Assembly: GCA_902518155.1 (NCBI GenBank)
Contig: CABYFA010000001.1
Location: 7,942 to 71,941, forward strand
Source of the DNA: an uncultured Pelagibacteraceae bacterium
Lineage (GTDB): Bacteria; Pseudomonadota; Alphaproteobacteria; Pelagibacterales; Pelagibacteraceae
Direction of reading: 5' to 3'
DNA: 64,000 nt
In this document: piece by piece, positions 1 through 64,000 of the stretch
Layout of the letters: every line of letters begins with the position of its first letter
Numbering within the stretch: position 1 is the stretch's first letter
Notes under the pieces: model-generated
Databases searched by the model: none
What the model was told of the DNA's origin: nothing
Seen by the model: only the letters and a program-made list of their open reading frames with translations
Program-made: the position numbers and the translations under genes

Positions 1-392
1 GTATTACCAAAACCTTTCAAGCCCACGATTTCTAACCATTCATCAACTTTTTTTTGAGTTTCAATTGGATCTTTTTTTTTCATTCTTAATCCAAAGTTGA
101 CATTCTCAGCAACTGTTAACCATTCAAACAAAGCACCTTGTTGGAAAACCATACCTCGCTCTACCCCAGGTCCATCAATCTCTTTACTATTTAAAGTAAT
201 ACTTCCTGAAGTTGGTCGAATAAATCCTGCGGTAATATTTAATAAAGTTGTTTTTCCACAACCTGATGGTCCAAGAACTGTTAACAGTTCTCCTTTTTTA
301 AGAGTAAAATTTAAATCTTTTAGAGCGTGAACAGTTTCTCCTTTTGGAGTTTTAAAAATCATATTAAGATTTTGAGAAACTAGATCACTCAT
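1..392 (-). CDS. tauB: ABC transporter ATP-binding protein, TauB/SsuB-like (runs off the left edge)
   Basis: Hand translation from ATG at 392: MSDLVSQNLNMIFKTPKGETVHALKDLNFTLKKGELLTVLGPSGCGKTTLL... with Walker A and MVFQQGALFEWLTVAENV; directly downstream of the tauA-like SBP. Confidence 0.85.
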   Translation of the reverse strand, partial: MSDLVSQNLNMIFKTPKGETVHALKDLNFTLKKGELLTVLGPSGCGKTTLLNITAGFIRPTSGSITLNSKEIDGPGVERGMVFQQGALFEWLTVAENVNFGLRMKKKDPIETQKKVDEWLEIVGLKGFGN

Positions 393-420
393 TTGTTCAC
401 TTTATATTAGAATTTATAGT

Positions 421-460
421 AAAAAAATAGGCACCAATTTAATAAAAAATTGGCGCCTAT
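421..460 (-). terminator. Intercistronic terminator-like hairpin after the SBP gene
   Basis: Minus strand ATAGGCGCCAATTT-ttatt-AAATTGGTGCCTAT (14 bp, one G-U) followed by a T tract. Confidence 0.8.
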
Positions 461-482
461 TAGAATTTTAATTACCTTTAGA

Positions 483-1424
483 TTATAAAGGTAAGAAACT
501 TGTATCTACGTTTCCTCTTGGTGTTCCCATTCCTTTTAGGAATGCATCAAGATTTCCACTTTCCATAGAACTTTTTGTTTCCTCTGGAGTTAGAAATTTG
601 AAACCACTTAAAGTTTCTTTCATGTCAGGAATTTTCATTTCTGATGCTTTTGACATTGCATTCATATCGCTTTTGCCAGCTCTATATCTTGCATTTGCTT
701 CATGAGTTACTTCAATGAAAGTTCTTAACATTCCTGGGTTTTCCTTCATAAACTTTGTAGTTACAGAAGTAATATCAATCCCTAGGATACCTGCATCTCT
801 AGCTTCTTGAACTGTTAGTAATCTAGATCCAACTGCAGTAGCAGCTTTAATAGAATTACCTCCAAATAAACATGCCATTACAACATCACCGCTTACTAAA
901 GCAGCAGCACCTTCTTCAGGGTCCATTTGTATGATATCCATTTTTTTTCTATCCGCTCCAACAACTTTCATACTCTCATCAAAAACATATTCCGCCATCG
1001 TTCCAAGTGGAACAGCAACTTTTTTACCTTCTAATTCAGTTGCGTTGGCTTTTGTAATTCCAGATGCATTAGATGTAACACAAGTTGTTCCGCCCATTCC
1101 GTATTCCATAGCAATATCAACTAATTTGATAGGTGCTTTAGATTTTACAGCGTTAATAAATGGAACTAGACCTTGAGAATAAGAAATATCAATATCTCCT
1201 GCTAACATCGCATCAGTCATAGCACCACCATTAGTAAAGTTAGTCCACTTTACCGGAACCCCTAGAGCTTTTGCGAAGTTTTTCTTCATCATGTCCTCTA
1301 GATTTGGACTTGGCCACTCCAAGAAGTAAGCAACTCTAACTTCATTTGCTGCTGAATTAGCAACAGATATTGAAAGATTAAGAGCTACAAAACATCCAAG
1401 AATAAAACTTATTATTTTTTTCAT
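483..1424 (-). CDS. tauA: Taurine/sulfonate-type ABC substrate-binding protein
   Basis: N-terminal signal peptide; VAYFLEWPSPN, GDIDISYSQG and GKKVAVPLGT motifs of the TauA/SsuA fold; context with ATPase, aminotransferase and ald. Confidence 0.8.
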   Translation of the reverse strand: MKKIISFILGCFVALNLSISVANSAANEVRVAYFLEWPSPNLEDMMKKNFAKALGVPVKWTNFTNGGAMTDAMLAGDIDISYSQGLVPFINAVKSKAPIKLVDIAMEYGMGGTTCVTSNASGITKANATELEGKKVAVPLGTMAEYVFDESMKVVGADRKKMDIIQMDPEEGAAALVSGDVVMACLFGGNSIKAATAVGSRLLTVQEARDAGILGIDITSVTTKFMKENPGMLRTFIEVTHEANARYRAGKSDMNAMSKASEMKIPDMKETLSGFKFLTPEETKSSMESGNLDAFLKGMGTPRGNVDTSFLPL

Positions 1425-1509
1425 TTATGCCTCTTCCTTGTTTATTTATATGTTTCAATTTTAAGATTAATTTGACCTATATGTAAAACAAAAAAATGAT
1501 CATTATCGT

Positions 1510-1528
1510 TACACAACTTTGAGTTGTG
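1510..1528. promoter_or_regulatory. Palindromic candidate operator in the divergent tauA/aminotransferase promoter
   Basis: CACAACT-TTG-AGTTGTG, perfect 7-bp inverted repeat at 1512-1528. Confidence 0.5.
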
Positions 1529-1599
1529 ACATTATTTTGGTGGTTAATTTAAGTTAATTAGTCTAAGGATTCATTTATTAAGTATTTTAAAATTTAATT

Positions 1600-2946
1600 A
1601 TGAGCTCAGAAAAAAGAACTTCAGTCCCTAATTCACTTAATGAACATTGGATGCCATTTACATCTAATAAGGATTTTAAAGAAAATCCAAAATTAATTGT
1701 TGAGGCAAAAGGTGTTTATTTAAAAAATCATCATGGCAAAACACAAATTGATGCAAGTTCAGGATTATTTTGTAATCCTTTAGGACATGGAAGAAAAGAA
1801 ATCATCGAGGCAATTACAAATCAATTAAATACTCTCGATTATTGTCAACCGTTTCAACAAGGTTTTGGTGGTTCATTTGAATTAGCAACAAGAATTTCAA
1901 AACACACACCCGGAAACTTAAATAAAATTTTTTATACGATATGTGGATCAACTGCAGTAGAAACTGCAATTAAGATTAGTATCGCTTACCATAAAGCAAG
2001 AGGTGAAGGTCAAAGATTTAGATTTGTTGGAAGAGAACGTGCTTATCATGGAATGAATATCGGAGCCACATCAGTCGGTGGTATGATCAATAACGTGAAA
2101 GCGTATGCAAGTGTATTGATGCCAGGTGTCGTTCATATGAGACATACACATTTAGATGAACATAAATTTATTTCAGGTCAGCCTGAAACAGGAGCCGAGA
2201 TCGCAAATGATCTAGAGAGAATTTGTACTAATTTTGGCTCTGAAAACATCGCAGCTTGTATTGTCGAACCTATCGCTGGTTCAACAGGAACATTGGTGCC
2301 ACCAGTTGGATACTTACAAAGATTAAGAGAACTTTGTGACAAACATAAAATACTTTTAATTTTTGATGAAGTTATTACGGGTTGGGGAAGAACTGGTTCA
2401 GCTTTTGGAGCTCAAGAATTTGGTGTAACACCTGACATAATGACAATGGCAAAAGCAACAACCAATGGAATAGTTCCTTTTGGTGTAGTTGCATGTAAAG
2501 AAGAAATTTATGATGCAGTGATGGATAATTCTCCAAAAGGTGCAATAGAATTATTTCATGGTTATACATACTCAGGAATTCCAGTTTCAGTAGCTGCAGC
2601 ATTAGCCGTTCAAGATATTTTTGAAAAAGAAGATATTTTTAATAGAGCAAAAGAACTTGCTCCTTATTTTCAAGAAGGTCTATTTTCCCTTAAAGATATT
2701 GATGTAGTAGATAACATAAGAGGTTATGGAATGATGGGTGGAATAGATATTAAAACTGATGGCAGACCTGGTAAAGCAGGTTTAGCTACTTTCAAACATT
2801 GTTACGATGCAGGAGTAAATTTCAAAGCGACTGGTGATTGTTTAATTATTGCACCAATGTTTATTTGTGAAAAAAAACACATTGATGAAATCATAGAAAA
2901 ACTAAGAACTGGAATTACTAATTACGCAAAGAGTAAAAAGAATTAA
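1600..2946 (+). CDS. Class III PLP aminotransferase, omega-amino acid (beta-alanine/taurine):pyruvate transaminase
   Basis: WMPFT..K.FK.NP N-terminus, IVEPIAGSTG, LIFDEVITGWGRTG, DIMTMAK (PLP lysine), HGYTYSG. Confidence 0.85.
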   Translation: MSSEKRTSVPNSLNEHWMPFTSNKDFKENPKLIVEAKGVYLKNHHGKTQIDASSGLFCNPLGHGRKEIIEAITNQLNTLDYCQPFQQGFGGSFELATRISKHTPGNLNKIFYTICGSTAVETAIKISIAYHKARGEGQRFRFVGRERAYHGMNIGATSVGGMINNVKAYASVLMPGVVHMRHTHLDEHKFISGQPETGAEIANDLERICTNFGSENIAACIVEPIAGSTGTLVPPVGYLQRLRELCDKHKILLIFDEVITGWGRTGSAFGAQEFGVTPDIMTMAKATTNGIVPFGVVACKEEIYDAVMDNSPKGAIELFHGYTYSGIPVSVAAALAVQDIFEKEDIFNRAKELAPYFQEGLFSLKDIDVVDNIRGYGMMGGIDIKTDGRPGKAGLATFKHCYDAGVNFKATGDCLIIAPMFICEKKHIDEIIEKLRTGITNYAKSKKN

Positions 2947-2955
2947 ATTTCGTTA

Positions 2956-4074
2956 ATGAGAATTGGCGTACCTAAAGAAATAAAACCTCAAGAAAATAGA
3001 ATTGGCCTGACACCAGATAGTGTGAAAACTCTCGTTTCAGAGGGTCATGAAGTTTTAGTTGAAAATAATGGAGGTTTTGAAGCAGGTTTCGATAACGATC
3101 AGTACAAAAATGCTGGGGCAAAAATTATAGAAAAAGCTGCTGATATTTTTAATGATGCTGAGATAATTGTTAAAGTTAAAGAGCCTCAAAAAGTTGAGGT
3201 TGAAATGATTAGGGAAAATCAAATTGTTTATACCTATTTACATTTGGCTGCTGCAAAAGAATTAACTGAGGGTTTGGTAAAATCAAAAAGTATTAATATT
3301 GCTTACGAAACTATTACGGATGACAATGGACGACTTCCTTTGTTAGCACCTATGAGTGCTGTAGCTGGACGAATGTCAGTTCAAGCAGGAGCACATTGTT
3401 TAGAAAAAAATCAAAAAGGCAGGGGAGTTTTATTAGGAGGAGCTCCTGGCGGTGAGCCTGCAAATGTTTTAATTTTAGGTGGAGGAGTTGTTGGAGAAAA
3501 TGCTGCAACAATAGCAACTGGTATGAAGGCAAAAGTTCATGTTGTTGATAAATCAGAAGCAAGATTAAAACAATTGGTTGATATGTTTGGAGATAAAATT
3601 ATTCCAGAACAAAGTGATAAAATAGACTTAAAAAAGTTAGTGGCCGAAGCAGATTTAATTGTGGGTGGAGTTTTAATTCCTGGCGCAGAGGCACCAAAGT
3701 TGGTTACCAAAGATATGCTTAAGTTAATGAAAAGAGGTTCTGTAATTGTTGATGTTGCAATCGATCAAGGTGGGTGTGTAGAAACAAGTAAACCTACAAC
3801 TTTTAATGATCCAACTTTTATAGTAGATAATGTCGTCCATTATTGTGTAGCTAATATGCCAGGTGGAGTTCCAAGAACTTCCACTATTGCATTAAATAAA
3901 GCAACACTTCCATATTTAGTTAAATTAGCTAACGAAGGTTATCAAAAAGCTCTTGGAGAAGACAAAAACTTTCTAGCGGGACTAAATGTTTACAAGGGTC
4001 ATGTGACTTATAAAGCTGTTGCAGATGTTTTTGGACATGAATATGTTAATCCAGGAGATGCAATCAATAACTAA
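2956..4074 (+). CDS. ald: Alanine dehydrogenase
   Basis: MRIGVPKEIK, KVKEP, YTYLHLAA, PLLAPMSAVAGR, VDVAIDQGGC, HYCVANMPG motifs. Confidence 0.97.
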   Translation: MRIGVPKEIKPQENRIGLTPDSVKTLVSEGHEVLVENNGGFEAGFDNDQYKNAGAKIIEKAADIFNDAEIIVKVKEPQKVEVEMIRENQIVYTYLHLAAAKELTEGLVKSKSINIAYETITDDNGRLPLLAPMSAVAGRMSVQAGAHCLEKNQKGRGVLLGGAPGGEPANVLILGGGVVGENAATIATGMKAKVHVVDKSEARLKQLVDMFGDKIIPEQSDKIDLKKLVAEADLIVGGVLIPGAEAPKLVTKDMLKLMKRGSVIVDVAIDQGGCVETSKPTTFNDPTFIVDNVVHYCVANMPGGVPRTSTIALNKATLPYLVKLANEGYQKALGEDKNFLAGLNVYKGHVTYKAVADVFGHEYVNPGDAINN

Positions 4075-4078
4075 TTAG

Positions 4079-6523
4079 ATGGAAAAAAAACTTCCAAGTA
4101 GCACAAAAGTTGTTGTGATAGGAGGTGGGGTAGTAGGTTGCTCTGTTGCTTATCATTTAGCTAAATTTGGTTGGAAAGACACAATCCTTTTGGAAAGAGA
4201 TCAATTAACCTCAGGAACAACTTGGCATGCAGCAGGTTTAGTAAGTCAATTAGGTCCAACTGCAGCAGTTACAAAAATTAGAAAATATACTTTAGATTTA
4301 TATAAAGAGCTTGAAAAAAAAGTTGATCATTCTGCAGGGTTAAGATTAAACGGAGCCCTTTCAATCGCTCAACATAAAGGCAGATGGCAAGAACTTCAAA
4401 GACAAGCAACGACCGCACAACTTTATGATGTTGATGTAAGAATTTTAGATAAAGATCAAATTAAAAAAGACTACCCCATAATCAATACCGATGATGTCAT
4501 AGGAGGAATTTTAATGCCAGGCGATGGTGCTGCTGATCCTTCAGGTGTCACCCATATGTTGGCTAAAGCAGCAAGAATGGAAGGTGCACAAATTTTTGAA
4601 AAGTCACCAGTTGAGGAAATTTTAACGAAAGATGGAAAAATTTCTGGAGTTAAAGTTAAAGGTCAAAAAATTGAATGTGAATATATCGTTTTAGCCTCAG
4701 GTATGTGGTCAAGGCAAATAGGAGAAAAAGCTGGTGTCAGTATCCCATTATACCCAGCAGAACATTTCTATATTATTACTGAACCAATTGAAAATTTATC
4801 TAAAACCTTACCAGTGGTAAGAGATTTTGATAATCGAACTTATATAAAAGAAGATGCAGGAAAAATACTTGTTGGAATTTTTGAAGGAAATTCAATTCCT
4901 GCTTGGAATAAAACTAATAAAGTTCCAGAAGATTTTTCTTTTGGTGAGTTTCAAGAAAATTTTGAGCATTTTGAACCTTATTTAGCTTCAGCAATTAAAA
5001 GATTTCCAATTTTAGAAACTGCTGGAATAAGAAAATTTTTTTCAGGCCCGGAGTCTTTTACTCCTGATACCAACACTTTATTAGGAGAAGTGCCTGAGGT
5101 TAAAAATTTTTTTGTATGTTGTGGGTTAAATAGTATTGGAATTGGCAGTGGTGGTGGTGTTGGCAAGGTTACAGCGGAGTGGTTGATGACTGGTCATATT
5201 AATGAGGATATTTTTAGTTATGACATAAAAAGATTTCAAAAGTTTCATTCTGAACTAGGTTTTATCAAAAAAAGAATTACAGAGTCATTAGGAGATTTGT
5301 ATGGAATGCATTGGCCCTTTAAACAACACAAAACTTCTCGAGATATAAAAAAACTTCCACATCATGATAATTTAAAAAGCTTTGGAGCCTGTTTTGGTGT
5401 CTCAGGTGGATATGAAAGACCCATGTGGTTTGCATTAGATGGTGAAAAGGCGGAATATGAATATAGTTATAATTATCAAAGTTGGTATCCCTCAGCTGAG
5501 TATGAAACAAATAATACACTTAAAAATGTTGGGTTATTTGATCTAACTCCTTTTTCAAAATTTGAAATCAAATCTGATAAAGCCCATCAAGAGTTACAAA
5601 GAATTTGTACTGCAAATATTAAAAAAGATGTTGGTAAATGTACCTATACTCATATGTTAAATTCAGATGGAGGTATTGAGACTGATTTAACTATAGTGGC
5701 TATTGATGAAAACCATTTTAGAATAATTAGTTCTGCCGCAACAAGAGAAAGAGACAAGCATCACATTAAAAAACATTTAAATAAAGATATTGAATTAATA
5801 GACGTAACTGATGACTATTGTGTTTTTGGTCTATTTGGGCCAAAGAGTAGAAGTCTTATAAGTTCATTAAGTAAAGATAGTTTTGATAATGAAAATTTCA
5901 AATTTGGAACTGCAAAATTTATTTCGCTCGATGATACTAAAATTTGGACACAGAGATTGTCTTATATTGGTGAATTAGGTTATGAGCTTTACGTTGAAGC
6001 TAAAGATGCCAAAAAAATTTATGAATTAATTATAGAAAAAGGAAAAGATTATAATCTTTCAAATTGTGGGATGCATGCAATGGATATTATGCGAATGGAA
6101 AGTGGCTTTCTTCATTGGGGTCATGATATTTCACCTGAGGAAAATCAATATCAAGCAGGTTTATCATTTACAATCAGTAATAAAAAGAATGTAGACTTTA
6201 TTGGTAAGTCAGCTCTTCAAAAGATTGATAAAGAAAAGATTAAGACAAGATTTGCTATGTTTACATTAAAAGATAGTAAACCTGGAGAACCTTTATTACT
6301 TCATGATGAGCCTATTTATTTAGAAGATAAAATAATAGGCAGATCAACTTCAGGAAATTATTCTTTTAACTTTAAGAAAAACCTGACTTTTGGTTATATC
6401 AATAACGATTTTTCTGATGAAAAATTAAAAGGTAGTAAATTATTTATCGAGGTTGAGAAAAAGAAATATGAAATTGAACTGATTAATAAACCATTAAAAA
6501 AAACTAATTTTAAGAGTAATTAA
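4079..6523 (+). CDS. FAD-dependent dimethylglycine/sarcosine dehydrogenase-like protein (DAO + GcvT domains)
   Basis: VVVIGGGVVG Rossmann motif, LTSGTTWHAAG, GPESFTPD, GYERP, C-terminal GcvT part (SYIGELGYEL, RMESGFLHWGHDI); 814 aa. Confidence 0.85.
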   Translation: MEKKLPSSTKVVVIGGGVVGCSVAYHLAKFGWKDTILLERDQLTSGTTWHAAGLVSQLGPTAAVTKIRKYTLDLYKELEKKVDHSAGLRLNGALSIAQHKGRWQELQRQATTAQLYDVDVRILDKDQIKKDYPIINTDDVIGGILMPGDGAADPSGVTHMLAKAARMEGAQIFEKSPVEEILTKDGKISGVKVKGQKIECEYIVLASGMWSRQIGEKAGVSIPLYPAEHFYIITEPIENLSKTLPVVRDFDNRTYIKEDAGKILVGIFEGNSIPAWNKTNKVPEDFSFGEFQENFEHFEPYLASAIKRFPILETAGIRKFFSGPESFTPDTNTLLGEVPEVKNFFVCCGLNSIGIGSGGGVGKVTAEWLMTGHINEDIFSYDIKRFQKFHSELGFIKKRITESLGDLYGMHWPFKQHKTSRDIKKLPHHDNLKSFGACFGVSGGYERPMWFALDGEKAEYEYSYNYQSWYPSAEYETNNTLKNVGLFDLTPFSKFEIKSDKAHQELQRICTANIKKDVGKCTYTHMLNSDGGIETDLTIVAIDENHFRIISSAATRERDKHHIKKHLNKDIELIDVTDDYCVFGLFGPKSRSLISSLSKDSFDNENFKFGTAKFISLDDTKIWTQRLSYIGELGYELYVEAKDAKKIYELIIEKGKDYNLSNCGMHAMDIMRMESGFLHWGHDISPEENQYQAGLSFTISNKKNVDFIGKSALQKIDKEKIKTRFAMFTLKDSKPGEPLLLHDEPIYLEDKIIGRSTSGNYSFNFKKNLTFGYINNDFSDEKLKGSKLFIEVEKKKYEIELINKPLKKTNFKSN

Positions 6524-7461
6524 TTTTTATCTCTTAATATATATATAAATATAAATCCAGTTATATACATTATAAGAGCATAGGCAGCTGTTGGAACAAT
6601 GTAGGCTACTTTATCAAAGATTTGAGTAGCAACAAATACTGCTAAAGTTCCATTTTGTAACCCGCATTCCAAGGCAATACATTTCTTTTGTGGGTTTCCA
6701 GAGGCAAAAAATTTAGCAATATAGAATGCCAAAATCATCATTACGATATTTAATATTAGAACAGCGATACCAGCCTGAGCTAAATAATTGAAGATATTTT
6801 CTCTTTCTTCAATCCATACAGCAGCAAAAACAATTATGAATAAAAATCCTGTAATTTTATCAACTATTTTTAATTTTGTTGAAAAGAAATTTTTGTCAAA
6901 AAATCTTAAAATCATTCCTATTAAGAAAGGAACAATTAGTGGAGTAAGAATTGCAATAAGAATTATTTTTAAAGTAGGTTTTGTAGATGTGTAATACCTT
7001 ATAAATAAACCTAAAATTACTGGCAAAGTTACTACTAATGCCATCTTAAGTGCAATACCCGTCATTGTAATTTCTTTAGATATTTGAGTAACGCCTATTA
7101 AATCTGCAGATGTAAAAATAATAAATGGTACAGAAATTATACTAATTAAACTTCCAACTGCGGTAAGAGATATTGACAATGCAACATCTCCATTTGCAAA
7201 TTTTGTTAAAACATTTGAGGTAACCCCTCCAGGTGCTGCAGCTATAATCATTAAACCTAAAGCTATTTCAATCGGTAATCTTAAAATTAAAACAATTATA
7301 TAAGCAACAATTGGTAATAAAATTAATTGGCAAATGATACCAACTGAAAAATCTTTTGGAGTTGTAATGACTCTTTTGAAATCTTGGATTGTAAGTCCTA
7401 GTCCAAGACCTAACATGATCAATGCTAACGCGATTGGCGCAATATTGGTGACTATCTCCAT
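6520..7461 (-). CDS. Bile acid:sodium symporter (BASS) family transporter
   Basis: IMLGLGLGLT, AAPGGVTSN, GDVALSISLT and ECGLQNG motifs; very hydrophobic. Confidence 0.9.
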   Translation of the reverse strand: MEIVTNIAPIALALIMLGLGLGLTIQDFKRVITTPKDFSVGIICQLILLPIVAYIIVLILRLPIEIALGLMIIAAAPGGVTSNVLTKFANGDVALSISLTAVGSLISIISVPFIIFTSADLIGVTQISKEITMTGIALKMALVVTLPVILGLFIRYYTSTKPTLKIILIAILTPLIVPFLIGMILRFFDKNFFSTKLKIVDKITGFLFIIVFAAVWIEERENIFNYLAQAGIAVLILNIVMMILAFYIAKFFASGNPQKKCIALECGLQNGTLAVFVATQIFDKVAYIVPTAAYALIMYITGFIFIYILRDKN

Positions 7462-7503
7462 GACCCCTCTGTGTAATAGTACAGTTTTTAATTTATTTAA
7501 GAT

Positions 7504-8484
7504 TTATGAAATTACAAGAAGATTTAGAACTTTTCGTATAAATTTAGCTTTAAACCTAAAAGCTTCAGCTTGATAAGGTAAAATTTTCTTAAAATTGAAT
7601 GAGGATAAAGTATATTGTTTTTTTTCATTAAGTTTTATCAAATCATTTTTTATTAAGTATTTGCATTTTCTTATTACTGTTGCTCTTGGAATTAAAGTCA
7701 TATCAGAAATTGACATTGCACTAATACCCGAGGTTGAGCCAAGATTATCAATTAGTATTTTACTTGTAGCACTATAATCTAATGGTAATTTTTTTGTCTC
7801 TGAATTTTTTAAATTTTTTGTTACATTCAATGATTGGTTCATACAAATAGTTCCCCAAACATGAAATGTGCTCAGGTCTTGCATGAATTTGTGATACCCA
7901 ATTATTAATGGTATTTGCATTCGATAAAACCACCGCCAACATAATGTAAATTTTTTTTTAATTAAATTTTCTATTGTCTTCACATCAATTCTTTTTGAAA
8001 AAAGCTTTTCTCTGTTTAAAGCTTCAGCTACTATTAAGATATATTTTGATGAAAGTTTGATTTGATTCTGTGGTTTAACAAAAGCAAAAGCTTTACCATC
8101 TATAACAATTTTTTTTTTATCTCTTTTAATTACACCTTCTTTTTCAAGTTCTAAAACTTTTCTTCTTATCGTTTCTTTTGGTAAATCTAATTTTTCACAT
8201 AGTTCGGTGATACTAAATTTTTCTATTTGAACATATGATTTAGAATAATATTCCTCATACGATTGTTGAACATTCATTTGATCATAAAATTGGAGTGTTT
8301 TTTCTATTAATGAAATTATAATCATATATTTGTAATGATCATTGAACGCCCAGTAGACATTGTTCATCCAATTCCACTGATGTGATATCCACTCATTAGC
8401 TAAGTCAGAGTAGTTATTCATTATACTCTCATAAACCTGATCGTCGCTTAAGGTTTTACTGAAATCGATTTGTTCTAAACTCAT
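7504..8484 (-). CDS. Tandem winged-helix DNA-binding protein (two wHTH modules); likely start MSLEQ at 8484, ORF-track start 8523
   Basis: HTH-like segments SITELCEKLDLPKETIRRKVLELEKEGVI and SAMSISDMTLIPRATVIRKCKYLIKNDLI in an internally repeated protein. Confidence 0.7.
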   Translation of the reverse strand: MSLEQIDFSKTLSDDQVYESIMNNYSDLANEWISHQWNWMNNVYWAFNDHYKYMIIISLIEKTLQFYDQMNVQQSYEEYYSKSYVQIEKFSITELCEKLDLPKETIRRKVLELEKEGVIKRDKKKIVIDGKAFAFVKPQNQIKLSSKYILIVAEALNREKLFSKRIDVKTIENLIKKKFTLCWRWFYRMQIPLIIGYHKFMQDLSTFHVWGTICMNQSLNVTKNLKNSETKKLPLDYSATSKILIDNLGSTSGISAMSISDMTLIPRATVIRKCKYLIKNDLIKLNEKKQYTLSSFNFKKILPYQAEAFRFKAKFIRKVLNLLVIS

Positions 8485-8504
8485 AAATTTGAATTTGAGA
8501 ATAT

Positions 8505-8551
8505 TGACCCAAATTGAACACATGTCAATCTAATTGTGACCCAAATTGAAC
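8505..8551. repeat. Exact 15-bp direct repeat TGACCCAAATTGAAC x2 (8505-8519, 8537-8551), 32-bp period; candidate operator
   Basis: Read directly from sequence; lies in the divergent promoter of the wHTH gene. Confidence 0.75.
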
Positions 8552-8596
8552 TTCAGGAAAATTGTTTGACAGATATTTTAATGTACTAATTCTCCA

Positions 8597-8818
8597 ATGA
8601 ACAATAAAGGCTTTGCAGAGACACATACTAGCATCGAGACCCCAAATGATTTTGGTGTTGCTGAAAAGCCTTTAAAAACATTAAAGAAGAGAGTTGATAT
8701 AAATATTCTAAAATCAAAGCTAGAGGAAACAGAAGCGAAGGAAATCAAAAAAAATATTTTCATTTTATCGTTGCTGATAATTGGTGTGGGTGCCTTTGGA
8801 ATTTATCTTTCTTTCTAA
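8597..8818 (+). CDS. Small hypothetical protein with C-terminal membrane anchor
   Basis: 73 aa; RVDINILKSKLEE helix then hydrophobic tail IFILSLLIIGVGAFGIYLSF. Confidence 0.7.
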   Translation: MNNKGFAETHTSIETPNDFGVAEKPLKTLKKRVDINILKSKLEETEAKEIKKNIFILSLLIIGVGAFGIYLSF

Positions 8819-8858
8819 CAAATTTGCAAAAATCAATTTTACGTGATTAAATGATAGT

Positions 8859-9065
8859 ATGAAAAATTCAGGTATTAACGTCAAAGAAAAGCTTATAGCT
8901 AGATACCTTGAAAAAGATCCACCATCAACTCAATCAAAAAGTAGCAACATAAACGTTCTTCTTAATAGAATTGCAGTTAATAAAAAAAATGAAAATAGAA
9001 AAAAATTATATTTTTCAGCAGCTGCTTCAACAGGGTTGATTTTATTTGGTCTAATCATTTTCTAA
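8859..9065 (+). CDS. Small hypothetical protein with C-terminal membrane anchor (paralog-like)
   Basis: 68 aa; NINVLLNRI helix then hydrophobic tail LYFSAAASTGLILFGLIIF. Confidence 0.7.
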   Translation: MKNSGINVKEKLIARYLEKDPPSTQSKSSNINVLLNRIAVNKKNENRKKLYFSAAASTGLILFGLIIF

Positions 9066-9158
9066 GAAAATATTAGTTAATTTTCTCTAAATTTATAACT
9101 TTTACTTAATTAATAAATATTGAATCAAATTATTAAACTATTATAAATCTCATCAAAT

Positions 9159-9235
9159 GGCGGGGTAGCTCAGTTGGTTAGAGCGCGGGACTCATAAGCC
9201 CGAGGTCAGTGGTTCGATCCCACTTCCCGCTACCA
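9159..9235 (+). tRNA. tRNA-Met (CAT), elongator type, encoded CCA
   Basis: Cloverleaf: acceptor GGCGGGG/TCCCGCT, D stem GCTC/GAGC, anticodon loop CTCATAA (CAT at 9193-9195), T arm AGTGG-TTCGATC-CCACT, ACCA end; paired 1-72 (G-U) argues against initiator. Confidence 0.93.
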
Positions 9236-9247
9236 TATTAATTTTAT

Positions 9248-10090
9248 ATGAAAACTTTCGATTTAACTGTCATAATTACATCATTTCATAGTGGGGATAA
9301 AATTTTCAGTTGTATAGAGTCAATTGAAAAAAGTATTAAAATCATCGTTATTGAAAATTCAAATGATGAAAAATTAAAGGAGGAAATTCACTCTAAATAT
9401 CAAAATGTAGAATGTATTTTGTCAAAAGAAAATTTAGGGTATGGAGCAGGAAATAATCTAGGTTTATCAAAGGTTGAAACTAGTTATGCTTTAATAGTAA
9501 ACCCTGATGTGACTTTAAATAATGACGCAGTAAATAAATTTTTTTTAAGCATCAATAATTTAGGGGATTTTGGGATTATTGCCCCAATATCTCAAAACGA
9601 AAAATACAATAATTTTAATATTAATGAGGATAAAGAAATTAAAGAGGTAGATAATGTCAAAGGTTTTGCGATGTTTTTGAATATGAAAAATCTTAAACAA
9701 ATTAATTTTTTTGATGATAATTTTTTCCTTTATTTTGAAGAAATAGATTTATGTAGAAGATTAAAAAAAAATAATTCAAAAATATTTATAGATCCTACAA
9801 TCAAAGTAAGCCATTTAGGTGGCACATCACATAATTCAGAAATTGAGAAACCCATGGAGCTTTCTAGAAATTGGCACTGGATGTGGTCAACATTTTATTT
9901 TCATAAAAAACACTATGGATATCTTACTGCAATGATAAAAATTCTACCAAAATTAACTTCATCTTTGATTAAATTCATAATTTTTTTGATAACATTTCAA
10001 AAGTTTAAAAGTGAAATTTATAAGCACAGATTATCAGGTATTATTAATTCTGTTTTATTAAAAAAATCATGGTATAGACCTAAGCTTTAA
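9248..10090 (+). CDS. Glycosyltransferase family 2
   Basis: VIITSF, VIENS, ENLGYGAGNNLG, LIVNPD, FFLYFEEIDLCRR motifs. Confidence 0.9.
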   Translation: MKTFDLTVIITSFHSGDKIFSCIESIEKSIKIIVIENSNDEKLKEEIHSKYQNVECILSKENLGYGAGNNLGLSKVETSYALIVNPDVTLNNDAVNKFFLSINNLGDFGIIAPISQNEKYNNFNINEDKEIKEVDNVKGFAMFLNMKNLKQINFFDDNFFLYFEEIDLCRRLKKNNSKIFIDPTIKVSHLGGTSHNSEIEKPMELSRNWHWMWSTFYFHKKHYGYLTAMIKILPKLTSSLIKFIIFLITFQKFKSEIYKHRLSGIINSVLLKKSWYRPKL

Positions 10091-10112
10091 ATGTATAATA
10101 ATTTAAATTTTA

Positions 10113-11126
10113 ATGACGACTAAATATAATATTCTAATCACTGGTGTAGCAGGTTTTTTAGGTTCCCATTTGTCAGAAAAATTATTAGATCTTGGACATA
10201 AAGTTGTTGGTGTAGATAATATGATTGGTGGTTATAAAGATAATATACATAAAGATATAGAGTTTCATAATTTGGATTGCAGCGATTTTTCAAAGGTAAA
10301 AAAAATAATGAAAAATATTGACGTAGTTTATCATTGCGCAGCAACAGCTCATGAGGGTTTATCAGTATTTTCACCTTATGAAATTACAAAAAATAATTAC
10401 CTTGCCTCAGTATCAATTTTTTCTGCAGCAATTAATGAAAAAGTAAAAAGAATAATTTTTTGTTCTTCTATGGCAAGATATGGAGATCAACAAACACCCT
10501 TTACAGAAGATATGAGTCCTAAACCTGTTGACCCTTATGGCATTTCTAAAGTGGCAGCTGAAGATGTATTAAAGAATCTTTGTGATTTAAACAATATAGA
10601 GTGGGTAATTGCTGTTCCTCATAATATAATAGGACCTAGACAAATTTATACTGATCCATATAGAAATGTGGTCTCTATATTTTTAAATAGAATGTTACAA
10701 GGAAAACCTCCAATAGTTTATGGTGATGGCGAGCAAAAACGATGTTTTTCATATATTGATGATTGTTTAAGCTGCTTAATTCCAATGTTAGATCAGAAAA
10801 ACCTAAACAAACAGGTAATCAATATAGGACCCGATGAAGAATTTGTAACTGTTAACAAAGTGGTTGAAATTTGTTCTAACATAACTGGTTCAAATCTTGA
10901 GGCGGTTTATAAAGAAGATAGACCAAGAGAGGTCAAGCATGCCACCTGTTCTGCTGATAAAGCGAGAAAATTACTAAATTACGAGACAAAAGTAAGTTTG
11001 AGCGATGGTGTTAAAAAAACTTACGATTATATAAAAAAAAGAGGAACTAAAGATTTCAATTACCGTTTAACTATTGAGATTGATAATGATTTAACCCCAG
11101 ATACTTGGAAAAACAAAGAAATTTAA
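10113..11126 (+). CDS. NAD-dependent nucleotide-sugar epimerase/dehydratase (extended SDR)
   Basis: ILITGVAGFLGS, CSSMARYG, PYGISK (YxxxK), HNIIGPRQ. Confidence 0.9.
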   Translation: MTTKYNILITGVAGFLGSHLSEKLLDLGHKVVGVDNMIGGYKDNIHKDIEFHNLDCSDFSKVKKIMKNIDVVYHCAATAHEGLSVFSPYEITKNNYLASVSIFSAAINEKVKRIIFCSSMARYGDQQTPFTEDMSPKPVDPYGISKVAAEDVLKNLCDLNNIEWVIAVPHNIIGPRQIYTDPYRNVVSIFLNRMLQGKPPIVYGDGEQKRCFSYIDDCLSCLIPMLDQKNLNKQVINIGPDEEFVTVNKVVEICSNITGSNLEAVYKEDRPREVKHATCSADKARKLLNYETKVSLSDGVKKTYDYIKKRGTKDFNYRLTIEIDNDLTPDTWKNKEI

Positions 11127-11800
11127 TATTTATCTTTTAATTCTTCTACACTTATTACTCTAAGAAAATTTTTGTAATTAGCATAGTAATCTTTAAATTT
11201 TAGATTTCTTGCTGGTTTTTTTATTTCCAAGATTGAGGTATTTTTCTCTTTTTTAATTATTCCTATTCCTTGATCCATTTCACATGTAAAAATTTCTAAA
11301 TCTTGTCTTTGCCGCAAGTCAACAATTGCTTTCCAAACATCCCCATTCCATGTCATCCTATATCTCGGAACAGCTTGTTTACTTAGGCTATCGGGCATGC
11401 AATCATGCACCAAGACAATACCATTTTCTCTTAAACAATTTATTGAATTTAAAATATCTTTTTTTACTTGATCATAGGTATGTAGGCCATCGATAAAAAC
11501 TATGTCAAATTTATTGTTATTTTCTTTAAAAAATTCATCACTTGTTTTTCTTACATTCCCACCACTACTTGGGTCTACACCAACTTTATTTTGTATCTTA
11601 ATTTTTGAAAACAACTGATCTTGATCACAGCCTATTTCCAAGTAATCAGAATATCCATACTTATTAATCAAATATTCAATAAGATCCCAACGAAAATAAT
11701 TTGGTGGGAAATTGTAATGAAGTTTACCTTTAAAATTTTCGACGAAAAGGTTGTAATAGATTTTGTTAAATATTTTAGAAATTTTATTTAATCTCTCCAT
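11123..11800 (-). CDS. Class I SAM-dependent methyltransferase (Methyltransf_24-like)
   Basis: YLEIGC, FDIVFIDGLHTYDQV, IVLVHDC motifs. Confidence 0.8.
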   Translation of the reverse strand: MERLNKISKIFNKIYYNLFVENFKGKLHYNFPPNYFRWDLIEYLINKYGYSDYLEIGCDQDQLFSKIKIQNKVGVDPSSGGNVRKTSDEFFKENNNKFDIVFIDGLHTYDQVKKDILNSINCLRENGIVLVHDCMPDSLSKQAVPRYRMTWNGDVWKAIVDLRQRQDLEIFTCEMDQGIGIIKKEKNTSILEIKKPARNLKFKDYYANYKNFLRVISVEELKDKY

Positions 11801-11802
11801 TT

Positions 11803-12330
11803 TTAATGACCTGGAAAATCAATTAAGTTTTCAACTTTATAACCTTTTTTTACTAATTTGTCCGTACCATTGAGATCAAATAAATTAATAACAAAAATAA
11901 AAGCAGCCACTTTTCCTTTTGAAATTTCAACCAACTTAGCTGCTGCCTCAGCAGTACCACCAGTTGCAATTAAATCATCAATAATTAAAACCTCATCATT
12001 TTCATCAATAGAATCTTTATGCACCTCTATTGTTGCTGTTCCATATTCAAGCTCAAAATCTATTGAGTGAACATCAGCTGGTAACTTATTTTTCTTTCTA
12101 AGCATCACAAATGGTTTTTTTAATATATATGAGACTGCAGATGCAAAAACAAAGCCTCTTGATTCAATAGCTGCAATTTTATCAAATTTTACTTTTTTAC
12201 TTCTCTCAACTATCTGATTAATTGTTTCAGAAAATGCTTTTTCATTTTTTATTAATGTAGTTATATCCCTAAATAGTATCCCTTTTTTTGGATAATCAGG
12301 AATTGATCTAATAAAATCTTTTAAATTCAT
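11803..12330 (-). CDS. apt: Adenine phosphoribosyltransferase
   Basis: IPDYPKKGILFRDIT, ESRGF, LEYG, VLIIDDLIATGGT PRPP motif. Confidence 0.97.
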   Translation of the reverse strand: MNLKDFIRSIPDYPKKGILFRDITTLIKNEKAFSETINQIVERSKKVKFDKIAAIESRGFVFASAVSYILKKPFVMLRKKNKLPADVHSIDFELEYGTATIEVHKDSIDENDEVLIIDDLIATGGTAEAAAKLVEISKGKVAAFIFVINLFDLNGTDKLVKKGYKVENLIDFPGH

Positions 12331-12372
12331 ATGAGTAAATTATATATTAATAATTAATTAAAAAATTTTTAT

Positions 12373-13245
12373 ATGACAATAAATAAATTAGCAATCATTG
12401 GTGGAAGCGGTTTATATGATGTTGAAGAATTTGAAAATCGGGAGTTAATTGATTTACAAACTCCCTGGGGTAAACCCTCAGATCAAATTTTAAAGACAAA
12501 ATATAAAGATAAAGAAGTTTATTTCTTACCAAGACATGGAAGAGGGCATTTTATTTCACCTTCGAAAATAAATTTTCGAGCTAATATCGACGCTTTAAAG
12601 CAATTAGGTGTTTCCGACATAGTTTCTGTGTCAGCTGTCGGATCTTTAAAAGAAGATTTACCGCCAGGTAAATTTGTAATTGTTGATCAATTTATAGATA
12701 GAACTTTCGCAAGAAATAAAACTTTTTTTGATGACGAAATCGTTGCCCATGTTTCTATGGCTCATCCAACATCAAATGGTCTGATGAATGCGTGTGAAGA
12801 AGCTATTAAGAAAGAAAAAATAGAATATCAAAGAGGCGGAACTTATGTAGTAATGGAAGGGCCGCAATTTTCAACTTTAGCTGAATCCAATCTTTATAGA
12901 TCGTGGAAAGCTGATGTAATTGGCATGACTAATATGCCAGAAGCCAAATTAGCTAGAGAGGCAGAAATTAGGTATGCATCGGTTTCAATGGTAACCGATT
13001 ATGATTGTTGGCATCCAGATCATGAAAATGTAGATGTGCAACAAGTAATAAAAGTTCTTTTAGGAAATGCTACAAAAGCAAAAAAAATGATTAAAAATTT
13101 GATAGAAAATTTTGAAAATCATATTGATCCTAAAGATCCATCAAACAATTGCTTGGATGTTGCTATTATTACTGCGCCGGAAAAAAGAACAAAAAAAACT
13201 ATAGATAAACTTAAAACAGTTGCGGGTAGAGTTTTAAAAAAATGA
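12373..13245 (+). CDS. mtnP: S-methyl-5'-thioadenosine phosphorylase
   Basis: IIGGSGLY, LPRHGRGH, NFRANIDALK, MEGPQFST, GMTNMPEAKLAREA, VTDYDCW. Confidence 0.95.
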   Translation: MTINKLAIIGGSGLYDVEEFENRELIDLQTPWGKPSDQILKTKYKDKEVYFLPRHGRGHFISPSKINFRANIDALKQLGVSDIVSVSAVGSLKEDLPPGKFVIVDQFIDRTFARNKTFFDDEIVAHVSMAHPTSNGLMNACEEAIKKEKIEYQRGGTYVVMEGPQFSTLAESNLYRSWKADVIGMTNMPEAKLAREAEIRYASVSMVTDYDCWHPDHENVDVQQVIKVLLGNATKAKKMIKNLIENFENHIDPKDPSNNCLDVAIITAPEKRTKKTIDKLKTVAGRVLKK

Positions 13246-14312
13246 GAATAGAAGGAAAAGAGTATCGTACTATTTGGTTTGAAAATAATGTTGTAAAAAT
13301 CATTGATCAAACAAAACTACCACATCAATTTATTATAAAGGATCTTAAGACAGTTAAAGATGCAATTAATGCTATAAAAATAATGGAAGTAAGAGGGGCA
13401 CCTTTGATAGGTGCTACAGCAGCTTATGGATTAGTTTTGGCAATTATTGAAAATAATGATCAATCATTTTTGAAAAAATCTGCAGATGAATTAATAAGTT
13501 CAAGACCAACAGCAATAAATTTAAAATGGGCTGTTGATAGAATGATGAATAAATTATCGGGTTTAAATAGTGATAAAATTTTAGAGATAGCTCTTAATGA
13601 AGCAAAAGACATATGTGAAGAAGATATTAAATTTTGTGAAAATATAGGATTAAATGGTCTAAAAATTATTGAAGAAATCTATAATAAAAAAAGAGATACA
13701 GTAAATATCTTAACTCATTGTAATGCAGGATGGCTTGCAACAATAAATTGGGGCACTGCAACATCTCCAATATATCATGCGCATAAAAAAGGTATCCCAG
13801 TTCATGTGTGGGCAGATGAAACTAGACCAAGAAATCAAGGAGCAAATCTTACTTCTTATGAATTAAATGAAGAAGGAATTAAGAACACAATCATTGCAGA
13901 TAACACAGGTGGAATTTTGATGCAAAGAGGAGAGGTTGATATGTGTATTGTAGGAACAGACAGAACACTAGCCAATGGAGATGTTTGTAATAAAGTTGGA
14001 ACTTATCTAAAAGCATTAGCAGCTCACGATAACAAAATTCCTTTTTATGTTGCACTACCAAGCTCAACAATTGACTGGAATATAAAAGATCATAAAGATA
14101 TTCCAATTGAGAATAGAAATTCAAAGGAATTATCTCATGTGGAAGGTTTAGATGAAAAAGGAAATTTAAAGAAAATACAAATTTATCCAAAAAAAAGTAA
14201 AGCTATGAATTTGGCTTTTGATGTAACTCCAGCAAAATATGTTACAGGATTAATTACCGAAAAAGGCATATGTGAAGCATCAGAAAGAGGACTAAAAGAA
14301 TTATTTAAATGA
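13242..14312 (+). CDS. mtnA: S-methyl-5-thioribose-1-phosphate isomerase
   Basis: IDQTKLP, VRGAPLIG, SRPTAINL, LTHCNAGWLAT, ETRPRNQG, NKVGT, FDVTP. Confidence 0.95.
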   Translation: MRIEGKEYRTIWFENNVVKIIDQTKLPHQFIIKDLKTVKDAINAIKIMEVRGAPLIGATAAYGLVLAIIENNDQSFLKKSADELISSRPTAINLKWAVDRMMNKLSGLNSDKILEIALNEAKDICEEDIKFCENIGLNGLKIIEEIYNKKRDTVNILTHCNAGWLATINWGTATSPIYHAHKKGIPVHVWADETRPRNQGANLTSYELNEEGIKNTIIADNTGGILMQRGEVDMCIVGTDRTLANGDVCNKVGTYLKALAAHDNKIPFYVALPSSTIDWNIKDHKDIPIENRNSKELSHVEGLDEKGNLKKIQIYPKKSKAMNLAFDVTPAKYVTGLITEKGICEASERGLKELFK

Positions 14313-14965
14313 AGAATTTAGACCAAAGAAATCAAATTATTGAGCATTCTCTAAAATTGAATTCTACAAATCTTTCACCGCTACGATCAGGAAATATATC
14401 TTTAAGAGCAGAACAAGATAATATTCAAGGTTATTTAATTACTCCATCAGGAAAAAAATATGAAACATTAAAGCCAGAAGATATTGTTTTTATGGGTTTA
14501 AATGAAGAAGCAGAAAATAACGATACAGTAAACAAACCCTCCTCCGAATGGAGATTTCATAGAGATATTTATGTAAATAAAAAAGATGCCCAAGCAATTG
14601 TTCATGCACATTCTCCACACGCAACAGCTGTATCTTCACACGGAAAATCCATACCTCCGTTTCATTACATGATTGCTCTTGCAGGAGGAGAAGACATTAA
14701 ATGTGCTGAATACGCTACTTTTGGGACAAAAGAACTTTCACAAAATGTAATTAAAGCTTTAGAAAATAGAAGCGCCTGTTTGATGTCTAATCACGGACAG
14801 GTTGCTTTTGGAAAAAATTTAGATCAAGCATTTGAACTAGCACAAGAGATAGAAAATATTTGTCATCAATACACTATTGCACTAAAGTTAGGAAAGCCAA
14901 AGATTCTTTCATTAGAAGAAATGAAAAAAGTTTTGGAAAAAACTAAAGATTATAAAAAAGGATAA
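14309..14965 (+). CDS. Class II (Zn) aldolase, FucA/Ald2-like
   Basis: SGNIS, ITPSG, PSSEWRFH, VHAHSPH, LMSNHG metal/catalytic motifs; operonic with mtnP-mtnA. Confidence 0.85.
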   Translation: MKNLDQRNQIIEHSLKLNSTNLSPLRSGNISLRAEQDNIQGYLITPSGKKYETLKPEDIVFMGLNEEAENNDTVNKPSSEWRFHRDIYVNKKDAQAIVHAHSPHATAVSSHGKSIPPFHYMIALAGGEDIKCAEYATFGTKELSQNVIKALENRSACLMSNHGQVAFGKNLDQAFELAQEIENICHQYTIALKLGKPKILSLEEMKKVLEKTKDYKKG

Positions 14966-14966
14966 T

Positions 14967-16007
14967 ATGATAAAAGTAGGGGAGCACATTACTTTAGATA
15001 TTATTGGTACCGATAAAGAATATGATCCATCGGTTTATGAAAGAGTTATTAAAGAGATTGCTAAAGTAGCTAAAGTTACAATCTTAAAAATATCAAAATA
15101 TAAGTTTGAACCGCAGGGCTTTACAATTCTTGCATTATTAGCTGAAAGTCACATCAGTTTTCATACATTTCCTGAAAAAGGAATTATAAGTTTTGATTTC
15201 TTTACTTGTGGAAAAATCAGTCCATCTGTAGCGGTTGATATTGTTAAAAAAGAATTTAAGCACAAAAGAATTATAAAAAAAGAATTCAACAGAGATACAA
15301 GATCTCTTTATCACGATATTTACAGCTCACCAGGTTTACAAAAATCATATGTAGTAAATGAAGTTTTAGAAGATTTTAAATCAAAAGTGGGTCAACATAT
15401 CGAAATTTTAGAGTTAGAGCAATTCGGAAAATCGTTGTTTATTGATGGTGAAATTCAAGTAGCTGAGTCTGATGAACATTTGTATAGCTCAACATTTGTG
15501 GGTGCTGGGTTAAAATTAAATAAAAACAATGAAAGAGCTGCAATCATTGGTGGCGGTGATGGAGGCGTTGCCAGAGAATGCATATCTAAAAAATTTAATT
15601 TTATCGATTGGTATGAGCTTGATCCTGAGGTAGTTGAAGTTTGTAATAAACATTTAGGGGACATTGGAAAAAAAGCTACAGAGAAAAATTCAGTTAAATG
15701 TGTTTGGGGAGATGCGTTTCAAAGTATTAAATCAGTAAAAGACGATACTTACGATCATATCTTTGTAGATTTAAATGATGATCAGTTTTGTATAGATTTG
15801 GCTGCAAAAAATATGGACTCTTTAGTAAGAATATTAAAACCAAAGGGTGTGATCACAGCACAAGTTGGCAGCCAAGATAAAAAACCTCTTCAAGTTGAAA
15901 ATTGGATGAACGTTTTTCATCATCATTTTGGAAATACCAAATTATCTAGGGTTTATGTACCTAGTTTTGATTGTTCATGGAATTTCTCGTCTTCAATAAA
16001 TCATTAG
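14967..16007 (+). CDS. Fused S-adenosylmethionine decarboxylase (SpeD) and aminopropyltransferase (SpeE-like)
   Basis: N-terminal GEHITLD...LAESHISFHTFPE...DFFTCG (pyruvoyl ES cleavage site); C-terminal IDGEIQ, IIGGGDGG, YELDPEV, GDA, FVDLND. Confidence 0.9.
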   Translation: MIKVGEHITLDIIGTDKEYDPSVYERVIKEIAKVAKVTILKISKYKFEPQGFTILALLAESHISFHTFPEKGIISFDFFTCGKISPSVAVDIVKKEFKHKRIIKKEFNRDTRSLYHDIYSSPGLQKSYVVNEVLEDFKSKVGQHIEILELEQFGKSLFIDGEIQVAESDEHLYSSTFVGAGLKLNKNNERAAIIGGGDGGVARECISKKFNFIDWYELDPEVVEVCNKHLGDIGKKATEKNSVKCVWGDAFQSIKSVKDDTYDHIFVDLNDDQFCIDLAAKNMDSLVRILKPKGVITAQVGSQDKKPLQVENWMNVFHHHFGNTKLSRVYVPSFDCSWNFSSSINH

Positions 16008-16064
16008 TTTTTTCTTTTTAAAGTCTCTGATTTGTGAAATAATATTTTTTTATTAAAGGAGAGA

Positions 16065-16895
16065 ATGATGAATATATTTAAAAAAACTATTTTTTCAGTT
16101 TTATTTTCATTGTTAATTATTGGAAACGTTAATGCTGATAAAATTAAAATTGGAACAGAAGGTGCTTATCCTCCATGGAATTCTAAAGATGCATCAGGTA
16201 AATTAATTGGATTTGAAGTCGAATTAGCTTACACACTCTGCAGATATATTGGACAGCAATGTGAGATTGTTGAACAAGATTGGGATGGAATGATACCAGC
16301 TTTAATTATGAGAAAATTTGATGCAATTATGGCAGGTATGTCTATTACTGCAGAAAGACAAAAGGCCATTAGCTTTTCTCAAGGTTATGCAGATGAAGTT
16401 GCATCTTTAGCAGTTATGAAAGGTTCCGACCTTGAAGGTATGAATACTCCGGAGGGAATCAATCTTACTCTAGGGGGTTCAGGTGTTAAAAAAACTTTAA
16501 AAACTTTAACGGGTGCACTTGCTGGTAAGACTGTTTGTACACAAACAGCAACTATTCACCAAAACTTTTTAGAATCTGGTGATGTAGGAAAAATAAATCT
16601 AAGAACTTACAAAACTCAAGATGAAGTCAACTTAGACTTAGCATCAGGAAGATGTGATGTTGCATTAGCAGCTGCAGTTGCTTTTACAGATTATGCTGAA
16701 AAATCTGGTAAACCAGTTGTTCTTGTAGGTCCAACTTTTTCAGGTGGAGCATTTGGTAATGGTGTTGGAGTTGGAATTAGAAAAGACGACACTGAATTAT
16801 TAAAAGCATTTAACAAAGCAATCGAGAAGGCTAGAAAAAATGGAGACATTAGTAGAATAGCTACTAAATGGTTTGGTTTTGATGCCTCTATGTAA
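16065..16895 (+). CDS. Polar amino acid (Arg/Lys/Orn/opine-type) ABC substrate-binding protein
   Basis: IGTEGAYPPWN, QDWDGMIPAL, FDAIMAGMSITAER, GVGIRK; signal peptide; SD AAAGGAG. Confidence 0.88.
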   Translation: MMNIFKKTIFSVLFSLLIIGNVNADKIKIGTEGAYPPWNSKDASGKLIGFEVELAYTLCRYIGQQCEIVEQDWDGMIPALIMRKFDAIMAGMSITAERQKAISFSQGYADEVASLAVMKGSDLEGMNTPEGINLTLGGSGVKKTLKTLTGALAGKTVCTQTATIHQNFLESGDVGKINLRTYKTQDEVNLDLASGRCDVALAAAVAFTDYAEKSGKPVVLVGPTFSGGAFGNGVGVGIRKDDTELLKAFNKAIEKARKNGDISRIATKWFGFDASM

Positions 16896-16902
16896 TTAAT
16901 TT

Positions 16903-16938
16903 TAGATTTGGCGACTATAATGTATAGTCGCCAATCTA
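16903..16938 (+). terminator. Intercistronic stem-loop between SBP and permease
   Basis: GGCGACTATA-atg-TATAGTCGCC perfect 10-bp stem extended by TAGATT/AATCTA. Confidence 0.75.
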
Positions 16939-16939
16939 T

Positions 16940-17632
16940 ATGGAACTTCTAGCATTTGGAGATACTGGTTGGGGTGACGAGTTATTTCGCGCCACTCTAA
17001 TGACTATAGCTGTTTCAATTACAGCAATGATTATAGGTTTTCTTTTTGCATTAATCTTTACTCCATTAAAATTATCTAAAAATAAGTTTTTAAATTTCAT
17101 AGCTAATTCCTACACAACTATAATAAGAGGTGTTCCAGAATTATTAGTAATTTATCTTTTCTTTTTTGGTGGAACTGGTGCAGTTATGTTTGTTGCATCA
17201 ATATTTGGTTATAATGAGTATATTGAAATAAATGCATTTATCACAGGCGCATTTGCAATTGGAATAATTTCTGGTGCTTATTCAACCGAAGTTTTTAGGG
17301 GAGCAATTCAATCAATTGATAAAGGCCAGTTTGAAGCTGCCAATGTATTAGGTTTAAATAAATTTGGAAAATTTTTTAAAATTATTTTACCTCAAACATT
17401 AAGATTAGCTATTCCAAATCTAAGTAATGTTTGGCAGATAACTCTAAAAGACACTTCTCTAATTTCAGTTACAGGTTTAGTTGAAATCATGAGACAATCT
17501 TATATTGCTGCTGGATCAACGAGAGATCCATTATTCTTTTATTCATTTGCTGCAGTTTTGTATTTACTACTCACTTTTGTGAGTATGAAATTAATTAACA
17601 GATTAGAAGTTAAATATAGTAGGGGGTACTAA
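16940..17632 (+). CDS. Polar amino acid ABC permease (HisQ/OccQ-like)
   Basis: RGVPELL, AYSTEVFRGAI, GQFEAA (EAA loop), LKDTSLISV. Confidence 0.9.
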   Translation: MELLAFGDTGWGDELFRATLMTIAVSITAMIIGFLFALIFTPLKLSKNKFLNFIANSYTTIIRGVPELLVIYLFFFGGTGAVMFVASIFGYNEYIEINAFITGAFAIGIISGAYSTEVFRGAIQSIDKGQFEAANVLGLNKFGKFFKIILPQTLRLAIPNLSNVWQITLKDTSLISVTGLVEIMRQSYIAAGSTRDPLFFYSFAAVLYLLLTFVSMKLINRLEVKYSRGY

Positions 17633-18306
17633 TGGATCTTGAATTAATGATTAATAGTCTCCCAAAGTTACTAAATGCTGCTGTAATAACTTTAAAACTT
17701 CTTTCAGTTTCTTTAATAATTGGATTATTCATTGGCTTATTTTTTGCAATTCTAAGATTAAATAAAAATATATTTATCAGTAGATTTGCTTATGGATATT
17801 CTTATGTTTTTAGAGGCACACCACTTTTAGTACAGATATTCATTATTTATTTTGGATTAGGTCAGATTGAATATTTAAGATCGACAGTTTTATGGGTAAT
17901 TTTAAAAGAACCATATTGGTGTGCAATAATTGCTTTTGCTCTAAACACGAGTGCATACACTTCAGAGATATTGCGATCAGCATTTCAAACCATTAAACCT
18001 GGAATAATAGAGGCAGGTAAGAGTTTGGGTATCTCAAATAAAGTAATCTTTTATAAAATTCAAATTCCTATCGCTATTAGACAATCTTTACCAGCTTATG
18101 GAAATGAAATTATCCTAATGATGAAAGGAACGTCTTTAGCAAGTACAGTCACGATAATGGACCTTACAGGTGTTGCAAAATATATAATTTCAACAACTTT
18201 TAAACCAATTGAGGTATTTATTGTTGCTGGCGGTATTTATCTATTTATGACCTTTATAATCCATAATGTGATTAAGTTTTTAGAAAAGAAATACAGCTTT
18301 AATTAA
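17632..18306 (+). CDS. Polar amino acid ABC permease (HisM/OccM-like)
   Basis: FRGTPLLVQ, AYTSEILRS, IEAG, MKGTSLAS. Confidence 0.9.
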   Translation: MDLELMINSLPKLLNAAVITLKLLSVSLIIGLFIGLFFAILRLNKNIFISRFAYGYSYVFRGTPLLVQIFIIYFGLGQIEYLRSTVLWVILKEPYWCAIIAFALNTSAYTSEILRSAFQTIKPGIIEAGKSLGISNKVIFYKIQIPIAIRQSLPAYGNEIILMMKGTSLASTVTIMDLTGVAKYIISTTFKPIEVFIVAGGIYLFMTFIIHNVIKFLEKKYSFN

Positions 18307-18363
18307 ATCACAATATCCAAATTGGATCCTAATTATGCCTTAGTTACATATTAAAAAAATGCA

Positions 18364-18678
18364 GTGATCAAAATCATTAAGTACTTTTTCTATTCAATAT
18401 TCTTATCAATCTTTATAGCAATCACATTAGCGATTATCTTTATTCCAGAAGATCAAGCCTGGATAGATTGTTCCGATGAAAAAGATTTATATCGTTATGT
18501 TTATGATGGTTGGAAAGTAGATAAAGTTATTAAGGATTATAAAGGAGAATATCCAAGAATATGGTTATCAAAAAACGATAGAATAAAAGCATTAAATTTT
18601 GGATGGAGATGTTATTATCTTGAAGGTGCAGAATTAAATTTTAAAAAATCGCAAGATTTACAACTAAAGTATAACTAA
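18364..18678 (+). CDS. Hypothetical protein with N-terminal TM helix
   Basis: 104 aa, GTG start, hydrophobic N-terminus then aromatic-rich soluble domain; no family recognised. Confidence 0.55.
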   Translation: MIKIIKYFFYSIFLSIFIAITLAIIFIPEDQAWIDCSDEKDLYRYVYDGWKVDKVIKDYKGEYPRIWLSKNDRIKALNFGWRCYYLEGAELNFKKSQDLQLKYN

Positions 18679-19815
18679 ATCAAGTTTTTGTTTTCCTAAT
18701 CTCTTATTTCCATCTTCAGTTACAATATAGGTTTCACCCAAATTCATTGCTAATTGATTTTCTGAGTCCATTAATATCATATGCATAAAAAAAATATTTC
18801 CAGGCTCAATCACATATGGATTTCCAGTATATAACATTGGCCAATCCATCCAATTTGGAGCAAAAGTAGTACCTAAAGAATATCCACATGCATTCATTCT
18901 TGCTTTATTAAAACCAAGATCATCAAAAGTTTTTGCGTGAATATCAAAAACCTCTCCAATTTTATTTCCTGGTTTTAATTTATTTTCACAATTCTTTAAC
19001 GCTTCAACACACGCCTCATGCATTTTATGATGTTTAGGATCTGCTTTACCTATAGGAATTGTTCTGAACATTGCTGAATGGTAATGTCTATAAGTACCAG
19101 CCCATTCTATAGTTAATTGATCTTGATCACTTAAAGTTTGTTTTTCTGATTGATAACGGCAAAGAAGAGCATTTTTTCCTGAACCAATAATAAATTCATT
19201 TGCAGGATAATCTCCCCCTCCTTCAAATATAACTTTGTTCATTTCAGCTAAAATTTTAGACTCACTCACACCCGCTTTAGCATATTTCCAAACTTCATCT
19301 AAAGCTTGATCAGCTAGTTCTGCAGCTTTTTTTACATAAACAATTTCCTCTTTGGATTTCACTACTCTTAACTTTGTTATTAAGTTTGATTTATCTTCAA
19401 CAGAACAATAATTCTCTAAAGACTTATTAAGCTTCAATGTATTTTTTCCAGTCAATCCATAAGCATCATATTCAACTCCTAATTTTTTTCCTTTGAGATT
19501 TAGCTCATCCAAAATAACTTTAAGATCATCGGTTGGGTTTGATCCATCTTTATCAACCCAAATTCTTATATCTTCAATATTGGATGTATTTTGTGCCTGT
19601 CTTAAATCTGGAGCTCTAGTCAGTAATATTGTGTTTCCTTTTTTATCTAAAATTAATGTTTGAAAAAAAACATATCCAAATGTGTCATAACCAGTTAACC
19701 AATACATAGACTCTTGTCTAAACATTAATAAAGCATCTATGTTTTGATCTTTCATGGAGTCTAAAACTTTAGATTTTCTAGTTCTAAATTCTTCTTTTGA
19801 AAAATGAAGTCCCAT
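18664..19815 (-). CDS. M24-fold (Xaa-Pro peptidase/creatinase/ectoine hydrolase-like) hydrolase
   Basis: ESMYWLTGYD N-domain, LRVVKSKEEI, pita-bread domain EWAGTYRHYHSAMFRT, CGYSLG, NIFFMH, LGET. Confidence 0.8.
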   Translation of the reverse strand: MGLHFSKEEFRTRKSKVLDSMKDQNIDALLMFRQESMYWLTGYDTFGYVFFQTLILDKKGNTILLTRAPDLRQAQNTSNIEDIRIWVDKDGSNPTDDLKVILDELNLKGKKLGVEYDAYGLTGKNTLKLNKSLENYCSVEDKSNLITKLRVVKSKEEIVYVKKAAELADQALDEVWKYAKAGVSESKILAEMNKVIFEGGGDYPANEFIIGSGKNALLCRYQSEKQTLSDQDQLTIEWAGTYRHYHSAMFRTIPIGKADPKHHKMHEACVEALKNCENKLKPGNKIGEVFDIHAKTFDDLGFNKARMNACGYSLGTTFAPNWMDWPMLYTGNPYVIEPGNIFFMHMILMDSENQLAMNLGETYIVTEDGNKRLGKQKLDLVIL

Positions 19816-19822
19816 TAATGAT

Positions 19823-20212
19823 TTAATAACTGGTGTATTCTTTTATTTCTTTGATAGCTGATCCAGTGTGATTGTTAATCTCTAATTTAATTTTTGCCCG
19901 ATCATCATTTAGAAAATGAACATCTCTTGAAAGCTTAATAAATTTTTCCCCAAAATCCTTTTCTTTCTCACATTGTCTTTTATCATCCTCGATAACCCAA
20001 AGTTTTGAGTTAATTTCTTTAAGAGATTGGTAAAGATTATTCAGCTTTTCATCAGATTTAATATTTTCATCTAACTGATTTTTAAGAATAGAGTGCTCGT
20101 TATTAATGAATTTTAATTTTTCAGCATCTTTTATCTTTTCTTTTTTAATCTCTAAAATTGAAATTTTATCTAAAAGTTCTCCAACCGATACTTCTACTAT
20201 AATTTTATTCAT
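19823..20212 (-). CDS. Conserved hypothetical protein (DUF6165-like)
   Basis: VEVSVGELLDKISILEIK, LWVIEDDKR, NDDRAKIK pattern. Confidence 0.7.
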   Translation of the reverse strand: MNKIIVEVSVGELLDKISILEIKKEKIKDAEKLKFINNEHSILKNQLDENIKSDEKLNNLYQSLKEINSKLWVIEDDKRQCEKEKDFGEKFIKLSRDVHFLNDDRAKIKLEINNHTGSAIKEIKEYTSY

Positions 20213-20244
20213 AAAATTTAATACTATGTTATCTTGTTATAAAT

Positions 20245-21186
20245 ATGTCTAATATACTAATTATCAAACACGGATCTTTAGGAGATATATCTCAAGCTAG
20301 TGGTGCTATTCAAGACATATCTGAAAATCATAAAAATGATCAAATTCATCTTCTTACTACAAAACCATTTATTGATTTATTCAAAAAAAATCCATTTATT
20401 CATAATGTTATTTTAGACAAAAGACTACCTAGGTTTAATTTAATATATTTATATTTTTTAATGCGTGAAATAAAAAAACATAACTTTTCTAAAGTTTTTG
20501 ACTTGCAAAATTCATCTAGAACTAATTTTTATAAGAATATTCTTTTTCCAAAAGCAGGTAAAGAAATATGGTCGAGCTCAATAACAACTTTACCAGCAGG
20601 AAAAAACAAAAGTGAATTTGATAAAAATTCGGTTCTCGAAAGATTTGAATATCAATTGAAAGATTCTGGTTTAAATACATTGAATACGTTAAGACCAGAT
20701 TTTAATTGGGCTGCTACAGATATAAGTGAAATTAAAAACTTTTATAAAATAACAAAATATATTTTATTATTTCCTTTCTGTTCACCTCATTTAACGATTA
20801 AAAAATGGCCTTATTACAACAAGCTTATTGATTTAATATCAAACAAGTATGGTGAAGAATATAAGGTTATTACAGCTCCTGGACCGACTGAAATCAGTGA
20901 AGCAAAAAATATTAATGCATTAGCCTTACTGGATAATGGAAGAGCGCTAGATATTTCTCAACTTACCACCTTGATAAAAGATAGCTCATTTATTGTTGCA
21001 AATGATACTGGTCCTGCTCATATAGCAGCTCATGTAGGAGCTAAAGGTCTTACATTATTTGGCAAACATACAACAGCTTATAAAGTAAGTATTGAAAGAG
21101 AAAATTTTAAACCAATTGAAGTTACAGATCTAAAAAATTTAAGCGCTGAAAGAGTTTTTGAAAGATTATCTAACTCTTTAACCTAG
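20245..21186 (+). CDS. Glycosyltransferase family 9 (heptosyltransferase-like)
   Basis: ILIIKHGSLGD, FDLQ, KKWP, IVANDTGPAHIAA. Confidence 0.9.
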   Translation: MSNILIIKHGSLGDISQASGAIQDISENHKNDQIHLLTTKPFIDLFKKNPFIHNVILDKRLPRFNLIYLYFLMREIKKHNFSKVFDLQNSSRTNFYKNILFPKAGKEIWSSSITTLPAGKNKSEFDKNSVLERFEYQLKDSGLNTLNTLRPDFNWAATDISEIKNFYKITKYILLFPFCSPHLTIKKWPYYNKLIDLISNKYGEEYKVITAPGPTEISEAKNINALALLDNGRALDISQLTTLIKDSSFIVANDTGPAHIAAHVGAKGLTLFGKHTTAYKVSIERENFKPIEVTDLKNLSAERVFERLSNSLT

Positions 21187-22249
21187 TTTTTTCAATTATT
21201 CTTAAAATCACTGGCACGACAAAAAGTATAAATAACAATCTTATAATATGATGAAAAGCAACAAAATCTGGCTCAAGGTCAAAAGCAATCGCTATTACTG
21301 CTACCTCATAAATACCTCCGGGGCAAAAGGATAAGATCAGTGATAAAATGTTATTATCTACAAAAAATGTAGCAACGTATGCTGCTATCAGACCTAATAA
21401 AACTAAAAGTATGGTTGCGACTAATCCATGAAAAGAGTTATTTGCCACTTCTTTAAATGTTTTATTTGCAAACCTACATCCAACAGAAGCTCCCAAAATT
21501 AATAAACAAAAATTTATTGATGCATCAGGTAATTTGTATGACGCGATGTCAGATATTTGTAAAACTCCACTTGCAACGAGTGTTCCAGATAATATTGCAG
21601 CTGGAACTTTAAATTTATCAAAAAAAAATATGAACACTAATGAAACAATAATTAATATAATTAATTCCCAATGGTTTTGAGACATGTAATCAAATTTTTC
21701 TAATTCTAAAGCTTCAGCTGGGTAAAGACTAACTATTATAAAAGGGAATAAAGTTATTATAATTATTAATCGAATTAAATGAGCTGTAGCTACTTGAGAT
21801 AAATCTGATTTTTCATACTCTGCTAAAATCATTAATGGTCCTAAAGCACCTGGGGCAGCAGAAAATATTGATGTTTTTTCTTTGTAATCAGAAAATTTTT
21901 GTAAATATTTAGAAACAATTAAAATGCTAATAACAATATAAAAAAACATTATAATTGTTGTCCAAATCCAATTAACCATCTGATTAAGTAAATTTTGATC
22001 AATATAGTTTCCAATATGTAATCCTAAAATAATTAAGATTGAGCTAAGGGCTAATCTTGGCATTATTACTTGAAAACCTTTTAGGGCAATCAAAGAGGTT
22101 GCTATCATCGGACCAATCATCCACGCAAGTGGGACCTTAAAAAAGTCAGCGACAATCGCACTAGGAATAGAGATCACAATGACTAATAAAAATTTTTTTG
22201 ATAATAATTGCCCAAAACTTTCTCGGTTAAAGGGAATCACGTTCTGCAT
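21170..22249 (-). CDS. AbrB-family membrane protein
   Basis: PLAWMIGPM, APGALG, HLIRL, FCPGG.YE, HHIIRL duplicated membrane domains. Confidence 0.85.
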   Translation of the reverse strand: MQNVIPFNRESFGQLLSKKFLLVIVISIPSAIVADFFKVPLAWMIGPMIATSLIALKGFQVIMPRLALSSILIILGLHIGNYIDQNLLNQMVNWIWTTIIMFFYIVISILIVSKYLQKFSDYKEKTSIFSAAPGALGPLMILAEYEKSDLSQVATAHLIRLIIIITLFPFIIVSLYPAEALELEKFDYMSQNHWELIILIIVSLVFIFFFDKFKVPAAILSGTLVASGVLQISDIASYKLPDASINFCLLILGASVGCRFANKTFKEVANNSFHGLVATILLVLLGLIAAYVATFFVDNNILSLILSFCPGGIYEVAVIAIAFDLEPDFVAFHHIIRLLFILFVVPVILRIIEKTRLKS

Positions 22250-22267
22250 GTGCTCTATCTTTGGTTG

Positions 22268-22296
22268 TTGACTAGATAACTAAAAGTATGTTTAAT
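22268..22296 (+). promoter_or_regulatory. Sigma70-type promoter for tctC
   Basis: TTGACT-N17-TTTAAT. Confidence 0.6.
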
Positions 22297-22329
22297 CTAT
22301 GTAATTAACTATAACAACGAGAGGAAATA

Positions 22330-23310
22330 ATGAAACTAATTAAATCTTTTTTTTCAGTTTTATTCTCTGCCGCTCTTTTATTATCAACAACTACAGTCAA
22401 CTCAATTGCAATTGATAAAATACATTTTGTAATTGGTGGTGGTGCTGGTGGTGGTTGGGATGGAACTGCTAGAGGTACTGGAGAAGCTTTGACAAAAGCT
22501 GGATTTTTAAAAAGCGCATCATTTGAAAATATGTCAGGTGGTGGTGGTGGAAAAGCTCTTGCTTACATGATTAATACTAAGCCAGAAAATACAATCTTAG
22601 TTCAATCAACACCACTAGTTTTGAGATCAATTACAAGACACAAAGGTTATGTCAGTGGAAGTGGAACTTTATCTTATAAAGATGTTGTGCCAATTGCTGG
22701 AGTAATTGGTGACTATGGTGCAATTGCAGTTGCAAAAGACTCACCTTTCAAAAACTTTAAAGATGTTGTTGATGCATATAAAGCAAACCCTAGTTCAATA
22801 AAAATGGCTGGTGGTTCTGTTAGAGGAAGTATGGACCATTTAATTGGTGCTTTAGCATTTCAAGCTGCTGGTGCAGATCCAAATGCTGTAGCTTATATTC
22901 CTTATGATGCAGGTGGAAAAGCACTAGCTGGACTTTTATCTGGAGAAACTCAAATTATATCTACAGGTTTAGGTGAATTAATGGGAGCAAGAGACCAAGT
23001 AAGAATTATTGGTATAACTGCGCCTGATAGAGTTGGTGATGCACCTGATGCACCTACACTTAAAGAGCAAGGATATGATGTACAATTCGTAAACTGGAGA
23101 GGATTTTTTGGTCCTCCAGGCATGAGTAGCAAAGATAAAAAAGCTATTGCTAAAATGTTAGGCGATGTACAAAAAACTCCTGAATGGGAAGCGGTAAGAG
23201 CAAGAAATGCTTGGGTAAATATTTATAACCCAGACAAAAAGTTTGTTAAGTTTTTAAAAACTCAAACGAAAGAAATGACAGCTCTTATGAAGAAACTAGG
23301 AGTTATTTAA
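22330..23310 (+). CDS. tctC: Tripartite tricarboxylate transporter substrate-binding protein
   Basis: GGGAGGGWDGTAR, NMSGGGG, GGSVRGSMDH, YIPYDAGG, NWRGFFGP (Bug/TctC). Confidence 0.9.
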   Translation: MKLIKSFFSVLFSAALLLSTTTVNSIAIDKIHFVIGGGAGGGWDGTARGTGEALTKAGFLKSASFENMSGGGGGKALAYMINTKPENTILVQSTPLVLRSITRHKGYVSGSGTLSYKDVVPIAGVIGDYGAIAVAKDSPFKNFKDVVDAYKANPSSIKMAGGSVRGSMDHLIGALAFQAAGADPNAVAYIPYDAGGKALAGLLSGETQIISTGLGELMGARDQVRIIGITAPDRVGDAPDAPTLKEQGYDVQFVNWRGFFGPPGMSSKDKKAIAKMLGDVQKTPEWEAVRARNAWVNIYNPDKKFVKFLKTQTKEMTALMKKLGVI

Positions 23311-23338
23311 TCCTCTGGATTAATTAATTTAAAGAGCA

Positions 23339-23809
23339 GTGAATATAAATACGACAAAAATTATATCACTGCTCTTTTTTATTTTCTCAGCATTTTATTT
23401 ATATACAGCTTATCAAATTCAGGTTTTTGCGTTCGATGAAAATGCACCATTTAATGCAAGAACATTTCCAATTTATTTAGGATATGCTGGTTTATTTTTT
23501 TCTGGTTTAAAATTAATCTTACCAGATCCAGATACTATAAAAGTTGAACATAGAACTTTAGAATACAAAAAAACGGCATTACTAATTTTAGTTGCAATTA
23601 TCTATGGGGCAACAATTTTAAAAGTGGGTTACTTTTTAACTACATCTTTATTTTTATTTGCCTCTTATTACTTTTTAGGTGAGAGAAGATGGGTTTTAAT
23701 GTTTTTACTTTCTTTTCCATTTGTTGCTGGATTTATGTATTTGCTTCACGGAGTTCTTGAAATTTATTTAAGGGATCCCTTTTTAAAATCTATTGGAGTG
23801 ATGGGATGA
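23339..23809 (+). CDS. tctB: TTT small membrane subunit
   Basis: Hydrophobic 156 aa, ARTFP motif, position between tctC and tctA. Confidence 0.85.
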   Translation: MNINTTKIISLLFFIFSAFYLYTAYQIQVFAFDENAPFNARTFPIYLGYAGLFFSGLKLILPDPDTIKVEHRTLEYKKTALLILVAIIYGATILKVGYFLTTSLFLFASYYFLGERRWVLMFLLSFPFVAGFMYLLHGVLEIYLRDPFLKSIGVMG

Positions 23810-25302
23810 CAGAAGGAATATTAATTGGTTTAACTACAGCATTATCATTTCAAAATATTTTTATGGTTATGATTGGTTGTTTCTTTGGAACAATTATTGG
23901 AATGTTACCTGGTTTAGGTCCAATGACAGCGATTGCTTTAATGATACCAATTACTTATGGTTTTGATCCTGCAACGGGCCTGATTTTAATGGCTGGAGTT
24001 TATTACGGGGCAGTATTTGGTGGTTCTACCTCCTCCATTTTGTTAAATGCACCAGGAGTTCCAGGAACTGTCGCAACTTCTTTCGATGGATATCCAATGG
24101 CACAACAAGGTAAAGCCGGTAAAGCATTAGCTATCGCCGCCTGGAGTTCATTTGCAGGTGGAACACTATCAGCAATTTATTTATTGTTTATGGCTCCAAG
24201 TTTATCAAAAGTAAGTTTATCTTTTAGATCGCCAGATTATTTCGCATTAATGATTTTAGGGTTGACGGCAATAGCAGCTTTTTCATCTAAAGGGCAGTTT
24301 TTAAAAGCAATGATGATGGTGGTATTGGGGTTAATGCTCGCATCTGTTGGGCAAGACTCTTTATCAGATATTACAAGATTTACTTTTGATAATATGAATT
24401 TAACAGACGGAATAAGTTTTGTTTTGGTGGTTATGTCAACATTTGCTATGAGCGAAGCCTTAACAATCATATTAAAGCGAAATGATCCAACAGCTGCAGC
24501 AAAACAAGTTTCTCTAACGGAACTTGGATCAATAAGAATTAATAAAGAAGAACGAGGTAAAATGTATCGAACTATTCCAAGATCCTCAGTTATTGGTTTC
24601 TTGATTGGAGTATTACCTGGTGCGGGTGCCACCATTGCATCATTCTTAGCATATGGAATGGAAAGAAATTTAGTAAAGGATGAAGAAAAAGAAAAATTTG
24701 GAAAAGGAAGTGTGAATGGATTGTCTGCACCTGAAACAGCAAATAATGCAGCATGCTCTGGTTCTTTTGTACCTATGTTAACTTTAGGTATACCGGGAAG
24801 TGGAACTACAGCGGTTATGCTTGGAGCACTTTTGGGTTTTGGTATTCAGCCAGGTCCAAGACTTTATATGACCAATCCTGAAATTTTTTGGTCAGTTATA
24901 ATGTCAATGTATATTGGGATGGTAATATTATTAATATTAAATTTACCTTTAATTCCATACATCGCTAGAATTCTTGCTGTACCAAAAAATTATTTGATTC
25001 CATTAATCTTATTTTTTTCTATTACAGGAATTTATGTAATGTCATTTAATAATTTTGACATTTATTTAATGATTGGCATAGCAGTTGTTGCAACCTTTTT
25101 ACGACTTTATGATTTTCCCATGCCGCCATTGATACTAGCGTTTGTTCTTGGTGGGTTGATGGAGGAGAATTTAAGAAGATCATTACTTTTAAGTAATGGA
25201 TCTTGGGAGTTTCTATGGGACAGAACTCTTACAATTTGTATATTGGTTACAACAATTCTAATTGTTCTGTGGCACATTTATAAAACTCTGACAAAAAAAT
25301 AA
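23806..25302 (+). CDS. tctA: TTT large membrane subunit
   Basis: GMLPGLGP, NAPGVPG, FDGYPMA, PETANNA, LTLGIPGS motifs. Confidence 0.93.
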   Translation: MTEGILIGLTTALSFQNIFMVMIGCFFGTIIGMLPGLGPMTAIALMIPITYGFDPATGLILMAGVYYGAVFGGSTSSILLNAPGVPGTVATSFDGYPMAQQGKAGKALAIAAWSSFAGGTLSAIYLLFMAPSLSKVSLSFRSPDYFALMILGLTAIAAFSSKGQFLKAMMMVVLGLMLASVGQDSLSDITRFTFDNMNLTDGISFVLVVMSTFAMSEALTIILKRNDPTAAAKQVSLTELGSIRINKEERGKMYRTIPRSSVIGFLIGVLPGAGATIASFLAYGMERNLVKDEEKEKFGKGSVNGLSAPETANNAACSGSFVPMLTLGIPGSGTTAVMLGALLGFGIQPGPRLYMTNPEIFWSVIMSMYIGMVILLILNLPLIPYIARILAVPKNYLIPLILFFSITGIYVMSFNNFDIYLMIGIAVVATFLRLYDFPMPPLILAFVLGGLMEENLRRSLLLSNGSWEFLWDRTLTICILVTTILIVLWHIYKTLTKK

Positions 25303-25313
25303 TTTTTAGTTTA

Positions 25314-25652
25314 TTATAGATCTTCATTATGCCAGGTAAAAAGATCTGCTTCATAAGGAATATTTTTAAATTTCAGTAATGCTTTATATTTTCTAAGCCT
25401 ATCCTCTTTTTTAGCACTTTTTAAGTATTCGAGAATTTGATCATAGGTTAGTCCTCTCAACTTATTTTTTTTTACATCTACATACTCCTCATATTCCATA
25501 CCTGCTATCGCATATCCCCTGTTAGGGTCTATGTGCTCTGCATAGCTGATAGTATCTTCATTTTCTTTTAGGATATCGTACCAATGAGCAACCTGATTTT
25601 TTTTATCAAAAAGATAATTTTTTCTGTAATCAAACAGTTTTAATTGATGCAT
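25314..25652 (-). CDS. Hypothetical protein (orphan)
   Basis: 112-aa ORF filling an otherwise empty interval; no family recognised. Confidence 0.6.
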   Translation of the reverse strand: MHQLKLFDYRKNYLFDKKNQVAHWYDILKENEDTISYAEHIDPNRGYAIAGMEYEEYVDVKKNKLRGLTYDQILEYLKSAKKEDRLRKYKALLKFKNIPYEADLFTWHNEDL

Positions 25653-25703
25653 ATTTTTGAAGTTTTAAAATAAAAAAATTAGTTAACAATTAATAATATA
25701 ATT

Positions 25704-25731
25704 TTGAATTATGTCTTAAGTATGATAGAAT
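25704..25731 (+). promoter_or_regulatory. Sigma70-type promoter upstream of the riboswitch
   Basis: TTGAAT (25704-25709), 16-nt spacer, extended -10 TGnTAGAAT (25723-25731); predicted start about 25737. Confidence 0.6.
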
Positions 25732-25736
25732 TAATT

Positions 25737-25794
25737 AGTCCTGATTTAGATCATAACTCTACTTGCTGGGACTTAAAACACAACGCTAAAGGAG
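25737..25794 (+). ncRNA. SAM-II-class riboswitch (H-type pseudoknot), translational
   Basis: P1 AGUCCU/GGGACU; loop GAUUUA; UUGC pairing with GC(U)AA; CUCU pairing with SD GGAG; A-rich L3 UAAAACACAAC; same motif order as the canonical SAM-II consensus. Confidence 0.85.
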
Positions 25795-25798
25795 AAAC

Positions 25799-25966
25799 AT
25801 GAAACTAAAAATACAATCAATTAAAAACTATTTTAAATTAAAAAAGAATAAGGGACTAGAACCATTGTTCTTTGAAAAAATAGGTGATCAAAAAACATCA
25901 AGAGATGAGATGCGTAAAAACATAATTAAAGCTTTAGAAAAGAATGGGTGGACTATAAAAAAATAA
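25799..25966 (+). CDS. Small basic hypothetical protein (55 aa), not in the ORF track
   Basis: SD AAAGGAG 4 nt before ATG; MKLKIQSIKNYFKLKKNKGLEPLFFEKIGDQKTSRDEMRKNIIKALEKNGWTIKK*. Confidence 0.75.
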   Translation: MKLKIQSIKNYFKLKKNKGLEPLFFEKIGDQKTSRDEMRKNIIKALEKNGWTIKK

Positions 25967-25969
25967 ATT

Positions 25970-27052
25970 TTAATTCAATATTTTTTTATATTGTTCGATG
26001 GTATTAGACCAATCGAATTTAGATGATAACTCTTTTGCATTTTTACCAAAATGCAAATATTTTTTATTTTCAATCATAGAATTTAATGATGAATAAATTT
26101 CATCTAGATTATTTCCATCACATATTAGTCCTGTTTTATCATGTTGAATTGCATCTGCTGCACCTCCATCAGCTCCACCTAAAGAGGGAACTCCATATTG
26201 TGCAGCCTCTATATAAGCTATACCAAAACCTTCAACTGAGCTTTTATATTTTACTGATGGCATCACAAATATATTTGATTTTGCCACCAAAGCATTTTTA
26301 AGGTCATCAGTTATCTCTTTAAAAAACATAACTTGCCCACTTAAATCGAGTTCATTTACCAAATCTTTTAAATTTTGTTCTTCTTCTCCATACCCAATGC
26401 AAATGTAAACAATATTTGGATAAATTTGTTTTAAGTTTCTCAGAGCCATCAACACTTTTTCATGATTTTTTCTTTTATCAAATCTTGAAACTGTAATTAA
26501 ACGTGGTGATTTTGTTTTAAGTAAGCTTTCAACTTTAGTTAACGATGTCTTATTTAATTCTTGGGCAGGGCTAATTCCTGGATTTATCACAACAACTTTT
26601 TCTTGTTCTATACCATTTTGAATGGCTAAATTTTTTGTATATTCAGAATTTGCTATTACTTTTTCAACACTATTTAAAACTTTGTTTGCTCTTTTATTTA
26701 AAGAGCTTCCTTTAGCGTGATTGATTTCTTTTCCGTGAATTAAACAATATTTTTTTTTATCAGTTACTATTAATTCTAAACTTTTCCAATGATCAGCTAT
26801 AACACCTTGAACTTTACTTTCTTTTAAATATTCATTAATTAGCTGTGCTTTTCTAATCTTTCTTAGGAATTTAATTCCACCAACTCTCTCAATTGAAAAA
26901 TTTACTTTTTTATCAAATTCTTTATGATTCTCGTAATGATCAGCAAAAACCTTGACCATAAAGTTTTTAGACATTTCTTTTGCCAAACCCCACATTAAAC
27001 TTTGCATACCACCCACCTCTGGTGGAAAAGATCTCGTAACAATTAAATACAT
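25970..27052 (-). CDS. Glycosyltransferase family 4
   Basis: VTRSFPPEVGGMQ, ITVSRFDKRKNH, EGFGIAYIEAA, GGAADAI. Confidence 0.9.
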   Translation of the reverse strand: MYLIVTRSFPPEVGGMQSLMWGLAKEMSKNFMVKVFADHYENHKEFDKKVNFSIERVGGIKFLRKIRKAQLINEYLKESKVQGVIADHWKSLELIVTDKKKYCLIHGKEINHAKGSSLNKRANKVLNSVEKVIANSEYTKNLAIQNGIEQEKVVVINPGISPAQELNKTSLTKVESLLKTKSPRLITVSRFDKRKNHEKVLMALRNLKQIYPNIVYICIGYGEEEQNLKDLVNELDLSGQVMFFKEITDDLKNALVAKSNIFVMPSVKYKSSVEGFGIAYIEAAQYGVPSLGGADGGAADAIQHDKTGLICDGNNLDEIYSSLNSMIENKKYLHFGKNAKELSSKFDWSNTIEQYKKILN

Positions 27053-27606
27053 TAACTATTTTTCCACTTAATACTACAGCCAGCACTCGGAGTTTGATTT
27101 TCAGGTCCTTTACCAGTTTCAGCAATTTGTTTCATTGCATTAAATAAATCACTATCACCATCCCTTACAGGAATTAAATTTTTTAATTCTCTTAATCTGC
27201 CTCGATATTGAAGCTCCAAATTTTTGTTGTATCCAAAAAAATCTGGAGTACATACAGCATCATAAGTTCTGGCTATTTCTTGCGTTTCATCAACCAAATA
27301 TGGAAAACCGAATTGATTTTTTTTTGCAAATTCAATCATATTTTCAAACGAGTCTTCTGGATAATTCTCAGCATCATTGGCACAGATTGCTACAGAGTTA
27401 ATTCCTAAATCTTTCAATTTTTTGGTATCCTCAGAAATATCCTTTGTAACTGCTTTAACATAGGGACAATGGTTGCAAATAAACATTATTAAGGTTCCAC
27501 TTTCACCTTTAACGTCCTCTAAAGATAAAATTTTACTATCAGTTGATTTAAGCTTAAAGTCGTGAGCCTTTTGACCGAAATCACATATTGGAGTTTGTAT
27601 TGGCAT
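27052..27606 (-). CDS. Thioredoxin-fold redoxin (AhpC/TSA-like)
   Basis: FICNHCPYV (CxxC), FPYLVDETQEIA, AVCTPDFF, YRGR, GCSIKW. Confidence 0.9.
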   Translation of the reverse strand: MPIQTPICDFGQKAHDFKLKSTDSKILSLEDVKGESGTLIMFICNHCPYVKAVTKDISEDTKKLKDLGINSVAICANDAENYPEDSFENMIEFAKKNQFGFPYLVDETQEIARTYDAVCTPDFFGYNKNLELQYRGRLRELKNLIPVRDGDSDLFNAMKQIAETGKGPENQTPSAGCSIKWKNS

Positions 27607-27626
27607 AATGTAATAATATATAAATT

Positions 27627-28139
27627 ATGTTTTACGATTTAAAAGATAAAAAACCAAAAAACTCTGGCGAAAATTGGGTAGCACCTAATGCGGTCGTCAT
27701 AGGTGATGTTACTTTAGAAAAAAATACAAGTGTTTGGTTTAATGCAACTTTAAGAGGAGATATTGAAAATATTCATATAGGTGAGGGATCAAATGTTCAA
27801 GATGGATGTGTATTGCATACCGATCCAGGATATCCAATTAAAGTTGGTAAAGATGTAACTGTCGGACATATGGTTATGCTTCATGGGTGCACGATAGGGG
27901 ACAACAGTTTAATTGGAATAGGTGCAGTGATTCTAAATAACGCTAAGATTGGAAAAAACTGCATCATAGGTGCAAAAGCTTTAATTACTGAAAATAAAGA
28001 AATACCAGACAACTCTTTAGTAATTGGTTCACCTGGTAAGGTAGTAAGAGAAGTTACAGAGGAAGAAAAAAAAGCTGTATTTGAAAACACAAAACACTAT
28101 CAAGATAACTGGAAAAAATATTCGAAATCAATTTTTTAA
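27627..28139 (+). CDS. Gamma-carbonic anhydrase family protein (YrdA/CaiE-like)
   Basis: [25 protein letters not shown] hexapeptide-repeat motifs. Confidence 0.9.
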
Positions 28140-28148
28140 GGATTAATT

Positions 28149-29315
28149 ATGAAAAAGATTTTTTGGGTCGTGGTTATAGGTTTGTTATTGAGTAGTAACG
28201 TTTTTGCAGAAAGTAAAAAAGTTAAAACATGGAAAAATAGACAAATTCCTGAGGAATTAAAAAATCCAAATCTTGAGACACTGCAATACCATTTTCTTAC
28301 TTATAACATTAGAGGGTTAAGTAATCAGTTTTATACCAAACCATCTTCTCAACCAACTGCTTTAAAATTTAATCTTCAAAAAGAACCAAAGATCATAAAA
28401 AAGATTGTTAAGAAGATGCAGTCGACAGGTCTAATTAGTTATTTGATGTATGAAGATGGAGAGATTGTTATTGATCAGCTATCTCCCCCTGAAAGATTTG
28501 GAGATTTAATAGATAATGACACGATGATATACAGTATGTCTTTAGGCAAAAGTTTAGGTGGTTACCTCATGGGTCATGCGATCTGTAAAGGTTACATTAA
28601 TTCTTTATCATCATCTTTAGCTGATTGGCCAATCGTTAAAGGAACGCTGCTAGAAACAGCTACAGTGCAAGATGTTATCAATGCCAGCACAGGTGATCAA
28701 AAATATATTAAAAATAATTATTTAAGCTCAGGAAGAGATATAGGTGATTTAACTATTGCTGATATTGCAAATAATGAATTAGCAAATACTAAACCAGCAA
28801 AAAAACGTTTTAAATACTCGCAATTTTCTCCCAATGTAGCTTTGAATTATATTTCATTTAAAACTGGGCATAAATTTTCTTCATTTATTAATGATGTCCT
28901 AAAAGATCATGTTGGTCTTGCTGGAAGGTTAGAGTTTAATGGTACTGGAATTGAGTCAAAGGGTGTTATTCAATCAAATTTTAAAGCAACACGTTACGAT
29001 ACATTAAGAATTGGCATAGCCATCTTGAATGACTGGAACAGTGATACATGTATAGGAAATTATCTTAAGGACGTTTATGCAAACAGAGTTATCAAAGGAT
29101 ATATACAAGGTGATGGTTATTCAAAATCTTACGCAGGTTTTTTTCATACCAATTATCCTGGTATAAGTGATACGGTGATGGGTATGGATGGATATGGTGG
29201 AATTGCATTGCTTATCAACTTTGATGATAATCGAATTGTTTACACCCACGCAGTACATCGAAACTACAATTACAAATTATTTGTTTTGAAAGCTATAGAT
29301 AAGGGAACGTTTTAG
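28149..29315 (+). CDS. Secreted serine hydrolase, beta-lactamase/PBP-like fold
   Basis: Signal peptide; SMSLGKS (SxxK), FKYSQ, GMDGYGG motifs. Confidence 0.75.
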   Translation: MKKIFWVVVIGLLLSSNVFAESKKVKTWKNRQIPEELKNPNLETLQYHFLTYNIRGLSNQFYTKPSSQPTALKFNLQKEPKIIKKIVKKMQSTGLISYLMYEDGEIVIDQLSPPERFGDLIDNDTMIYSMSLGKSLGGYLMGHAICKGYINSLSSSLADWPIVKGTLLETATVQDVINASTGDQKYIKNNYLSSGRDIGDLTIADIANNELANTKPAKKRFKYSQFSPNVALNYISFKTGHKFSSFINDVLKDHVGLAGRLEFNGTGIESKGVIQSNFKATRYDTLRIGIAILNDWNSDTCIGNYLKDVYANRVIKGYIQGDGYSKSYAGFFHTNYPGISDTVMGMDGYGGIALLINFDDNRIVYTHAVHRNYNYKLFVLKAIDKGTF

Positions 29316-29329
29316 GGTATAAAAATTTG

Positions 29330-29929
29330 TTATGGAACTAGCCAAGCATTTTCATTAGCTTCTAAATCAAACTTTGCTCTTCGATGTCCTTTTGCTGCAA
29401 GATATAGCCACTCAATAGATTTAATCTTACATTTAATAACAGTAAAGTTTTTATAACCTTCCTCACTTTGTTCCATGGTATAATCAAAATCTTCTAATTT
29501 GGATATCATTCCAGATGTTGGATTTTCTGAAGCAGTCCCTGGAGGACTATCAGTTAAATAGCAACGTCTGCTTATATGTTGAGTTTTTTTCCATGACTCT
29601 TCTGTTGTAGAATTTTGATTATTAACTTCACATTCTACCTTTACTCTTAATTGTATCTTTTCTTCTTTATCGTAGAAAACTAGAGAGGCATTCTTATTTT
29701 TTTTAAGAATTTCTACTTTTAGTGATCTTAAATCAGTATGAAATTGTAATAGATTATTTGCTCTATCTGATTTTCTAAGAACAACAATTCTTCCATCTAC
29801 CTCATCTTGGTGTGCACAAATAAAGACAGGAATTCTAAAAGGAGATCCTCTATTAGTCACAGCATCATCGAGCATAGACCAATACTTATTTTGAATTTCC
29901 TCGAAATTTTCATAGTATGCTGGTTGCAT
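29330..29929 (-). CDS. Pyridoxamine 5'-phosphate oxidase-like FMN-binding protein
   Basis: DGRIVVLR, FHTDLRSLK, IQLRV, IEWLYL..GHRRA. Confidence 0.8.
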   Translation of the reverse strand: MQPAYYENFEEIQNKYWSMLDDAVTNRGSPFRIPVFICAHQDEVDGRIVVLRKSDRANNLLQFHTDLRSLKVEILKKNKNASLVFYDKEEKIQLRVKVECEVNNQNSTTEESWKKTQHISRRCYLTDSPPGTASENPTSGMISKLEDFDYTMEQSEEGYKNFTVIKCKIKSIEWLYLAAKGHRRAKFDLEANENAWLVP

Positions 29930-29932
29930 ACA

Positions 29933-30802
29933 TTACTTTCTAAATCTTTTTATTAAGCTTGAAGTATCCCAACGATTTCCGCCTAAACCTTGAACTTCTC
30001 CATAAAACTTATCTACAAGTTCTGTTACAGGTAATAATGAACCATTATTTTTTGCTTCATCCATTGCAATCTTTAAATCTTTTCTCATCCAGTCAACTGC
30101 AAAACCAAAATCGAACTTATCATCAATCATCGTTTTGTATCTATTTTCCATTTGCCAAGACTGAGCTGCACCTTTTGAAATAACTTCGATTACATCCTCC
30201 ATATTTAATCCAGCTTTCATTCCAAAGTTAATTCCTTCAGATAGACCTTGAACAAGTCCCGCTATACAAATTTGGTTAACCATCTTAGCTAATTGTCCGC
30301 AACCAGCTTTACCAAGCAATTTCATTTTTTTGCTGTAGCAATCAATTTTGTCTTTTGCTTTATCAAAGTCAGCTTGATCGCCACCAATCATCACTGTTAA
30401 TGCACCATTCTCTGCTCCAGCTTGTCCACCAGATACAGGAGCATCTAATGCGCCAAATCCATTTTTCTTTGCATAATCATAAATCTCTCTAGCAATTGTT
30501 GCTGAGGCTGTAGTATTATCAATATAGACTGCGCCCTTTTTAATTGTTTTGAAAGCTCCTTTGTCACCAAAAGTTACTTCTCTTAAATCATTATCATTAC
30601 CAACACAGGTAAAAATGTACTCAGCATCTTTAGCTGCATCCGCTGGAGTTTCAGCCATTTTACCTTTGTATTCTCCAATCCATTTTTCAGCTTTTGATTT
30701 TGTACGATTAAAAACAGTTACATTGTGACCACCTTTTGATATATAACCTGCCATTGGATAGCCCATTACACCAAGACCTATGAAAGCAACATTACAGCTC
30801 AT
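29933..30802 (-). CDS. Beta-hydroxyacid dehydrogenase (3-hydroxyisobutyrate/tartronate semialdehyde reductase family)
   Basis: AFIGLGVMGYPMA, LDAPVSGGQAGA, GQLAKMVNQ, MRKDL. Confidence 0.88.
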   Translation of the reverse strand: MSCNVAFIGLGVMGYPMAGYISKGGHNVTVFNRTKSKAEKWIGEYKGKMAETPADAAKDAEYIFTCVGNDNDLREVTFGDKGAFKTIKKGAVYIDNTTASATIAREIYDYAKKNGFGALDAPVSGGQAGAENGALTVMIGGDQADFDKAKDKIDCYSKKMKLLGKAGCGQLAKMVNQICIAGLVQGLSEGINFGMKAGLNMEDVIEVISKGAAQSWQMENRYKTMIDDKFDFGFAVDWMRKDLKIAMDEAKNNGSLLPVTELVDKFYGEVQGLGGNRWDTSSLIKRFRK

Positions 30803-30810
30803 AATTTATT

Positions 30811-32019
30811 ATGTTTAAAAGTTTAAGTTTAAAAGTAATTATATTTGGATTTATCTTTACATTTTTTTCTAGTTTTGGACAGAGTTTTTTTCTTGGTTTA
30901 TTTAATTCAAGTATTAGAGAAACACTTTCAATAACTCATGGACAATTTGGCTCAATTTATGCTTCGGCAACATTATTAAGTAGCTTCCTTTTAATTTGGG
31001 TTGGTAAAAAAATTGATGACATAAATATTTTTAAATTTGCTTTATATGTAACTTTAATGTTAGCTTTTTCTTGTTTTTTCTTTTCAAAAATTTCATCAAT
31101 AGTTTTTTTATTTATTGGTGTTTTTCTGATGAGGTTTTCCGGTCAAGGATTAATGTCTCATACTGCAACTACAACAATTTCAAGATTTTTTACTAAATCT
31201 AGAGGCAAAGCTCTAAGTGTTGGATGGTTTGGATTATCAACTGCAGAATTTATTTTACCAGTTTTAATTGTCTATTTACTTACTTTAACTGCTTGGCAAA
31301 ACATTTGGTTATCTATTTCTGTATTAATTCTATTTTTTTTACCATTTATTTCTTTTGCGTTAATCAAAAACCTGAATTTTGATTCTAGAGAAGATGTAAA
31401 TGATCAAAATTTTGTTGAAAAAGAAATAAAAAATTGGACACGTGTTGAGGTTTTAAAAGATTATAGATTTTATATAGTTTGTTTGAATATGTTAGCAATG
31501 CCTTGGATTGCTACTGGTGTATTTGTTTATCAGTCATATATAACAGAATCAAAAGAGTGGGGTGAATTTGTCATAGCACAATCATTTATGGCTTATTCTA
31601 TTTTGTCAGTCATTACTTTATTAGGCTCTGGTTTTTTAATCGATAAATTTACTAGTAGAAAATTATTGATTTTTATGAATATACCTTTGTTGATATCAAT
31701 GTTGGTTTTGTTTTATTTAGATATTTCTATTTCTGCTTTAATATTCCTTGGTTTAATTGGAATTTCAAATGGGCTTGCGAATGTTTTGGGGTCTTCGACT
31801 TGGGCTGAGATTTATGGCGTAAAATACATTGGATCAATTAAAGCATTAACAACAGCATTGATGGTATTTTCTACTGCCTTTGGCACAGCTTTATTTGGCT
31901 TGTTAATTGACAAAGGCTTTACTATTGAGCAAATAGCAGTGATTTCATTTGTGTATATTTTCTTATCTTTAATTGCTTTGTTAGTGGTTAGAAATAGGTT
32001 AAATCCTGAATATGTTTAA
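30811..32019 (+). CDS. MFS transporter
   Basis: About 12 hydrophobic segments; SSFGQSFF, SRGKALS, YGVKYIGSI. Confidence 0.85.
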   Translation: MFKSLSLKVIIFGFIFTFFSSFGQSFFLGLFNSSIRETLSITHGQFGSIYASATLLSSFLLIWVGKKIDDINIFKFALYVTLMLAFSCFFFSKISSIVFLFIGVFLMRFSGQGLMSHTATTTISRFFTKSRGKALSVGWFGLSTAEFILPVLIVYLLTLTAWQNIWLSISVLILFFLPFISFALIKNLNFDSREDVNDQNFVEKEIKNWTRVEVLKDYRFYIVCLNMLAMPWIATGVFVYQSYITESKEWGEFVIAQSFMAYSILSVITLLGSGFLIDKFTSRKLLIFMNIPLLISMLVLFYLDISISALIFLGLIGISNGLANVLGSSTWAEIYGVKYIGSIKALTTALMVFSTAFGTALFGLLIDKGFTIEQIAVISFVYIFLSLIALLVVRNRLNPEYV

Positions 32020-32061
32020 ATAATCCTTGCTTTTTTTAATTACAGCTTATAGATAACCGGC

Positions 32062-32589
32062 ATGGCAAGAGTTACAGTTGAAGATTGTATTGATAAAGTA
32101 GATAGTCCATATGAATTAGTTTTGGTTGCAAAAGAAAGAGCAACTCAACTCAATACTGGGATAGAACCAACTTTAGATCGTGATAACGATAAAAACACAG
32201 TTATTGCATTAAGAGAAATAGCTGAAGAAAATATCAAAGTAGATGATTTAACTGAAAGCGCTGTCTACAAATTAAGAAAACATGTAGAACAAGTTGATGA
32301 TGGTGCTGAAGCTGATGAAGATGTTGGTGATGATTTTGAAAGCTTATACAAAGGTGAGATCTCGAAAAGTGGAACACCTATTTTACCATCCAAAAGAGCA
32401 AGAAAAGCTCCTGAAAAAATTCAAGTATCTAAAGATGATTTAGCAGAATTGTCTGAAACTGCTAAGCCTGAAGTGCCAGAAGCTCCTGTATCCGAAGATG
32501 CTGATGCAGAACAGGGAGACGTCTCTTTAGATCAAGTTTCTGAAAGTGAAGATCAAGCAGCAGACGACACTGACTCTTCAAACTCTTAA
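32062..32589 (+). CDS. rpoZ: RNA polymerase omega subunit with long acidic C-terminal tail
   Basis: MARVTVEDC...[11 protein letters not shown]...[13 protein letters not shown]. Confidence 0.95.
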
Positions 32590-32595
32590 AATTTA

Positions 32596-33741
32596 TTAGT
32601 TACAAAATTCCTTTATAATTTTTTGTCGATGTTCATCTAAATCAGGTATGTCACCTCTTGTTTTTTCATCTTTATAAGATGACATTTTAATTGGATTACC
32701 AGCCAGTTTAAAATCACCAACAACTTTGTGAAATGCTTTAACAATCATGTTTCTAGACTCTATTTGTGGGTTTTCAACAGCCTCTTTAATATTGAAAATT
32801 GGTCCACATGGAATTTTATCTTTTTCCATTTCACTAACCCAATCACTTGTTTTTTTACTCAATAATTTTTCCTCTAAAATTTTTTTAAGCTCATCCATAT
32901 TTTTTGCTCTAGATGAATTATCTGAAAATTTTGAATCTTTACTTACCTCTGGGATTTGAAGAAGATTACAAAGTTTTTCAAAAAGTTTATCATTTCCAGC
33001 CGCAATGATTATGTAACTATCTTTTGTCTTAAAGGCTTCAAAGGGTGCGATTGATGGGTGTCTTGATCCCATTGGTTTTGGAATTTCATTTTTAGATAGA
33101 TAACGTGCTATAGCGTTTTCTAATATAGCTATTTGACAATCAAGCATAGAAACATCTATGAACATTCCTTTTCCAGTTTTTTGTCTATCATACAAAGCTG
33201 CATTAATACCTATCGCAGTAAAAAGCCCAGCTGTAATATCTCCAATTGATGTTCCAACTCTAGTAGGTTCAGAGTTTGGTTGCCCAGTAACACTCATTAA
33301 ACCACCCATACCCTGAACTACCATGTCGTAAGCAGGTAATTCTTTAAGTGGACCAGTTTGACCAAAGCCTGATGCAGAAGCATAAATTAGTTTTGGATAT
33401 TTCTTATTAACATCTTTCCAGCCAAACCCCCATTTTTCTAAAGTTCCAGGTTTAAAATTTTCAACTAAAATATCTGCTTTGGATAAAATTTTTTCAAAAA
33501 TTTTTTTATCTTCATCATTCTTTAAATTAAGCGCAATACTTTCCTTTCCTCTATTAAGAGACATGAAATAAGCAGAATAATCTTTTATGAATGGTCCAAA
33601 TTTTCTTGAGTCATCTCCAATTTCAGGTGCTTCAACTTTAATTACTCTAGCCCCTAAATCAGATAATATCATAGTGCAGTAAGGACCAACTAATACTCTT
33701 GTTAAATCAACTACCAGTAGGTTTTTTAAAGGTCCATCCAT
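32596..33741 (-). CDS. CoA-transferase family III (CaiB/BaiF)
   Basis: VVDLTRVLVGPY, VIKVE, NRGKESIALNLK, ENFKPG, GFGQTGP, GDITAG, HPSIAP. Confidence 0.92.
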   Translation of the reverse strand: MDGPLKNLLVVDLTRVLVGPYCTMILSDLGARVIKVEAPEIGDDSRKFGPFIKDYSAYFMSLNRGKESIALNLKNDEDKKIFEKILSKADILVENFKPGTLEKWGFGWKDVNKKYPKLIYASASGFGQTGPLKELPAYDMVVQGMGGLMSVTGQPNSEPTRVGTSIGDITAGLFTAIGINAALYDRQKTGKGMFIDVSMLDCQIAILENAIARYLSKNEIPKPMGSRHPSIAPFEAFKTKDSYIIIAAGNDKLFEKLCNLLQIPEVSKDSKFSDNSSRAKNMDELKKILEEKLLSKKTSDWVSEMEKDKIPCGPIFNIKEAVENPQIESRNMIVKAFHKVVGDFKLAGNPIKMSSYKDEKTRGDIPDLDEHRQKIIKEFCN

Positions 33742-33772
33742 ATTACTTCATCATACATGAGTTTTTGTCGAC

Positions 33773-33801
33773 TTGACTCTTATTAATAAGTTCACTTTAA
33801 T
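33773..33801 (+). promoter_or_regulatory. Sigma70-type promoter for the TRAP operon
   Basis: TTGACT-N17-TTTAAT, hexamers identical to the tctC promoter. Confidence 0.6.
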
Positions 33802-33836
33802 TGAATTATTATAAATAACAATAGAGGGAAAAAATA

Positions 33837-34847
33837 ATGTTAAAAAGAATATCTTTATATTTAACTTCATTAGTTTTTGTTTTTACTGCTATTGGTTCTG
33901 CTTATGCAGTTACGCTAAAAGCAAGTCACCAATGGCCTGGTACTCCAAGAGCTGATGGATCTTATGATCCACGTCATGAAATGGTTCAAATCATTGCTGA
34001 CGAGGTTAAAAAAGCAAATGTTGGAATAGATATCAGAATTTATCCAGCTAAATCATTATATAAACCAAAAGAACAGTGGAAACCTATGACAACTGGTCAG
34101 TTAGATATTTCTGCTTTTCCTTTAGCATACGCATCAAAGTTTCATCCAGAATTTGATGCAACACTAATGCCAGGAACTGTAAAAAATCATGATCACGCAT
34201 TAAGATTTAATAAAGGTCCAATGATGACTGAAATTAAAAAAATCATTAATGATGCTGGTGTTGTAGTTTTATCTGATGCTTGGTTAGGTGGTGGTTTTGC
34301 TTCAAAAACAAAATGTATTAAAAACCCTAGCGACGCAAAAGGACAAGTTATGAGAGCTGCTGGTAAAGCATTTAACCAAATGTTAGAAGCTGCAGGAGCA
34401 GGTATACAAAGTATGCCGTCATCTGAAATTTATACTGGTTTACAAACAGGTGTATTAACAGGTGCAAATACTAGTTCAGGAAGTTTTGTCAGTTACAAAA
34501 TTTATGAGCAAGTTTCATGCGCAACACCTCCAGGAAAATTTGGATTATGGTTTATGTATGAGCCAATTCTGATGTCTAAAAAGTCTTTTGATGCTTTAAA
34601 TTCTAAGCAACAAAAAGCTTTGATGAAAGCAGGAAAAGTTGCTGAAAAATACATGACAGCTCAAGTTGAAAACTTAGATAAAAAGTTTGAAGAAGCTTAT
34701 AAAGCTGCAGGTGTTAAATTAGTATACATGAACGAAAAAGATCATGCTGCGTGGGTAGAGATTGCAAAAAAATCATCTCACAAAGCATTTGCTGATAAAG
34801 TTCCAGGTGGCGATAAGCTGATGGAAATGGCTTTAGCAGTTAAATAA
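33837..34847 (+). CDS. dctP: TRAP transporter substrate-binding protein
   Basis: Signal peptide; IYPAKSL, MRAAG (conserved Arg), SEIYTGLQTGV. Confidence 0.88.
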   Translation: MLKRISLYLTSLVFVFTAIGSAYAVTLKASHQWPGTPRADGSYDPRHEMVQIIADEVKKANVGIDIRIYPAKSLYKPKEQWKPMTTGQLDISAFPLAYASKFHPEFDATLMPGTVKNHDHALRFNKGPMMTEIKKIINDAGVVVLSDAWLGGGFASKTKCIKNPSDAKGQVMRAAGKAFNQMLEAAGAGIQSMPSSEIYTGLQTGVLTGANTSSGSFVSYKIYEQVSCATPPGKFGLWFMYEPILMSKKSFDALNSKQQKALMKAGKVAEKYMTAQVENLDKKFEEAYKAAGVKLVYMNEKDHAAWVEIAKKSSHKAFADKVPGGDKLMEMALAVK

Positions 34848-34861
34848 AATAATATATAAAG

Positions 34862-34897
34862 AACCCCTATTTATTCTTATTAAATAGGGGTTTTTTT
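34862..34897 (+). terminator. Terminator-like hairpin between dctP and dctQ
   Basis: AACCCCTATTTA-ttcttat-TAAATAGGGGTT perfect 12-bp stem followed by T tract ending at the dctQ ATG. Confidence 0.8.
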
Positions 34898-35392
34898 ATG
34901 AAAGAAAAATATCTTAAATTTTGTGATTTTATAGCAAAAGCTTGTGGTGCTTTTGCAGTATTAGCTTTGCTCTTATCAATTTTAGTTATTGTAGAGCTAG
35001 TTTTTGAGAGATATTTTTTTCAAAGAGCAATTACTTGGCAAACAGAATTAGTTACCATGTTACTGGTTGCATCAACTTTTATAGGAAGTGTGTATGTACT
35101 TAGTGAAAAAGCTCACGTTAGTATGGAATGGATTTATGATTTCCTCTCCAAAAAAAATATCATCCGCTTAAAAATTTTTACCTCCTTATTGAGTTTATTA
35201 TTTTTTCTAATTTTATTTTATTTTGGATTTTTAATGGTTGAGGAAGCATTTACAAAAAATTATTCGACCGGAACAGTTTGGGATCCACCTTTATGGATAC
35301 CATATTCCTCAATGGCTTTAGGCGCGATACTAATGATTCTTCAATATATAGCTGAAATTATCAAACTCACTGACGATAAGGATTATAATTAA
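34898..35392 (+). CDS. dctQ: TRAP small permease
   Basis: Four TM segments; RYFF, WQTE, HVSMEW, PLWIPY. Confidence 0.85.
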   Translation: MKEKYLKFCDFIAKACGAFAVLALLLSILVIVELVFERYFFQRAITWQTELVTMLLVASTFIGSVYVLSEKAHVSMEWIYDFLSKKNIIRLKIFTSLLSLLFFLILFYFGFLMVEEAFTKNYSTGTVWDPPLWIPYSSMALGAILMILQYIAEIIKLTDDKDYN

Positions 35393-36723
35393 TGGACCCA
35401 TTGATAATAGCTTTAATCGTTGCAGTTTTTACTTTGCTGGTGCTTTTTTCTGGAATTCCAATTGCTTTTGGTTTGAGTTTTGTATCGATAGTTCTTTTAG
35501 TATCATTTGAAGGTTTTCAAATGCTTGATGTTTTTGCTGAAACATTCTTTGCTGGTTTAAATTCATTTGTTTTACTTTCAATACCAATGTTTATTTTAAT
35601 GGGAATGGCCGTTGCTAATTCTCCTGCGGGTAAAGATTTATACACAGGGTTAGATAGATGGCTTTGGAGAGTGCCAGGTGGACTAGTGATTTCTAATATA
35701 GGAGCGTGCTCAATTTTTGCTGCATTAAGTGGATCAAGCCCTGCAACTTGTGCAGCTATTGGAACTATGGGAATACCCGAAATGAGGAAAAGGGGCTACT
35801 CAGATCAAATAGCTACTGGAACTATAGCAGCTGGTGGAACATTAGGAGTTTTAATTCCTCCAAGTATTGTTTTAATTGTTTATGGAATTGCAACTGGAAC
35901 ATCAATCGGAAGATTATTTTTATGTGGATTAGTACCTGGCTTTATGTTGGCAGGAATGTTTGCAATTTGGGCACTTATCCATAGTTATTTTATAGATAAA
36001 GATGCTGCAAAAGCTTTAAGAAACAGGGTAAAACCAACATTAAAAGAAAAACTTGAAGTATTACCCAGAATTCTTCCATTCCTAGCAATTATTGCGGGAG
36101 TTTTATACGTTTTATACGGTGGAGTTGCAACTCCGTCTGAAGCATCTGGAGTTGGAGCGTTCCTAGTTTTTGTCTTGATAGCTGTTGTTTACAAAATTTA
36201 TCAGCCAAAAAAGATTTGGAACATTGTAAAAGTATCAATGAAAGAAAGTGTAATGATAATGTTTATTATTGCAGCTTCTTATCTTTTTGCGTTCACTCTT
36301 TCACAATTATACGTAACTCAATCTTTAGCCCAAAGTATGGTTGAGTTAAGTTCAAATAAGTGGGTTGTATTTATTTTAATTAATATATTTCTTTTGATCG
36401 CTGGTTTCTTTTTACCTCCGGTTGCTGTGATTGTTATGACTTCTGCAATTTTGTTGCCTGTAATAACAACTTTAGGATTTGATCCTTATTGGTTTGCAAT
36501 TGTATTCACGATCAATATGGAAATAGGATTGATAACACCTCCTGTAGGATTAAATCTTTATATTATAAAGGGCATTACTCCAGATGTAAGTTTATCTGAA
36601 ATTTTAAAAGGCTCTATTCCTTTCATGATAATTATGGCATTGGCTATTTTAATTCTGTGTATTTTTCCTGAAATTGTTACATGGTTACCTGATAAAATCA
36701 TGGGTAAAGCCCTTGGATACTAA
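35392..36723 (+). CDS. dctM: TRAP large permease
   Basis: LSIPMFILMG, SGSSPAT, GTLGVLIPPSI, ITPPVGLNL. Confidence 0.92.
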   Translation: MDPLIIALIVAVFTLLVLFSGIPIAFGLSFVSIVLLVSFEGFQMLDVFAETFFAGLNSFVLLSIPMFILMGMAVANSPAGKDLYTGLDRWLWRVPGGLVISNIGACSIFAALSGSSPATCAAIGTMGIPEMRKRGYSDQIATGTIAAGGTLGVLIPPSIVLIVYGIATGTSIGRLFLCGLVPGFMLAGMFAIWALIHSYFIDKDAAKALRNRVKPTLKEKLEVLPRILPFLAIIAGVLYVLYGGVATPSEASGVGAFLVFVLIAVVYKIYQPKKIWNIVKVSMKESVMIMFIIAASYLFAFTLSQLYVTQSLAQSMVELSSNKWVVFILINIFLLIAGFFLPPVAVIVMTSAILLPVITTLGFDPYWFAIVFTINMEIGLITPPVGLNLYIIKGITPDVSLSEILKGSIPFMIIMALAILILCIFPEIVTWLPDKIMGKALGY

Positions 36724-37717
36724 AAAAAAAATTAACAGAAAAGTTTCAGTTGCACCAATGATGGATTGTACCGATAGGCACGATCGTTTTTTTCTAAGAT
36801 TAATGAGCAAAAATGTAATGCTTTATACCGAGATGGTCGCCACTAAATCAGCAATTCATGGAGATAGAAACAAAATTTTATCATTTAGCCCAGAGGAAAA
36901 ACCTTTAGCTTTACAGGTTGGTGGATCTGATAAAAATGAATTAGCAGAGGTTGCAAAAATTGCAGAGGACATGGGTTATGATGAAATAAATATTAATCTT
37001 GGGTGTCCAAGTAAAAAGGTTCAAAAAAATAAGTTTGGCGCATGTCTAATGAAGGAACCAGACCTAGTAGCGGAATGTATTCATTCTATGGTCAAAGTAT
37101 GTAAAATTCCTGTAACAGCTAAAACTCGTATAGGTTTTGATGATGTCGAAGATTTTGAATATCTTAATAATTTTGTTCACAAATTAAGAGACGTAGGTAC
37201 AAACACATTTATTTTACATGCAAGAAAAGCAATGCTTTCTGGATTATCACCAAAGCAGAATTTGAATATTCCAAAATTAAATTACAACATGGTTTATGAG
37301 ATTAAAAAAGCAAATCCAGATTTAGAAATAATTATAAATGGTGGTATAACCAAAGTAAGCGAAATAAATAATCACATGAAATTTTGTGACGGCGTAATGA
37401 TTGGTAGGTCCATCTACCAAAATCCATATTCGCTGGTTGAAATTGAAAAAGAGATATTCAAAACAAATGACAATCCTTCAAGGGAGGAAGTAGTTAAAAA
37501 ACTTTTAGAATATTTGGATGATGAAGTAAAGAAGGGAACTAAAGTAAATCATATAATGAGACACACAGTTGGTTTATACCATGGTCAGGTAGGTTCGAAA
37601 GAATGGAAAAGATATTTAAGTGATAATATGATGGCAAGAGATTCTGATTTTCAAAAGGCAAAACATATTATGACTATTGTTCAAAATAATGAAAAAGCCA
37701 ATCAAGTAAGTTCCTAA
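36713..37717 (+). CDS. dusA: tRNA-dihydrouridine(20/20a) synthase; probable TTG start at 36713, ORF-track start 36674
   Basis: VAPMMDCTDRH, LQVGGSD, NINLGCPS, HARKA, INGG, GVMIGR, HTVGLYHG. Confidence 0.92.
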   Translation: MDTKKKINRKVSVAPMMDCTDRHDRFFLRLMSKNVMLYTEMVATKSAIHGDRNKILSFSPEEKPLALQVGGSDKNELAEVAKIAEDMGYDEININLGCPSKKVQKNKFGACLMKEPDLVAECIHSMVKVCKIPVTAKTRIGFDDVEDFEYLNNFVHKLRDVGTNTFILHARKAMLSGLSPKQNLNIPKLNYNMVYEIKKANPDLEIIINGGITKVSEINNHMKFCDGVMIGRSIYQNPYSLVEIEKEIFKTNDNPSREEVVKKLLEYLDDEVKKGTKVNHIMRHTVGLYHGQVGSKEWKRYLSDNMMARDSDFQKAKHIMTIVQNNEKANQVSS

Positions 37718-38553
37718 TGGAAACAATTGCCACTGCTGAATTAATAAACTTGTTATTTGTTTTAGCAGTTGCGGCTGCGGGAGCAGGTTTCATGGCTGGA
37801 TTGTTGGGAGTAGGTGGTGGAATTGTTATGGTTCCAGCACTTTATTATGCTTTTACTGTTTTGGATTTTGATATCGTCACGAGAATGCATCTTTCGGTTG
37901 GAACATCACTTGCAATAATTATCCCCACTTCAATCATTTCAACAATGACCCATAAAGAGTATGATGCTGTTGATTTTAAAATGGTAAGATCATTTGGTGT
38001 TTTTATTTTAGCAGGTGTAATTGGTGGAACTTTCTTAGCTGTAAATTTAAAAACTCCCGCATTAGTTTTATTTTTTTCAATCTTCGCTCTCATGGTTGGA
38101 TTGTTTTTTATTTTTTTAAGAGAAAAATTAGTAGATAACCCAAAACAAATTTCAGCTATTGTAAAAAATATTTCTGGTGTAATTATTGGATTTATATCTG
38201 TGCCTTTAGGTATTGGGGGAGGATCTTTAATGGTTCCATTTATGAGGACTTTTGGATATGACATTAGAAAATCAATAGGTACAGCAGCAGCAGTTGGATT
38301 TTTGATTGCTGTAACAGGAACTATTACAATGATAACAGGTGGTAAAATAATTGATAATGTAAGAACACCCTATAGTGTTGGTTATATAAATCTACTAGGA
38401 TTTGCAGTATTTGTCCCAGTTACGATGGTTATGGCTCGAATAGGAGCTAAAGTTGTTCATAAAATTGATAAAAAATTACTTAGTAAAATTTTTGGAATAT
38501 TTTTAATTTTAGTATCAATACGATCTTTTATCGAGTATTTAAGTATAAATTAA
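37717..38553 (+). CDS. TauE/SafE family sulfite exporter/anion permease
   Basis: AGLLGVGGGIVMVP, SVGTSLA, LGIGGGSLMVP, SIGTAAA. Confidence 0.88.
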   Translation: METIATAELINLLFVLAVAAAGAGFMAGLLGVGGGIVMVPALYYAFTVLDFDIVTRMHLSVGTSLAIIIPTSIISTMTHKEYDAVDFKMVRSFGVFILAGVIGGTFLAVNLKTPALVLFFSIFALMVGLFFIFLREKLVDNPKQISAIVKNISGVIIGFISVPLGIGGGSLMVPFMRTFGYDIRKSIGTAAAVGFLIAVTGTITMITGGKIIDNVRTPYSVGYINLLGFAVFVPVTMVMARIGAKVVHKIDKKLLSKIFGIFLILVSIRSFIEYLSIN

Positions 38554-38564
38554 AAATATAAAAA

Positions 38565-39398
38565 TTGACCGACTCCCTTACAAATCTCAATTACTTTTAT
38601 TTGATTATTTTGATGGTCATGGCTGCTATACCTGTTGGTTTTTTTGCAGGGCTTTTTGGGATCGGAGGTGGTCTAATATCAGTTCCATTTCTTTTTTTTA
38701 TATTCGATTTTTTAAATCTCACAGAGGATTACACAATGCATTTAGCTGTTGGAACTGCATTTTTCATTACTATTTTTACCTCAACAGCTTCCGTTCTTAC
38801 TCATAGAAAGCACAATGCAGTAGACTTTGGTGTTTTAAAAATTTTTGGATTATTTGTTATTTTAGGAGTATTTTTTGGATCTTTTTTAGCAGCTTTTTTA
38901 AAGACGAAATATTTAGTTCTTTTTTTTTCAATTGTTGTTTTCATATTTGGTGCTTATTTGCTTTTACAACAAGAAAATTCAAATAAAATTAAACCTAGAT
39001 TTAGTTTTTTTCCCAAAGCTGTTTTAGGCTTTATATCTGGTTCAATTTCCGCACCTATGGGCATTACAGGGGCAATGATGAATGTTCCTATATTAAGATT
39101 TTTTGGATATCCAATTACAAAAGCTATTGGTAGTGCCGCTGCTATCGGTTGGATTATTTCTATTTCAGGAACGATAGGGTTCTTTTCAACTGGACTGTAT
39201 TTAGATGTTAGTCTGCCTTTAAGCATTGGTTTTGTAAATATACCAGCGTTTTTAATATTTATTCCGATAACAACAATAATGGCAAGAATAGGAGTTAATA
39301 CAGTTCACAAAATGAGTAAAATTAAAGCTCAAAGAATGTTTGGAGTTTTTTTATATGTTATTGGGACAATTTTTATATTTAGATATTTTAGTTTATAA
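38565..39398 (+). CDS. TauE/SafE family permease (tandem paralog), TTG start
   Basis: AGLFGIGGGLISVP, AVGTA, PMGITGA, AIGSAAA. Confidence 0.85.
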   Translation: MTDSLTNLNYFYLIILMVMAAIPVGFFAGLFGIGGGLISVPFLFFIFDFLNLTEDYTMHLAVGTAFFITIFTSTASVLTHRKHNAVDFGVLKIFGLFVILGVFFGSFLAAFLKTKYLVLFFSIVVFIFGAYLLLQQENSNKIKPRFSFFPKAVLGFISGSISAPMGITGAMMNVPILRFFGYPITKAIGSAAAIGWIISISGTIGFFSTGLYLDVSLPLSIGFVNIPAFLIFIPITTIMARIGVNTVHKMSKIKAQRMFGVFLYVIGTIFIFRYFSL

Positions 39399-39411
39399 TT
39401 AATCTAAAATT

Positions 39412-40062
39412 ATGAAAGAAATTATTAAAGTTGTTAAAGAAAAACTTGTAGCTAAATATTTGAAAGATGGTTCTATCAAAAACTACTCAAAGAGAGCTAA
39501 AAAATTTAAGCCAAGAATAAAAGCAAGGCTTAGAAAAAATAAACAAATTATTGGTAAAAATATTGGTAATTTTTTTGATTGGATTAAAGGTGCAGAGTTA
39601 GTTGAGCTGAAAGAATGTAATACTAAAGAAGATCCTGTGAGACCAGAACTTGATAATACTTTCAGAAGAAGTTATGGAAGAAAAATTTTTGGGGTTAAGT
39701 ATAAAGGAGAAATCCATGCTGTCATGTGTTTTGCTTATACGAATGAAATACCAAAGTCTGTAGAGGATTTAGATATTATGAGTCAAGACGCTCACTTACA
39801 AAGCACTTTGAGAGGACAGAATGTAGGTAAAATTGCAATTGCTTATACTGTTTGGTCTAAAAAAAAGGGGGGTGGTAAATTAATTGTCAAAGAAGTATTT
39901 AATAAAATAAAAAAATCAAATCATCTCAACAGACTAGTTACTTTGTCTCCTTTAACAGACATGGCTTATAAATTTCATATTAAAAATGGCGCTAAACTTA
40001 TTAGTGTAAATGAAACAACTCAAAATTTTGAATATAAAGTTATTAAGAATAAGAAGTACTAA
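39412..40062 (+). CDS. Hypothetical protein, GNAT/malonyl-CoA-decarboxylase-like core with basic N-terminal extension
   Basis: EDPVRPE...IAIAYTVWSKKKGGGKLIV...RLVTLSPL...FHIKNGA; TLSP and AxxYxxxS spacing recall the MCD catalytic domain (inference). Confidence 0.6.
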   Translation: MKEIIKVVKEKLVAKYLKDGSIKNYSKRAKKFKPRIKARLRKNKQIIGKNIGNFFDWIKGAELVELKECNTKEDPVRPELDNTFRRSYGRKIFGVKYKGEIHAVMCFAYTNEIPKSVEDLDIMSQDAHLQSTLRGQNVGKIAIAYTVWSKKKGGGKLIVKEVFNKIKKSNHLNRLVTLSPLTDMAYKFHIKNGAKLISVNETTQNFEYKVIKNKKY

Positions 40063-40150
40063 AGAAAAAGGGTGGCTTCAGTCTCCCTCTACCACCCATA
40101 TTTAAAGATTATTCGATTCTCCTTACGAATCAAAATATTCTTTTAAAAAA
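40063..40150 (-). ncRNA. Candidate small RNA with two hairpins and intrinsic terminator
   Basis: Minus strand: TTTGATTC-GTAAGGA-GAATCGAA, then GGGTGGT-AGAGGGAGACTGAA-GCCACCC followed by TTTTTCTTT; no minus-strand CDS feeds this terminator. Confidence 0.5.
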
Positions 40151-40250
40151 AATTATTCTATTGTGCACGTAAAAATTGAAATAATCAAAAAACCTCAATT
40201 TAAACACATGGTTTATATTTAAAATAATTTAAATAGTGTTACCTTTTAAT

Positions 40251-41321
40251 ATGGCTCAAAAAAAAAGAGATAACAATAAATCTGATAGTCGAGATAGTAA
40301 AAAGGGTAAATTTGATATGAACCCATTTAATTTCATTGAACAATGTAAAAATAAATTACAGAATTTTTATACAAAGCTTCAAAAAGAAAGAAAAATAAGC
40401 AAAGAGAGATCAGCAAGACAGAGAATTATCAACGAAAAAAAAGAACTTGAGAACCAAAAAAAACAAGCTCAAAGAGAAAAAGAAGAGAGAATTAAAGAGG
40501 AAAAAAAACAAATTCTTGAGCAAAGAAGACTGATTATTGAAAATGAAAAGCAAATTAGAAAAAATGAGGAAAAAAGAAAAAAAATCGAAGCTAAAAGGAT
40601 ATTTATTGAACAACAAAAGATTAAAGACGAGGAAGCTAAAAAAATAAGAGAGGATGCTAGAAAGATCAGAGAGGAAGAACTCAGATTAAGAATGCTTGAG
40701 AGACAAAGAAATCGAGAAGAAAAAATAAAAGCAAAAGAACAAGCTTTAAAAGAAAAAGAGATTAAATCACAGCAATTAAGAGAGGAAAAAGAAAGAGAAA
40801 GACAAGAACAAATTAGACTTAATGAGATAGAGAGACAAAAAAGATTAGATGAAGAACAAAGAACAAGAGAAGCTGCCAAAAGATTAAAATATGAAGAGGA
40901 AAAACTTAAAGAGTCAGAAATAAGGTTAAAAGAGATCGAAAATGAGAGACAAAAAGAGATAGAAAGACAAATTTTAAAAGAGCAAGCAGAACAGAGAGTT
41001 AAAGAGGAAGAGCTAAGACTCAAAGAGGAAAAAATCAAAGCAGAAGAAGAGGAGAGATTTTTACGTCAAAAAGAAGAATACGAGAGAACAGAGAAATTAA
41101 GAAAAGAAGAAGAGGAGCAAAAAAGAATAGAAGAGGAAAAAGAATTAGAAATTAAACAAAAATTGGAAGAGGAACAAAGAATACTAGAAGAAGAGAGAAG
41201 ATTGAAAGAGTGGGAGGAAAAATTTGATCTAGAGCAAAAAAAGAAAGAGGAAGAATTAATTAAAAAATTTTATAGTGACAACTCATTAAATAAAGATGAA
41301 CCTGAAGAAAAGAGTGATTAG
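40251..41321 (+). CDS. E/K/R/Q-rich long helical (coiled-coil/SAH-like) protein; ORF-track GTG start at 40236
   Basis: About 300 residues of EEE/KKR alternating blocks, no TM or signal peptide. Confidence 0.7.
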   Translation: MAQKKRDNNKSDSRDSKKGKFDMNPFNFIEQCKNKLQNFYTKLQKERKISKERSARQRIINEKKELENQKKQAQREKEERIKEEKKQILEQRRLIIENEKQIRKNEEKRKKIEAKRIFIEQQKIKDEEAKKIREDARKIREEELRLRMLERQRNREEKIKAKEQALKEKEIKSQQLREEKERERQEQIRLNEIERQKRLDEEQRTREAAKRLKYEEEKLKESEIRLKEIENERQKEIERQILKEQAEQRVKEEELRLKEEKIKAEEEERFLRQKEEYERTEKLRKEEEEQKRIEEEKELEIKQKLEEEQRILEEERRLKEWEEKFDLEQKKKEEELIKKFYSDNSLNKDEPEEKSD

Positions 41322-42776
41322 TTAAATTTTTTGGTCGTATTCACCAATTTTGCCTGTTTTTTGAAGTAAGGAATCTATAAATTTAAATATTTTTAACTTT
41401 CTTTCATCAGAAGTAGGACTTTCTGTTACAATCACTAAAGAAGGTTTATTAGAGGAGGCTCTAATCAAACCCCATGAGCCATCTTTAAATGAAAATCTGA
41501 CACCATTTACTGTTAAAATTTCATCAATTTCTTGGTCATCTATTTTAATTTTTTCTTTTTTAATTTTTTCAATATCTTTAACAATTTTATCGACCAAAGC
41601 ATATTTTTCCTCATCCTTGCAATAAGGAGCCATAGTAGGTGTTTGAAAAGTTTTTGGGATTTCTTTAATTATTTCATTCATTTTTTTGTTCTGATTATCC
41701 AATAAATGACAAACTTGGATCGCCGAATTGATACCATCGTCATACCCGTAACCCAAAGGTTGATTAAAAAAAAAGTGTCCACTTTTTTCAAATCCTGCTA
41801 AAGCTTTTTCATTGTTTACTTTTCTTTTGATATGTGAATGACCAGTTTTCCAATAAATTGTTTTACATTTATTAGAATTTAATAATTCATCATTCGCATA
41901 CAATCCTGTTGACTTTACATCCACTACAAAAACAGAATTTTTATATTTATTTGATAAACTTCTTGCAATTAATAATCCAATTTTATCTGAAAATATTTCA
42001 TTCCCTTCATTATCAATTACTCCTACTCTGTCACCATCACCATCAAATCCAAACCCGATATCGGCATTATTTTTTTTAACAGCATCAGAAATTGCATGTA
42101 ACATTTTTAAGTCTTCTGGATTAGGATTATATTTAGGGAAGGTCCAGTCTAAATTACAATCAAGTTCTATTACTTCACAACCAATTCCACGCAAAATATC
42201 AGGAGCAAAAATTCCTGCGGTTCCATTGCCACACGCTACTACTGCTTTAATTTTTTTTTTGATTTTATTGTTATCTATTAAACTTTGTTTATATATGTCT
42301 TGAAAATTTTCTATTTTTTTTTCCTGACCCTGTCCGTTTACAAAGTTTTCACTTAATGTTATTTCTTTTAATGCTCGCATTTCTTCAGGCGCATGTGTTA
42401 ATCCTTTCCTAATACCCATTTTTACACCCGTCCAACCATTGTCGTTATGACTTGCAGTTACCATTGCAACAGCATCAGAATTAAAATGGAATTGTGCAAA
42501 ATAAACCATCGGAGACAAAGACAAACCTACGTCTTCAACAAAACAACCTGTTGAAACTAAACCTTTTTTAAGTGCTGCTTTTATATCTTCACTATATGAT
42601 CGATAATCATGACCAACAATTACTTTTGGATTTGTTTTATTTGTTTGTTTTATAATTTGTGTACCTAGTCCTTTACCAAGATTCGTTATGCCTGGGAGAT
42701 TTATGTCTTTTTCATACAACCATCGAGCGTCATACTCTCTAAAACCATAGGGGTCGATTTTTAAATTTACGGACAT
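41322..42776 (-). CDS. Phosphomannomutase/phosphoglucomutase
   Basis: GFREYDAR, MVTASHN (phosphoserine), GFDGDGDR (metal loop), GFEKSGH, LIRASSN. Confidence 0.93.
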   Translation of the reverse strand: MSVNLKIDPYGFREYDARWLYEKDINLPGITNLGKGLGTQIIKQTNKTNPKVIVGHDYRSYSEDIKAALKKGLVSTGCFVEDVGLSLSPMVYFAQFHFNSDAVAMVTASHNDNGWTGVKMGIRKGLTHAPEEMRALKEITLSENFVNGQGQEKKIENFQDIYKQSLIDNNKIKKKIKAVVACGNGTAGIFAPDILRGIGCEVIELDCNLDWTFPKYNPNPEDLKMLHAISDAVKKNNADIGFGFDGDGDRVGVIDNEGNEIFSDKIGLLIARSLSNKYKNSVFVVDVKSTGLYANDELLNSNKCKTIYWKTGHSHIKRKVNNEKALAGFEKSGHFFFNQPLGYGYDDGINSAIQVCHLLDNQNKKMNEIIKEIPKTFQTPTMAPYCKDEEKYALVDKIVKDIEKIKKEKIKIDDQEIDEILTVNGVRFSFKDGSWGLIRASSNKPSLVIVTESPTSDERKLKIFKFIDSLLQKTGKIGEYDQKI

Positions 42777-42854
42777 TATTGTTAATTACTTACATTTTTT
42801 TTAATTTTTTTATTGATTTTTTTTCCTTGTGTTCTATAAATGTTCTGTTGATTT

Positions 42855-42901
42855 GTTGTTTATATAGTGTATTAACGCTAAACGTACACAACATATAGTT
42901 G
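42855..42901 (+). promoter_or_regulatory. Tandem NrdR boxes upstream of nrdA
   Basis: GTTGTTTATATAGTGT (42855-42870) and ACACAACATATAGTTG (42886-42901) versus consensus acaCwAtATaTwGtg; 31-bp start-to-start spacing. Confidence 0.7.
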
Positions 42902-42934
42902 TTTTCGTACTAATAAGAAAATATAATAATAAAT

Positions 42935-44875
42935 ATGAATAAAATTCTATCGCAGGCCCTAAAGAAAGCTGTCTCTGAATATAGCCCACAAGTTAAAGAA
43001 GTAGAAAAAAATAATAGACCAGACCTTTTTTCACTTAACAATGAAACTGAACTTTTTCAGAATGATAAAGGTATCATAATTAAAATAGATCGTTCTCGAG
43101 ATGCAAACTTAACTGATTTCGGTAAGGCAACTTTGAAAGATAGATATCTTGGTCACAATGAGTCTTATCAAGACTTGTTTGCAAGAGTAGCAAGCACATA
43201 TGCTGATGATAATTTACACGCTCAAAGAATTTACAATTACATTAGTAACCTTTGGTTCATGCCTGCAACTCCAGTTTTGTCGAATGGCGGAACCAAAAGA
43301 GGATTACCCATTTCATGTTTTTTAAACGAAGCTTCAGATAGTCTAGGTGGTATTTTAGATCTTTGGAGTGAAAATGTTTGGCTTGCTGCGAAGGGTGGAG
43401 GCATAGGAAGTTATTGGGGTAATTTAAGATCAATTGGAGAAAAGATTGGTAAAGTCGGAAAAACTTCTGGGATAATTCCATTTATTAAAGTTATGGACTC
43501 TTTAACTATGGCAATAAGTCAAGGATCTTTGAGAAGAGGTTCAGCTGCTTGTTATCTTCCTATTGATCATCCTGAAATAGAAGAGTTTATTGAAATGCGA
43601 AGGCCAACTGGCGGCGATCCAAATAGAAAAGCTTTAAATTTACATCACGGAGTTTTAGTTTCAGATGCATTTATGCGCGCTGTTGAAACTGATGATCAGT
43701 GGGCACTTAAAAGTCCAGCTGATGGATCTATTCAACAAACTATATCTGCAAGAAATTTATGGATTAGGTTGTTAACAGCTAGAATTGAAACTGGTGAGCC
43801 ATACATTATTTATATTGATACAGTTAATAGACAAATTCCACAACACCATAAACTTGCAAACTTAACAGTAAAAACTTCTAATCTATGCAGTGAAATAACT
43901 CTTCCTACAGGTATTGATAAAGATGGAAGAGATAGAACAGCTGTTTGTTGTTTATCATCCTTAAATCTGGAAAAATATGATGAATGGAAAGATGATCTGA
44001 ACATGATTAGTGATGTAATGAGATTTTTAGATAATGTCTTGTCAGACTTTATTAATAAGGCTCCAGATCAATTTAAAGACGCAAAATATTCTGCAGAGAG
44101 AGAAAGAAGTGTTGGTCTTGGGGTTATGGGTTTTCATTCCTTTTTACAAAAACATAGAATTCCACTTGAATCTGTAATGGCTAAATCTTGGAACAAAAAA
44201 ATATTTAAACAAATTGATGAACAAGTTAATAAAGCATCAAAAGAATTAGCTGAAGAGCGAGGTGCATGTCCAGATGCAGCAGAATATGGATTTAATGAGA
44301 GATTTTCTAACAAGACTGCGATAGCTCCAACAGCCTCTATTTCTATTATATGTGGAGGAGCTTCTCCGGGTGTTGAACCAATTGCAGCTAATAGTTATAC
44401 ACACAAAACATTATCTGGGTCTTTTAATGTAAGAAATAGATATTTAGAGGAAATTTTAGAAAGTCACGGAAAAAACGATGATGAAACCTGGTCAACAATT
44501 ACAACAAATCAAGGATCAGTATCTCACTTAGATTTTTTAAATGATTTAGAAAAGGATGTTTTTAAAACTGCCTTTGAGTTAAACCAAAAATGGATTGTTG
44601 AACTGAGTGGAGACAGAACTCAATATATCTCCCAAGCACAATCGGTAAATTTATTTTTACCAGCTGATGTTCATAAAAAAGAATTACATAGAATTCATTT
44701 TGATGCATGGAAAAAAGGTTTAAAAAGCCTCTACTATTGTAGATCAAAATCAATTCAAAGAGCTGAAAATATCAATAATGCTAAATCAACTGATGTTACA
44801 GCCAATGTATATAAATCAAAAAACCAACAAACTAACGATCAACCAGAATATGAGGAGTGTTTATCATGTCAGTAG
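42935..44875 (+). CDS. nrdA: Ribonucleoside-diphosphate reductase class I alpha subunit, no ATP cone
   Basis: FMPATPVLSN, PISCF, SNLCSEI, CCLSSLN, AIAPTASIS, KSLYYCRS, C-terminal CLSCQ. Confidence 0.95.
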   Translation: MNKILSQALKKAVSEYSPQVKEVEKNNRPDLFSLNNETELFQNDKGIIIKIDRSRDANLTDFGKATLKDRYLGHNESYQDLFARVASTYADDNLHAQRIYNYISNLWFMPATPVLSNGGTKRGLPISCFLNEASDSLGGILDLWSENVWLAAKGGGIGSYWGNLRSIGEKIGKVGKTSGIIPFIKVMDSLTMAISQGSLRRGSAACYLPIDHPEIEEFIEMRRPTGGDPNRKALNLHHGVLVSDAFMRAVETDDQWALKSPADGSIQQTISARNLWIRLLTARIETGEPYIIYIDTVNRQIPQHHKLANLTVKTSNLCSEITLPTGIDKDGRDRTAVCCLSSLNLEKYDEWKDDLNMISDVMRFLDNVLSDFINKAPDQFKDAKYSAERERSVGLGVMGFHSFLQKHRIPLESVMAKSWNKKIFKQIDEQVNKASKELAEERGACPDAAEYGFNERFSNKTAIAPTASISIICGGASPGVEPIAANSYTHKTLSGSFNVRNRYLEEILESHGKNDDETWSTITTNQGSVSHLDFLNDLEKDVFKTAFELNQKWIVELSGDRTQYISQAQSVNLFLPADVHKKELHRIHFDAWKKGLKSLYYCRSKSIQRAENINNAKSTDVTANVYKSKNQQTNDQPEYEECLSCQ

Positions 44876-45882
44876 CAGATAAAATTAAGACAGAAAATAA
44901 AGAGATAGTTCAACCAAAAAAGATGGGTTTATTAGTTGAGAACCCTGTATATAAGCCATTTAGATATCCGTGGTGCTATGATGCTTGGTTAACCCAACAA
45001 AGAATACATTGGTTACCAGAAGAGGTTCCACTTGGGGACGATGTAAGAGATTGGCAAAAAAACTTATCTCAACCAGAAAAAAATCTTTTAACTCAAATTT
45101 TCAGGTTTTTTACACAGGCGGATGTTGAAGTAAATAATTGTTACTTAAGACATTACACAACAGTATTTAAGCCAACAGAAGTTTTAATGATGATGACTGC
45201 TTTTGCATCTATGGAAACAGTTCACGTAGCTGCTTACTCTCATTTATTAGATACAATCGGTATGCCTGAATCTGAATATTCAGCTTTCATGAAATATAAA
45301 GAAATGAAAGATAAATATGATTACATGCAAGGATTTAATGTTAACTCAAAAGAAGATATTGCCAAAACTGTCGCTGTATTTAGTGCTTTCACAGAAGGAC
45401 TTCAGTTATTTGCAAGTTTTGCAATTCTCTTAAATTTTCCAAGACACAATAAAATGAAAGGTATGGGCCAAATAGTAACTTGGTCAGTTAGAGACGAAAC
45501 TCTTCATTGTAATTCTATGATAAGAATTTTTAAAGAGTTTATAAAAGAAAATCCTGAAATCTGGACTCCAAAATTAAAAAAAGAACTTTATGAAGCTTGC
45601 AGAACAATAGTTGAGCACGAGGATTCTTTTATTGATTTAGCTTTTGAAATGGGCCCTATGGAAGGTTTAACTGCACAAGAAGTTAAAGATTACATTAGAT
45701 TTATTGGTAATAGAAGATTAGTCCAATTAGGTCTGGAACCAATTTATGATGTAGAAAAAAATCCTTTAGGATGGCTTGACACCATGCTGAATGCTGTTGA
45801 GCACATGAACTTTTTTGAAGGTCGTGCAACGGAGTATTCTAAAGCATCAACTCAAGGTACTTGGGTTGAAGCATTTAGTTAA
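44866..45882 (+). CDS. nrdB: Ribonucleoside-diphosphate reductase beta subunit (ATG after SD GAGGAG)
   Basis: HWLPEEV, FFTQAD, ETVHVAAYS (radical Tyr), EGLQLF, RDETLH, NFFE...EY. Confidence 0.95.
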   Translation: MSVADKIKTENKEIVQPKKMGLLVENPVYKPFRYPWCYDAWLTQQRIHWLPEEVPLGDDVRDWQKNLSQPEKNLLTQIFRFFTQADVEVNNCYLRHYTTVFKPTEVLMMMTAFASMETVHVAAYSHLLDTIGMPESEYSAFMKYKEMKDKYDYMQGFNVNSKEDIAKTVAVFSAFTEGLQLFASFAILLNFPRHNKMKGMGQIVTWSVRDETLHCNSMIRIFKEFIKENPEIWTPKLKKELYEACRTIVEHEDSFIDLAFEMGPMEGLTAQEVKDYIRFIGNRRLVQLGLEPIYDVEKNPLGWLDTMLNAVEHMNFFEGRATEYSKASTQGTWVEAFS

Positions 45883-45887
45883 TTCAT

Positions 45888-46517
45888 TTGAAATATAAAA
45901 AGTATTTTAGAAAAACAAGTCTTAAGCAGGATGGTGTGGGTGATTTTTTTCTCAATATAGTAAAAGAGAAAAGTCCTAAAACTTTTTTGGAAATTGGTGT
46001 TTTTCATGGTGTAACAGCAAGAAATATTTGTGAACTACTTTACAAAATTCATAAACATGATTTTAAATACATAGGTTTAGATTTATTTGAAATAAACGAT
46101 GAAAATAAATCAGAGGTAATACCCAATACGCTTTTCTCTAATCCATTAAAAAATATCTATTTTAAATTTTTTAAAAATCAAAATCCTTATAGTAAAGAGG
46201 CAGTTGAAGATCTTTTAAAAAAGTATAAAGATAATATTACTTTGATTAAAGGTAATTCTAATTTGGTTTTAAAAAAAATTGATATGTCAAAAATTGATTT
46301 TGTATTTTTGGATGGTGGTCACGCTTATGAGACTGTTAAGAATGATTTAGAATGTTGTTTGGAGGTGATCAATTCTAACGGAACAATATTATGTGATGAT
46401 TATGACTTAGGCGCTCAGGCACCACAGGTTAAAAAAGCAATAGATGAATTTATTCAAAAATATGAGTTAAAATGTGAAATTTTGTGGAATACCAGATTTG
46501 CAAAAATTCAAAAGTAA
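45888..46517 (+). CDS. Class I SAM-dependent methyltransferase (Methyltransf_24-like), TTG start
   Basis: FLEIGVFHG, GLDLF, FVFLDGGHAYE, LCDDY. Confidence 0.78.
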   Translation: MKYKKYFRKTSLKQDGVGDFFLNIVKEKSPKTFLEIGVFHGVTARNICELLYKIHKHDFKYIGLDLFEINDENKSEVIPNTLFSNPLKNIYFKFFKNQNPYSKEAVEDLLKKYKDNITLIKGNSNLVLKKIDMSKIDFVFLDGGHAYETVKNDLECCLEVINSNGTILCDDYDLGAQAPQVKKAIDEFIQKYELKCEILWNTRFAKIQK

Positions 46518-47642
46518 TTATCTTTGATTTAATTGAACAACTTTTCTGTGTTGATTTCCTTTATAACTAGCTAGAGGCCTTATTAATTTATTGGCCGCGT
46601 GTTGTTCCATGATATGTGCTGACCACCCGGTAATTCTTGAGATGACAAAGATTGGTGTAAAAAAGTCCGTATCAAACCCCATCAAATGATATGTTGGTCC
46701 AGTTGGATAATCAACATTTGGATGTATATTTTTTCTGTCTATCATTACTTTTTCCACAATATCGTAAATTTTTTCAAATTTTTTATCTTTTTTGAGCTTT
46801 GCAACTTTTGCAAAATATTTTCTCATTGTTGGAACTCTTGAGTCCCCAGATTTGTAAACTCGATGACCAAATCCCATAACTACTTCTTTTTTATCTAGAG
46901 CATTATTAATCCATTTAAGAGCATTTTTTGGACTTTTTATTTTATTCATCATATGCATTACTTCCTCATTTGCACCACCATGAAGTGGACCTTTTAAACT
47001 TGCGATTGCACCAGTAATAGCCCCATGGATGTCCGATAAACTGCTGGTAATAGTTCTTGCAGTGAATGTTGATACGTTGAAACTATGCTCTGCATAAAGA
47101 ATTAAAGACACATCAAAAGCTTTTACAATTTCTTTTTGCGGAACTTTCCCAAAGCACATATAGAAAAAGTTTTCTGCTATGTTTAAATTTTTTTTAGGTT
47201 TAATAATATTTTTTCCTTTTCTTAATCTATAAAAAGCTGCTAGAGCAGTAGGAGTTTTAGCTAAAATTCTTATTGCTTTCCTCATATTTGCCTCTTGAGA
47301 AGAATCTGTTGTTTCTTTATCTTCAAGCCCCATTATACTCACAGCTGTTCTGGCGACATCCATCGGATGAGACTTCTTTGGCATTTTTTTAATAATTGAA
47401 TAAAGGTCTTTAGATAAATCTCTATTATTTTTTTCTTCTTTTTCAAACTTTCTTAATTCAATTGTATTTGGTAAATCTTTATTTAAAATTAGATAGGCTA
47501 CTTCTTCGAATCTACAATATTCACATAAATCTTGAGCAGCATATCCTCTATAGGTTAAAGAATTTATTTCAGGCATAACTTTAGAAACTTCTGTTTCATC
47601 AACAACTATTCCTAATAAACCTTTTTTAATATCATCACTCAT
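46518..47642 (-). CDS. prpC: 2-methylcitrate synthase
   Basis: LTYRGY, HSFNVSTF, KGPLHGGANE, GFGHRVY, PNVDY; clustered with prpB and prpD. Confidence 0.88.
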   Translation of the reverse strand: MSDDIKKGLLGIVVDETEVSKVMPEINSLTYRGYAAQDLCEYCRFEEVAYLILNKDLPNTIELRKFEKEEKNNRDLSKDLYSIIKKMPKKSHPMDVARTAVSIMGLEDKETTDSSQEANMRKAIRILAKTPTALAAFYRLRKGKNIIKPKKNLNIAENFFYMCFGKVPQKEIVKAFDVSLILYAEHSFNVSTFTARTITSSLSDIHGAITGAIASLKGPLHGGANEEVMHMMNKIKSPKNALKWINNALDKKEVVMGFGHRVYKSGDSRVPTMRKYFAKVAKLKKDKKFEKIYDIVEKVMIDRKNIHPNVDYPTGPTYHLMGFDTDFFTPIFVISRITGWSAHIMEQHAANKLIRPLASYKGNQHRKVVQLNQR

Positions 47643-48538
47643 TACTCATGTCCTTTAGTGCTAAAATTATAAATTTTTTCGTCCAAGCTATTATATTTTT
47701 CATAGTCAACAAGTTCATACAATCTTTTCCTAGTCTGCATTTTATCGATGATATTGTTTTGATGTCCATTTGCATAAATGTCTCGCAATCCATCTTCAAC
47801 ATTTTTCATAGCTAGTCTTTGGGTAGTAACTGGGTAGATTACGATATTGTAACCAAATTTTTCTAACTCTTTATAATTGAATAATTTTGATTTACCAAAT
47901 TCAGTCATATTAGCTAGCAAATAACATGATAATTCTTTTCTAACTTTTTCAAAATCTTTCTCATCTTTCAAAGCTTCTGGAAAAATTATCTCTGCACCGG
48001 CTTCAGCATAAGCTTTGCATCTTTCTATCATTTTATCAATTCCTTCTACGCTCTTTGCATCCGATCTAGCTATAATTTTAAAGTTTTGATCTTTTTTTGC
48101 TGATACACATTCTTTAATTTTTTTAATCATTGCATCTGTTGATATGAGTTCTTTATTGTCAAGATGCCCACATCTTTTTCTCTCAATTTGATCCTCTAAA
48201 TGAACTGCAGTGATTCCTAATTCCTCAAAAGTTTCAATAGTTTCTTTACAAGATTTAAAACCAGTATCAATATCAACGATAGTTGGAAGATTAGTTACTC
48301 TTGAAATAAGGTATGATCTTGTACTTACATCTTGAAGAGTAGTTAACCCAATGTCAGGAAATCCCAAGTCATTAGCCATAACTCCACCTGAAACATAAAC
48401 TGCGTCGTATCCAATTTCCTCAATTAACTTCGCGGTCAAAGGGTTGTATGCACCAGGAACTCTTAAAATTTTACCAGATTTTAATTTATCAACAAAATCT
48501 TTTCTTTTTTGAACTGGTTCTTTTTCTATAAAGTGCAT
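47642..48538 (-). CDS. prpB: Methylisocitrate lyase
   Basis: YVSGG, PDIGLTT, DIDTGF, LEDQ..RKRCGHL, ARSDA, ANMTEFGK. Confidence 0.93.
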   Translation of the reverse strand: MHFIEKEPVQKRKDFVDKLKSGKILRVPGAYNPLTAKLIEEIGYDAVYVSGGVMANDLGFPDIGLTTLQDVSTRSYLISRVTNLPTIVDIDTGFKSCKETIETFEELGITAVHLEDQIERKRCGHLDNKELISTDAMIKKIKECVSAKKDQNFKIIARSDAKSVEGIDKMIERCKAYAEAGAEIIFPEALKDEKDFEKVRKELSCYLLANMTEFGKSKLFNYKELEKFGYNIVIYPVTTQRLAMKNVEDGLRDIYANGHQNNIIDKMQTRKRLYELVDYEKYNSLDEKIYNFSTKGHE

Positions 48539-50040
48539 TAAAAAATACCTTTTTTAAAATTTCTTTTTATTTTACTCTTTTTGACTTCAATATTTAACTT
48601 ATCAAGTTGACCTGGTTTTAATTTTTTTAAATTTTGTACTATTTTTAAAAATCTATCACTTTCTTTTTTATCTAAGATATTTTCAGTTAAAGTTAAGAAT
48701 TTGTTAATATAATTTCGTCTTTTGAAAGGACGTGAACCATAAGGATGTGCATCTGCTACACCTTGTTCCTCAGTAATTTTTTTACCATTATTGAGAGTTA
48801 TTACTACTTTTGCACCAAATGCTTTTTTTCTTGGGTTTGGATCATGGTATTTTTTGGTCCATTTTTTATCTTCATGAGTTTTTATCGATCTCCAAATCTT
48901 AATTGTGCTCTTTCTTTTAGCTCTTGCTTTTGTGTAGGATTTTACGTGATGCCAAGTGCCATCCTCAAGTGCAACTGCAAATATATACATTATCGAGTGA
49001 TCTAATGTTTCTCTACTAGCATTAGGATCCATTTTTTGTGGATCGTTTGCACCTGTTCCGATTACATAATGAGTGTGGTGACTTGTAAAAATATCTATTT
49101 TTTTGATCTGGTTGAGATTTTGAACTTTCTTTTTAAGTTTTTTTGCTAAATCTATTAAAGCTTGAGATTGATATTCAGCAGAATATTCTTTTGTATAAGT
49201 TTCAAGTATTGCTTTTTTTGTTTCTCCTTTTTTTGGTAAGGGGACTTTGTACAATGCTTTCTTTCCATCAAGTATTCTTGCTATCACACTATCTTCACCT
49301 TCATAAATTGGACTTGGTGCTCCTTCACCACGCATTACTCTATCAACAGCTTCTATAGCAAGCTTACCGGCATGTGCTGGAGCATAGGCTTTCCAGCTTG
49401 AAATTTCACCTTTTCTTGATTGTCTAGTTGAAATTGTTGTATGTAATGCTTGTTGAACAGCTTGATAAATAGTTTCAGTGTTTAATCTTAACATTGAGCC
49501 AATCCCAGCAGCTACACTAGGACCAAGATGTGCTATATGATCTACTTTATGTTTATGCAAACATATTCCTTTAACTAGATTAACCTGGACTTCATAAGCT
49601 GTAATTATTCCTCTCAAAAGATCTAAACCACTTTTTTTATTCTGCTGAGCAACACTTATTAGTGGTGGAATATTATCTCCTGGGTGACTGTAATCGGCCG
49701 CTAAAAAAGTATCATGAAAATCTAATTCTCTGACAGCAGTTCCGTTAGACCATGCTGCCCATTCGCAATCAAATTTTAATTTACTATCAACACCGAATAA
49801 TGTTGCACCATTATTTCTTGAATGTTTTAGAGCCATTTCTCTTGAAGAAATAACCGATCTTCTATTTAGGGATGCTATCGCAACAGAAGCATTGTCTATT
49901 ATTCTATTAATTGACATTTCAACAGCATCTTTATTTAACTTTACATTATCATTTGCAATTTCTGCAATTTTCCATGCAAGCTGATTTTTTTTTGGTAAAT
50001 GAATTTTAGATGGGTAAACTTTAATTTTATGAACTATCAA
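48538..50040 (-). CDS. prpD: 2-methylcitrate dehydratase (MmgE/PrpD)
   Basis: [32 protein letters not shown]. Confidence 0.92.
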
Positions 50041-50094
50041 AATAACTCCTAATTAACGAAGTCGTTTTTAATAGTTAAAAAAAAATAATCAATA

Positions 50095-50778
50095 TTAAAG
50101 ATATTTTGATACTATTTTTTCGATACCAATAAAGTCTTTTACTAAGTGATTATGGTAAATTTCATTCGTTTTTTTTTCAGTATATCCATCTTCCATTAAG
50201 ATTACAGGTATCCCAGCATCTTTTGCTGCATTTGCGTCAGTTTCACTATCTCCAATCATTAATGATTTTTTAATATCACCTTGTAATATTTCAATTACAG
50301 AGGTTAGGTGTCTTGGATCAGGTTTACAATAATTAAATGTATTGTGTCCAGCAATGTATTCAAAAAAATCATAAATCCCAATTTTTTTTAAAAGATCAAC
50401 AGCTAGGTAATCAGTTTTGTTGGTACAAACAGCCATAGAAATACTATTTTTTTTTGACCAAACTAGAAAATCTTTGACACCATTTATTAGGGTACTTTCA
50501 TTTACAATGTTTTTTCCATAAAAGTCAGTAAAATCTTTTATCATCTCTTTTTTAACCTTTTCGTTTTGCACTTTTCCAAACTCCTTTTTAGCTTGCCCCC
50601 AAATAGACCTACCAAGCATTGCACCTGCACCTTGACCAACAAGATTTCTTATTTCCTCAGTAGACTTAGTGGGATAACCAAATTTTTTCATAACATGATT
50701 ATGTGCACGCATTAGATCTGGAGCTGTGTCAACTAGAGTTCCATCTAAATCAAAAAGAATTGTAAATTTTTGCTTCAT
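50095..50778 (-). CDS. gph: HAD-family phosphatase (phosphoglycolate phosphatase-like)
   Basis: LFDLDGTLVDT, VCTNK, KPDP, MIGDSETD. Confidence 0.85.
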   Translation of the reverse strand: MKQKFTILFDLDGTLVDTAPDLMRAHNHVMKKFGYPTKSTEEIRNLVGQGAGAMLGRSIWGQAKKEFGKVQNEKVKKEMIKDFTDFYGKNIVNESTLINGVKDFLVWSKKNSISMAVCTNKTDYLAVDLLKKIGIYDFFEYIAGHNTFNYCKPDPRHLTSVIEILQGDIKKSLMIGDSETDANAAKDAGIPVILMEDGYTEKKTNEIYHNHLVKDFIGIEKIVSKYL

Positions 50779-50849
50779 AACTAAAAGTTTTATTAAGAAA
50801 TATTTTGTGAATTAAGAAACATATATACTTAATATAAAGAATTTAACAG

Positions 50850-51473
50850 ATGAAACAATTAAATTTACAAAAGCATCAAATTAATCTTAGAAAAAAATTT
50901 TTAAAAGTGGGTGTTAAAATGATTGGTCCTGAAACAATTTTTTTTTCAAAAGACACTAAGATAGGCAAGAATGTGGTTATCGAACCTTATGTAGTAATAG
51001 GCCAAAAAGTGAAAATAGGAAATAATGTTACAATAAAATCATTTTCACATTTAGAAAATTGTAAAATTGAAAATAAAGTTGATATCGGCCCCTATGCCAG
51101 AATAAGACCTGGTGCAGTTCTAAAAAATGGTTCAAAAGTTGGAAATTTTGTTGAAATTAAAAAAAGTACTTTGGGTATAAATTCAAAAGTAAACCACTTA
51201 ACATATATCGGTGATAGTGAAATTGGTAAATCAGTCAATATTGGTGCTGGAACAATCACCTGTAACTATGATGGAGTTAAAAAAAGTAAAACTAAAATTA
51301 AAGACAATGTATTTATTGGTTCAAATTCATCATTAATAGCACCAATAACAATTGAAGAAGGTAGTGTTGTTGGGGCTGGTTCTGTTATAACAAAAAATGT
51401 AAAGAAAAAATCGTTAGCATTAACGAGAAGTTTGCAGACTGAAATTAAAAATTATAAAAGAAAGTCAAAATAG
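50850..51473 (+). CDS. glmU: GlmU acetyltransferase (left-handed beta-helix) domain only; N-terminal uridyltransferase absent
   Basis: GVKMIGPETIFF, GPYARIRPG, GNFVEIK, NHLTYIGD, GAGTITCNYDG, FIGSNS; 207 aa; upstream of glmS. Confidence 0.88.
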   Translation: MKQLNLQKHQINLRKKFLKVGVKMIGPETIFFSKDTKIGKNVVIEPYVVIGQKVKIGNNVTIKSFSHLENCKIENKVDIGPYARIRPGAVLKNGSKVGNFVEIKKSTLGINSKVNHLTYIGDSEIGKSVNIGAGTITCNYDGVKKSKTKIKDNVFIGSNSSLIAPITIEEGSVVGAGSVITKNVKKKSLALTRSLQTEIKNYKRKSK

Positions 51474-51475
51474 TT

Positions 51476-53296
51476 ATGTGTGGAATAATTGGAATTAACA
51501 GTAATAAACCTGTATCAGCAACTATAATTAATTCTCTTAAAAAATTAGAGTATAGAGGTTATGACTCTGCTGGCATGGCAACTCTCTATAATGGATTGAT
51601 AAACGAAGTAAAATCTGAGGGAAGAGTAGAAAATTTGGAAAAAAATTCTTTAGTTCAAAACATGGAGGGAACTATTGGTATTGGTCATGTTCGATGGGCA
51701 ACACACGGACTTCCTAATAGTATTAATGCTCATCCGCATTCTTCCCAGAATGTTTCTGTTGTTCATAACGGAATTATTGAAAATTCTACAATATTAAAAA
51801 AATTTTTAATTGGAAAAGGTCACAAATTTAAATCTCAAACAGATACAGAGGTAATAGTCCATTTAATTACTGAAAATCTTAAAACAGAAAATATTGTTAA
51901 TTCAATTCAAAAAACTTTGAAGTCATTACATGGAAGCTTTGCATTGGGTATTATATTTAAAGATCAACCAGATTTAATTGTTGGTGCAAGAAGAGGTTCA
52001 CCATTAGCGGTTGGTTATGGTCCTAACGAAAATTATCTGGGTTCAGACTCCTATGCGCTTAAATCTATGACAAATAAGATTACATATTTAAATGATGGTG
52101 AATTCTGCATTATTAAAAAAGATCACGTTGAATTTTTTAGTGAGGAAGGAATTAAAATTAATAAAAAAGTTTTAGAATTATCCTCTACAGAGGAGAAATA
52201 TGACAAAGGTGATTACAAACATTTTATGGCTAAAGAAATTGAAGAACAGCCAAACACAATTAGAAATGGAATTAATGAGTATATAGATATGTCTAATAAA
52301 GATATTAATATTTATAATTTTCCTTGGAAAAGTGATGAGATTACATCAATAACCTTGATTGGATGTGGAACAGCATATCATTCATGTTTAATGGCAAAAT
52401 ATTGGTTTGAGGAAATAACATCATTAGATGTGAATATTGATATAGCATCGGAATTTAGATACAGAAAAAATAGATTTAAAAAAGACACACTTTATGTATT
52501 CGTCTCTCAATCTGGGGAAACAGCAGATACTTATGCTGCTTTAAATCTTTGTAAACAGAATGGTGTTAAAACTTGTGCTGTCGTAAACGTAGTAGAAAGT
52601 TCAATTGCAAGAGACTCTGAATTTGTATTACCAATACATTGTGGAACCGAAATAGGCGTTGCTTCAACTAAAGCTTTTCTTGGACAAATATTGATTTTAT
52701 ATATTCTAGCCTTAAAGCTTTCTTTATTGAGAAAAGATATTGAAAAGAATCATTTTGACAAAAAAATTGATGACCTTAAAAATTTACCAAAACTAGTTGA
52801 GCAAACATTATTGATTGATAATAAGATACAAACAATTTCAAATACTTTTAATGATGCAAAGGGTTCTATGTTTTTGGGACGTGGTTTTTCTTATCCAATT
52901 GCTCTTGAAGGTGCATTAAAACTTAAAGAATTGTCATACATTCATGCAGAGGGGTATCCTGCAGGAGAGATGAAACATGGACCTTTAGCATTAATAGAGG
53001 AGGGTATGCCGGTTGTAGTTTTGGCTCCAAGAGATAATTATTATAAAAAAACGATTTCAAATATGCAGGAGGTAATTGCAAGGGGAGCTAAAGTTTTATT
53101 AATTACGAATAAAAGTAAAGATGAGGTAATTTCAGAAAATATTTGGGAGAAAATCGAAGTTGAAAGTACTAATGAGGATCTACTACCTTTTCTTTTGACT
53201 ATTCCTTTGCAAAAATTAGCTTATTATTCAGCGTTAAAAAAAGGTTATGACATTGATAAACCTAGAAATTTAGCAAAGTCAGTAACCGTTGAATAA
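51476..53296 (+). CDS. glmS: Glutamine-fructose-6-phosphate aminotransferase
   Basis: MCGII, LEYRGYDSAG, GHVRWATHG, SQSGETAD, ELSYIHAEG, PRNLAKSVTVE. Confidence 0.97.
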   Translation: MCGIIGINSNKPVSATIINSLKKLEYRGYDSAGMATLYNGLINEVKSEGRVENLEKNSLVQNMEGTIGIGHVRWATHGLPNSINAHPHSSQNVSVVHNGIIENSTILKKFLIGKGHKFKSQTDTEVIVHLITENLKTENIVNSIQKTLKSLHGSFALGIIFKDQPDLIVGARRGSPLAVGYGPNENYLGSDSYALKSMTNKITYLNDGEFCIIKKDHVEFFSEEGIKINKKVLELSSTEEKYDKGDYKHFMAKEIEEQPNTIRNGINEYIDMSNKDINIYNFPWKSDEITSITLIGCGTAYHSCLMAKYWFEEITSLDVNIDIASEFRYRKNRFKKDTLYVFVSQSGETADTYAALNLCKQNGVKTCAVVNVVESSIARDSEFVLPIHCGTEIGVASTKAFLGQILILYILALKLSLLRKDIEKNHFDKKIDDLKNLPKLVEQTLLIDNKIQTISNTFNDAKGSMFLGRGFSYPIALEGALKLKELSYIHAEGYPAGEMKHGPLALIEEGMPVVVLAPRDNYYKKTISNMQEVIARGAKVLLITNKSKDEVISENIWEKIEVESTNEDLLPFLLTIPLQKLAYYSALKKGYDIDKPRNLAKSVTVE

Positions 53297-53325
53297 TAGA
53301 AAAATTCTGATACAACAATCTTGAG

Positions 53326-54711
53326 TTGAAAATGAAAAATTGGAAAGTAAATAGCTGGAGAAAATATCCGGTAAAACATATTCCGGATTATCCGGATAAA
53401 AAAGAATTGGATCAAGTTTTGAATAAAATCAAAACCTTTCCACCTTTGGTTTTTGCTGGAGAAACAAGACATTTGAAACAACAACTTGCTGAAGTTGTGG
53501 ATGGAAAAGCCTTTTTATTACAAGGTGGAGATTGTGCAGAAAGTTTTGCAGAATTTCATCCAGATAACATTAGAGATACATTTAAAGTTATTCTTCAAAT
53601 GTCATTAGTTTTAACTTATTCAGCATCTTTACCGGTTGTTAAACTTGGAAGGATAGCTGGTCAGTTTTCAAAACCAAGAAGTGCCCCCACTGAGATACAG
53701 GGTGGCAAAGAATTACCAAGTTATTTAGGTGACAATATAAATGCTATTGATTTTACAGAAAAAGCAAGAAGACCAGATCCAAAAAGGATGTTTAAAGCTT
53801 ATTCACAATCTGCTTCAACCTTAAATATTTTACGAGCTTTTTCTAAAGGAGGTTTTGCGGATTTAAATAAAGTCCATTTATGGAATTTAGATTATATCAA
53901 GAAAAGTCCTCAAGCTAAAAAATTTAAAGAACTAGAGGATAAAATAGCTGATGCTTTAGCATTCATGGAAGCTTGTGGAATAACTTCAGATTTTAATAAT
54001 AGACTATACACAGTTAATTTTTGGACTTCACATGAGGCTTTACATTTACCTTTTGAAGAAAGTATGACTAGAATTGACTCCACTACTGGAGAATATCATG
54101 ATACCTCAGCTCATTTTGTTTGGATTGGAGACAGAACAAGACAGATTGATGGGGGTCATGTAGAATTTTGTAAAGGTATTGAAAACCCTATTGGAATAAA
54201 ATGTGGGCCAACCTCAAAGCCAGATGAAATTGCAAAAATTTGTGAATTGATTAATCCTAATAACGAAAAAGGTAAAGTTACATTAATATCCAGATTTGGT
54301 CATAAAAATGTTGAGAAATTTTTACCAAAATTAATTAGAGGTATTAAAAAAGAAGGTTTAAATGTGGTTTGGTCATGTGATCCAATGCATGGAAATACAA
54401 TTAAATCAACGACAGGTTTTAAAACGAGACCTTTTAACGATGTTGTTAGTGAGGTTAAAAATGTATTTGCTGTTCATCAGTCCGAAGGTTCTTACGCTGG
54501 TGGTTTGCATGTTGAAATGACTGGACAAGATGTGACAGAGTGTACAGGGGGTGCAAGAAAAATATCTGATGCTGATTTATCTAGTAGATATCACACTCAT
54601 TGTGATCCTCGATTAAACTCAGATCAAGCAATTGAATTAGCGTTTTTAATTTCTGATGAGATTAAAAAGAATAGCAGCTATTCAAAAAATGCTATTCAAG
54701 CGGCATCTTAG
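53326..54711 (+). CDS. Class II DAHP synthase
   Basis: LLQGGDCAESF, GRIAGQFSKPRS, WTSHEAL, WIGDRTRQ, CDPMHGNT, HTHCDPRLN. Confidence 0.95.
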   Translation: MKMKNWKVNSWRKYPVKHIPDYPDKKELDQVLNKIKTFPPLVFAGETRHLKQQLAEVVDGKAFLLQGGDCAESFAEFHPDNIRDTFKVILQMSLVLTYSASLPVVKLGRIAGQFSKPRSAPTEIQGGKELPSYLGDNINAIDFTEKARRPDPKRMFKAYSQSASTLNILRAFSKGGFADLNKVHLWNLDYIKKSPQAKKFKELEDKIADALAFMEACGITSDFNNRLYTVNFWTSHEALHLPFEESMTRIDSTTGEYHDTSAHFVWIGDRTRQIDGGHVEFCKGIENPIGIKCGPTSKPDEIAKICELINPNNEKGKVTLISRFGHKNVEKFLPKLIRGIKKEGLNVVWSCDPMHGNTIKSTTGFKTRPFNDVVSEVKNVFAVHQSEGSYAGGLHVEMTGQDVTECTGGARKISDADLSSRYHTHCDPRLNSDQAIELAFLISDEIKKNSSYSKNAIQAAS

Positions 54712-54750
54712 ACTGTTGTTTTCAGATTAATAAAGACTAAATAAATATTT

Positions 54751-55488
54751 ATGTATCCTGCTGAAAAAGTAAAATTTATATCTAATTGGATCAAGAATTA
54801 TGTTGATCAAATGCCAAACAAAGCTCAATCTTTAGTAATTGGCATCTCAGGAGGTATTGACTCTTCTGTATCAAGCACCTTGAGTGCAATGACAGGTTTA
54901 AAAACAATTGTTTTAACTATGCCAATAAAACAAAAGGAAAATCAGCATGATTTAAGTTTAAAACATCAGGAATGGTTAACAAAAAAATTTAAAAATGTTG
55001 AAGCCCATACTATTAGTTTAGATAAATTATTTGAAACATTTTCATCTACATTAAATAAATTTGATAATGAACATGGCTATGCCAATTCTAGAGCTAGATT
55101 AAGAATGACAACTCTTTATCAAGTTGCTGCTGCTAATAAAGGTATTGTTGTTGGAACTGGAAATAAAGTTGAAGATTTTGGAGTTGGTTTTTACACAAAA
55201 TATGGTGATGGAGGTGTTGATATTTCTCCAATAGCAGATTGTAACAAAACAGAAGTATGGGAATTAGGTAAAGAACTTGGAATATTAAAAGAGATAATTG
55301 ATGCTCCACCAACTGATGGATTGTGGGATGATGGCAGAACAGATGAGGGTCAATTAGGATTTAATTATAGTGAGTTAGAAGATGCAATGAGCAACCCAAA
55401 CTCACCACACAGAGACCAATACGAAAAAATTAGAAATCAAAACTTGCATAAAATGGAGCCTATTCCAGTTTGCAAGATTCCTAGTTAA
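54751..55488 (+). CDS. nadE: NH3-dependent NAD+ synthetase
   Basis: IGISGGIDS, ARLRMT, GFYTKYGDG, PPTDGLW, TDE. Confidence 0.95.
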   Translation: MYPAEKVKFISNWIKNYVDQMPNKAQSLVIGISGGIDSSVSSTLSAMTGLKTIVLTMPIKQKENQHDLSLKHQEWLTKKFKNVEAHTISLDKLFETFSSTLNKFDNEHGYANSRARLRMTTLYQVAAANKGIVVGTGNKVEDFGVGFYTKYGDGGVDISPIADCNKTEVWELGKELGILKEIIDAPPTDGLWDDGRTDEGQLGFNYSELEDAMSNPNSPHRDQYEKIRNQNLHKMEPIPVCKIPS

Positions 55489-55536
55489 TCAATTAGATTA
55501 ACAAATCACCAAATAAGGTATATTTCTTAATCATCG

Positions 55537-56883
55537 ATGATGGATATTTTTTTAACAAATAATTTAACAAATAAAAAAGAGCAATTCATTCCAAAAGATA
55601 GAGAAAAAATAGGAATGTATGTTTGTGGACCTACTGTATATGATGATCCACATATTGGTAATGCAAGACCTTTAGTTGTTTTTGATATTTTATTTAGATT
55701 ACTTAAAAATAATTTTTCAAAAGTAACTTATGTTAGAAATATAACTGATATTGATGATAAAATTATCAAATCGTCTCAAGAGCAAAAAATTTCCACAAAA
55801 GAACTTACTGAAAAAGTGACTTCTAGTTTTTTAAAAGATTGTGAATTTTTAAATTGTGAAAATCCAACTCATCAACCTAAAGCTACAGAGCATATAGACT
55901 TAATGATAGAGATGATTACTGAACTTATTGAAAAAGGTTTTGCTTATGAAAATCAAAAACATGTCTATTTTGAAGTAAACAAATTTGCTGATTATGGAAA
56001 ATTATCAAATAAAAATTTAGATGAGTTGATTGCTGGATCAAGAATAGAAATTAGTGAAAATAAAAAAAATTCTGAGGATTTTGTTTTATGGAAACCGTCA
56101 ACTGATGGTGAACCTTACTGGGAGTCTCCCTGGGGAAAAGGTAGACCTGGTTGGCATTTAGAATGTTCTGCAATGTCGAAAAAATTTTTGGGCAATGAAT
56201 TTGATATTCACGGGGGCGGTATAGATTTAATTTTTCCACATCACGAAAATGAAATTGCTCAATCTAGATGTGCAAATGAAACAAAAGTTTTTGCAAAATA
56301 TTGGATCCATAACGCCTTTATCACAATGTCTAATGAGAAAATGGCTAAGTCCCAAGGAAATATCTTAAAGATTAAAGATTTTAGAAATAAGATTAGTGGT
56401 CAGATTATTAGATTGGCTCTGATGAGTACACATTACAAACAGCCACTTGATTGGAATGATAAGTTATTAAGTGATTGTGAAAATACTTTAGATAAATGGT
56501 ACAGAGTCTATTCATCTGATTTAAAATCAATTAAAGTTCCAGATAAAATCTTAAAGCCATTATGTGAAGATTTGAACACACCTGGTTATATTGCAAACCT
56601 TCATAATTTATTTGAAAAAGCCACTAAAGGTGAAGGTATAGACTTATTCATATCAGCATGCCAATTTATAGGTTTGATGAATGAAAGTACTGAGCAATGG
56701 AATGACTTTAAAAAGAATAAAGCATCTATTAGTGAGTCTGAAATTAAAAATATGCTTAGTTTAAGAGATAAAGCTAGAGAAAATAAGAATTATAAAGAAG
56801 CAGATAGAATTAGAGATGAACTTTATGACAAAGGTGTTTTAATAGAAGACAAAGATGGTAAAACACTCTGGAAATTTAAATGA
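55537..56883 (+). CDS. cysS: Cysteine-tRNA ligase
   Basis: YVCGPTVY, HIGN, GRPGWHLECSAM, HGGGIDLIFPHHENE, KMAKS. Confidence 0.97.
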   Translation: MMDIFLTNNLTNKKEQFIPKDREKIGMYVCGPTVYDDPHIGNARPLVVFDILFRLLKNNFSKVTYVRNITDIDDKIIKSSQEQKISTKELTEKVTSSFLKDCEFLNCENPTHQPKATEHIDLMIEMITELIEKGFAYENQKHVYFEVNKFADYGKLSNKNLDELIAGSRIEISENKKNSEDFVLWKPSTDGEPYWESPWGKGRPGWHLECSAMSKKFLGNEFDIHGGGIDLIFPHHENEIAQSRCANETKVFAKYWIHNAFITMSNEKMAKSQGNILKIKDFRNKISGQIIRLALMSTHYKQPLDWNDKLLSDCENTLDKWYRVYSSDLKSIKVPDKILKPLCEDLNTPGYIANLHNLFEKATKGEGIDLFISACQFIGLMNESTEQWNDFKKNKASISESEIKNMLSLRDKARENKNYKEADRIRDELYDKGVLIEDKDGKTLWKFK

Positions 56884-58481
56884 GCAAAGAAAGATTATAC
56901 ATATTTGATACAACTCTTAGAGATGGAGCTCAAACTCAGGGTGTTGATTTTTCTTTAGAGGATAAAGAAAAAATTGCTTCAGCTTTAGATAGTTTAGGTG
57001 TTGATTATATTGAAGCTGGATGGCCTGGTGCTAATCCAACAGATACAGAATTTTTTCAAAAGAAACATAATTTTAAAAACTCAAAGCTAACATCCTTTGG
57101 GATGACTAAAAGATCTGGAAGAAGTGCAGAAAATGATACTGGTTTATCAGCACTCATGAATTCAAATACCTCTGCTGTTTGTTTGGTAGGAAAGTCCTGG
57201 GATTTTCATGTTGATGTAGCTTTAGGAATAACAAATGAGGAAAATTTAGAAAATATTTCTGAAAGCGCTAAACATTTTGTAAAAGCAAAAAAAGAGTTCA
57301 TGTTTGATGCAGAGCATTTTTTTGATGGTTACAAAGCAAATCCAAAATATGCATTGTCTTGTATAAAGGCTGCATATGATCAAGGGGCAAGATGGATCGT
57401 TTTATGTGATACGAATGGAGGAACATTGCCTCACGAAGTTACACAAATAATTACCGAAGTTTCTAAAGTTGTTCCAGGAAAGAATCTAGGAATCCATGCA
57501 CATAACGATACTGGCAATGCAGTTGCAAATTCATTAGCTGCAGTATTATCTGGAGTGAGACAAATTCAAGGAACAATCAATGGTTTAGGTGAAAGATGTG
57601 GTAATGCAAATTTAATGTCATTAATTCCAACTTTTTTTTTAAAAAAAGATTTTTCATCGCAATTTGAAATCAGTATCAAATCAGAGAATATTAAAAATTT
57701 AACTGAATGTTCAAGATTATTAGATGAAATTTTAAATAGAAAACCTAATCAGCATTTACCTTATGTTGGTGCTGCAGCATTTTCACATAAAGGAGGATTG
57801 CATGTATCCGCTGTACAAAAAGATCCAAAAACTTATGAGCATATCGATCCAGAAGAGGTTGGTAATACAAGAAATATTGTTGTTTCAGATCAATCTGGAA
57901 AATCAAACATTATATCTAGACTAAAAAGTATCAAAATTAATATTGAGGAAAGTGATCCAAAAATCAAAAAACTACTAGACGAAGTCAAGGATCGAGAATT
58001 TATTGGTTATAGTTATGATGGGGCTGACGCTTCTTTTGAATTACTAGCTAGAAGAATTATTGGAGAAATACCAAGATATATTTCAATTAATGAATATGAC
58101 GTGTCTGTAAAAAAAAATAAGTCTGGAGAAATAGTTTCCTCTGCAAAAGCTCAATTAGAAGTTGATGGAGAAAAAATTATGTGTGAGGGAGAGGGGAATG
58201 GACCAGTAAATGCATTAGATAATGCTATTAGACAAAACGTTGATAGACTTGCAAAATATTCAAAATATCTAAAAGATTTAAAACTTGTTGATTACAAAGT
58301 AAGAATTTTAAATACAGGAACAGAGGCTGTTACTAGAGTGTCTATTGAAAGCACAGACTCTAAAGGCAAGAATTGGTTTACTATTGGTGTATCGACAAAC
58401 ATTATCGATGCATCGTTTAAAGCGTTAATTGATAGCTTAGATTATAAATTATTTAAGGATGATGCTCCAGCTAGTAAATAA
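56880..58481 (+). CDS. cimA: Citramalate synthase (LeuA/CimA family)
   Basis: DTTLRDGAQTQG, IEAGWPGANP, FDAEHFFDG, HAHND, AFSHKGGLH, DYKVRI. Confidence 0.9.
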   Translation: MSKERLYIFDTTLRDGAQTQGVDFSLEDKEKIASALDSLGVDYIEAGWPGANPTDTEFFQKKHNFKNSKLTSFGMTKRSGRSAENDTGLSALMNSNTSAVCLVGKSWDFHVDVALGITNEENLENISESAKHFVKAKKEFMFDAEHFFDGYKANPKYALSCIKAAYDQGARWIVLCDTNGGTLPHEVTQIITEVSKVVPGKNLGIHAHNDTGNAVANSLAAVLSGVRQIQGTINGLGERCGNANLMSLIPTFFLKKDFSSQFEISIKSENIKNLTECSRLLDEILNRKPNQHLPYVGAAAFSHKGGLHVSAVQKDPKTYEHIDPEEVGNTRNIVVSDQSGKSNIISRLKSIKINIEESDPKIKKLLDEVKDREFIGYSYDGADASFELLARRIIGEIPRYISINEYDVSVKKNKSGEIVSSAKAQLEVDGEKIMCEGEGNGPVNALDNAIRQNVDRLAKYSKYLKDLKLVDYKVRILNTGTEAVTRVSIESTDSKGKNWFTIGVSTNIIDASFKALIDSLDYKLFKDDAPASK

Positions 58482-59194
58482 TGAGTGAAAAAAACATCAC
58501 TTTTATTTTACATAAACCTCAATTATCAGAAAACATTGGCGCATGTGCTAGGGCTATAAAAAATTTTAATTTTAAAAAATTAGTTTTAATTAATCCAAAA
58601 CCCATCTTCCCTAATGATAAAATCTTAGCAACATCTGTCGGAGCAAAAGACATCATCAATCAAAGTAAAAAATATGATAATTTAGAAAAAGCTTTAGGAA
58701 AGATTGATATTTTAATTGCCACTTCGGCAAGATTTAGAAATAAGAATATAAAACATATTAATTTAGAAGATTTAAAAAAGATTAATTTTAAGAAGAGAGT
58801 TGGCTTTTTATTTGGGTCAGAAGCATCAGGCTTATCAAATGAAGAGGTGAGTTATGCTAATTACACTTTGCAAATACCTACTAATCCTGATTTCAAATCT
58901 TTAAATTTATCTCATAGCTTGATCATAATTGCTCAATATGTAGCCAGTCTTATCAAATTAAAAAATATTCCGTTTAAAAAATCAAAAAAGGTTAAATCAG
59001 CGAGCAAAAAAGAAATTCAATCAATGTTAGGTCTTTGCATTAAAAATTTAGATGAAATAAATTTTTTTAGACCTAAAGAGAAGAGGCCAAAAATGCTAGA
59101 AAACCTAAGAAACATTTTCTATAAAATGGACTTATCTGATAAAGAAACACGTATATTATCTGGTGTATTTGCAAGTTTGGGTAAAAAACGTTGA
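58481..59194 (+). CDS. SPOUT RNA methyltransferase, TrmJ/LasT family
   Basis: ENIGACARAIKNF, LFGSEASGL, SLNLSHS. Confidence 0.88.
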   Translation: MSEKNITFILHKPQLSENIGACARAIKNFNFKKLVLINPKPIFPNDKILATSVGAKDIINQSKKYDNLEKALGKIDILIATSARFRNKNIKHINLEDLKKINFKKRVGFLFGSEASGLSNEEVSYANYTLQIPTNPDFKSLNLSHSLIIIAQYVASLIKLKNIPFKKSKKVKSASKKEIQSMLGLCIKNLDEINFFRPKEKRPKMLENLRNIFYKMDLSDKETRILSGVFASLGKKR

Positions 59195-59234
59195 TTGACA
59201 AAATAATGAGTAAGTTTATAAAGCCCTCTATTAA

Positions 59235-59852
59235 ATGACAAAAAGATTAAACTCTAAACATAAAGTTGACAGAAGATTAAAAGTAAATCTTTGGGGAAGA
59301 CCTAAAAGTCCGTTTAATACAAGAGCATATGGACCTGGCCAACATGGTCAGACCAAAAACTCAAAACCTTCAGATTATGGAATTCAGTTACAAGCAAAAC
59401 AAAAATTAAAAGCTTATTACGGAAATATTAATGAAAGACAATTTAGAAATATTTATAAAAAAGCTAGCATGCTCAAAGGTGATACAAGTGAAAACTTAAT
59501 TGGTTTATTGGAAAGAAGATTAGATGCAGTGATATATAGAGCAAAGTTTGCTACTACAATTTTTTCTGCAAGGCAATTAATCAACCATGGACATGTGAAA
59601 GTTAACGGAAAAAAAGTAAACATATCTAGTTATTCTGTTAAAGAAGAGGACACTATAGAAATTAGAGATAAATCTAAACAGCTTGCAATTGTAGATATTG
59701 CATTAGCCAGCAAAGAAAGAGAAGCTCCAGAATATATTCAGATGGATGAAAAAAATAAAAAATTTAAGTTTGTTAGAATACCTAAATTTGAGGAAGTGCC
59801 ATATCCAGTTGTTATGGAGCCAAATTTAGTAATTGAATATTACTCAAGATAA
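59235..59852 (+). CDS. rpsD: 30S ribosomal protein S4
   Basis: [47 protein letters not shown]. Confidence 0.98.
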
Positions 59853-59855
59853 TAA

Positions 59856-60188
59856 TTATTTTTTATAATTAATACCTTTATCATCACATACTTTCTTTAA
59901 TTCCCCGCTCTCATACATTTCTTTGATGATATCACACCCACCTATAAACTCTTTTTTAATATAAAGTTGAGGGATTGTTGGCCAATCACTAAAGACTTTA
60001 ATTCCATCTCTCAAAGATTGATCTTCTAATACATTTACACCCTTAAAATTTATTTCTAACATTTTAAGTATATTTGAGACAGTCATTGAAAAACCACATT
60101 GTGGTTGATCTGGAGTACCTTTCATAAAAAGGCACACATCATTAGTATCAATATGATTTTGAATTAAACTTTTTGTTTGGTCATCCAT
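59856..60188 (-). CDS. grxD: Monothiol glutaredoxin
   Basis: FMKGTP..PQCGFS, WPTIPQLY, GGCDI. Confidence 0.95.
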   Translation of the reverse strand: MDDQTKSLIQNHIDTNDVCLFMKGTPDQPQCGFSMTVSNILKMLEINFKGVNVLEDQSLRDGIKVFSDWPTIPQLYIKKEFIGGCDIIKEMYESGELKKVCDDKGINYKK

Positions 60189-60418
60189 TATTGTTCCTTT
60201 GTTTTAATTGCTAAAGCGTGTAGTTCATTTCCCATCTTACCTTTTAATGAATTATAAACCATTTTATGTTGTTCAATTTTACTTTTACCTGCAAATTGAG
60301 AAGAGGTTATAGTTGCTGAATAATGATTGCCATCTCCAGCCAGATCTTGAATATCTATTACAGCATCTGGCATTGCTTCTTTGATATATTTTTCGATTTC
60401 TTTTAAATCCATTGCCAT
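60188..60418 (-). CDS. bolA: BolA-family protein (start MAMDLK at 60418; ORF-track start overlaps purL)
   Basis: AGDGNHY, QHKMVY, LHALAIKT; adjacent to grxD. Confidence 0.9.
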   Translation of the reverse strand: MAMDLKEIEKYIKEAMPDAVIDIQDLAGDGNHYSATITSSQFAGKSKIEQHKMVYNSLKGKMGNELHALAIKTKEQ

Positions 60419-60420
60419 TT

Positions 60421-62610
60421 TTAACTCATATACTTTGATAGCCAATTTGTATAATAAGACTTTAATTCGTCAATTGTAAGTTTTGTCTTTTCATTAATAA
60501 TCATATCGTTTTTTGAGATAATACCAAATTCTTCATGATGCACAGAGTTTTTGTCTAAAATTTTTGTTACCTCTTTTAAATCTTCTTTATTTATTTCTAT
60601 TAAATACCTGCCTTGATCTTCTGCAAAAAAATATTCAATTTCGTTAATTAAACTTTTTGGCTTGCTAATCTTAATTCCCTTATTACCTTTAATGCACATT
60701 TTACTTATAGCAACTAATAGACCTCCTAAAGATATGTCGTGAGCACTTTTGACATATCCTTTATCAATTAAATTTAATATTGACTCTCCATTATTTTTTT
60801 CATTAAAAAGATTTACCTCTGGTGGAGGTCCATTTTTTTCATCTAAAATTGTTCTAGCAAATAAACTTTGGTCAATATGTCCTTCAGTTTTACCAATGAT
60901 TAAAACTAAATTATCAACTTCTTTTAAATCCATCGAAATCATTTTTGTATAATCTTTGATGAGACCCACTCCACCAATCGAAGGAGTTGGTTTGATCCCT
61001 ACTTCTTTGGTTTGGTTGTAAAAAGATACATTGCCAGATACCACAGGGAAATTTAAATATTTACTTGCTTCTCCAATCCCCTGAACACATTCAACAAACT
61101 CACCCATGTTCTCCTCTTTTTCAGGACTTCCAAAATTTAAACAATTTGTAATAGCGATTGGTGTTGCCCCAACTGAAATTAAATTCCTCCAACTTTCAGC
61201 GACAACCTGTTTACCTCCTGTTAATGGGTGAGCCCAACAATATACCGCTGAAGAGTCTACTGATGCTGCTACAGCTTTGTTAGTTCCATGTACTCTTACC
61301 ACGCCAGAGTCTCCACCTGGTTTTTGAATAGTGTCACCCATGACTGTATGATCATATTGTTGCCAAATCCATTCTTTACTACAGATATTTTGATTAGATA
61401 AAATCTTCTTAAGTACATCTTTTATTTTAAATTTATTCAGGACTTCATTTTTAATTTTATTTTTTTTGGGTAATTTTGATTTTTTCCATTTTCGATCATA
61501 CATTGGAGAATTTTCAACAAGAATATTAACAGGTATTTTTGCTACTTGCTCTTGATTAAAAAATAATTCGATGTTTTTTGAGTTTGTTGTTTTTCCAATC
61601 ACTGCAAAGTCTAAATTCCATTTATCAAATATTTTTTTTGCAATTTCTTCTTTGCCATTTTCTAAAACAATTAACATTCTTTCTTGGCTTTCAGACAACA
61701 TAATTTCATATGGAGTCATTTTAGTTTCTCTGCAAGGAACTTTGTTTAAATCAATTTCAATACCCAAATTTCCCTTTGATGCCATTTCTATACTTGAGGA
61801 TGTGAGGCCAGCTGCTCCCATGTCTTGAATTGCAATAATTGAGTCACCAGCCATCAATTCTAAACATGCCTCTAATAAAAGTTTTTCTGTAAAAGGATCA
61901 CCAACCTGTACAGTTGGTTTCTTTTCTTCGATTTTTTCATCAAAACTAGCTGAAGCCATACTTGCACCATGAATTCCATCTCTACCAGTCTTAGAACCTA
62001 CATAAATTACAGGTTTATTTAAACCAGCAGCCTTAGAGTAAAAAATTTTATTTTTTTTAACTAGACCAAGTGTCATTGCGTTTACCAAAATATTTCCATT
62101 GTAAGAGCTGTCAAATGAAGTTTGTCCAGCTATAGTTGGTACACCCATACAATTTCCATAGCCACCAATGCCATGCACAACCCCTCGCAAAAGATTTTTT
62201 GTTTTTTTATGTTGTGGTGATCCAAAATGTATCGAATTCAAATTAGCTATCGGTCTTGCCCCCATAGTAAATACATCTCTCATAATACCTCCAACACCAG
62301 TTGCAGCACCTTGATATGGTTCAATAAATGAAGGATGATTATGACTTTCAATTTTAAAAACGATTGCATCATTGTCTTCAATATCAATAATACCTGCATT
62401 TTCTCCTGGACCTTGAATTACTTTTTTTCCTTTAGTTGGAAGCTTTTTTAAATGAAGTCGTGATGATTTATATGAACAATGTTCATTCCACATTGCAGAA
62501 AAAATTCCAAGTTCGGTAATATTTGGAGTTCTTTTAAGTAATTGACAAATTTTTTTATATTCTTCAGATTTTAGACCATGTTCTATAGCAATTTGTTCAT
62601 TAACTATCAT
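60421..62610 (-). CDS. purL: Phosphoribosylformylglycinamidine synthase subunit PurL
   Basis: [47 protein letters not shown]. Confidence 0.97.
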
Positions 62611-63293
62611 TATTTAATATTATTAATAAGGTTTTTGAAAAAAATTGAACCATCTTCCCCAGATAAACTTTGATCTATCATTCTTTCAGGATGAGGCATC
62701 ATCCCCAATACATTTTTTTTTTTATTAAAAATGCCTGCAATATTCTTAATTGAACCATTGGGGTTATATTGATCTTGTATCTTGCCCTCACTATTACAAT
62801 AATAAATTGCTATTTGATTATTATCCTCAATTTCTTTCAATTGATCTTTGGTGCAAAAATAATTTCCTTCATTATGAGCAATATGAAATTCTAAAATATC
62901 TTTATTAATATTTTTAAAATATGCATTTTCTTTGTTGTCCAATTTTACGAAGACATTTTTACATATAAACTCCAAATATTTATTTCTTAACAAAACTCCA
63001 GGCACTAAACCTGTTTCAACCAGTATTTGAAATCCATTACAAATTCCCATGATCAATCCTCCAGATTTTGCAAAATCTATAACTGATTGCATTATTCTGG
63101 ACTTTGAAGCCATACTTCCACATCGCAAGTAATCCCCATACGAAAAGCCACCTGGAAGCACAACTAAATCGCTTTTAGGGAGTTCATTATCATCATGCCA
63201 AACCATCTTGTTGTTAAACCCAAATTTCTTGAGCGCAACATCCATATCTCTATCACAATTTGAACCAGGAAAAGTTATTACAGATGACTTCAT
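62610..63293 (-). CDS. purQ: FGAM synthase glutaminase subunit
   Basis: [32 protein letters not shown]. Confidence 0.97.
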
Positions 63294-63296
63294 TAA

Positions 63297-63539
63297 TTAT
63301 TGTGTTCCAATAATTTTAAAGTTTTCGATTACAAGATTAGCTAAAAGTTTTTTACACATGTCCTCTACAATAGCTTTTGCTTTGCTTGGATCATTTTCAT
63401 TAACATCTATTTCAAAATATTTACCTTGTCTTACTTCATTTATATTTTCAAAACCCATTCCATCCAATGCTTGATGAATGACTTTACCCTGTGGATCTAA
63501 AACATCCTTTTTTAGTGTTATTATTGCGGAAACTTTCAT
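63297..63539 (-). CDS. purS: FGAM synthase PurS subunit
   Basis: VLDPQGK, VRQGKYF, LLANLVIE. Confidence 0.95.
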   Translation of the reverse strand: MKVSAIITLKKDVLDPQGKVIHQALDGMGFENINEVRQGKYFEIDVNENDPSKAKAIVEDMCKKLLANLVIENFKIIGTQ

Positions 63540-64000
63540 TTACTCTTTTTTTTTATTGAAGAGAGTTTTGTTACGTTAACAGCGGATACATTTGATTGTT
63601 CATGAAGAATACCAAGTCGTTTTGCAACCTCTGTATAAGCTGGTATCAAATCTCCCAAATCTTTTCTAAATCTGTCCTTATCAAGTTTTTTGTCAGTAAT
63701 TGAGTCCCATAATCTACAGGTATCAGGGCTGATCTCATCTGCTAAAATAATTTCATTTTTTCCACTATCATGTGTGAAGCCAAATTCTACTTTAAAATCG
63801 ACTAGTTTAATTCCAACGCCTCGAAATAAACCCAATAAAAAGTCATTCAGACGTTTTAAGTTTTCATCAATTAAAGCAAGCTGAATAGCGTTAAGCCAAT
63901 TAAATGCCAGAATGTGTTCTCTACTTATGTTTGGATCACCTAATTTATCATCTTTGAGACAATACTCTATTAATGGATAGTCAAGTACAGTTCCATCCTC
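63536..64000 (-). CDS. purC: SAICAR synthase (start lies beyond the right edge)
   Basis: Open frame from the window edge: EDGTVLDYPLIEYCLKDDKLGDP...DFKVEFG...LADEISPDTCRLWD...LDKDRFR. Confidence 0.93.
   Translation of the reverse strand, partial: EDGTVLDYPLIEYCLKDDKLGDPNISREHILAFNWLNAIQLALIDENLKRLNDFLLGLFRGVGIKLVDFKVEFGFTHDSGKNEIILADEISPDTCRLWDSITDKKLDKDRFRKDLGDLIPAYTEVAKRLGILHEQSNVSAVNVTKLSSIKKKSK

What the first reader, a model, noticed from the sequence alone, without database searches (positions are those of the whole stretch)
25704..25966. SAM-II-type riboswitch with its own promoter controlling an unannotated 55-aa protein
Seen: promoter TTGAAT-N16-(TG)nTAGAAT places the start at about 25737, the first base of P1. 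The RNA reads AGUCCU GAUUUA GAUCAUAA CUCUAC UUGC U GGGACU UAAAACACAAC GCUAAA GGAG, then 4 nt and ATG. P1 is AGUCCU/GGGACU, UUGC pairs with GC(U)AA with the bulged U, and CUCU pairs with the SD GGAG. Established: this is the motif order of SAM-II riboswitches, where SAM binding closes a pseudoknot over the SD and shuts off translation; they normally control methionine/SAM synthesis or transport genes. Inference: a microprotein made only when SAM is low, i.e. an unknown component of the sulfur/SAM starvation response. The ORF track misses it because it is under 60 aa.
Basis: partly seen in the sequence, partly recalled or inferred. Interest (0 to 1): 0.88.

Follow-up and report, generated by a model that had tools for sequence, protein, structure and literature searches.

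The report
SAM riboswitch controlling orphan SAR11 microprotein
A genuine SAM-II-type S-adenosylmethionine riboswitch, scoring too low for standard annotation, sits in front of a conserved 55-residue basic protein of unknown function. The pair travels as an accessory cassette in about a fifth of Pelagibacter (SAR11) genomes, so this orphan protein is probably made only when SAM runs low.

Summary
Positions 25737-25794 hold an H-type pseudoknot with every SAM-II hallmark:
- P1: AGUCCU/GGGACU.
- L1: GAUUUA.
- P2b: UUGC/GC(U)AA, with the bulged U.
- P2a: CUCU/GGAG, which covers the Shine-Dalgarno 4 nt before the ATG at 25799.

Rfam SAM_alpha hits it at 21.2 bits (E 0.008), below the 36-bit cut-off. 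The same genome's metX-metW SAM-II leader also falls below it, at 29.2 bits.

More than 90 related loci were examined, down to about 40% protein identity. All but two weak, doubtful matches, and one contig cut off inside its leader, carry the aptamer directly upstream. In 201 Pelagibacter genomes the aptamer pattern occurs 42 times, and 39 of 39 full-length protein hits have it directly upstream. The other three pattern hits were not inspected. A reversed control pattern gave no hits.

The SAM-contacting bases are invariant. Aptamer diversity is 0.04, against 0.24 at third codon positions. P1 and P2a change only in pair-preserving ways.

The protein is real and under purifying selection. It has pI 10 and a confident two-helix model, but no family or fold match. 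It occurs only in Pelagibacter and one sister genus, sits in many different flexible gene neighbourhoods, and the window's genome has two copies.

The RNA is a new member of a known class. The regulated protein family is uncharacterised. Ligand binding and expression remain untested.

The parts
25704..25731 (+). Sigma-70-type promoter: -35 TTGAAT (25704-09), 16-nt spacer, extended -10 TGaTAGAAT (25723-31). The predicted transcription start is about 25737.
   Evidence: Listed by the promoter scan. A TANNNT hexamer ends 6 nt before GUCC in 35 of 64 distinct, otherwise unrelated upstream contexts.
25737..25794 (+). SAM-II-class aptamer, an H-type pseudoknot, with the expression platform built in.
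   Evidence: SAM_alpha RF00521 at 21.2 bits, E 0.008. Nearly invariant in 65 distinct loci. Nucleotide diversity 0.04, against 0.237 at codon position 3.
25737..25742 (+). P1 5' strand AGUCCU. It pairs with 25768-25773.
   Evidence: G-C, U-A and C-G never vary. C-G changes to U-A (L031, L082), U.G to U-A or C-G, and U.G to G-C in the long-form paralogues (GUCCG/CGGAC).
25743..25748 (+). L1 GAUUUA. The three U (25745-47) are the triplex third strand, equivalent to U10-U12 of the SAM-II crystal structure.
   Evidence: ATTTA is invariant in all sequences aligned. The first base is G, or A in two loci. Roles are taken from PMC3303485 and PMC6061858.
25749..25756 (+). Variable linker of the P1 loop.
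   Evidence: Length (5-9 nt) and sequence vary between loci, as expected for a non-contact loop.
25757..25766 (+). 5' strand of the pseudoknot: CUCU (P2a), AC, UUGC (P2b). U25764 and G25765 are equivalent to U21 and G22, which flank the SAM adenine.
   Evidence: Invariant except C25759 to U in 10 of 65 loci, which keeps a U.G pair with the Shine-Dalgarno.
25768..25773 (+). P1 3' strand GGGACU.
25774..25784 (+). L3: UAAAACACAAC, A-rich, matching UUAAAcAAgUC of the Rfam consensus.
   Evidence: Aligned to the SAM_alpha consensus. Diversity 0.066.
25785..25794 (+). 3' strand of the pseudoknot: GC, U25787 (bulged, equivalent to U44, which pairs with the SAM adenine), AA (A45/A46), A, then GGAG. GGAG is both the Shine-Dalgarno and the P2a 3' strand.
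   Evidence: 54 of 55 loci are identical. The single change, GGAG to AGAG, turns U.G into U-A.
25799..25966 (+). Gene for a 55-aa basic protein (pI 10.2; 16 K+R, 6 D+E; no Cys or His), founding an uncharacterised Pelagibacter-specific family.
   Evidence: 312 homologues and 91 clusters at 50% identity. Diversity at codon positions 1/2/3 is 0.085/0.039/0.237. AlphaFold2 pLDDT 90 with two helices. No Pfam, NCBIfam, PHROG, PADLOC or PDB match.

Best explanation
The locus is a compact, self-contained cassette of promoter, SAM-II-class riboswitch and microprotein gene.

Transcription starts at about 25737, the first base of P1. The 58-nt leader folds as an H-type pseudoknot. P1 forms regardless of ligand.

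When SAM is abundant, it binds in the major-groove triplex formed by L1 (UUU), the UUGC strand and the GC-U-AA strand. That locks P2b and the adjoining 4-bp P2a helix (CUCU/GGAG). The Shine-Dalgarno GGAG, 4 nt before the AUG, is then buried and translation of the 55-aa ORF is blocked.

When SAM falls, the weak pseudoknot opens, the Shine-Dalgarno is free and the protein is made.

What is shown: the sequence anatomy, its conservation and covariation, the exclusive linkage of RNA and gene, and purifying selection on the protein.

What is inferred: SAM as the ligand, translational OFF logic, and the transcription start. These come from identity of all contact positions and from analogy with the metX SAM-II and metY SAM-V structures.

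The protein's role is unknown. My best guess is a small, basic, soluble factor that binds nucleic acid or a partner protein and acts only under SAM shortage. It is carried as an accessory gene in flexible genome islets rather than as part of the core methionine pathway.
For: 1. Match to the Rfam model. SAM_alpha is the only riboswitch model that matches (21.2 bits, E 0.008). Relatives score 21.6-27.1 bits. The genome's leader of the metX-metW operon (the metX SAM-II is published for HTCC1062) scores only 29.2 bits, so the 36-bit cut-off is too strict for this AT-rich lineage (PMC2704228).
2. Contact positions. All positions that contact SAM in SAM-II and SAM-V are invariant in 65 + 26 aligned sequences: L1 UUU, the U-G of UUGC, and the bulged U and AA of GCUAAA (PMC3303485, PMC6061858).
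3. Pairing. 96.7% of cells pair, against 45-65% in slid registers. Double changes occur in P1. Changes in P2a are only wobble-compatible. The long-form paralogues have GUCCG/CGGAC, and L082 has AGUCUU/AAGACU.
4. Linkage. 39 of 39 full-length protein hits in 201 genomes have the aptamer directly upstream, 42 pattern hits in all, and none for the reversed control. Among the looser order-level matches, two weak ones have no aptamer. Only two copies exist in the window's genome, both before family members.
5. Selection. Aptamer diversity is 0.04, against 0.237 at codon position 3 and 0.565 upstream.
6. Platform. No terminator is present. The Shine-Dalgarno lies inside P2a, 4 nt from the AUG. The isolated P2 duplex is weak, -3.5 kcal/mol, which fits a ligand-dependent switch.
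7. Promoter. A -10 element is positionally conserved.
Against: - The score is below Rfam's gathering threshold, and the default scan reports nothing.
- The pseudoknot helices are almost invariant. Covariation rests on a few P1 pairs and on one-sided changes in P2a. The shuffle controls are only mildly exceeded (2-26 of 500).
- A nested-only fold is no better than shuffled sequence (z = 0.11). This is expected for a pseudoknot, but it gives no positive support.
- The downstream gene has no known link to methionine or SAM metabolism, which is the usual context of SAM-II.
Confidence: 0.85

Rival explanations
1. The fold is SAM-II-like but has been re-tuned to a different ligand, such as SAH, a SAM analogue or another sulfonium or adenosyl compound. 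That would fit its exclusive link to a non-methionine gene.
For: The gene context is atypical. The Rfam score is sub-threshold. Other riboswitch classes are known to contain subtypes with changed specificity (general knowledge).
Against: Every ligand-contact position of SAM-II is identical, including the U.A-U triple that reads the sulfonium charge and the bulged U that pairs with the adenine (PMC3303485, PMC6061858). The low score comes from the AT-rich P1 and P2a and the loop, not from the core (alignment). The metX leader of the same genome is also sub-threshold.
Confidence: 0.07
2. The conserved leader is not a metabolite sensor. It is instead a protein- or sRNA-binding site, for example autoregulation by the basic microprotein, or simply a conserved strong translation-initiation region. 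On this view the SAM-II resemblance is coincidental.
For: The protein is basic and could bind nucleic acid. Extreme sequence conservation with few compensatory changes can also arise from a protein-binding site.
Against: An end-to-end match of about 45 consensus positions in SAM-II order is very unlikely by chance (E 0.008 genome-wide; 0 hits for the reversed pattern). The changes seen are exactly those that keep P1 and P2a paired. The length-variable segment is precisely the SAM-II loop linker.
Confidence: 0.04
3. This rival concerns function only. The microprotein is a core, housekeeping part of the SAR11 sulfur/SAM starvation response, rather than an accessory or mobile function.
For: Control by a SAM riboswitch, as for metX, metY, bhmT and mmuM, which are induced under sulfur limitation (PMC5069961).
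Against: - It is present in only 36-39 of 201 genus genomes, 41 of 212 high-quality genomes of the order, and 2 of 11 genera.
- It sits in more than 40 different neighbourhoods.
- Empty TctA/glycosyltransferase junctions exist in sister genomes.
- Some genomes have two copies.
- The window genome's second copy lies beside a C5 DNA methylase and an MZB-domain gene.
Confidence: 0.25

Closest known systems
metX SAM-II riboswitch (Rfam RF00521 SAM_alpha; crystal structure 2QWY; translational subtype)
   Same: - The same order of elements: P1, L1 GAUUU, P2a/P2b 5' strand with CUUGC, P1 3' strand, A-rich L3, then CGCUAAAG and P2a.
- Identical ligand-contact bases.
- The Shine-Dalgarno lies in or next to P2a, so control is translational and no terminator is needed (PMC3303485, PMC6061858).
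   Different: - It scores 21 bits, below the 36-bit cut-off.
- P2a is 4 bp and consists of the Shine-Dalgarno itself.
- P1 is AU/GU-rich.
- It controls an orphan 55-aa protein rather than a methionine-pathway enzyme.
- It travels with that gene as an accessory cassette.
SAM-V riboswitch (RF01826; metY, bhmT and mmuM leaders of 'Ca. Pelagibacter ubique')
   Same: The same host lineage, the same binding-site architecture, and translational OFF control by Shine-Dalgarno occlusion (PMC6061858). The window's genome has a strong SAM-V (85.8 bits) before its metY.
   Different: The SAM-V model does not match this element even at E up to 10. This element has the SAM-II-type P1 and P2 lengths, C before UUGC where SAM-V has A, and a 4-bp P2a.
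SAR11_1163 and SAR11_1164 of HTCC1062 (small genes of unknown function induced in sulfur-limited stationary phase; PMC5069961)
   Same: Small, lineage-specific SAR11 genes of unknown function, tied to sulfur status, located in a hypervariable region, and suspected to lie behind a riboswitch-like leader.
   Different: Those genes have a 445-nt upstream spacer and a predicted membrane or lipoprotein character. The suspected leader there is of an unknown type. No homology was tested here because their sequences were not at hand. Here the leader is 62 nt and clearly of SAM-II type, and the protein is soluble and basic.
HicA toxin N-terminal helix-strand motif (PF07927; PADLOC HicA-like)
   Same: The C-terminal 15-21 residues (..LIKALEKNGWxIKK) resemble the first helix and strand of HicA (E 0.095 and 0.0018). 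Size and charge are similar.
   Different: The similarity is below every cut-off and covers a quarter of the protein. The rest of the HicA fold and its catalytic His are absent. Foldseek finds no dsRBD-like match. The window copy has no partner gene.

Membership tests
SAM-II riboswitch (Rfam RF00521, SAM_alpha) | Covariance-model score at or above the curated gathering score (36 bits) | tested here: not met
   21.2 bits, E 0.008. Relatives score 21.6-27.1 bits. The same genome's metX-metW leader also fails, at 29.2 bits, so the cut-off under-calls this AT-rich lineage.
SAM-II riboswitch (Rfam RF00521, SAM_alpha) | H-type pseudoknot: a P1 hairpin whose loop pairs with the 3' tail (P2b plus P2a) | tested here: met
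   14 pairs, 96.7% paired in 65 distinct loci, against 45-65% for slid registers. P1 shows double changes, and P2a shows only pair-preserving changes. Further compensation occurs in paralogues.
SAM-II riboswitch (Rfam RF00521, SAM_alpha) | Conserved ligand-pocket bases: L1 GAUUU (U10-U12), CUUGC (U21, G22), and GC-U-AA with an unpaired U (U44, A45, A46) | tested here: met
   All are present at 25743-47, 25762-66 and 25785-89 and invariant in all aligned sequences. Roles are taken from PMC3303485 and PMC6061858.
SAM-II riboswitch (Rfam RF00521, SAM_alpha) | A 3' P2a helix, the feature that Meyer et al. 2009 used to separate SAM-II from SAM-V | tested here: met
   CUCU/GGAG, 4 bp. C to U in 10 loci gives U.G, and G to A in 1 locus gives U-A. 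The criterion comes from PMC2704228.
SAM-II riboswitch (Rfam RF00521, SAM_alpha) | Location upstream of methionine or SAM biosynthesis or transport genes | tested here: not met
   The only gene downstream is the 55-aa orphan. The next gene is convergent. Neighbours differ from genome to genome.
SAM-II riboswitch (Rfam RF00521, SAM_alpha) | Selective binding of SAM over SAH, and SAM-dependent repression | not testable with these tools
   Needs in-line probing or ITC, and reporters.
SAM-V riboswitch (Rfam RF01826) | Covariance-model match | tested here: not met
   No SAM-V hit on 25640-25900 even at E up to 10. The genome search finds SAM-V only before metY.
HicA toxin (PF07927) | Profile match above the cut-off over the dsRBD-like domain | tested here: not met
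   13.3 bits against a 27-bit cut-off, covering residues 40-54 only. No structural match.

The most novel reading that the evidence does not exclude
The cassette may be a riboswitch-based alarm for SAM depletion, carried on flexible or defence-type islets of SAR11. On this reading a collapse of the SAM pool unlocks translation of a small basic effector. The collapse could come from phage SAM-degrading enzymes, or from starvation that leaves newly made DNA unmethylated beside resident restriction-modification genes. The effector would then slow growth or protect the cell, for example by restraining restriction, replication or translation. That would make a SAM riboswitch a sensor in genome-conflict biology rather than in methionine homeostasis.

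Circumstantial support:
- The distribution is accessory, with many contexts and sometimes two copies.
- DNA methylase, MZB-domain, helicase and methylase-fusion genes are neighbours in several loci.
- Long forms lie in operons of tiny ORFs.
- Other windows of this scan carry similar AI notes, which are unchecked.

Against:
- There is no PADLOC or phage match.
- Most neighbours are transporters.
- There is no toxicity evidence.
Probability: 0.12. Interest if true: 0.85.

Novelty: new member of a known kind. Interest (0 to 1): 0.6.

Why it matters
SAR11 is the most abundant bacterial group in the ocean. It has very few regulators and depends on external reduced sulfur, so SAM riboswitches are central to its physiology. 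Published surveys list only the metX and bhmT SAM-II elements and the SAM-V elements.

This work adds a third SAM-II lineage. Standard Rfam thresholds miss it. It is tied one to one to a protein family with no annotation, no detectable domain and no matching fold.

The riboswitch gives the orphan protein its first functional handle: it is expected to be expressed when SAM is scarce. It also gives a clean experimental entry point, a 58-nt RNA and a 55-aa protein. Two complete genomes carry the cassette, and their sizes match two cultured strains.

The work also shows that a complete promoter-sensor-gene unit can behave as a portable accessory cassette in a streamlined genome.

Tried and rejected
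- **Default Rfam scan of the window:** only a tRNA was reported.
- **Nested minimum-free-energy fold:** not better than shuffles. This is uninformative for a pseudoknot.
- **Third SAM_alpha hit in the genome (C8):** it lies inside a dehydrogenase-like coding region and was rejected as false.
- **Third hit of my own model R1 (C11):** it lies inside the ilvH-ilvC coding region and was rejected.
- **Protein function:** Pfam, NCBIfam, PHROGs and PADLOC gave only sub-threshold noise such as DUF7028, XisH, HicA and SspB. A profile search against PDB sequences gave nothing. Foldseek with two AlphaFold2 models against PDB, and with the short-form model against BFVD, gave nothing below E = 4.
- **Phage origin:** no match in 50,697 phage records or in IMG/VR.
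- **Conserved functional partner gene:** none found. Upstream and downstream neighbours fall into more than 60 clusters.
- **Ribbon-helix-helix (MetJ/Arc-like) reading of the N-terminal strand and helices:** considered and not supported, because a 17-residue loop separates the helices and there is no structural hit.
- **P0183, a 101-aa metagenomic relative with a methyltransferase motif-I N-terminus:** treated as a single chimeric call, not as evidence.
- **Poiata et al. 2009 (PMC2764483):** not held in the library.

Full report
**Organism and observation**

The window is part of a Pelagibacteraceae (SAR11) genome: 1.14 Mb in 30 contigs, with the window at C1:7942-71941. Related records are titled Pelagibacteraceae or 'Candidatus Pelagibacter'.

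- TTGAAT 25704-09, a 16-nt spacer, TG 25723-24, TAGAAT 25726-31.
- AGUCCU 25737-42, GAUUUA 25743-48, and an 8-nt linker.
- CUCU-AC-UUGC 25757-66, then U.
- GGGACU 25768-73, then UAAAACACAAC.
- GC-U-AA-A 25785-90, GGAG 25791-94, AAAC, and ATG at 25799.

The ORF has 55 codons and ends at 25966. A glycosyltransferase gene on the other strand ends 3 nt later. The ORF is therefore the only gene this leader can control.

**Is it a SAM-II riboswitch?**

At gathering thresholds Rfam reports only a tRNA in the window. With permissive filters, the only riboswitch model that matches 25640-25900 is SAM_alpha (RF00521). It aligns end to end at 21.2 bits, E 0.008, against a cut-off of 36 bits. It matches UGAUUU, CUUGC, the P1 stem, UUAAAcA and CGCUAAAG. 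SAM-V does not match.

A whole-genome search with RF00521 gives three hits:
- A leader at 29.2 bits. It precedes an alpha/beta-hydrolase gene followed by metW, that is, the metX-metW operon. A SAM-II riboswitch at metX is published for HTCC1062 (PMC2704228).
- This element.
- A false hit inside a coding region.

A SAM-II leader of the published metX type in the same genome therefore also fails the curated cut-off. The threshold under-calls this AT-rich lineage.

SAM-V (RF01826) hits strongly, at 85.8 bits, only in front of a Cys/Met PLP enzyme, metY.

**Comparative evidence for the RNA**

The 55-aa protein has 312 homologues in the 5.8-billion-protein collection. All are about 55-80 aa, and those with a name are 'hypothetical protein [Candidatus Pelagibacter]'. 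Seventy loci from species-representative Pelagibacteraceae genomes were fetched.

In 65 distinct sequences the 58-nt element is almost invariant, while the DNA upstream of it is unrelated from locus to locus. Nucleotide diversity is as follows:

| Region | Diversity |
|---|---|
| Aptamer | 0.04 |
| Codon position 1 | 0.085 |
| Codon position 2 | 0.039 |
| Codon position 3 | 0.237 |
| 40 nt upstream of the aptamer | 0.565 |

The RNA is thus under much stronger constraint than synonymous sites. The ORF shows the signature of a translated gene.

I counted the proposed structure, P1 plus the pseudoknot helices P2a and P2b. Of all cells, 96.7% are paired, against 45-65% in registers slid by 1-3 nt. 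Two P1 pairs have double changes. The only changes in P2a keep pairing with the Shine-Dalgarno: C to U in 10 loci, and G to A in 1 locus.

Diverged paralogues add covariation:
- Long forms of 77-78 aa have GUCCG/CGGAC in place of GUCCU/GGGAC.
- L082 has AGUCUU/AAGACU.
- L083 and L085 have U-A in place of U.G.

- The three U of L1.
- U21 and G22 of UUGC.
- The unpaired U44 that pairs with the SAM adenine.
- A45, which belongs to the U.A-U triple that reads the sulfonium charge.

The segment that varies in length and sequence is the loop linker.

**Linkage of RNA and gene**

An exact pattern for the aptamer core occurs 42 times in 39 of 201 genomes of the genus. The reversed control pattern never occurs. 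Comparing coordinates with the protein search of the same 201 genomes, 39 of 39 full-length protein hits have the aptamer immediately upstream. The three extra pattern hits are of the long-form P1 type, and I did not inspect their downstream genes.

Divergent members also carry it:
- an 87-aa form;
- a truncated 48-aa form;
- a 116-aa metagenomic form;
- the representative in a sister genus.

Three cases do not show it. The two weakest order-level protein matches, L099 (E 1.2e-6) and L102 (E 5.7e-5), had no aptamer match and were not examined further. The most divergent member, P0207, sits on a contig truncated inside a SAM-II-like leader. That leader lies further from the start codon and could not be checked.

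My own covariance model finds only two true copies in the window's genome. One is this element. The other is at C2:37403-37481, before a 77-aa paralogue. The aptamer lineage and the protein family are therefore a unit.

**Promoter and expression platform**

The promoter-like site by itself is not above chance, with 4 sites found against 7.2 expected in shuffles. Across 64 distinct, non-homologous upstream contexts, however, a TANNNT hexamer ends exactly 6 nt before the G of GUCC in 35 cases, against a background of about 3-4 per position. Many of these also have a TTGaca-like hexamer at the right distance. This supports a transcription start at, or one base before, P1.

No terminator is predicted. 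The Shine-Dalgarno is the 3' strand of P2a and lies 4 nt from the AUG. Control must therefore be translational, as in the metX SAM-II and the SAM-V riboswitches (PMC6061858). The pseudoknot duplex alone is weak, -3.5 kcal/mol, which fits ligand-dependent closure.

**The protein**

- It has pI 10.2, with 16 Lys+Arg against 6 Asp+Glu. It has no Cys and no His, and it is hydrophilic.
- The family has only 91 clusters at 50% identity among 1.84 billion representatives. All are short.
- Within the order it occurs in 2 of 11 genera and in 41 of 212 high-quality genomes.
- The conserved core is ..G(L/K)xP(L/I)FFEKIGDxxTSR(D/E)E..KNLIxxLEKNG(W/F)xIK.
- Long forms add an N-terminal K-rich segment with DPI(Y/F)KEGF.
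- AlphaFold2 gives a confident compact model with two helices and an ordered conserved loop. pLDDT is 90 for the short form and 82 for the long form.
- Foldseek finds nothing in the PDB with either model, or in BFVD with the short-form model. No sequence library matches.
- It is absent from phage collections.

**Genomic behaviour**

The cassette lies in many neighbourhoods. The immediate neighbours in 71 loci fall into more than 60 protein clusters. They include LivM/LivJ, DctM, TctA, a glycosyltransferase, a DMGDH-like enzyme, HIT, EamA, apt, hisF, a methylase fusion and a helicase.

At the window's own site, sister genomes have TctA and the glycosyltransferase directly convergent, with a gap of -4 to +6 nt. 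Others have different inserts of 421-1286 nt at the same junction. The cassette is thus one of several alternative accessory inserts at a flexible junction. In the window it is joined by the 112-aa ORF at 25314-25652. Some genomes have two copies.

The window genome's second copy is followed by overlapping tiny ORFs. It lies 0.6 kb from a C5 DNA methylase and an MZB-domain gene.

**Literature**

Published surveys of HTCC1062 list two SAM-II elements (metX, and bhmT in tandem) plus SAM-V (PMC2704228, PMC5069961). Full-text searches found no report of a SAM riboswitch before this protein family.

**Verdict**

The RNA is a real SAM-II-class riboswitch of the translational type. It is a new lineage of a known class, missed by curated thresholds. 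What is new is its exclusive partner, an uncharacterised and portable microprotein family in SAR11. Ligand, regulation and protein function remain to be shown experimentally.

Noticed in passing
L020:2669-2760, and likewise L021, L023, L026, L028, L035, L036, L041, L043, L057, L070; also L025, L045, L058/59, L046/61/67/68, L074, L083: Just 3' of the microprotein stop, many related loci carry short tandem direct repeats at about one helical turn apart, and the repeat sequence differs by lineage: TGGTCCA(C) x3 plus one inverted copy, GTAGTGAATTT x2, GCGTACAAGT x2, and AGAGCAGAGCCCT x2. They could be protein-binding sites or a structured 3' element. The window copy has none.
   Followed up: partly
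L020:2815-2891, L035, L026, L043, L070; window 9159-9232: In at least five loci scanned, and probably all eleven that share the same downstream sequence, the cassette lies about 150 nt upstream of a tRNA-Met(CAT) gene that has its own promoter. A near-identical tRNA, differing at two anticodon-stem positions, lies at 9159-9232 in the window, 16 kb away. Another locus (L072) lies next to tmRNA. tRNA and tmRNA genes are classic island integration sites.
   Followed up: partly
G000:C2:37403-37710 (L078:1904-2210) and flanks: This is a second copy in the same genome: a SAM-II element with P1 GUCCG/CGGAC before a 77-aa long form. It is followed by an overlapping 55-64-aa acidic ORF (MATIKEVYELL...), a 58-aa basic ORF on the other strand, a C5 cytosine DNA methylase and an MZB (DUF1998-type) Zn-binding domain gene.
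   Followed up: partly
L004:1440-1567 (G000:C1, about 191677-191804): The metY leader seems to hold a SAM-II-like element (UUGCC GAUUUGAUCCUAUUGC GGGCA UAAACU GCUAAAAGGG) directly upstream of the 85.8-bit SAM-V. That would be a tandem arrangement like the one published for bhmT. It was read by eye only.
   Followed up: no
window 25314-25652 (- strand): A 112-aa ORF diverges from the cassette. It has no Pfam match and a weak PADLOC Cas12g-profile hit (E 2.5e-5 over about 90 residues), which is probably spurious. It is present in only 6 of 71 related loci, so it is itself an accessory insert at the TctA/glycosyltransferase junction.
   Followed up: partly
L087/L088/L090 (about 2105-2523 in locus coordinates): A 61-aa Cys-rich (zinc-ribbon-like) ORF lies near the long-form cassette. 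It ends in ..WDKIIKIFEKNGYKVELKS, the same helix-strand motif that ends the microprotein family. This may be a recurring small module in SAR11 islet genes.
   Followed up: no
P0183 (metagenomic protein, 101 aa): One relative has an N-terminus with a class-I methyltransferase motif I (LLDLGCGSG) fused in frame just before ..IFYEKIGD. It is probably a chimeric or rearranged call, and it is a single sequence.
   Followed up: no

What the first reader, a model, noticed from the sequence alone, without database searches (positions are those of the whole stretch)
25799..25966. Highly basic 55-aa microprotein, a possible nucleic-acid or ribosome binder
The protein has 14 Lys + 2 Arg versus 6 Asp/Glu, no TM helix and no Cys, with a strong SD (seen). 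The C-terminal RKNIIKALEKNGWTIK resembles the first helix-turn-strand of HicA/dsRBD-like RNA-binding folds but lacks the HicA GSH motif (weak resemblance). It could bind RNA or the ribosome, or inhibit a SAM-consuming enzyme under SAM shortage (speculative).
Basis: partly seen in the sequence, partly recalled or inferred. Interest (0 to 1): 0.6.

Follow-up and report, generated by a model that had tools for sequence, protein, structure and literature searches.

The report
Riboswitch-gated microprotein of SAR11 bacteria
This is a real, conserved 55-residue basic protein found only in SAR11 ocean bacteria; a SAM-sensing RNA switch sits directly on its ribosome-binding site, and it is the simplest form of a wider set of switch-controlled mini-protein cassettes, not found in the literature searched, whose function is unknown.

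Summary
Window 25799-25966 (+) encodes a 55-aa protein (14 K, 2 R, 6 D/E, no Cys, pI 10.2) behind a strong SD. It is a genuine gene: dN/dS is 0.13 in frame against 0.77 and 2.3 in the shifted frames. It has 312 clusters at 90% identity and about 100 at 50%, all 29-116 aa apart from one repetitive 956-aa hit. Named records are all Pelagibacteraceae. No viral or phage copies were found.

It is an accessory gene (33 of 174 good genomes) that sits in many different genomic contexts. In 120 of 120 loci it is preceded by one conserved 60-nt leader that ends at the ATG. The leader resembles SAM-II riboswitches but scores below threshold (Rfam SAM_alpha 20-27 bits, cut-off 36; this genome's own metX SAM-II scores 29). 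Its P1 stem covaries, and the SD lies in the 3' strand of the predicted pseudoknot. A -10 box sits just upstream.

No Pfam, NCBIfam, PHROG, PADLOC, PDB or fold match exists. The HicA resemblance covers 15 residues and fails every HicA criterion.

A sister leader variant drives operons of 1-4 overlapping microprotein genes from several unrelated families, one of them elsewhere in this genome.

Most likely this is an effector made only when SAM is scarce. Its target is unknown.

The scan noted this stretch before (e1-5225538).

The parts
25704..25731 (+). Promoter-like site (TTGAAT, 16 nt, TG-TAGAAT). The -10 hexamer at 25726-25731 ends 5 nt before the leader's first paired base.
   Evidence: Across loci, a box matching TATAAT at 5 of 6 positions or better lies 4-12 nt upstream of P1 in 65 of 89 unique flanks. 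The same test gives 19 in a window shifted 25 nt and 23 in shuffles.
25737..25794 (+). SAM-II-like riboswitch aptamer. P1 pairs 25737-25742 with 25768-25773. Loop L1 (GAUUUAGA) is at 25743-25750. The pseudoknot 5' strand (CUCUACUUGC) is at 25757-25766 and its 3' strand (GCUAAAGGAG) at 25785-25794.
   Evidence: Rfam SAM_alpha scores 21.2 bits, E 0.13, over 25728-25810. My own model R1 scores 89.8 bits. P1 shows three pairs with changes on both sides. The pseudoknot is 99% compatible but invariant.
25791..25794 (+). Shine-Dalgarno GGAG, lying inside the 3' strand of the predicted pseudoknot.
   Evidence: invariant columns.
25799..25966 (+). The 55-aa basic microprotein gene (short form of the family), monocistronic. 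Its stop lies 3 nt from the stop of the convergent glycosyltransferase gene.
25314..25652 (-). Divergent 112-aa ORF of unknown function, a recurrent but not obligatory neighbour of the cassette.
   Evidence: It is adjacent in 8 of 39 and 9 of 79 cassette loci. 9 of 22 loci of this ORF family carry the leader. The family has 838 clusters and no Pfam or PDB match.

Best explanation
The unit is a self-contained, roughly 260-bp cassette: its own promoter, a SAM-II-class translational riboswitch, and one microprotein gene. When SAM is plentiful, the leader is expected to fold into the ligand-bound H-type pseudoknot. The 3' strand of that pseudoknot contains the SD, so the gene stays silent. When SAM falls (in SAR11, this means sulfur or methionine shortage), the SD is freed and the 55-aa protein is made. 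The protein is a small folded two-helix domain with a conserved hydrophobic core and a strongly cationic surface. It most likely acts by binding a macromolecular partner as a SAM-starvation effector. My best guess for the partner is an anionic one such as RNA or the ribosome; a protein partner (a SAM consumer or a transporter) is next. It is the single-gene form of a SAR11-specific, modular family of riboswitch-gated microprotein cassettes. Shown: the gene is real, the leader is conserved and its stem covaries, the SD lies within the pseudoknot strand, and the leader-ORF association is strict. Inferred: SAM binding, the OFF-at-high-SAM logic, and any activity of the protein.
For: Coding: dN/dS is 0.13 against 0.77 and 2.33 in shifted frames. 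There are 312 clusters at 90% identity and 101 at 50%. Leader: it is present and ends at the ATG in 40 of 40 and 80 of 80 loci. It is far more conserved than its flanks. P1 covaries (UG/UA/GC/CG and CG/UG/UA). It shares the SAM-II signature blocks GAUUU, CUUGC, AAAC and CGCUAAAG (alignment). The similarity is reciprocal: this genome's metX SAM-II (L035, upstream of a MetX ORF) scores 29.2 bits with SAM_alpha and 22.4 bits with my model. Specificity: R1 has only two strong hits in this genome, both in front of family members. Promoter: the -10 box is enriched. Fold: AlphaFold pLDDT is 86, with helices at 8-17 and 35-48. The basic charge is kept in most family members. Contigs from four marine metatranscriptome studies cover the leader and the ORF. 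Published work shows that SAM riboswitch genes are the main sulfur-limitation response of Pelagibacter (PMC5069961).
Against: The leader scores below Rfam's gathering threshold (20.5-27.2 against 36 bits). The pseudoknot pairs never vary, so they are neither supported nor refuted. RNAfold energy is no better than shuffles (z 0.19). Ligand binding is untested. Nothing links the protein to any target: Pfam, NCBIfam, PHROGs, PADLOC, PDB sequences, Foldseek, VIA-align and the ESM Atlas are all blank. A few family members are neutral. High Lys content is general in this AT-rich proteome. The metatranscriptome contigs cannot prove transcription.
Confidence: 0.6

Rival explanations
1. The microprotein is a protein-binding modulator, for instance of a SAM-consuming enzyme or of a transporter. 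It would spare SAM or raise uptake during shortage, rather than bind nucleic acid.
For: The SAM-gated logic fits a SAM-sparing role. The cassette often lies beside transporter genes: TctA in the window, DctM, LivJ and the Liv permease. A conserved hydrophobic core with invariant Gly/Asp/Ser/Asn positions suggests a specific interface. The sister operons pair basic and acidic microproteins.
Against: No constant neighbour exists, and contexts differ in ten or more ways. Transporters are common everywhere in SAR11 genomes. There is no direct evidence.
Confidence: 0.25
2. It is a SAM-depletion alarm. The cassettes would be toxic or growth-arresting effectors, released when a phage or another stress drains the SAM pool (an abortive-infection-like guard).
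For: The cassettes are accessory (about 20-25% of genomes) and sit in many contexts, including next to tmRNA, a classic island site. They have their own promoter and a tight translational gate. The sister leader drives mosaic, fast-diversifying arrays of microproteins. Pelagiphages carry genes annotated as SAM-using: speD-like genes in both papers and DNA methyltransferases in the second (bioRxiv 10.1101/410191; PMC12361551).
Against: PADLOC gives no hit. No toxin family matches. No SAM lyase of pelagiphages turned up in the papers searched. No immunity partner exists for the single-gene form. Purifying selection on the short form is ordinary.
Confidence: 0.07
3. It is a truncated HicA-like mRNA interferase or dsRBD-like RNA binder.
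For: There is a weak Pfam HicA_toxin match at the C-terminus in 6 of 35 family members, with best E 0.027.
Against: Only 15 residues match. There is no catalytic His and none of the remaining HicA strands, because the protein ends there. There is no HicB. No fold match reaches Z above 2.7.
Confidence: 0.02
4. The ORF has no function of its own. The leader would act only as an RNA (a SAM sponge or sRNA), or the ORF would be a mere leader peptide.
For: The leader is more conserved than the ORF. Other ORF families can follow the sister leader.
Against: dN/dS is 0.13, third-position variation dominates, and 118 of 120 frames are intact. In most loci nothing lies downstream that a leader peptide could regulate; the next gene is convergent in 51 of 77 loci.
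Confidence: 0.03

Closest known systems
SAM-II riboswitch (Rfam RF00521 SAM_alpha), as upstream of metX, metA and metY in Alphaproteobacteria including Pelagibacter
   Same: It has the same conserved blocks and the same layout: a P1 hairpin, a U-rich L1, CUUGC in the loop and a GCUAAAG 3' tail overlapping the SD. The expected logic is the same, with translation shut off by SAM. It shows reciprocal weak similarity to this genome's own metX SAM-II.
   Different: It scores below the curated threshold, so Rfam's gathering cut-off does not report it. It controls orphan microprotein genes instead of a methionine-pathway enzyme. It travels with its own promoter as a small cassette through many genomic contexts.
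SAM-V riboswitch (RF01826) of Pelagibacter (metY, bhmT, mmuM)
   Same: Same organism group, same ligand class, and translational control through an SD-containing pseudoknot (PMC6061858, PMC5069961).
   Different: The SAM_V model does not match this site, although it finds the genome's true SAM-V at 85.8 bits.
SAR11_1163 and SAR11_1164, small SAR11-only genes of hypervariable region 3 that are induced by sulfur limitation (PMC5069961)
   Same: They are small, lineage-restricted, strain-variable genes tied to the sulfur/SAM response, and are said to have a riboswitch-like upstream region.
   Different: Sequence identity with them was not tested, because the sequences of that strain could not be named here. 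SAR11_1164 is described as a putative lipoprotein with a transmembrane segment, which this family lacks. Several complete genomes of the genus lack the family.
HicA toxin (PF07927)
   Same: Small and basic, with a C-terminal helix followed by a Gly-aromatic strand start that resembles HicA's first helix and strand.
   Different: It lacks the remaining three quarters of the domain, the catalytic His and the HicB partner. It is not a member.
sORF and uORF candidates of strain HIMB5 in Stav et al. 2019 (PMC6429828, Table S1: uORF-10, uORF-6; an unannotated SAM-II riboswitch)
   Same: If genome G013 is HIMB5 (inferred from its 1,343,202-bp contig, from my memory only), their uORF-10 interval directly abuts the long-form operon found here.
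   Different: That paper lists the interval as a cis-regulatory sORF of unknown function. It does not connect it to a SAM riboswitch or to a microprotein family.

Membership tests
SAM-II riboswitch (RF00521) | Covariance-model score at or above the curated gathering score (36 bits) | tested here: not met
   21.2 bits in the window and 20.5-27.2 bits in five other leaders. However, this genome's bona fide metX SAM-II also reaches only 29.2 bits.
SAM-II riboswitch (RF00521) | P1 hairpin supported by covariation | tested here: met
   Three of six pairs show changes on both sides. 92-94% of cells are paired, against 16-67% when the partner is slid.
SAM-II riboswitch (RF00521) | H-type pseudoknot between the hairpin loop (CUUGC) and the 3' tail (GCUAAAG) | tested here: inconclusive
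   99% of cells are compatible, but the pairs are invariant or change on one side only, so there is no covariation for or against. A competing local hairpin (UAGA/UCUA) shows GC, AU and GU pairs.
SAM-II riboswitch (RF00521) | Conserved core nucleotides of the ligand pocket | tested here: met
   GAUUU, CUUGC, AAAC and CGCUAAAG align to the model consensus and are invariant across 120 leaders.
SAM-II riboswitch (RF00521) | Selective binding of SAM | not testable with these tools
   This needs in-line probing, ITC or reporter assays.
SAM-V riboswitch (RF01826) | Match to the SAM_V covariance model | tested here: not met
   No hit at this site at E up to 10, while the genome's own SAM-V scores 85.8 bits.
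HicA toxin (PF07927) | Full HicA domain above the Pfam cut-off (27 bits) | tested here: not met
   13.3 bits, E 0.095, profile positions 2-16 of 58 only. 6 of 35 family members match, with best E 0.027.
HicA toxin (PF07927) | Catalytic His in the strand region after the first helix | tested here: not met
   The protein ends four residues after the Gly-Trp, and the sequence contains no His.
HicA toxin (PF07927) | Adjacent HicB antitoxin gene | tested here: not met
   The downstream gene is a convergent GT4 glycosyltransferase. Neighbours differ among 120 loci.
dsRBD-like fold | Alpha-beta-beta-beta-alpha fold | tested here: inconclusive
   The model (pLDDT 86) has two helices and no strand of three or more residues. 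Foldseek against the PDB gives no match at E 0.001 or better. VIA-align over 48,161 chains gives a best Z of 2.7.
Ribosomal protein bS21 (PF01165) | Profile similarity to S21 | tested here: not met
   hhalign of the family against this genome's own S21 gives probability 2% over 16 columns. Pfam gives no hit.

The most novel reading that the evidence does not exclude
SAR11 uses a dedicated SAM-II-class riboswitch as the sensor of a mobile, diversifying set of microprotein cassettes: one gene here, and up to four overlapping genes behind the sister leader. A fall in SAM, whether from sulfur starvation or from a phage draining the pool, would unleash growth-arresting or defensive microproteins. 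That would make it a riboswitch-triggered stress or abortive-infection module, of a kind not described in the literature I searched.
Probability: 0.07. Interest if true: 0.9.

Novelty: new variant of a known kind. Interest (0 to 1): 0.62.

Why it matters
SAR11 is the most abundant bacterial group in the ocean and has very few regulators, so riboswitches carry much of its sulfur and methionine control. This work finds a SAM-class switch variant that Rfam's gathering threshold does not report. About a quarter of Pelagibacter genomes carry it (38 of 151). It is dedicated to orphan microproteins instead of metabolic enzymes.

That extends the SAM regulon from enzymes to small effector proteins. 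It also gives a clean handle on microprotein function: the inducing signal (low SAM) is already known, the genes are tiny, and there are natural strains with and without the cassette. The modular arrays of translationally coupled microprotein genes behind the sister leader are a further feature that I did not find described in the papers searched.

Tried and rejected
Searches that came back blank or closed:
- Homology searches gave no credible hit: Pfam, NCBIfam, PHROGs, PADLOC, PDB sequences by profile (37) and the ESM Atlas twice (73, 86).
- Fold searches with the pLDDT-86 model gave nothing: Foldseek PDB had no match at E 0.001 or better (45), and VIA-align wide gave a best Z of 2.7 (52).
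- Phage origin: tblastn against 50,697 phage records gave only noise (E 0.3). The IMG/VR scan found no relative.

Ideas tested and rejected:
- bS21 idea, prompted by a 'FYEKP'-like motif: hhalign probability is 2%.
- Ribbon-helix-helix idea (MetJ-like): considered from the strand-helix-helix order only. No RHH family appears in Pfam at E up to 1, and the 17-residue inter-helix loop does not fit. It was not pursued.
- Homology between the finding's family and the acidic 'family B' of the sister operons: it looked plausible by eye, but hhalign gave probability 0.07%.

Checks that proved uninformative:
- RNAfold energy of the leader is no better than shuffles.
- The weak R1 hit inside ilvH (L078) is a false positive.
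- The 112-aa neighbour has only spurious weak matches: AsnRS E 0.023, Cas12g E 2.5e-5 over a short low-complexity stretch, and a methyltransferase-family E 0.14.
- The metatranscriptome contigs cover the locus but cannot prove transcription or give transcript ends.

Full report
THE OBSERVATION

Window 25799-25966 (+) is an ATG-to-TAA frame of 55 codons. The product has 14 Lys, 2 Arg, 2 Asp, 4 Glu, no Cys and 2 Met, with pI 10.2. Lys makes up 25% of residues, against a median of 10% in the window's larger ORFs. GGAG lies 4 nt before the ATG. The description is correct.

IS IT A GENE?

Yes. A word-indexed search found 312 clusters at 90% identity, nearly all 55-60 aa, some named 'hypothetical protein [Candidatus Pelagibacter sp.]'. 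A full profile search of 1.84 billion representatives found 101 clusters, all 29-116 aa apart from one repetitive 956-aa hit. The domain therefore does not occur inside larger proteins.

- Across 34 unique genomic copies, nucleotide diversity by codon position is 0.19/0.10/0.37.
- dN/dS is 0.13 in frame, against 0.77 and 2.33 in the shifted frames.
- 118 of 120 loci keep an intact frame. Two identical copies have an early stop (TAG in L006) at the Trp codon.

WHO HAS IT?

It was found only in SAR11.

- All 80 best loci among 185,579 species representatives carry Pelagibacteraceae or Pelagibacter titles, except one labelled 'uncultured Alphaproteobacteria'.
- It occurs in 33 of 174 high-quality genomes of the family: 31 of 136 in the window's genus, 6 of 137 and 2 of 24 in two other genera, and none in the 16 other genera sampled.
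- No convincing match appeared in the sister family.
- No copy was found in phage records or in IMG/VR.

It is therefore a chromosomal accessory gene.

THE LEADER

Every copy is preceded by the same element of about 60 nt, ending at the ATG: 40 of 40 loci from whole genomes and 80 of 80 from the species collection. The DNA further upstream is unrelated between loci.

Rfam places the leader nearest to SAM_alpha (SAM-II). It scores 21.2 bits in the window and 20.5-27.2 bits elsewhere, below the 36-bit cut-off. It shows no match to SAM_V. This genome's own metX SAM-II also reaches only 29.2 bits. That element matches my model of the microprotein leader at 22.4 bits, so the two are mutually similar.

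- The conserved blocks GAUUU, CUUGC, AAAC and CGCUAAAG align to the SAM-II consensus.
- P1 (25737-25742 with 25768-25773) covaries. One pair is UG, UA, GC or CG; another is CG, UG or UA.
- The loop-to-tail pseudoknot, which would enclose the SD, is 99% compatible but does not vary.
- A local hairpin (UAGA/UCUA) that competes for the anti-SD shows GC, AU and GU pairs. It is also the minimum-energy fold, which leaves the SD free. This is a plausible ligand-free state.
- A -10-like box lies 4-12 nt upstream of P1 in 65 of 89 unique flanks, against 19-23 in controls. In the window it is TG-TAGAAT at 25726-25731.

The cassette is therefore promoter, riboswitch and ORF. SAM binding itself is inferred, not shown.

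CONTEXT

The gene stands alone.

- In the window it lies between tctCBA (+) and a convergent GT4 glycosyltransferase.
- Across loci there are at least ten different settings. They include a site between livJ and a Liv permease, beside dctM, and beside tmRNA and thyX.
- The downstream gene is convergent in 51 of 77 loci, and no operon partner recurs.
- The only recurrent neighbour is a divergent 112-aa ORF (window 25314-25652, minus strand). It is adjacent in about a fifth of cassettes, and 9 of 22 of its own loci carry the leader. It too has no known relatives.

THE PROTEIN

With a 35-sequence alignment, AlphaFold gives pLDDT 86, with helices at 8-17 and 35-48 joined by an ordered loop. Conserved positions form a hydrophobic core plus invariant Gly, Asp, Ser, Arg and Asn positions and several Lys.

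Nothing matches it by sequence or by fold. The HicA likeness is 15 residues at E about 0.1. The catalytic region, the rest of the fold and the HicB partner are all absent. A bS21 idea was tested and rejected.

A WIDER SYSTEM

My leader model finds 43 sites in 38 of 151 good genomes of the genus. This genome has two: the window's, and one on another contig in front of a 77-aa long form.

That 'sister' leader has one extra base pair in P1. It also precedes other microprotein ORFs. In 80 metagenome contigs and several genomes it drives operons of 1-4 tandem ORFs of 43-91 aa. These include:

- the long form of this family;
- an abundant, mostly acidic family, which is a real coding sequence (dN/dS 0.24 against 0.79 and 1.67 in shifted frames);
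- a basic-tailed family;
- hybrids that join a different N-terminal module to the C-terminal half of this family;
- a form consisting of that C-terminal half alone.

Successive ORFs typically overlap by 14 nt. The shared Gly- and Asn-rich C-terminal tail of the upstream proteins is simply the SD and start codon of the next cistron, which indicates translational coupling. In this genome the long form is followed by one acidic member. None of these families has a Pfam match. hhalign does not relate the acidic family to the finding's family.

EXPRESSION

Contigs from four marine metatranscriptome studies cover the leader and the ORF. This is weak evidence, since DNA carry-over cannot be excluded.

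LITERATURE

- SAM-II and SAM-V riboswitches of Pelagibacter are known upstream of metX, bhmT, metY and mmuM (PMC2704228, PMC5069961).
- Sulfur limitation induces those genes and two small orphan genes of a hypervariable region.
- Stav et al. 2019 noted an unannotated SAM-II riboswitch and several sORF candidates in strain HIMB5. One of these abuts the long-form operon if genome G013 is that strain, which I infer from contig size only.
- I found no paper that links a SAM riboswitch to these microproteins.

VERDICT

The finding is real and more interesting than a lone basic ORF. It is the minimal member of a SAR11-specific set of SAM-riboswitch-gated microprotein cassettes.

The regulatory half of the mechanism is well supported by comparison, though not by experiment. 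The activity of the protein is unknown. I rank the options as follows:
- binding to an anionic partner such as RNA or the ribosome, first;
- a protein partner, second;
- a stress or defence effector, as the most novel reading that remains open.

The HicA reading is rejected.

Noticed in passing
L024:1380-1831 (= own genome G000:C2, about 37,410-37,860): A second cassette lies in the same genome. The sister leader is followed by a 77-aa long form of the family, then by an overlapping 55-aa acidic microprotein of another family.
   Followed up: partly
L219-L298 (metagenome contigs), L206-L216, L073, L081:4469-4917: The sister SAM-II-like leader drives operons of 1-4 overlapping microprotein ORFs from several unrelated or mosaic families. 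The shared Gly/Asn-rich C-terminal tails are the SD and start codon of the next cistron (typically a 14-nt overlap).
   Followed up: partly
window 25314-25652 (-): A 112-aa ORF of unknown function is transcribed divergently from the cassette. It is conserved (838 clusters) and travels with the cassette into different wider contexts in about a fifth of loci. It has no credible family or structure match.
   Followed up: partly
L007:1773-2071, L008:1774-2072, L059:1745-2044: In several genomes the cassette lies about 100 nt from the tmRNA gene (alpha_tmRNA, 214-235 bits). tmRNA genes are classic sites for insertion of genomic islands.
   Followed up: no
L209 and L236 (genome G298 and a metagenome contig): A 51-aa ORF directly behind the leader overlaps, in another frame and by about 60 nt, the start of a family member. 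Other contigs have the two fused in frame (protein P0144). This is either a frameshift or a genuine two-ORF arrangement.
   Followed up: no
L006 and L128: Two identical copies of the gene carry an early stop at the conserved Trp codon (TAG in L006), five residues before the normal end. This could be a pseudogene, a tolerated truncation, or the same strain sampled twice.
   Followed up: no
window 24853-24980 (-): There is a sub-threshold Rfam match to Ruegeria Cis8 sRNA (36.6 bits, cut-off 58) inside the tctA coding region. It is probably spurious.
   Followed up: no
L105, L106, L107, L114 (about 3206-5647): In four genomes an 813-aa gene starts 38 nt after the microprotein gene on the same strand. 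It is FAD-dependent and, judged by eye only from its N-terminal sequence, resembles a dimethylglycine/sarcosine dehydrogenase. This is a possible one-carbon/methionine-cycle link, seen in few loci.
   Followed up: no

What the first reader, a model, noticed from the sequence alone, without database searches (positions are those of the whole stretch)
50850..51473. GlmU reduced to its acetyltransferase half; the uridyltransferase is missing in situ
The ORF starts at the linker helix before the beta-helix (...LRKKFLKVGVKMIGPETIFF) and is 207 aa. Only 71 bp separate it from the divergent gph, so no N-terminal remnant or frameshifted half fits (seen). Bacterial GlmU is normally bifunctional, and UDP-GlcNAc is essential for peptidoglycan and LPS (established). 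A separate, possibly non-orthologous GlcNAc-1-P uridyltransferase must therefore exist: a split pathway.
Basis: partly seen in the sequence, partly recalled or inferred. Interest (0 to 1): 0.55.

Follow-up and report, generated by a model that had tools for sequence, protein, structure and literature searches.

The report
SAR11 GlmU lacking its uridyltransferase half
In most SAR11 marine bacteria the normally two-part cell-wall enzyme GlmU survives only as its acetyltransferase half, so another, still unidentified enzyme must perform the last step in making the essential building block UDP-GlcNAc.

Summary
Window 50850-51473 (+) encodes a 207-aa protein matching only the C-terminal acetyltransferase half of GlmU. 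All acetyltransferase residues checked are kept and dN/dS is about 0.1. It lies 71 bp from a divergent HAD phosphatase gene and 2 bp upstream of glmS.

It is neither a pseudogene nor an assembly artefact. Every genus in a 61-genome Pelagibacteraceae sample in which GlmU was found has this half-gene, complete genomes included, except two. Those two (one holds IMCC9063, subclade IIIa) keep a full-length glmU in the same gene order, so the N-terminal domain was deleted in place.

On an RpoB tree the truncated lineages are not one clade (p-AU 3.8e-11). The deletion either recurred or spread by recombination.

GlmS, GlmM and MurA are present, so a uridyltransferase is still needed. No second glmU, no stand-alone GlmU N-half and no GalT-type enzyme was found. 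No NagU/UAP-type enzyme was found either, but that search had no positive control. The only core candidates are a MurU-like enzyme next to amgK (favoured, about 40%) and a GalU-like enzyme; sequence could not separate them.

A June 2026 preprint describes C-terminal-only GlmU paired with NagU in other phyla. First-stage readers of this scan noted the same half-gene in at least seven other genomes.

The parts
50850..51473 (+). glmU' : stand-alone GlcN-1-P N-acetyltransferase. It comprises about two thirds of the GlmU linker helix, the left-handed beta-helix and the C-terminal arm (207 aa plus stop).
   Evidence: Searches show the match to the C-half only. One search aligns it to solved GlmU structures at E 1e-52. 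Residues equivalent to R333, E349, K351, H363, Y366, N377, N386, K392 and S405 are kept as R86, E102, K104, H116, Y119, N130, N139, K145 and S158. One search gives dN/dS of 0.08-0.18.
50779..50849 (.). 71-bp divergent intergenic region between the HAD phosphatase gene and glmU'. This is where the N-terminal domain's codons lie in full-length relatives.
   Evidence: Searches give the coordinates. One search finds no tblastn homology to GlmU residues 1-243 here. Searches show the same gene order with a 431-439-aa glmU in genera g12 and g17.
50095..50778 (-). HAD-family phosphatase (227 aa), gph-like. It may be the MurNAc-6-P phosphatase MupP of the AnmK-MupP-AmgK-MurU recycling route.
   Evidence: One search finds HAD_2. 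One search gives a phosphoglycolate phosphatase model at 165 bits (cut-off 225) and the MupP model at 75.6 bits. In Caulobacter the assigned MupP (CCNA_02390) carries the locus tag next to GlmU's (CCNA_02389) (PMC13046382). The function was not tested.
51476..53296 (+). glmS (606 aa), glutamine--fructose-6-P aminotransferase. It starts 2 bp after the glmU' stop.
   Evidence: One search gives the ORF. One search finds GATase plus two SIS domains. The gene is conserved next to glmU or glmU' in all loci examined.

Best explanation
The 207-aa protein is a functional, monofunctional glucosamine-1-phosphate N-acetyltransferase. It arose by in-place deletion of the roughly 230 codons that encode the GlmU uridyltransferase domain. 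The gene keeps part of the helical arm, the whole left-handed beta-helix and the C-terminal arm, which are the parts that form the acetyl-CoA and GlcN-1-P site in GlmU trimers. The inferred pathway runs GlmS, then GlmM, then this protein, giving GlcNAc-1-P. A separate enzyme then adds UMP. The most likely partner is the core MurU-like minimal nucleotidyltransferase encoded beside amgK (G000 contig C12:1321-2007, outside the window). On this reading it acts on both MurNAc-1-P (recycling) and GlcNAc-1-P (de novo synthesis). Such a pre-existing second uridyltransferase in the family's ancestor would have made the GlmU N-domain redundant. That would explain why its loss is found in lineages that are not each other's closest relatives. 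Shown here: domain content, residue conservation, purifying selection, synteny, distribution, and the absence of a second GlmU, of a stand-alone N-half and of a GalT-type enzyme; a NagU-type enzyme was not found, in a search that had no positive control. Inferred: acetyltransferase activity, the need for a partner, and above all the partner's identity.
For: The match covers the C-half only and all acetyltransferase residues checked are kept. dN/dS is 0.08-0.18. Engineered E. coli C-domain constructs of 222-231 aa have solved structures (4AA7, 3TWD) and begin at about the same helix position. The half-gene occurs in every sampled Pelagibacteraceae genus in which GlmU was found except g12 and g17, including complete genomes. 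The full-length genes sit in identical synteny and have an intact uridyltransferase motif set. GlmM and MurA are present. No second glmU or N-half was found. PF00483 finds only three proteins in the complete genome G036: ManC-like, GalU-like and MurU-like. No GalT-type enzyme was found, in a search whose control rang. No PF01704/NagU was found. No further G-x-G-T-R-[LMI] protein exists in G000. The MurU-like gene is core in all 61 genomes and lies in a tsaE-amgK-murU cluster in G000. Its best solved relative is P. putida MurU, and the archaeal GlcNAc-1-P/Glc-1-P nucleotidyltransferase ST0452 is also among the hits. Two glycines that are 80% and 100% conserved in 15 other alphaproteobacterial MurU-like proteins (consensus G-Y-x-G-x-G-D) are Asp and Leu/Phe/Met in all 29 SAR11 sequences. 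Truncated lineages are polyphyletic on RpoB.
Against: No assay exists, and sequence analysis did not separate MurU-like from GalU-like. Both are core in truncated and in full-length lineages. A scan for sites that changed in all truncated lineages gave two sites in each protein. From memory, not verified here, P. putida MurU was reported as specific for MurNAc-1-P. AnmK, AmgK and a MupP-like gene are all kept, so ordinary recycling alone could explain why MurU is retained. The remodelled loop is shared by g12 and g17, which still have full GlmU, and it could reflect AT-driven drift. The PF01704 search never had a positive control.
Confidence: 0.55

Rival explanations
1. The GalU-like protein (G000 C1:136602-137414, 271 aa) supplies the uridyltransferase. 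It could accept GlcNAc-1-P directly. Or the order could be reversed: GlcN-1-P is uridylylated to UDP-GlcN, which the stand-alone LbH protein then acetylates.
For: It is core in all genomes at least 90% complete. It is one of only three PF00483 proteins in the complete genome G036. It is a UTP-dependent sugar-1-P uridylyltransferase by family (TIGR01099, 254 bits over the whole model). From memory, E. coli GlmU acetylates UDP-GlcN weakly.
Against: It is well conserved (52-85% identity across the family) and aligns over the full GalU model, so nothing suggests a change of substrate. From general knowledge, the 2-N-acetyl group is bulkier than the glucose 2-OH that GalU enzymes bind. The residues of GlmU' that bind the GlcN-1-P phosphate are unchanged, which fits the normal order of steps.
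Confidence: 0.2
2. A uridyltransferase that is not homologous to these, or is too divergent to recognise, does the step. This includes a NagU/UAP-like enzyme that the searches missed.
For: The PF01704 search rang in no control genome and in none of 251 Pseudomonadota, so its sensitivity is unvalidated. A precedent exists: NagU went unrecognised in S. aureus for 30 years (bioRxiv 10.64898/2026.06.23.733835).
Against: A motif scan of all G000 ORFs of at least 90 aa finds no further G-x-G-T-R-[LMI] protein. The complete 1.06-Mb genome of G036 leaves little unassigned coding space. GalT-type exchange is excluded by a search whose control rang.
Confidence: 0.2
3. The LbH protein no longer works in UDP-GlcNAc synthesis. 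It would be a decaying remnant or an acetyltransferase with a new acceptor, and the cell would obtain UDP-GlcNAc by some other route.
For: Its score is below the curated GlmU cut-offs. NCBI names some copies only 'DapH/DapD/GlmU-related protein'.
Against: All nine catalytic and substrate-binding residues examined are kept. dN/dS is about 0.1. Identity across the family is 62-85%. Linkage to glmS is strict. The low score simply reflects the missing half of the model.
Confidence: 0.04

Closest known systems
Bifunctional GlmU (TIGR01173 / NF010933; E. coli and H. influenzae structures 1HV9, 2V0H)
   Same: The C-terminal helical arm, left-handed beta-helix and C-terminal arm are shared. All acetyltransferase residues examined are conserved and the local match reaches E 1e-52. 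The gene sits next to glmS, as in many Alphaproteobacteria sampled here.
   Different: The whole N-terminal uridyltransferase domain (about 230 aa, L-x2-G-x-G-T-x-M motif) is absent. Scores fall below the curated cut-offs.
C-terminal-only GlmU paired with the eukaryote-like uridyltransferase NagU (Fong et al., bioRxiv 10.64898/2026.06.23.733835; PVC superphylum)
   Same: The architecture is the same: a stand-alone GlmU acetyltransferase domain, with the uridyltransfer step done by a different protein.
   Different: No NagU/PF01704 homologue was found in G000, in five complete SAR11 genomes or in 251 Pseudomonadota genomes (no positive control). A word search of that preprint found neither 'Alphaproteobacteria' nor 'MurU'; its figures and supplements were not examined. 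The partner here is unknown.
Engineered E. coli GlmU C-terminal domain (PDB 4AA7, 231 aa; 3TWD, 222 aa)
   Same: The size and start point within the linker helix are the same. From memory (Pompeo et al. 2001, not checked here), such fragments keep acetyltransferase activity if they trimerise.
   Different: Those are laboratory constructs. This is a natural gene under purifying selection.
AmgK-MurU anabolic MurNAc recycling shunt (Pseudomonas, PMC5371407; Caulobacter, PMC13046382)
   Same: G000 has tsaE-amgK-murU-like genes, AnmK and a MupP-like HAD gene next to glmU'. According to PMC5371407, MurU was originally found by its similarity to the GlmU transferase domain.
   Different: The SAR11 protein scores 112 bits against the MurU model (cut-off 250). 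No sampled alphaproteobacterium or control genome, Caulobacter included, reaches that cut-off either (best 191 bits). Its sugar-side loops are remodelled. A role in de novo UDP-GlcNAc synthesis is a hypothesis only.
Naturally split GlmU in another alphaproteobacterium (genome G129)
   Same: It has a 207-aa stand-alone C-half in the interior of a 90-kb contig.
   Different: G129 also encodes a 409-aa protein carrying the GlmU N-domain at another locus. SAR11 has no such partner.

Membership tests
Bifunctional GlmU (TIGR01173 / NF010933) | N-terminal nucleotidyltransferase domain with the L-x2-G-x-G-T-x-M-x4-P-K signature | tested here: not met
   HMM matches start at model position 237-242. There is no upstream remnant, and the gap to the neighbouring gene is 71 bp.
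Bifunctional GlmU (TIGR01173 / NF010933) | C-terminal LbH acetyltransferase domain with the catalytic His and the GlcN-1-P and acetyl-CoA binding residues | tested here: met
   R86, E102, K104, H116, Y119, N130, N139, K145 and S158 align with R333, E349, K351, H363, Y366, N377, N386, K392 and S405 of the H. influenzae enzyme, which shares E. coli numbering.
Bifunctional GlmU (TIGR01173 / NF010933) | Whole-protein score above the curated cut-off | tested here: not met
   301.6 bits against 505, and 249.2 against 366.85.
Stand-alone GlmU acetyltransferase with NagU partner (Fong et al. 2026) | Only the C-terminal GlmU domain is encoded and no full-length glmU exists in the genome | tested here: met
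   the latter covering complete genomes of the same genus.
Stand-alone GlmU acetyltransferase with NagU partner (Fong et al. 2026) | A NagU/UAP-type (PF01704) uridyltransferase in the same genome | tested here: inconclusive
   None was found in G000, in five complete SAR11 genomes or in 251 Pseudomonadota, but the control genomes never rang. A motif scan of G000 ORFs was also negative.
Hexapeptide-repeat (LbH) acyltransferases (PF00132) | Tandem hexapeptide repeats | tested here: met
   PF00132 at E 1.3e-30 with three stretches.
MurU (candidate partner, G000 C12:1321-2007) | Minimal NTP-transferase encoded next to the anomeric kinase AmgK | tested here: met
   The amgK-like (312 aa) and murU-like (229 aa) genes overlap by 4 nt, and the best family hits are AmgK and MurU. 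In genera g4 and g14 the two genes are not adjacent.
MurU (candidate partner, G000 C12:1321-2007) | Score above the curated MurU cut-off | tested here: not met
   111.9 bits against 250. No sampled alphaproteobacterium or control genome, Caulobacter included, reaches the cut-off either (best 191 bits), so this says little.
MurU (candidate partner, G000 C12:1321-2007) | Uridylyltransfer to MurNAc-alpha-1-P, and, for the hypothesis, to GlcNAc-alpha-1-P | not testable with these tools
   This needs an enzyme assay.

The most novel reading that the evidence does not exclude
In SAR11 a 'recycling' enzyme, the MurU-like nucleotidyltransferase, is a dual-specificity GlcNAc-1-P/MurNAc-1-P uridylyltransferase that carries all de novo UDP-GlcNAc synthesis. 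Its broadened specificity arose in the family's ancestor and made the GlmU N-domain redundant. The domain was then deleted repeatedly, or deleted once and spread by recombination, in the most abundant bacteria of the ocean. This would be a third solution for the last step of UDP-GlcNAc synthesis, after GlmU and NagU.
Probability: 0.4. Interest if true: 0.75.

Novelty: new variant of a known kind. Interest (0 to 1): 0.6.

Why it matters
GlmU has long been treated as the universal, essential bifunctional enzyme of bacterial UDP-GlcNAc synthesis and as an antibiotic target. Only in 2026 was an alternative uridyltransferase (NagU) shown. SAR11, among the most abundant bacteria in the ocean, lacks the GlmU uridyltransferase domain and, as far as could be tested, NagU as well. 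An essential step of cell-wall and lipid A precursor synthesis therefore has no assigned enzyme in these organisms.

The problem is now narrow and testable. Two small core proteins are the candidates, and natural controls exist in genera g12 and g17 (subclade IIIa, IMCC9063), which keep the full-length enzyme.

Public annotation is also affected. These 207-aa proteins are widely labelled 'UDP-N-acetylglucosamine pyrophosphorylase', an activity whose domain they lack. Metabolic models that rely on the name will hide the gap.

The polyphyletic distribution of the deletion is a clear example of domain-level genome streamlining.

Tried and rejected
1. A second glmU or a stand-alone GlmU N-half was sought and not found. 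The 190-200-aa ORFs that match GlmU positions 4-138 in some SAR11 genomes are MobA/MocA-like NTP_transf_3 proteins. They lie next to a GNAT gene and MsrPQ-like genes (read by eye from the translations), are sporadic, and also occur in full-length genera.

2. The 226-aa NTP-transferase at G000 C2:24134 is accessory, not core.

3. NagU/UAP (PF01704) was not found, but the search had no positive control. GalT-type exchange (PF01087) was absent in a search whose control rang.

4. I scanned for sites where all truncated lineages differ from the full-length lineages and outgroups. MurU gave two sites (74, 135), GalU two and AmgK one, so the scan does not discriminate.

5. I looked for complementary decay, meaning murU broken only where GlmU is full-length. 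G054 (g17) has single frameshifts in amgK and murU. However, G039, which has a truncated GlmU, also has a murU frameshift. All are single indels in otherwise conserved genes and are probably sequencing errors.

6. The apparent split GlmU in G143 is a gene broken across two contig ends.

7. Full-text searches for GlmU with SAR11 or Pelagibacter returned nothing on the subject. The MurU structure paper (PMC4409245) is not held, so the MurNAc-binding residues could not be mapped.

8. I tested a single origin of the truncated allele. It is rejected on RpoB and on GlmS but not on the 208-column GlmU-C tree (p-AU 0.28). One deletion spread by recombination therefore remains possible.

Full report
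OBSERVATION. The ORF at window 50850-51473 (+) is real: 207 aa with an ATG start. It matches the alphaproteobacterial GlmU model NF010933 only over positions 242-435 of 453 (E 8e-90). It matches TIGR01173 only over positions 237-450 of 452, and both scores are below the curated cut-offs. Pfam sees hexapeptide repeats only. The divergent HAD phosphatase gene (50095-50778, minus strand) begins 71 bp upstream, and glmS (51476-53296) begins 2 bp after the stop. tblastn with full-length SAR11 GlmU proteins finds homology here only from residue 244 onward. There is no frameshifted or eroded N-terminal half in place.

WHAT THE PROTEIN IS. Phmmer against solved structures gives GlmU chains at E 1e-52 to 1e-50. 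Counting along the printed alignment with the H. influenzae enzyme, which shares E. coli numbering, gives these equivalences: R333, E349, K351, H363, Y366, N377, N386, K392 and S405 correspond to R86, E102, K104, H116, Y119, N130, N139, K145 and S158. All are conserved. The N-terminus (…INLRKKFLKVGVKMIGPET) aligns with the long helical arm that links the two GlmU domains. The engineered E. coli C-domain constructs with solved structures (4AA7, 231 aa; 3TWD, 222 aa) start at about the same place. Between species of the same genus dN/dS is 0.08-0.18, with dS near saturation. This is a selected, complete acetyltransferase domain and not a remnant. From memory (Pompeo et al. 2001, not checked here), such fragments of E. 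coli GlmU retain acetyltransferase activity provided they trimerise.

ORIGIN AND DISTRIBUTION. The window lies in a 1.14-Mb, 30-contig, 29%-GC genome that is 91.8% complete. Public copies of the protein are named as from Candidatus Pelagibacter.

In 61 Pelagibacteraceae genomes, every genus in which GlmU was found has only the C-half, as an ORF of 195-247 aa, except g12 and g17. This includes complete single-contig genomes of g1 and g14. Genera g12 and g17 have a 431-439-aa glmU. An identical GlmS sequence places IMCC9063 (subclade IIIa; 1,284,727 bp, the length of G037's contig) in g17. The full-length genes lie in the same HAD phosphatase–glmU–glmS order. They keep the uridyltransferase signature residues (LAAGKGTRM, PKV, QLGTGHA, YGD, and the Asn169 and Asn227 equivalents). 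The half-gene therefore arose by in-place deletion of about 690 bp.

An RpoB tree splits the family into two clades. Clade A (g1, g9, g13, g4, g2, g8, g5) is entirely truncated. Clade B holds truncated g14 and g10/g6 together with full-length g12 and g17. Holding the truncated lineages together as one clade is rejected (delta lnL 105.6, p-AU 3.8e-11). GalU, MurU, AmgK and GlmS gene trees also place g10, g14 and g15 with g12 and g17.

The C-halves of the full-length genes fall inside the Pelagibacteraceae clade (SH-aLRT 99). Their N-domains are 53% identical between g12 and g17 but only 29-37% identical to outgroups. The full-length genes are therefore native, and regain from outside the family is unlikely.

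The retained 5' boundary differs between lineages. Homology starts at about residue 200 in g14 (G036). It starts at about 217 in g10/g6, with an in-frame stop above the present start. It starts at 231-244 in clade A and at 243-253 in g15.

The gene's own short tree does not reject a single origin of the truncated allele (p-AU 0.28), whereas the adjacent glmS does (p 2e-5). Two scenarios remain: at least three independent deletions, or one deletion spread by homologous recombination, possibly followed by erosion. Either way, loss of the domain is tolerated across the family.

Elsewhere in Alphaproteobacteria (150 families sampled) full-length GlmU is the rule. One real split exists: G129 has a 207-aa C-half and, at another locus, a 409-aa protein with the N-domain. 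The apparent split in G143 is a contig break. G092 is an unpublished genome. It enters only the tallies, and no claim here rests on it.

THE MISSING STEP. GlmS, GlmM (G000 C6:70170-71084, cut off by the contig end) and MurA are present. LbH matches at C2:124089 and C2:124745, read as LpxD/LpxA but not checked, are also present. GlcN-1-P is therefore made and UDP-GlcNAc is required.

G000 has six proteins with the G-x-G-T-R-[LMI] nucleotidyltransferase signature:
- GalU-like (271 aa)
- ManC-like (402 aa)
- RfbF-like
- a CBS-domain NTP-transferase
- an accessory 226-aa protein
- MurU-like (229 aa)

KdsB, IspDF and a NeuA-like protein are the PF12804 members. In the complete 1.06-Mb genome G036 (g14, truncated GlmU), PF00483 finds only ManC-like, GalU-like and MurU-like proteins.

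A GalT-type UDP-hexose exchange enzyme is absent in a search whose control rang. PF01704, the NagU/UAP family, was not found in G000, in five complete SAR11 genomes or in 251 Pseudomonadota, but no control ever rang. The 190-200-aa ORFs that resemble the GlmU N-terminus in some genomes are MobA-like. They are sporadic and also occur in full-length genera.

CANDIDATES. The MurU-like gene is core in all 61 genomes at 38-64% identity. In G000 it forms a tsaE–amgK–murU cluster. AmgK is also core and AnmK is present in G000. The HAD gene beside glmU' may be MupP, because in Caulobacter the assigned MupP carries the locus tag next to GlmU's (PMC13046382).

According to PMC5371407, MurU was discovered through its similarity to the GlmU transferase domain. 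The best solved relative of the SAR11 protein is P. putida MurU, and the archaeal dual GlcNAc-1-P/Glc-1-P enzyme ST0452 is among the hits.

I compared the SAR11 proteins with 15 other alphaproteobacterial MurU-like proteins. All 29 SAR11 sequences replace two glycines of a G-Y-x-G-x-G-D loop, which are 80% and 100% conserved in the outgroups, with Asp and Leu/Phe/Met. They also lose an R-R pair and the G-R-L and H-D-G motifs. I read this, speculatively, as a narrower sugar pocket. AT-driven drift is an equally simple explanation, and g12 and g17 share the changes.

The GalU-like protein is also core and more conservative (52-85% identity; 254 bits over the whole GalU model). It could act on GlcNAc-1-P, or on GlcN-1-P followed by acetylation of UDP-GlcN.

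A scan for sites changed in all truncated lineages but kept in full-length lineages and outgroups gave two sites in each protein, so it does not discriminate. Frameshifts in murU and amgK of G054, and in murU of G039, look like sequencing errors.

My estimates are MurU-like about 0.4, GalU-like about 0.2, something else about 0.2. The remainder is uncertainty about the scheme itself.

COMPARISON WITH WHAT IS KNOWN. Fong et al. (bioRxiv 10.64898/2026.06.23.733835, June 2026) show that S. aureus relies on the eukaryote-like uridyltransferase NagU. They also report that many NagU-bearing bacteria, notably in the PVC superphylum, encode only the C-terminal GlmU domain. A stand-alone GlmU acetyltransferase with a separate uridyltransferase is therefore a described kind.

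The SAR11 case differs in three ways:
- No NagU was found.
- The case lies in Alphaproteobacteria and covers a whole, hugely abundant family.
- Lineages with the intact gene are nested among the truncated ones.

Full-text searches found no paper on GlmU in SAR11 or Pelagibacter. First-stage readers of this scan noted the same half-gene in at least seven other genomes, without follow-up.

VERDICT. This is a new variant of a recently described kind. The open question, namely which enzyme uridylylates GlcNAc-1-P in SAR11, is now narrowed to two small proteins and can be tested directly.

Noticed in passing
window 50095-50778 (-): The 'gph' next to glmU' may be the MurNAc-6-P phosphatase MupP rather than phosphoglycolate phosphatase. 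In Caulobacter the assigned MupP (CCNA_02390) carries the locus tag next to GlmU's (CCNA_02389). Here the phosphoglycolate phosphatase model scores 165 bits (below its 225 cut-off) and the MupP model 75.6 bits.
   Followed up: partly
L033 (G037 = IMCC9063), glmU at about 1489-2810 (-): The full-length glmU of this finished subclade IIIa genome is split into 81-aa and 366-aa ORFs. The cause is a 1-nt deletion next to an A9 run, judged against G017. It is either a homopolymer sequencing error or a real inactivation of the uridyltransferase domain.
   Followed up: partly
glmS trees versus RpoB trees: The GlmS tree conflicts with the RpoB tree. The glmS of g1, g8 and g10 groups with g12, g15 and g17, away from g2, g4, g5 and g9. 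This suggests recombination within the family at the glmU-glmS locus.
   Followed up: partly
L153:1165-1785 (+) and L154:1012-2238 (+) (genome G129): Another alphaproteobacterial family has a truly split GlmU. A 207-aa C-half lies at one locus and a 409-aa protein with the N-domain (GlmU residues 14-313) lies at another.
   Followed up: partly
L036:1759-2355 (+) (G050): A 198-aa MobA/MocA-like NTP_transf_3 protein lies next to a GNAT gene and MsrP/MsrQ-like genes (neighbours read by eye from the translations). It is present in some SAR11 genomes and was not detected in G000, G023 or G041.
   Followed up: partly
L202 (G054) and L203 (G039): There are single frameshifts in amgK and murU of G054 and in murU of G039. 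The coding sequence is otherwise well conserved, so these are probably assembly or sequencing indels.
   Followed up: yes
window 41556-42683 (-): A PMM/PGM-family paralogue (487-aa open frame) gives a weak match to the GlmM model (E 3e-43). It is distinct from the true GlmM on contig C6.
   Followed up: no
G006 (g7) and G020 (g2): No GlmU match of any kind was found at E <= 1e-10 in these two genomes (88% and 92% complete). Assembly gaps are the likely reason, but this was not checked.
   Followed up: no
window 47642-50040 (-): By eye, the two genes upstream look like methylisocitrate lyase (PrpB-like, 298 aa) and 2-methylcitrate dehydratase (PrpD-like, 500 aa). A class II DAHP synthase-like ORF follows glmS at 53326-54711. 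None of these was tested.
   Followed up: no
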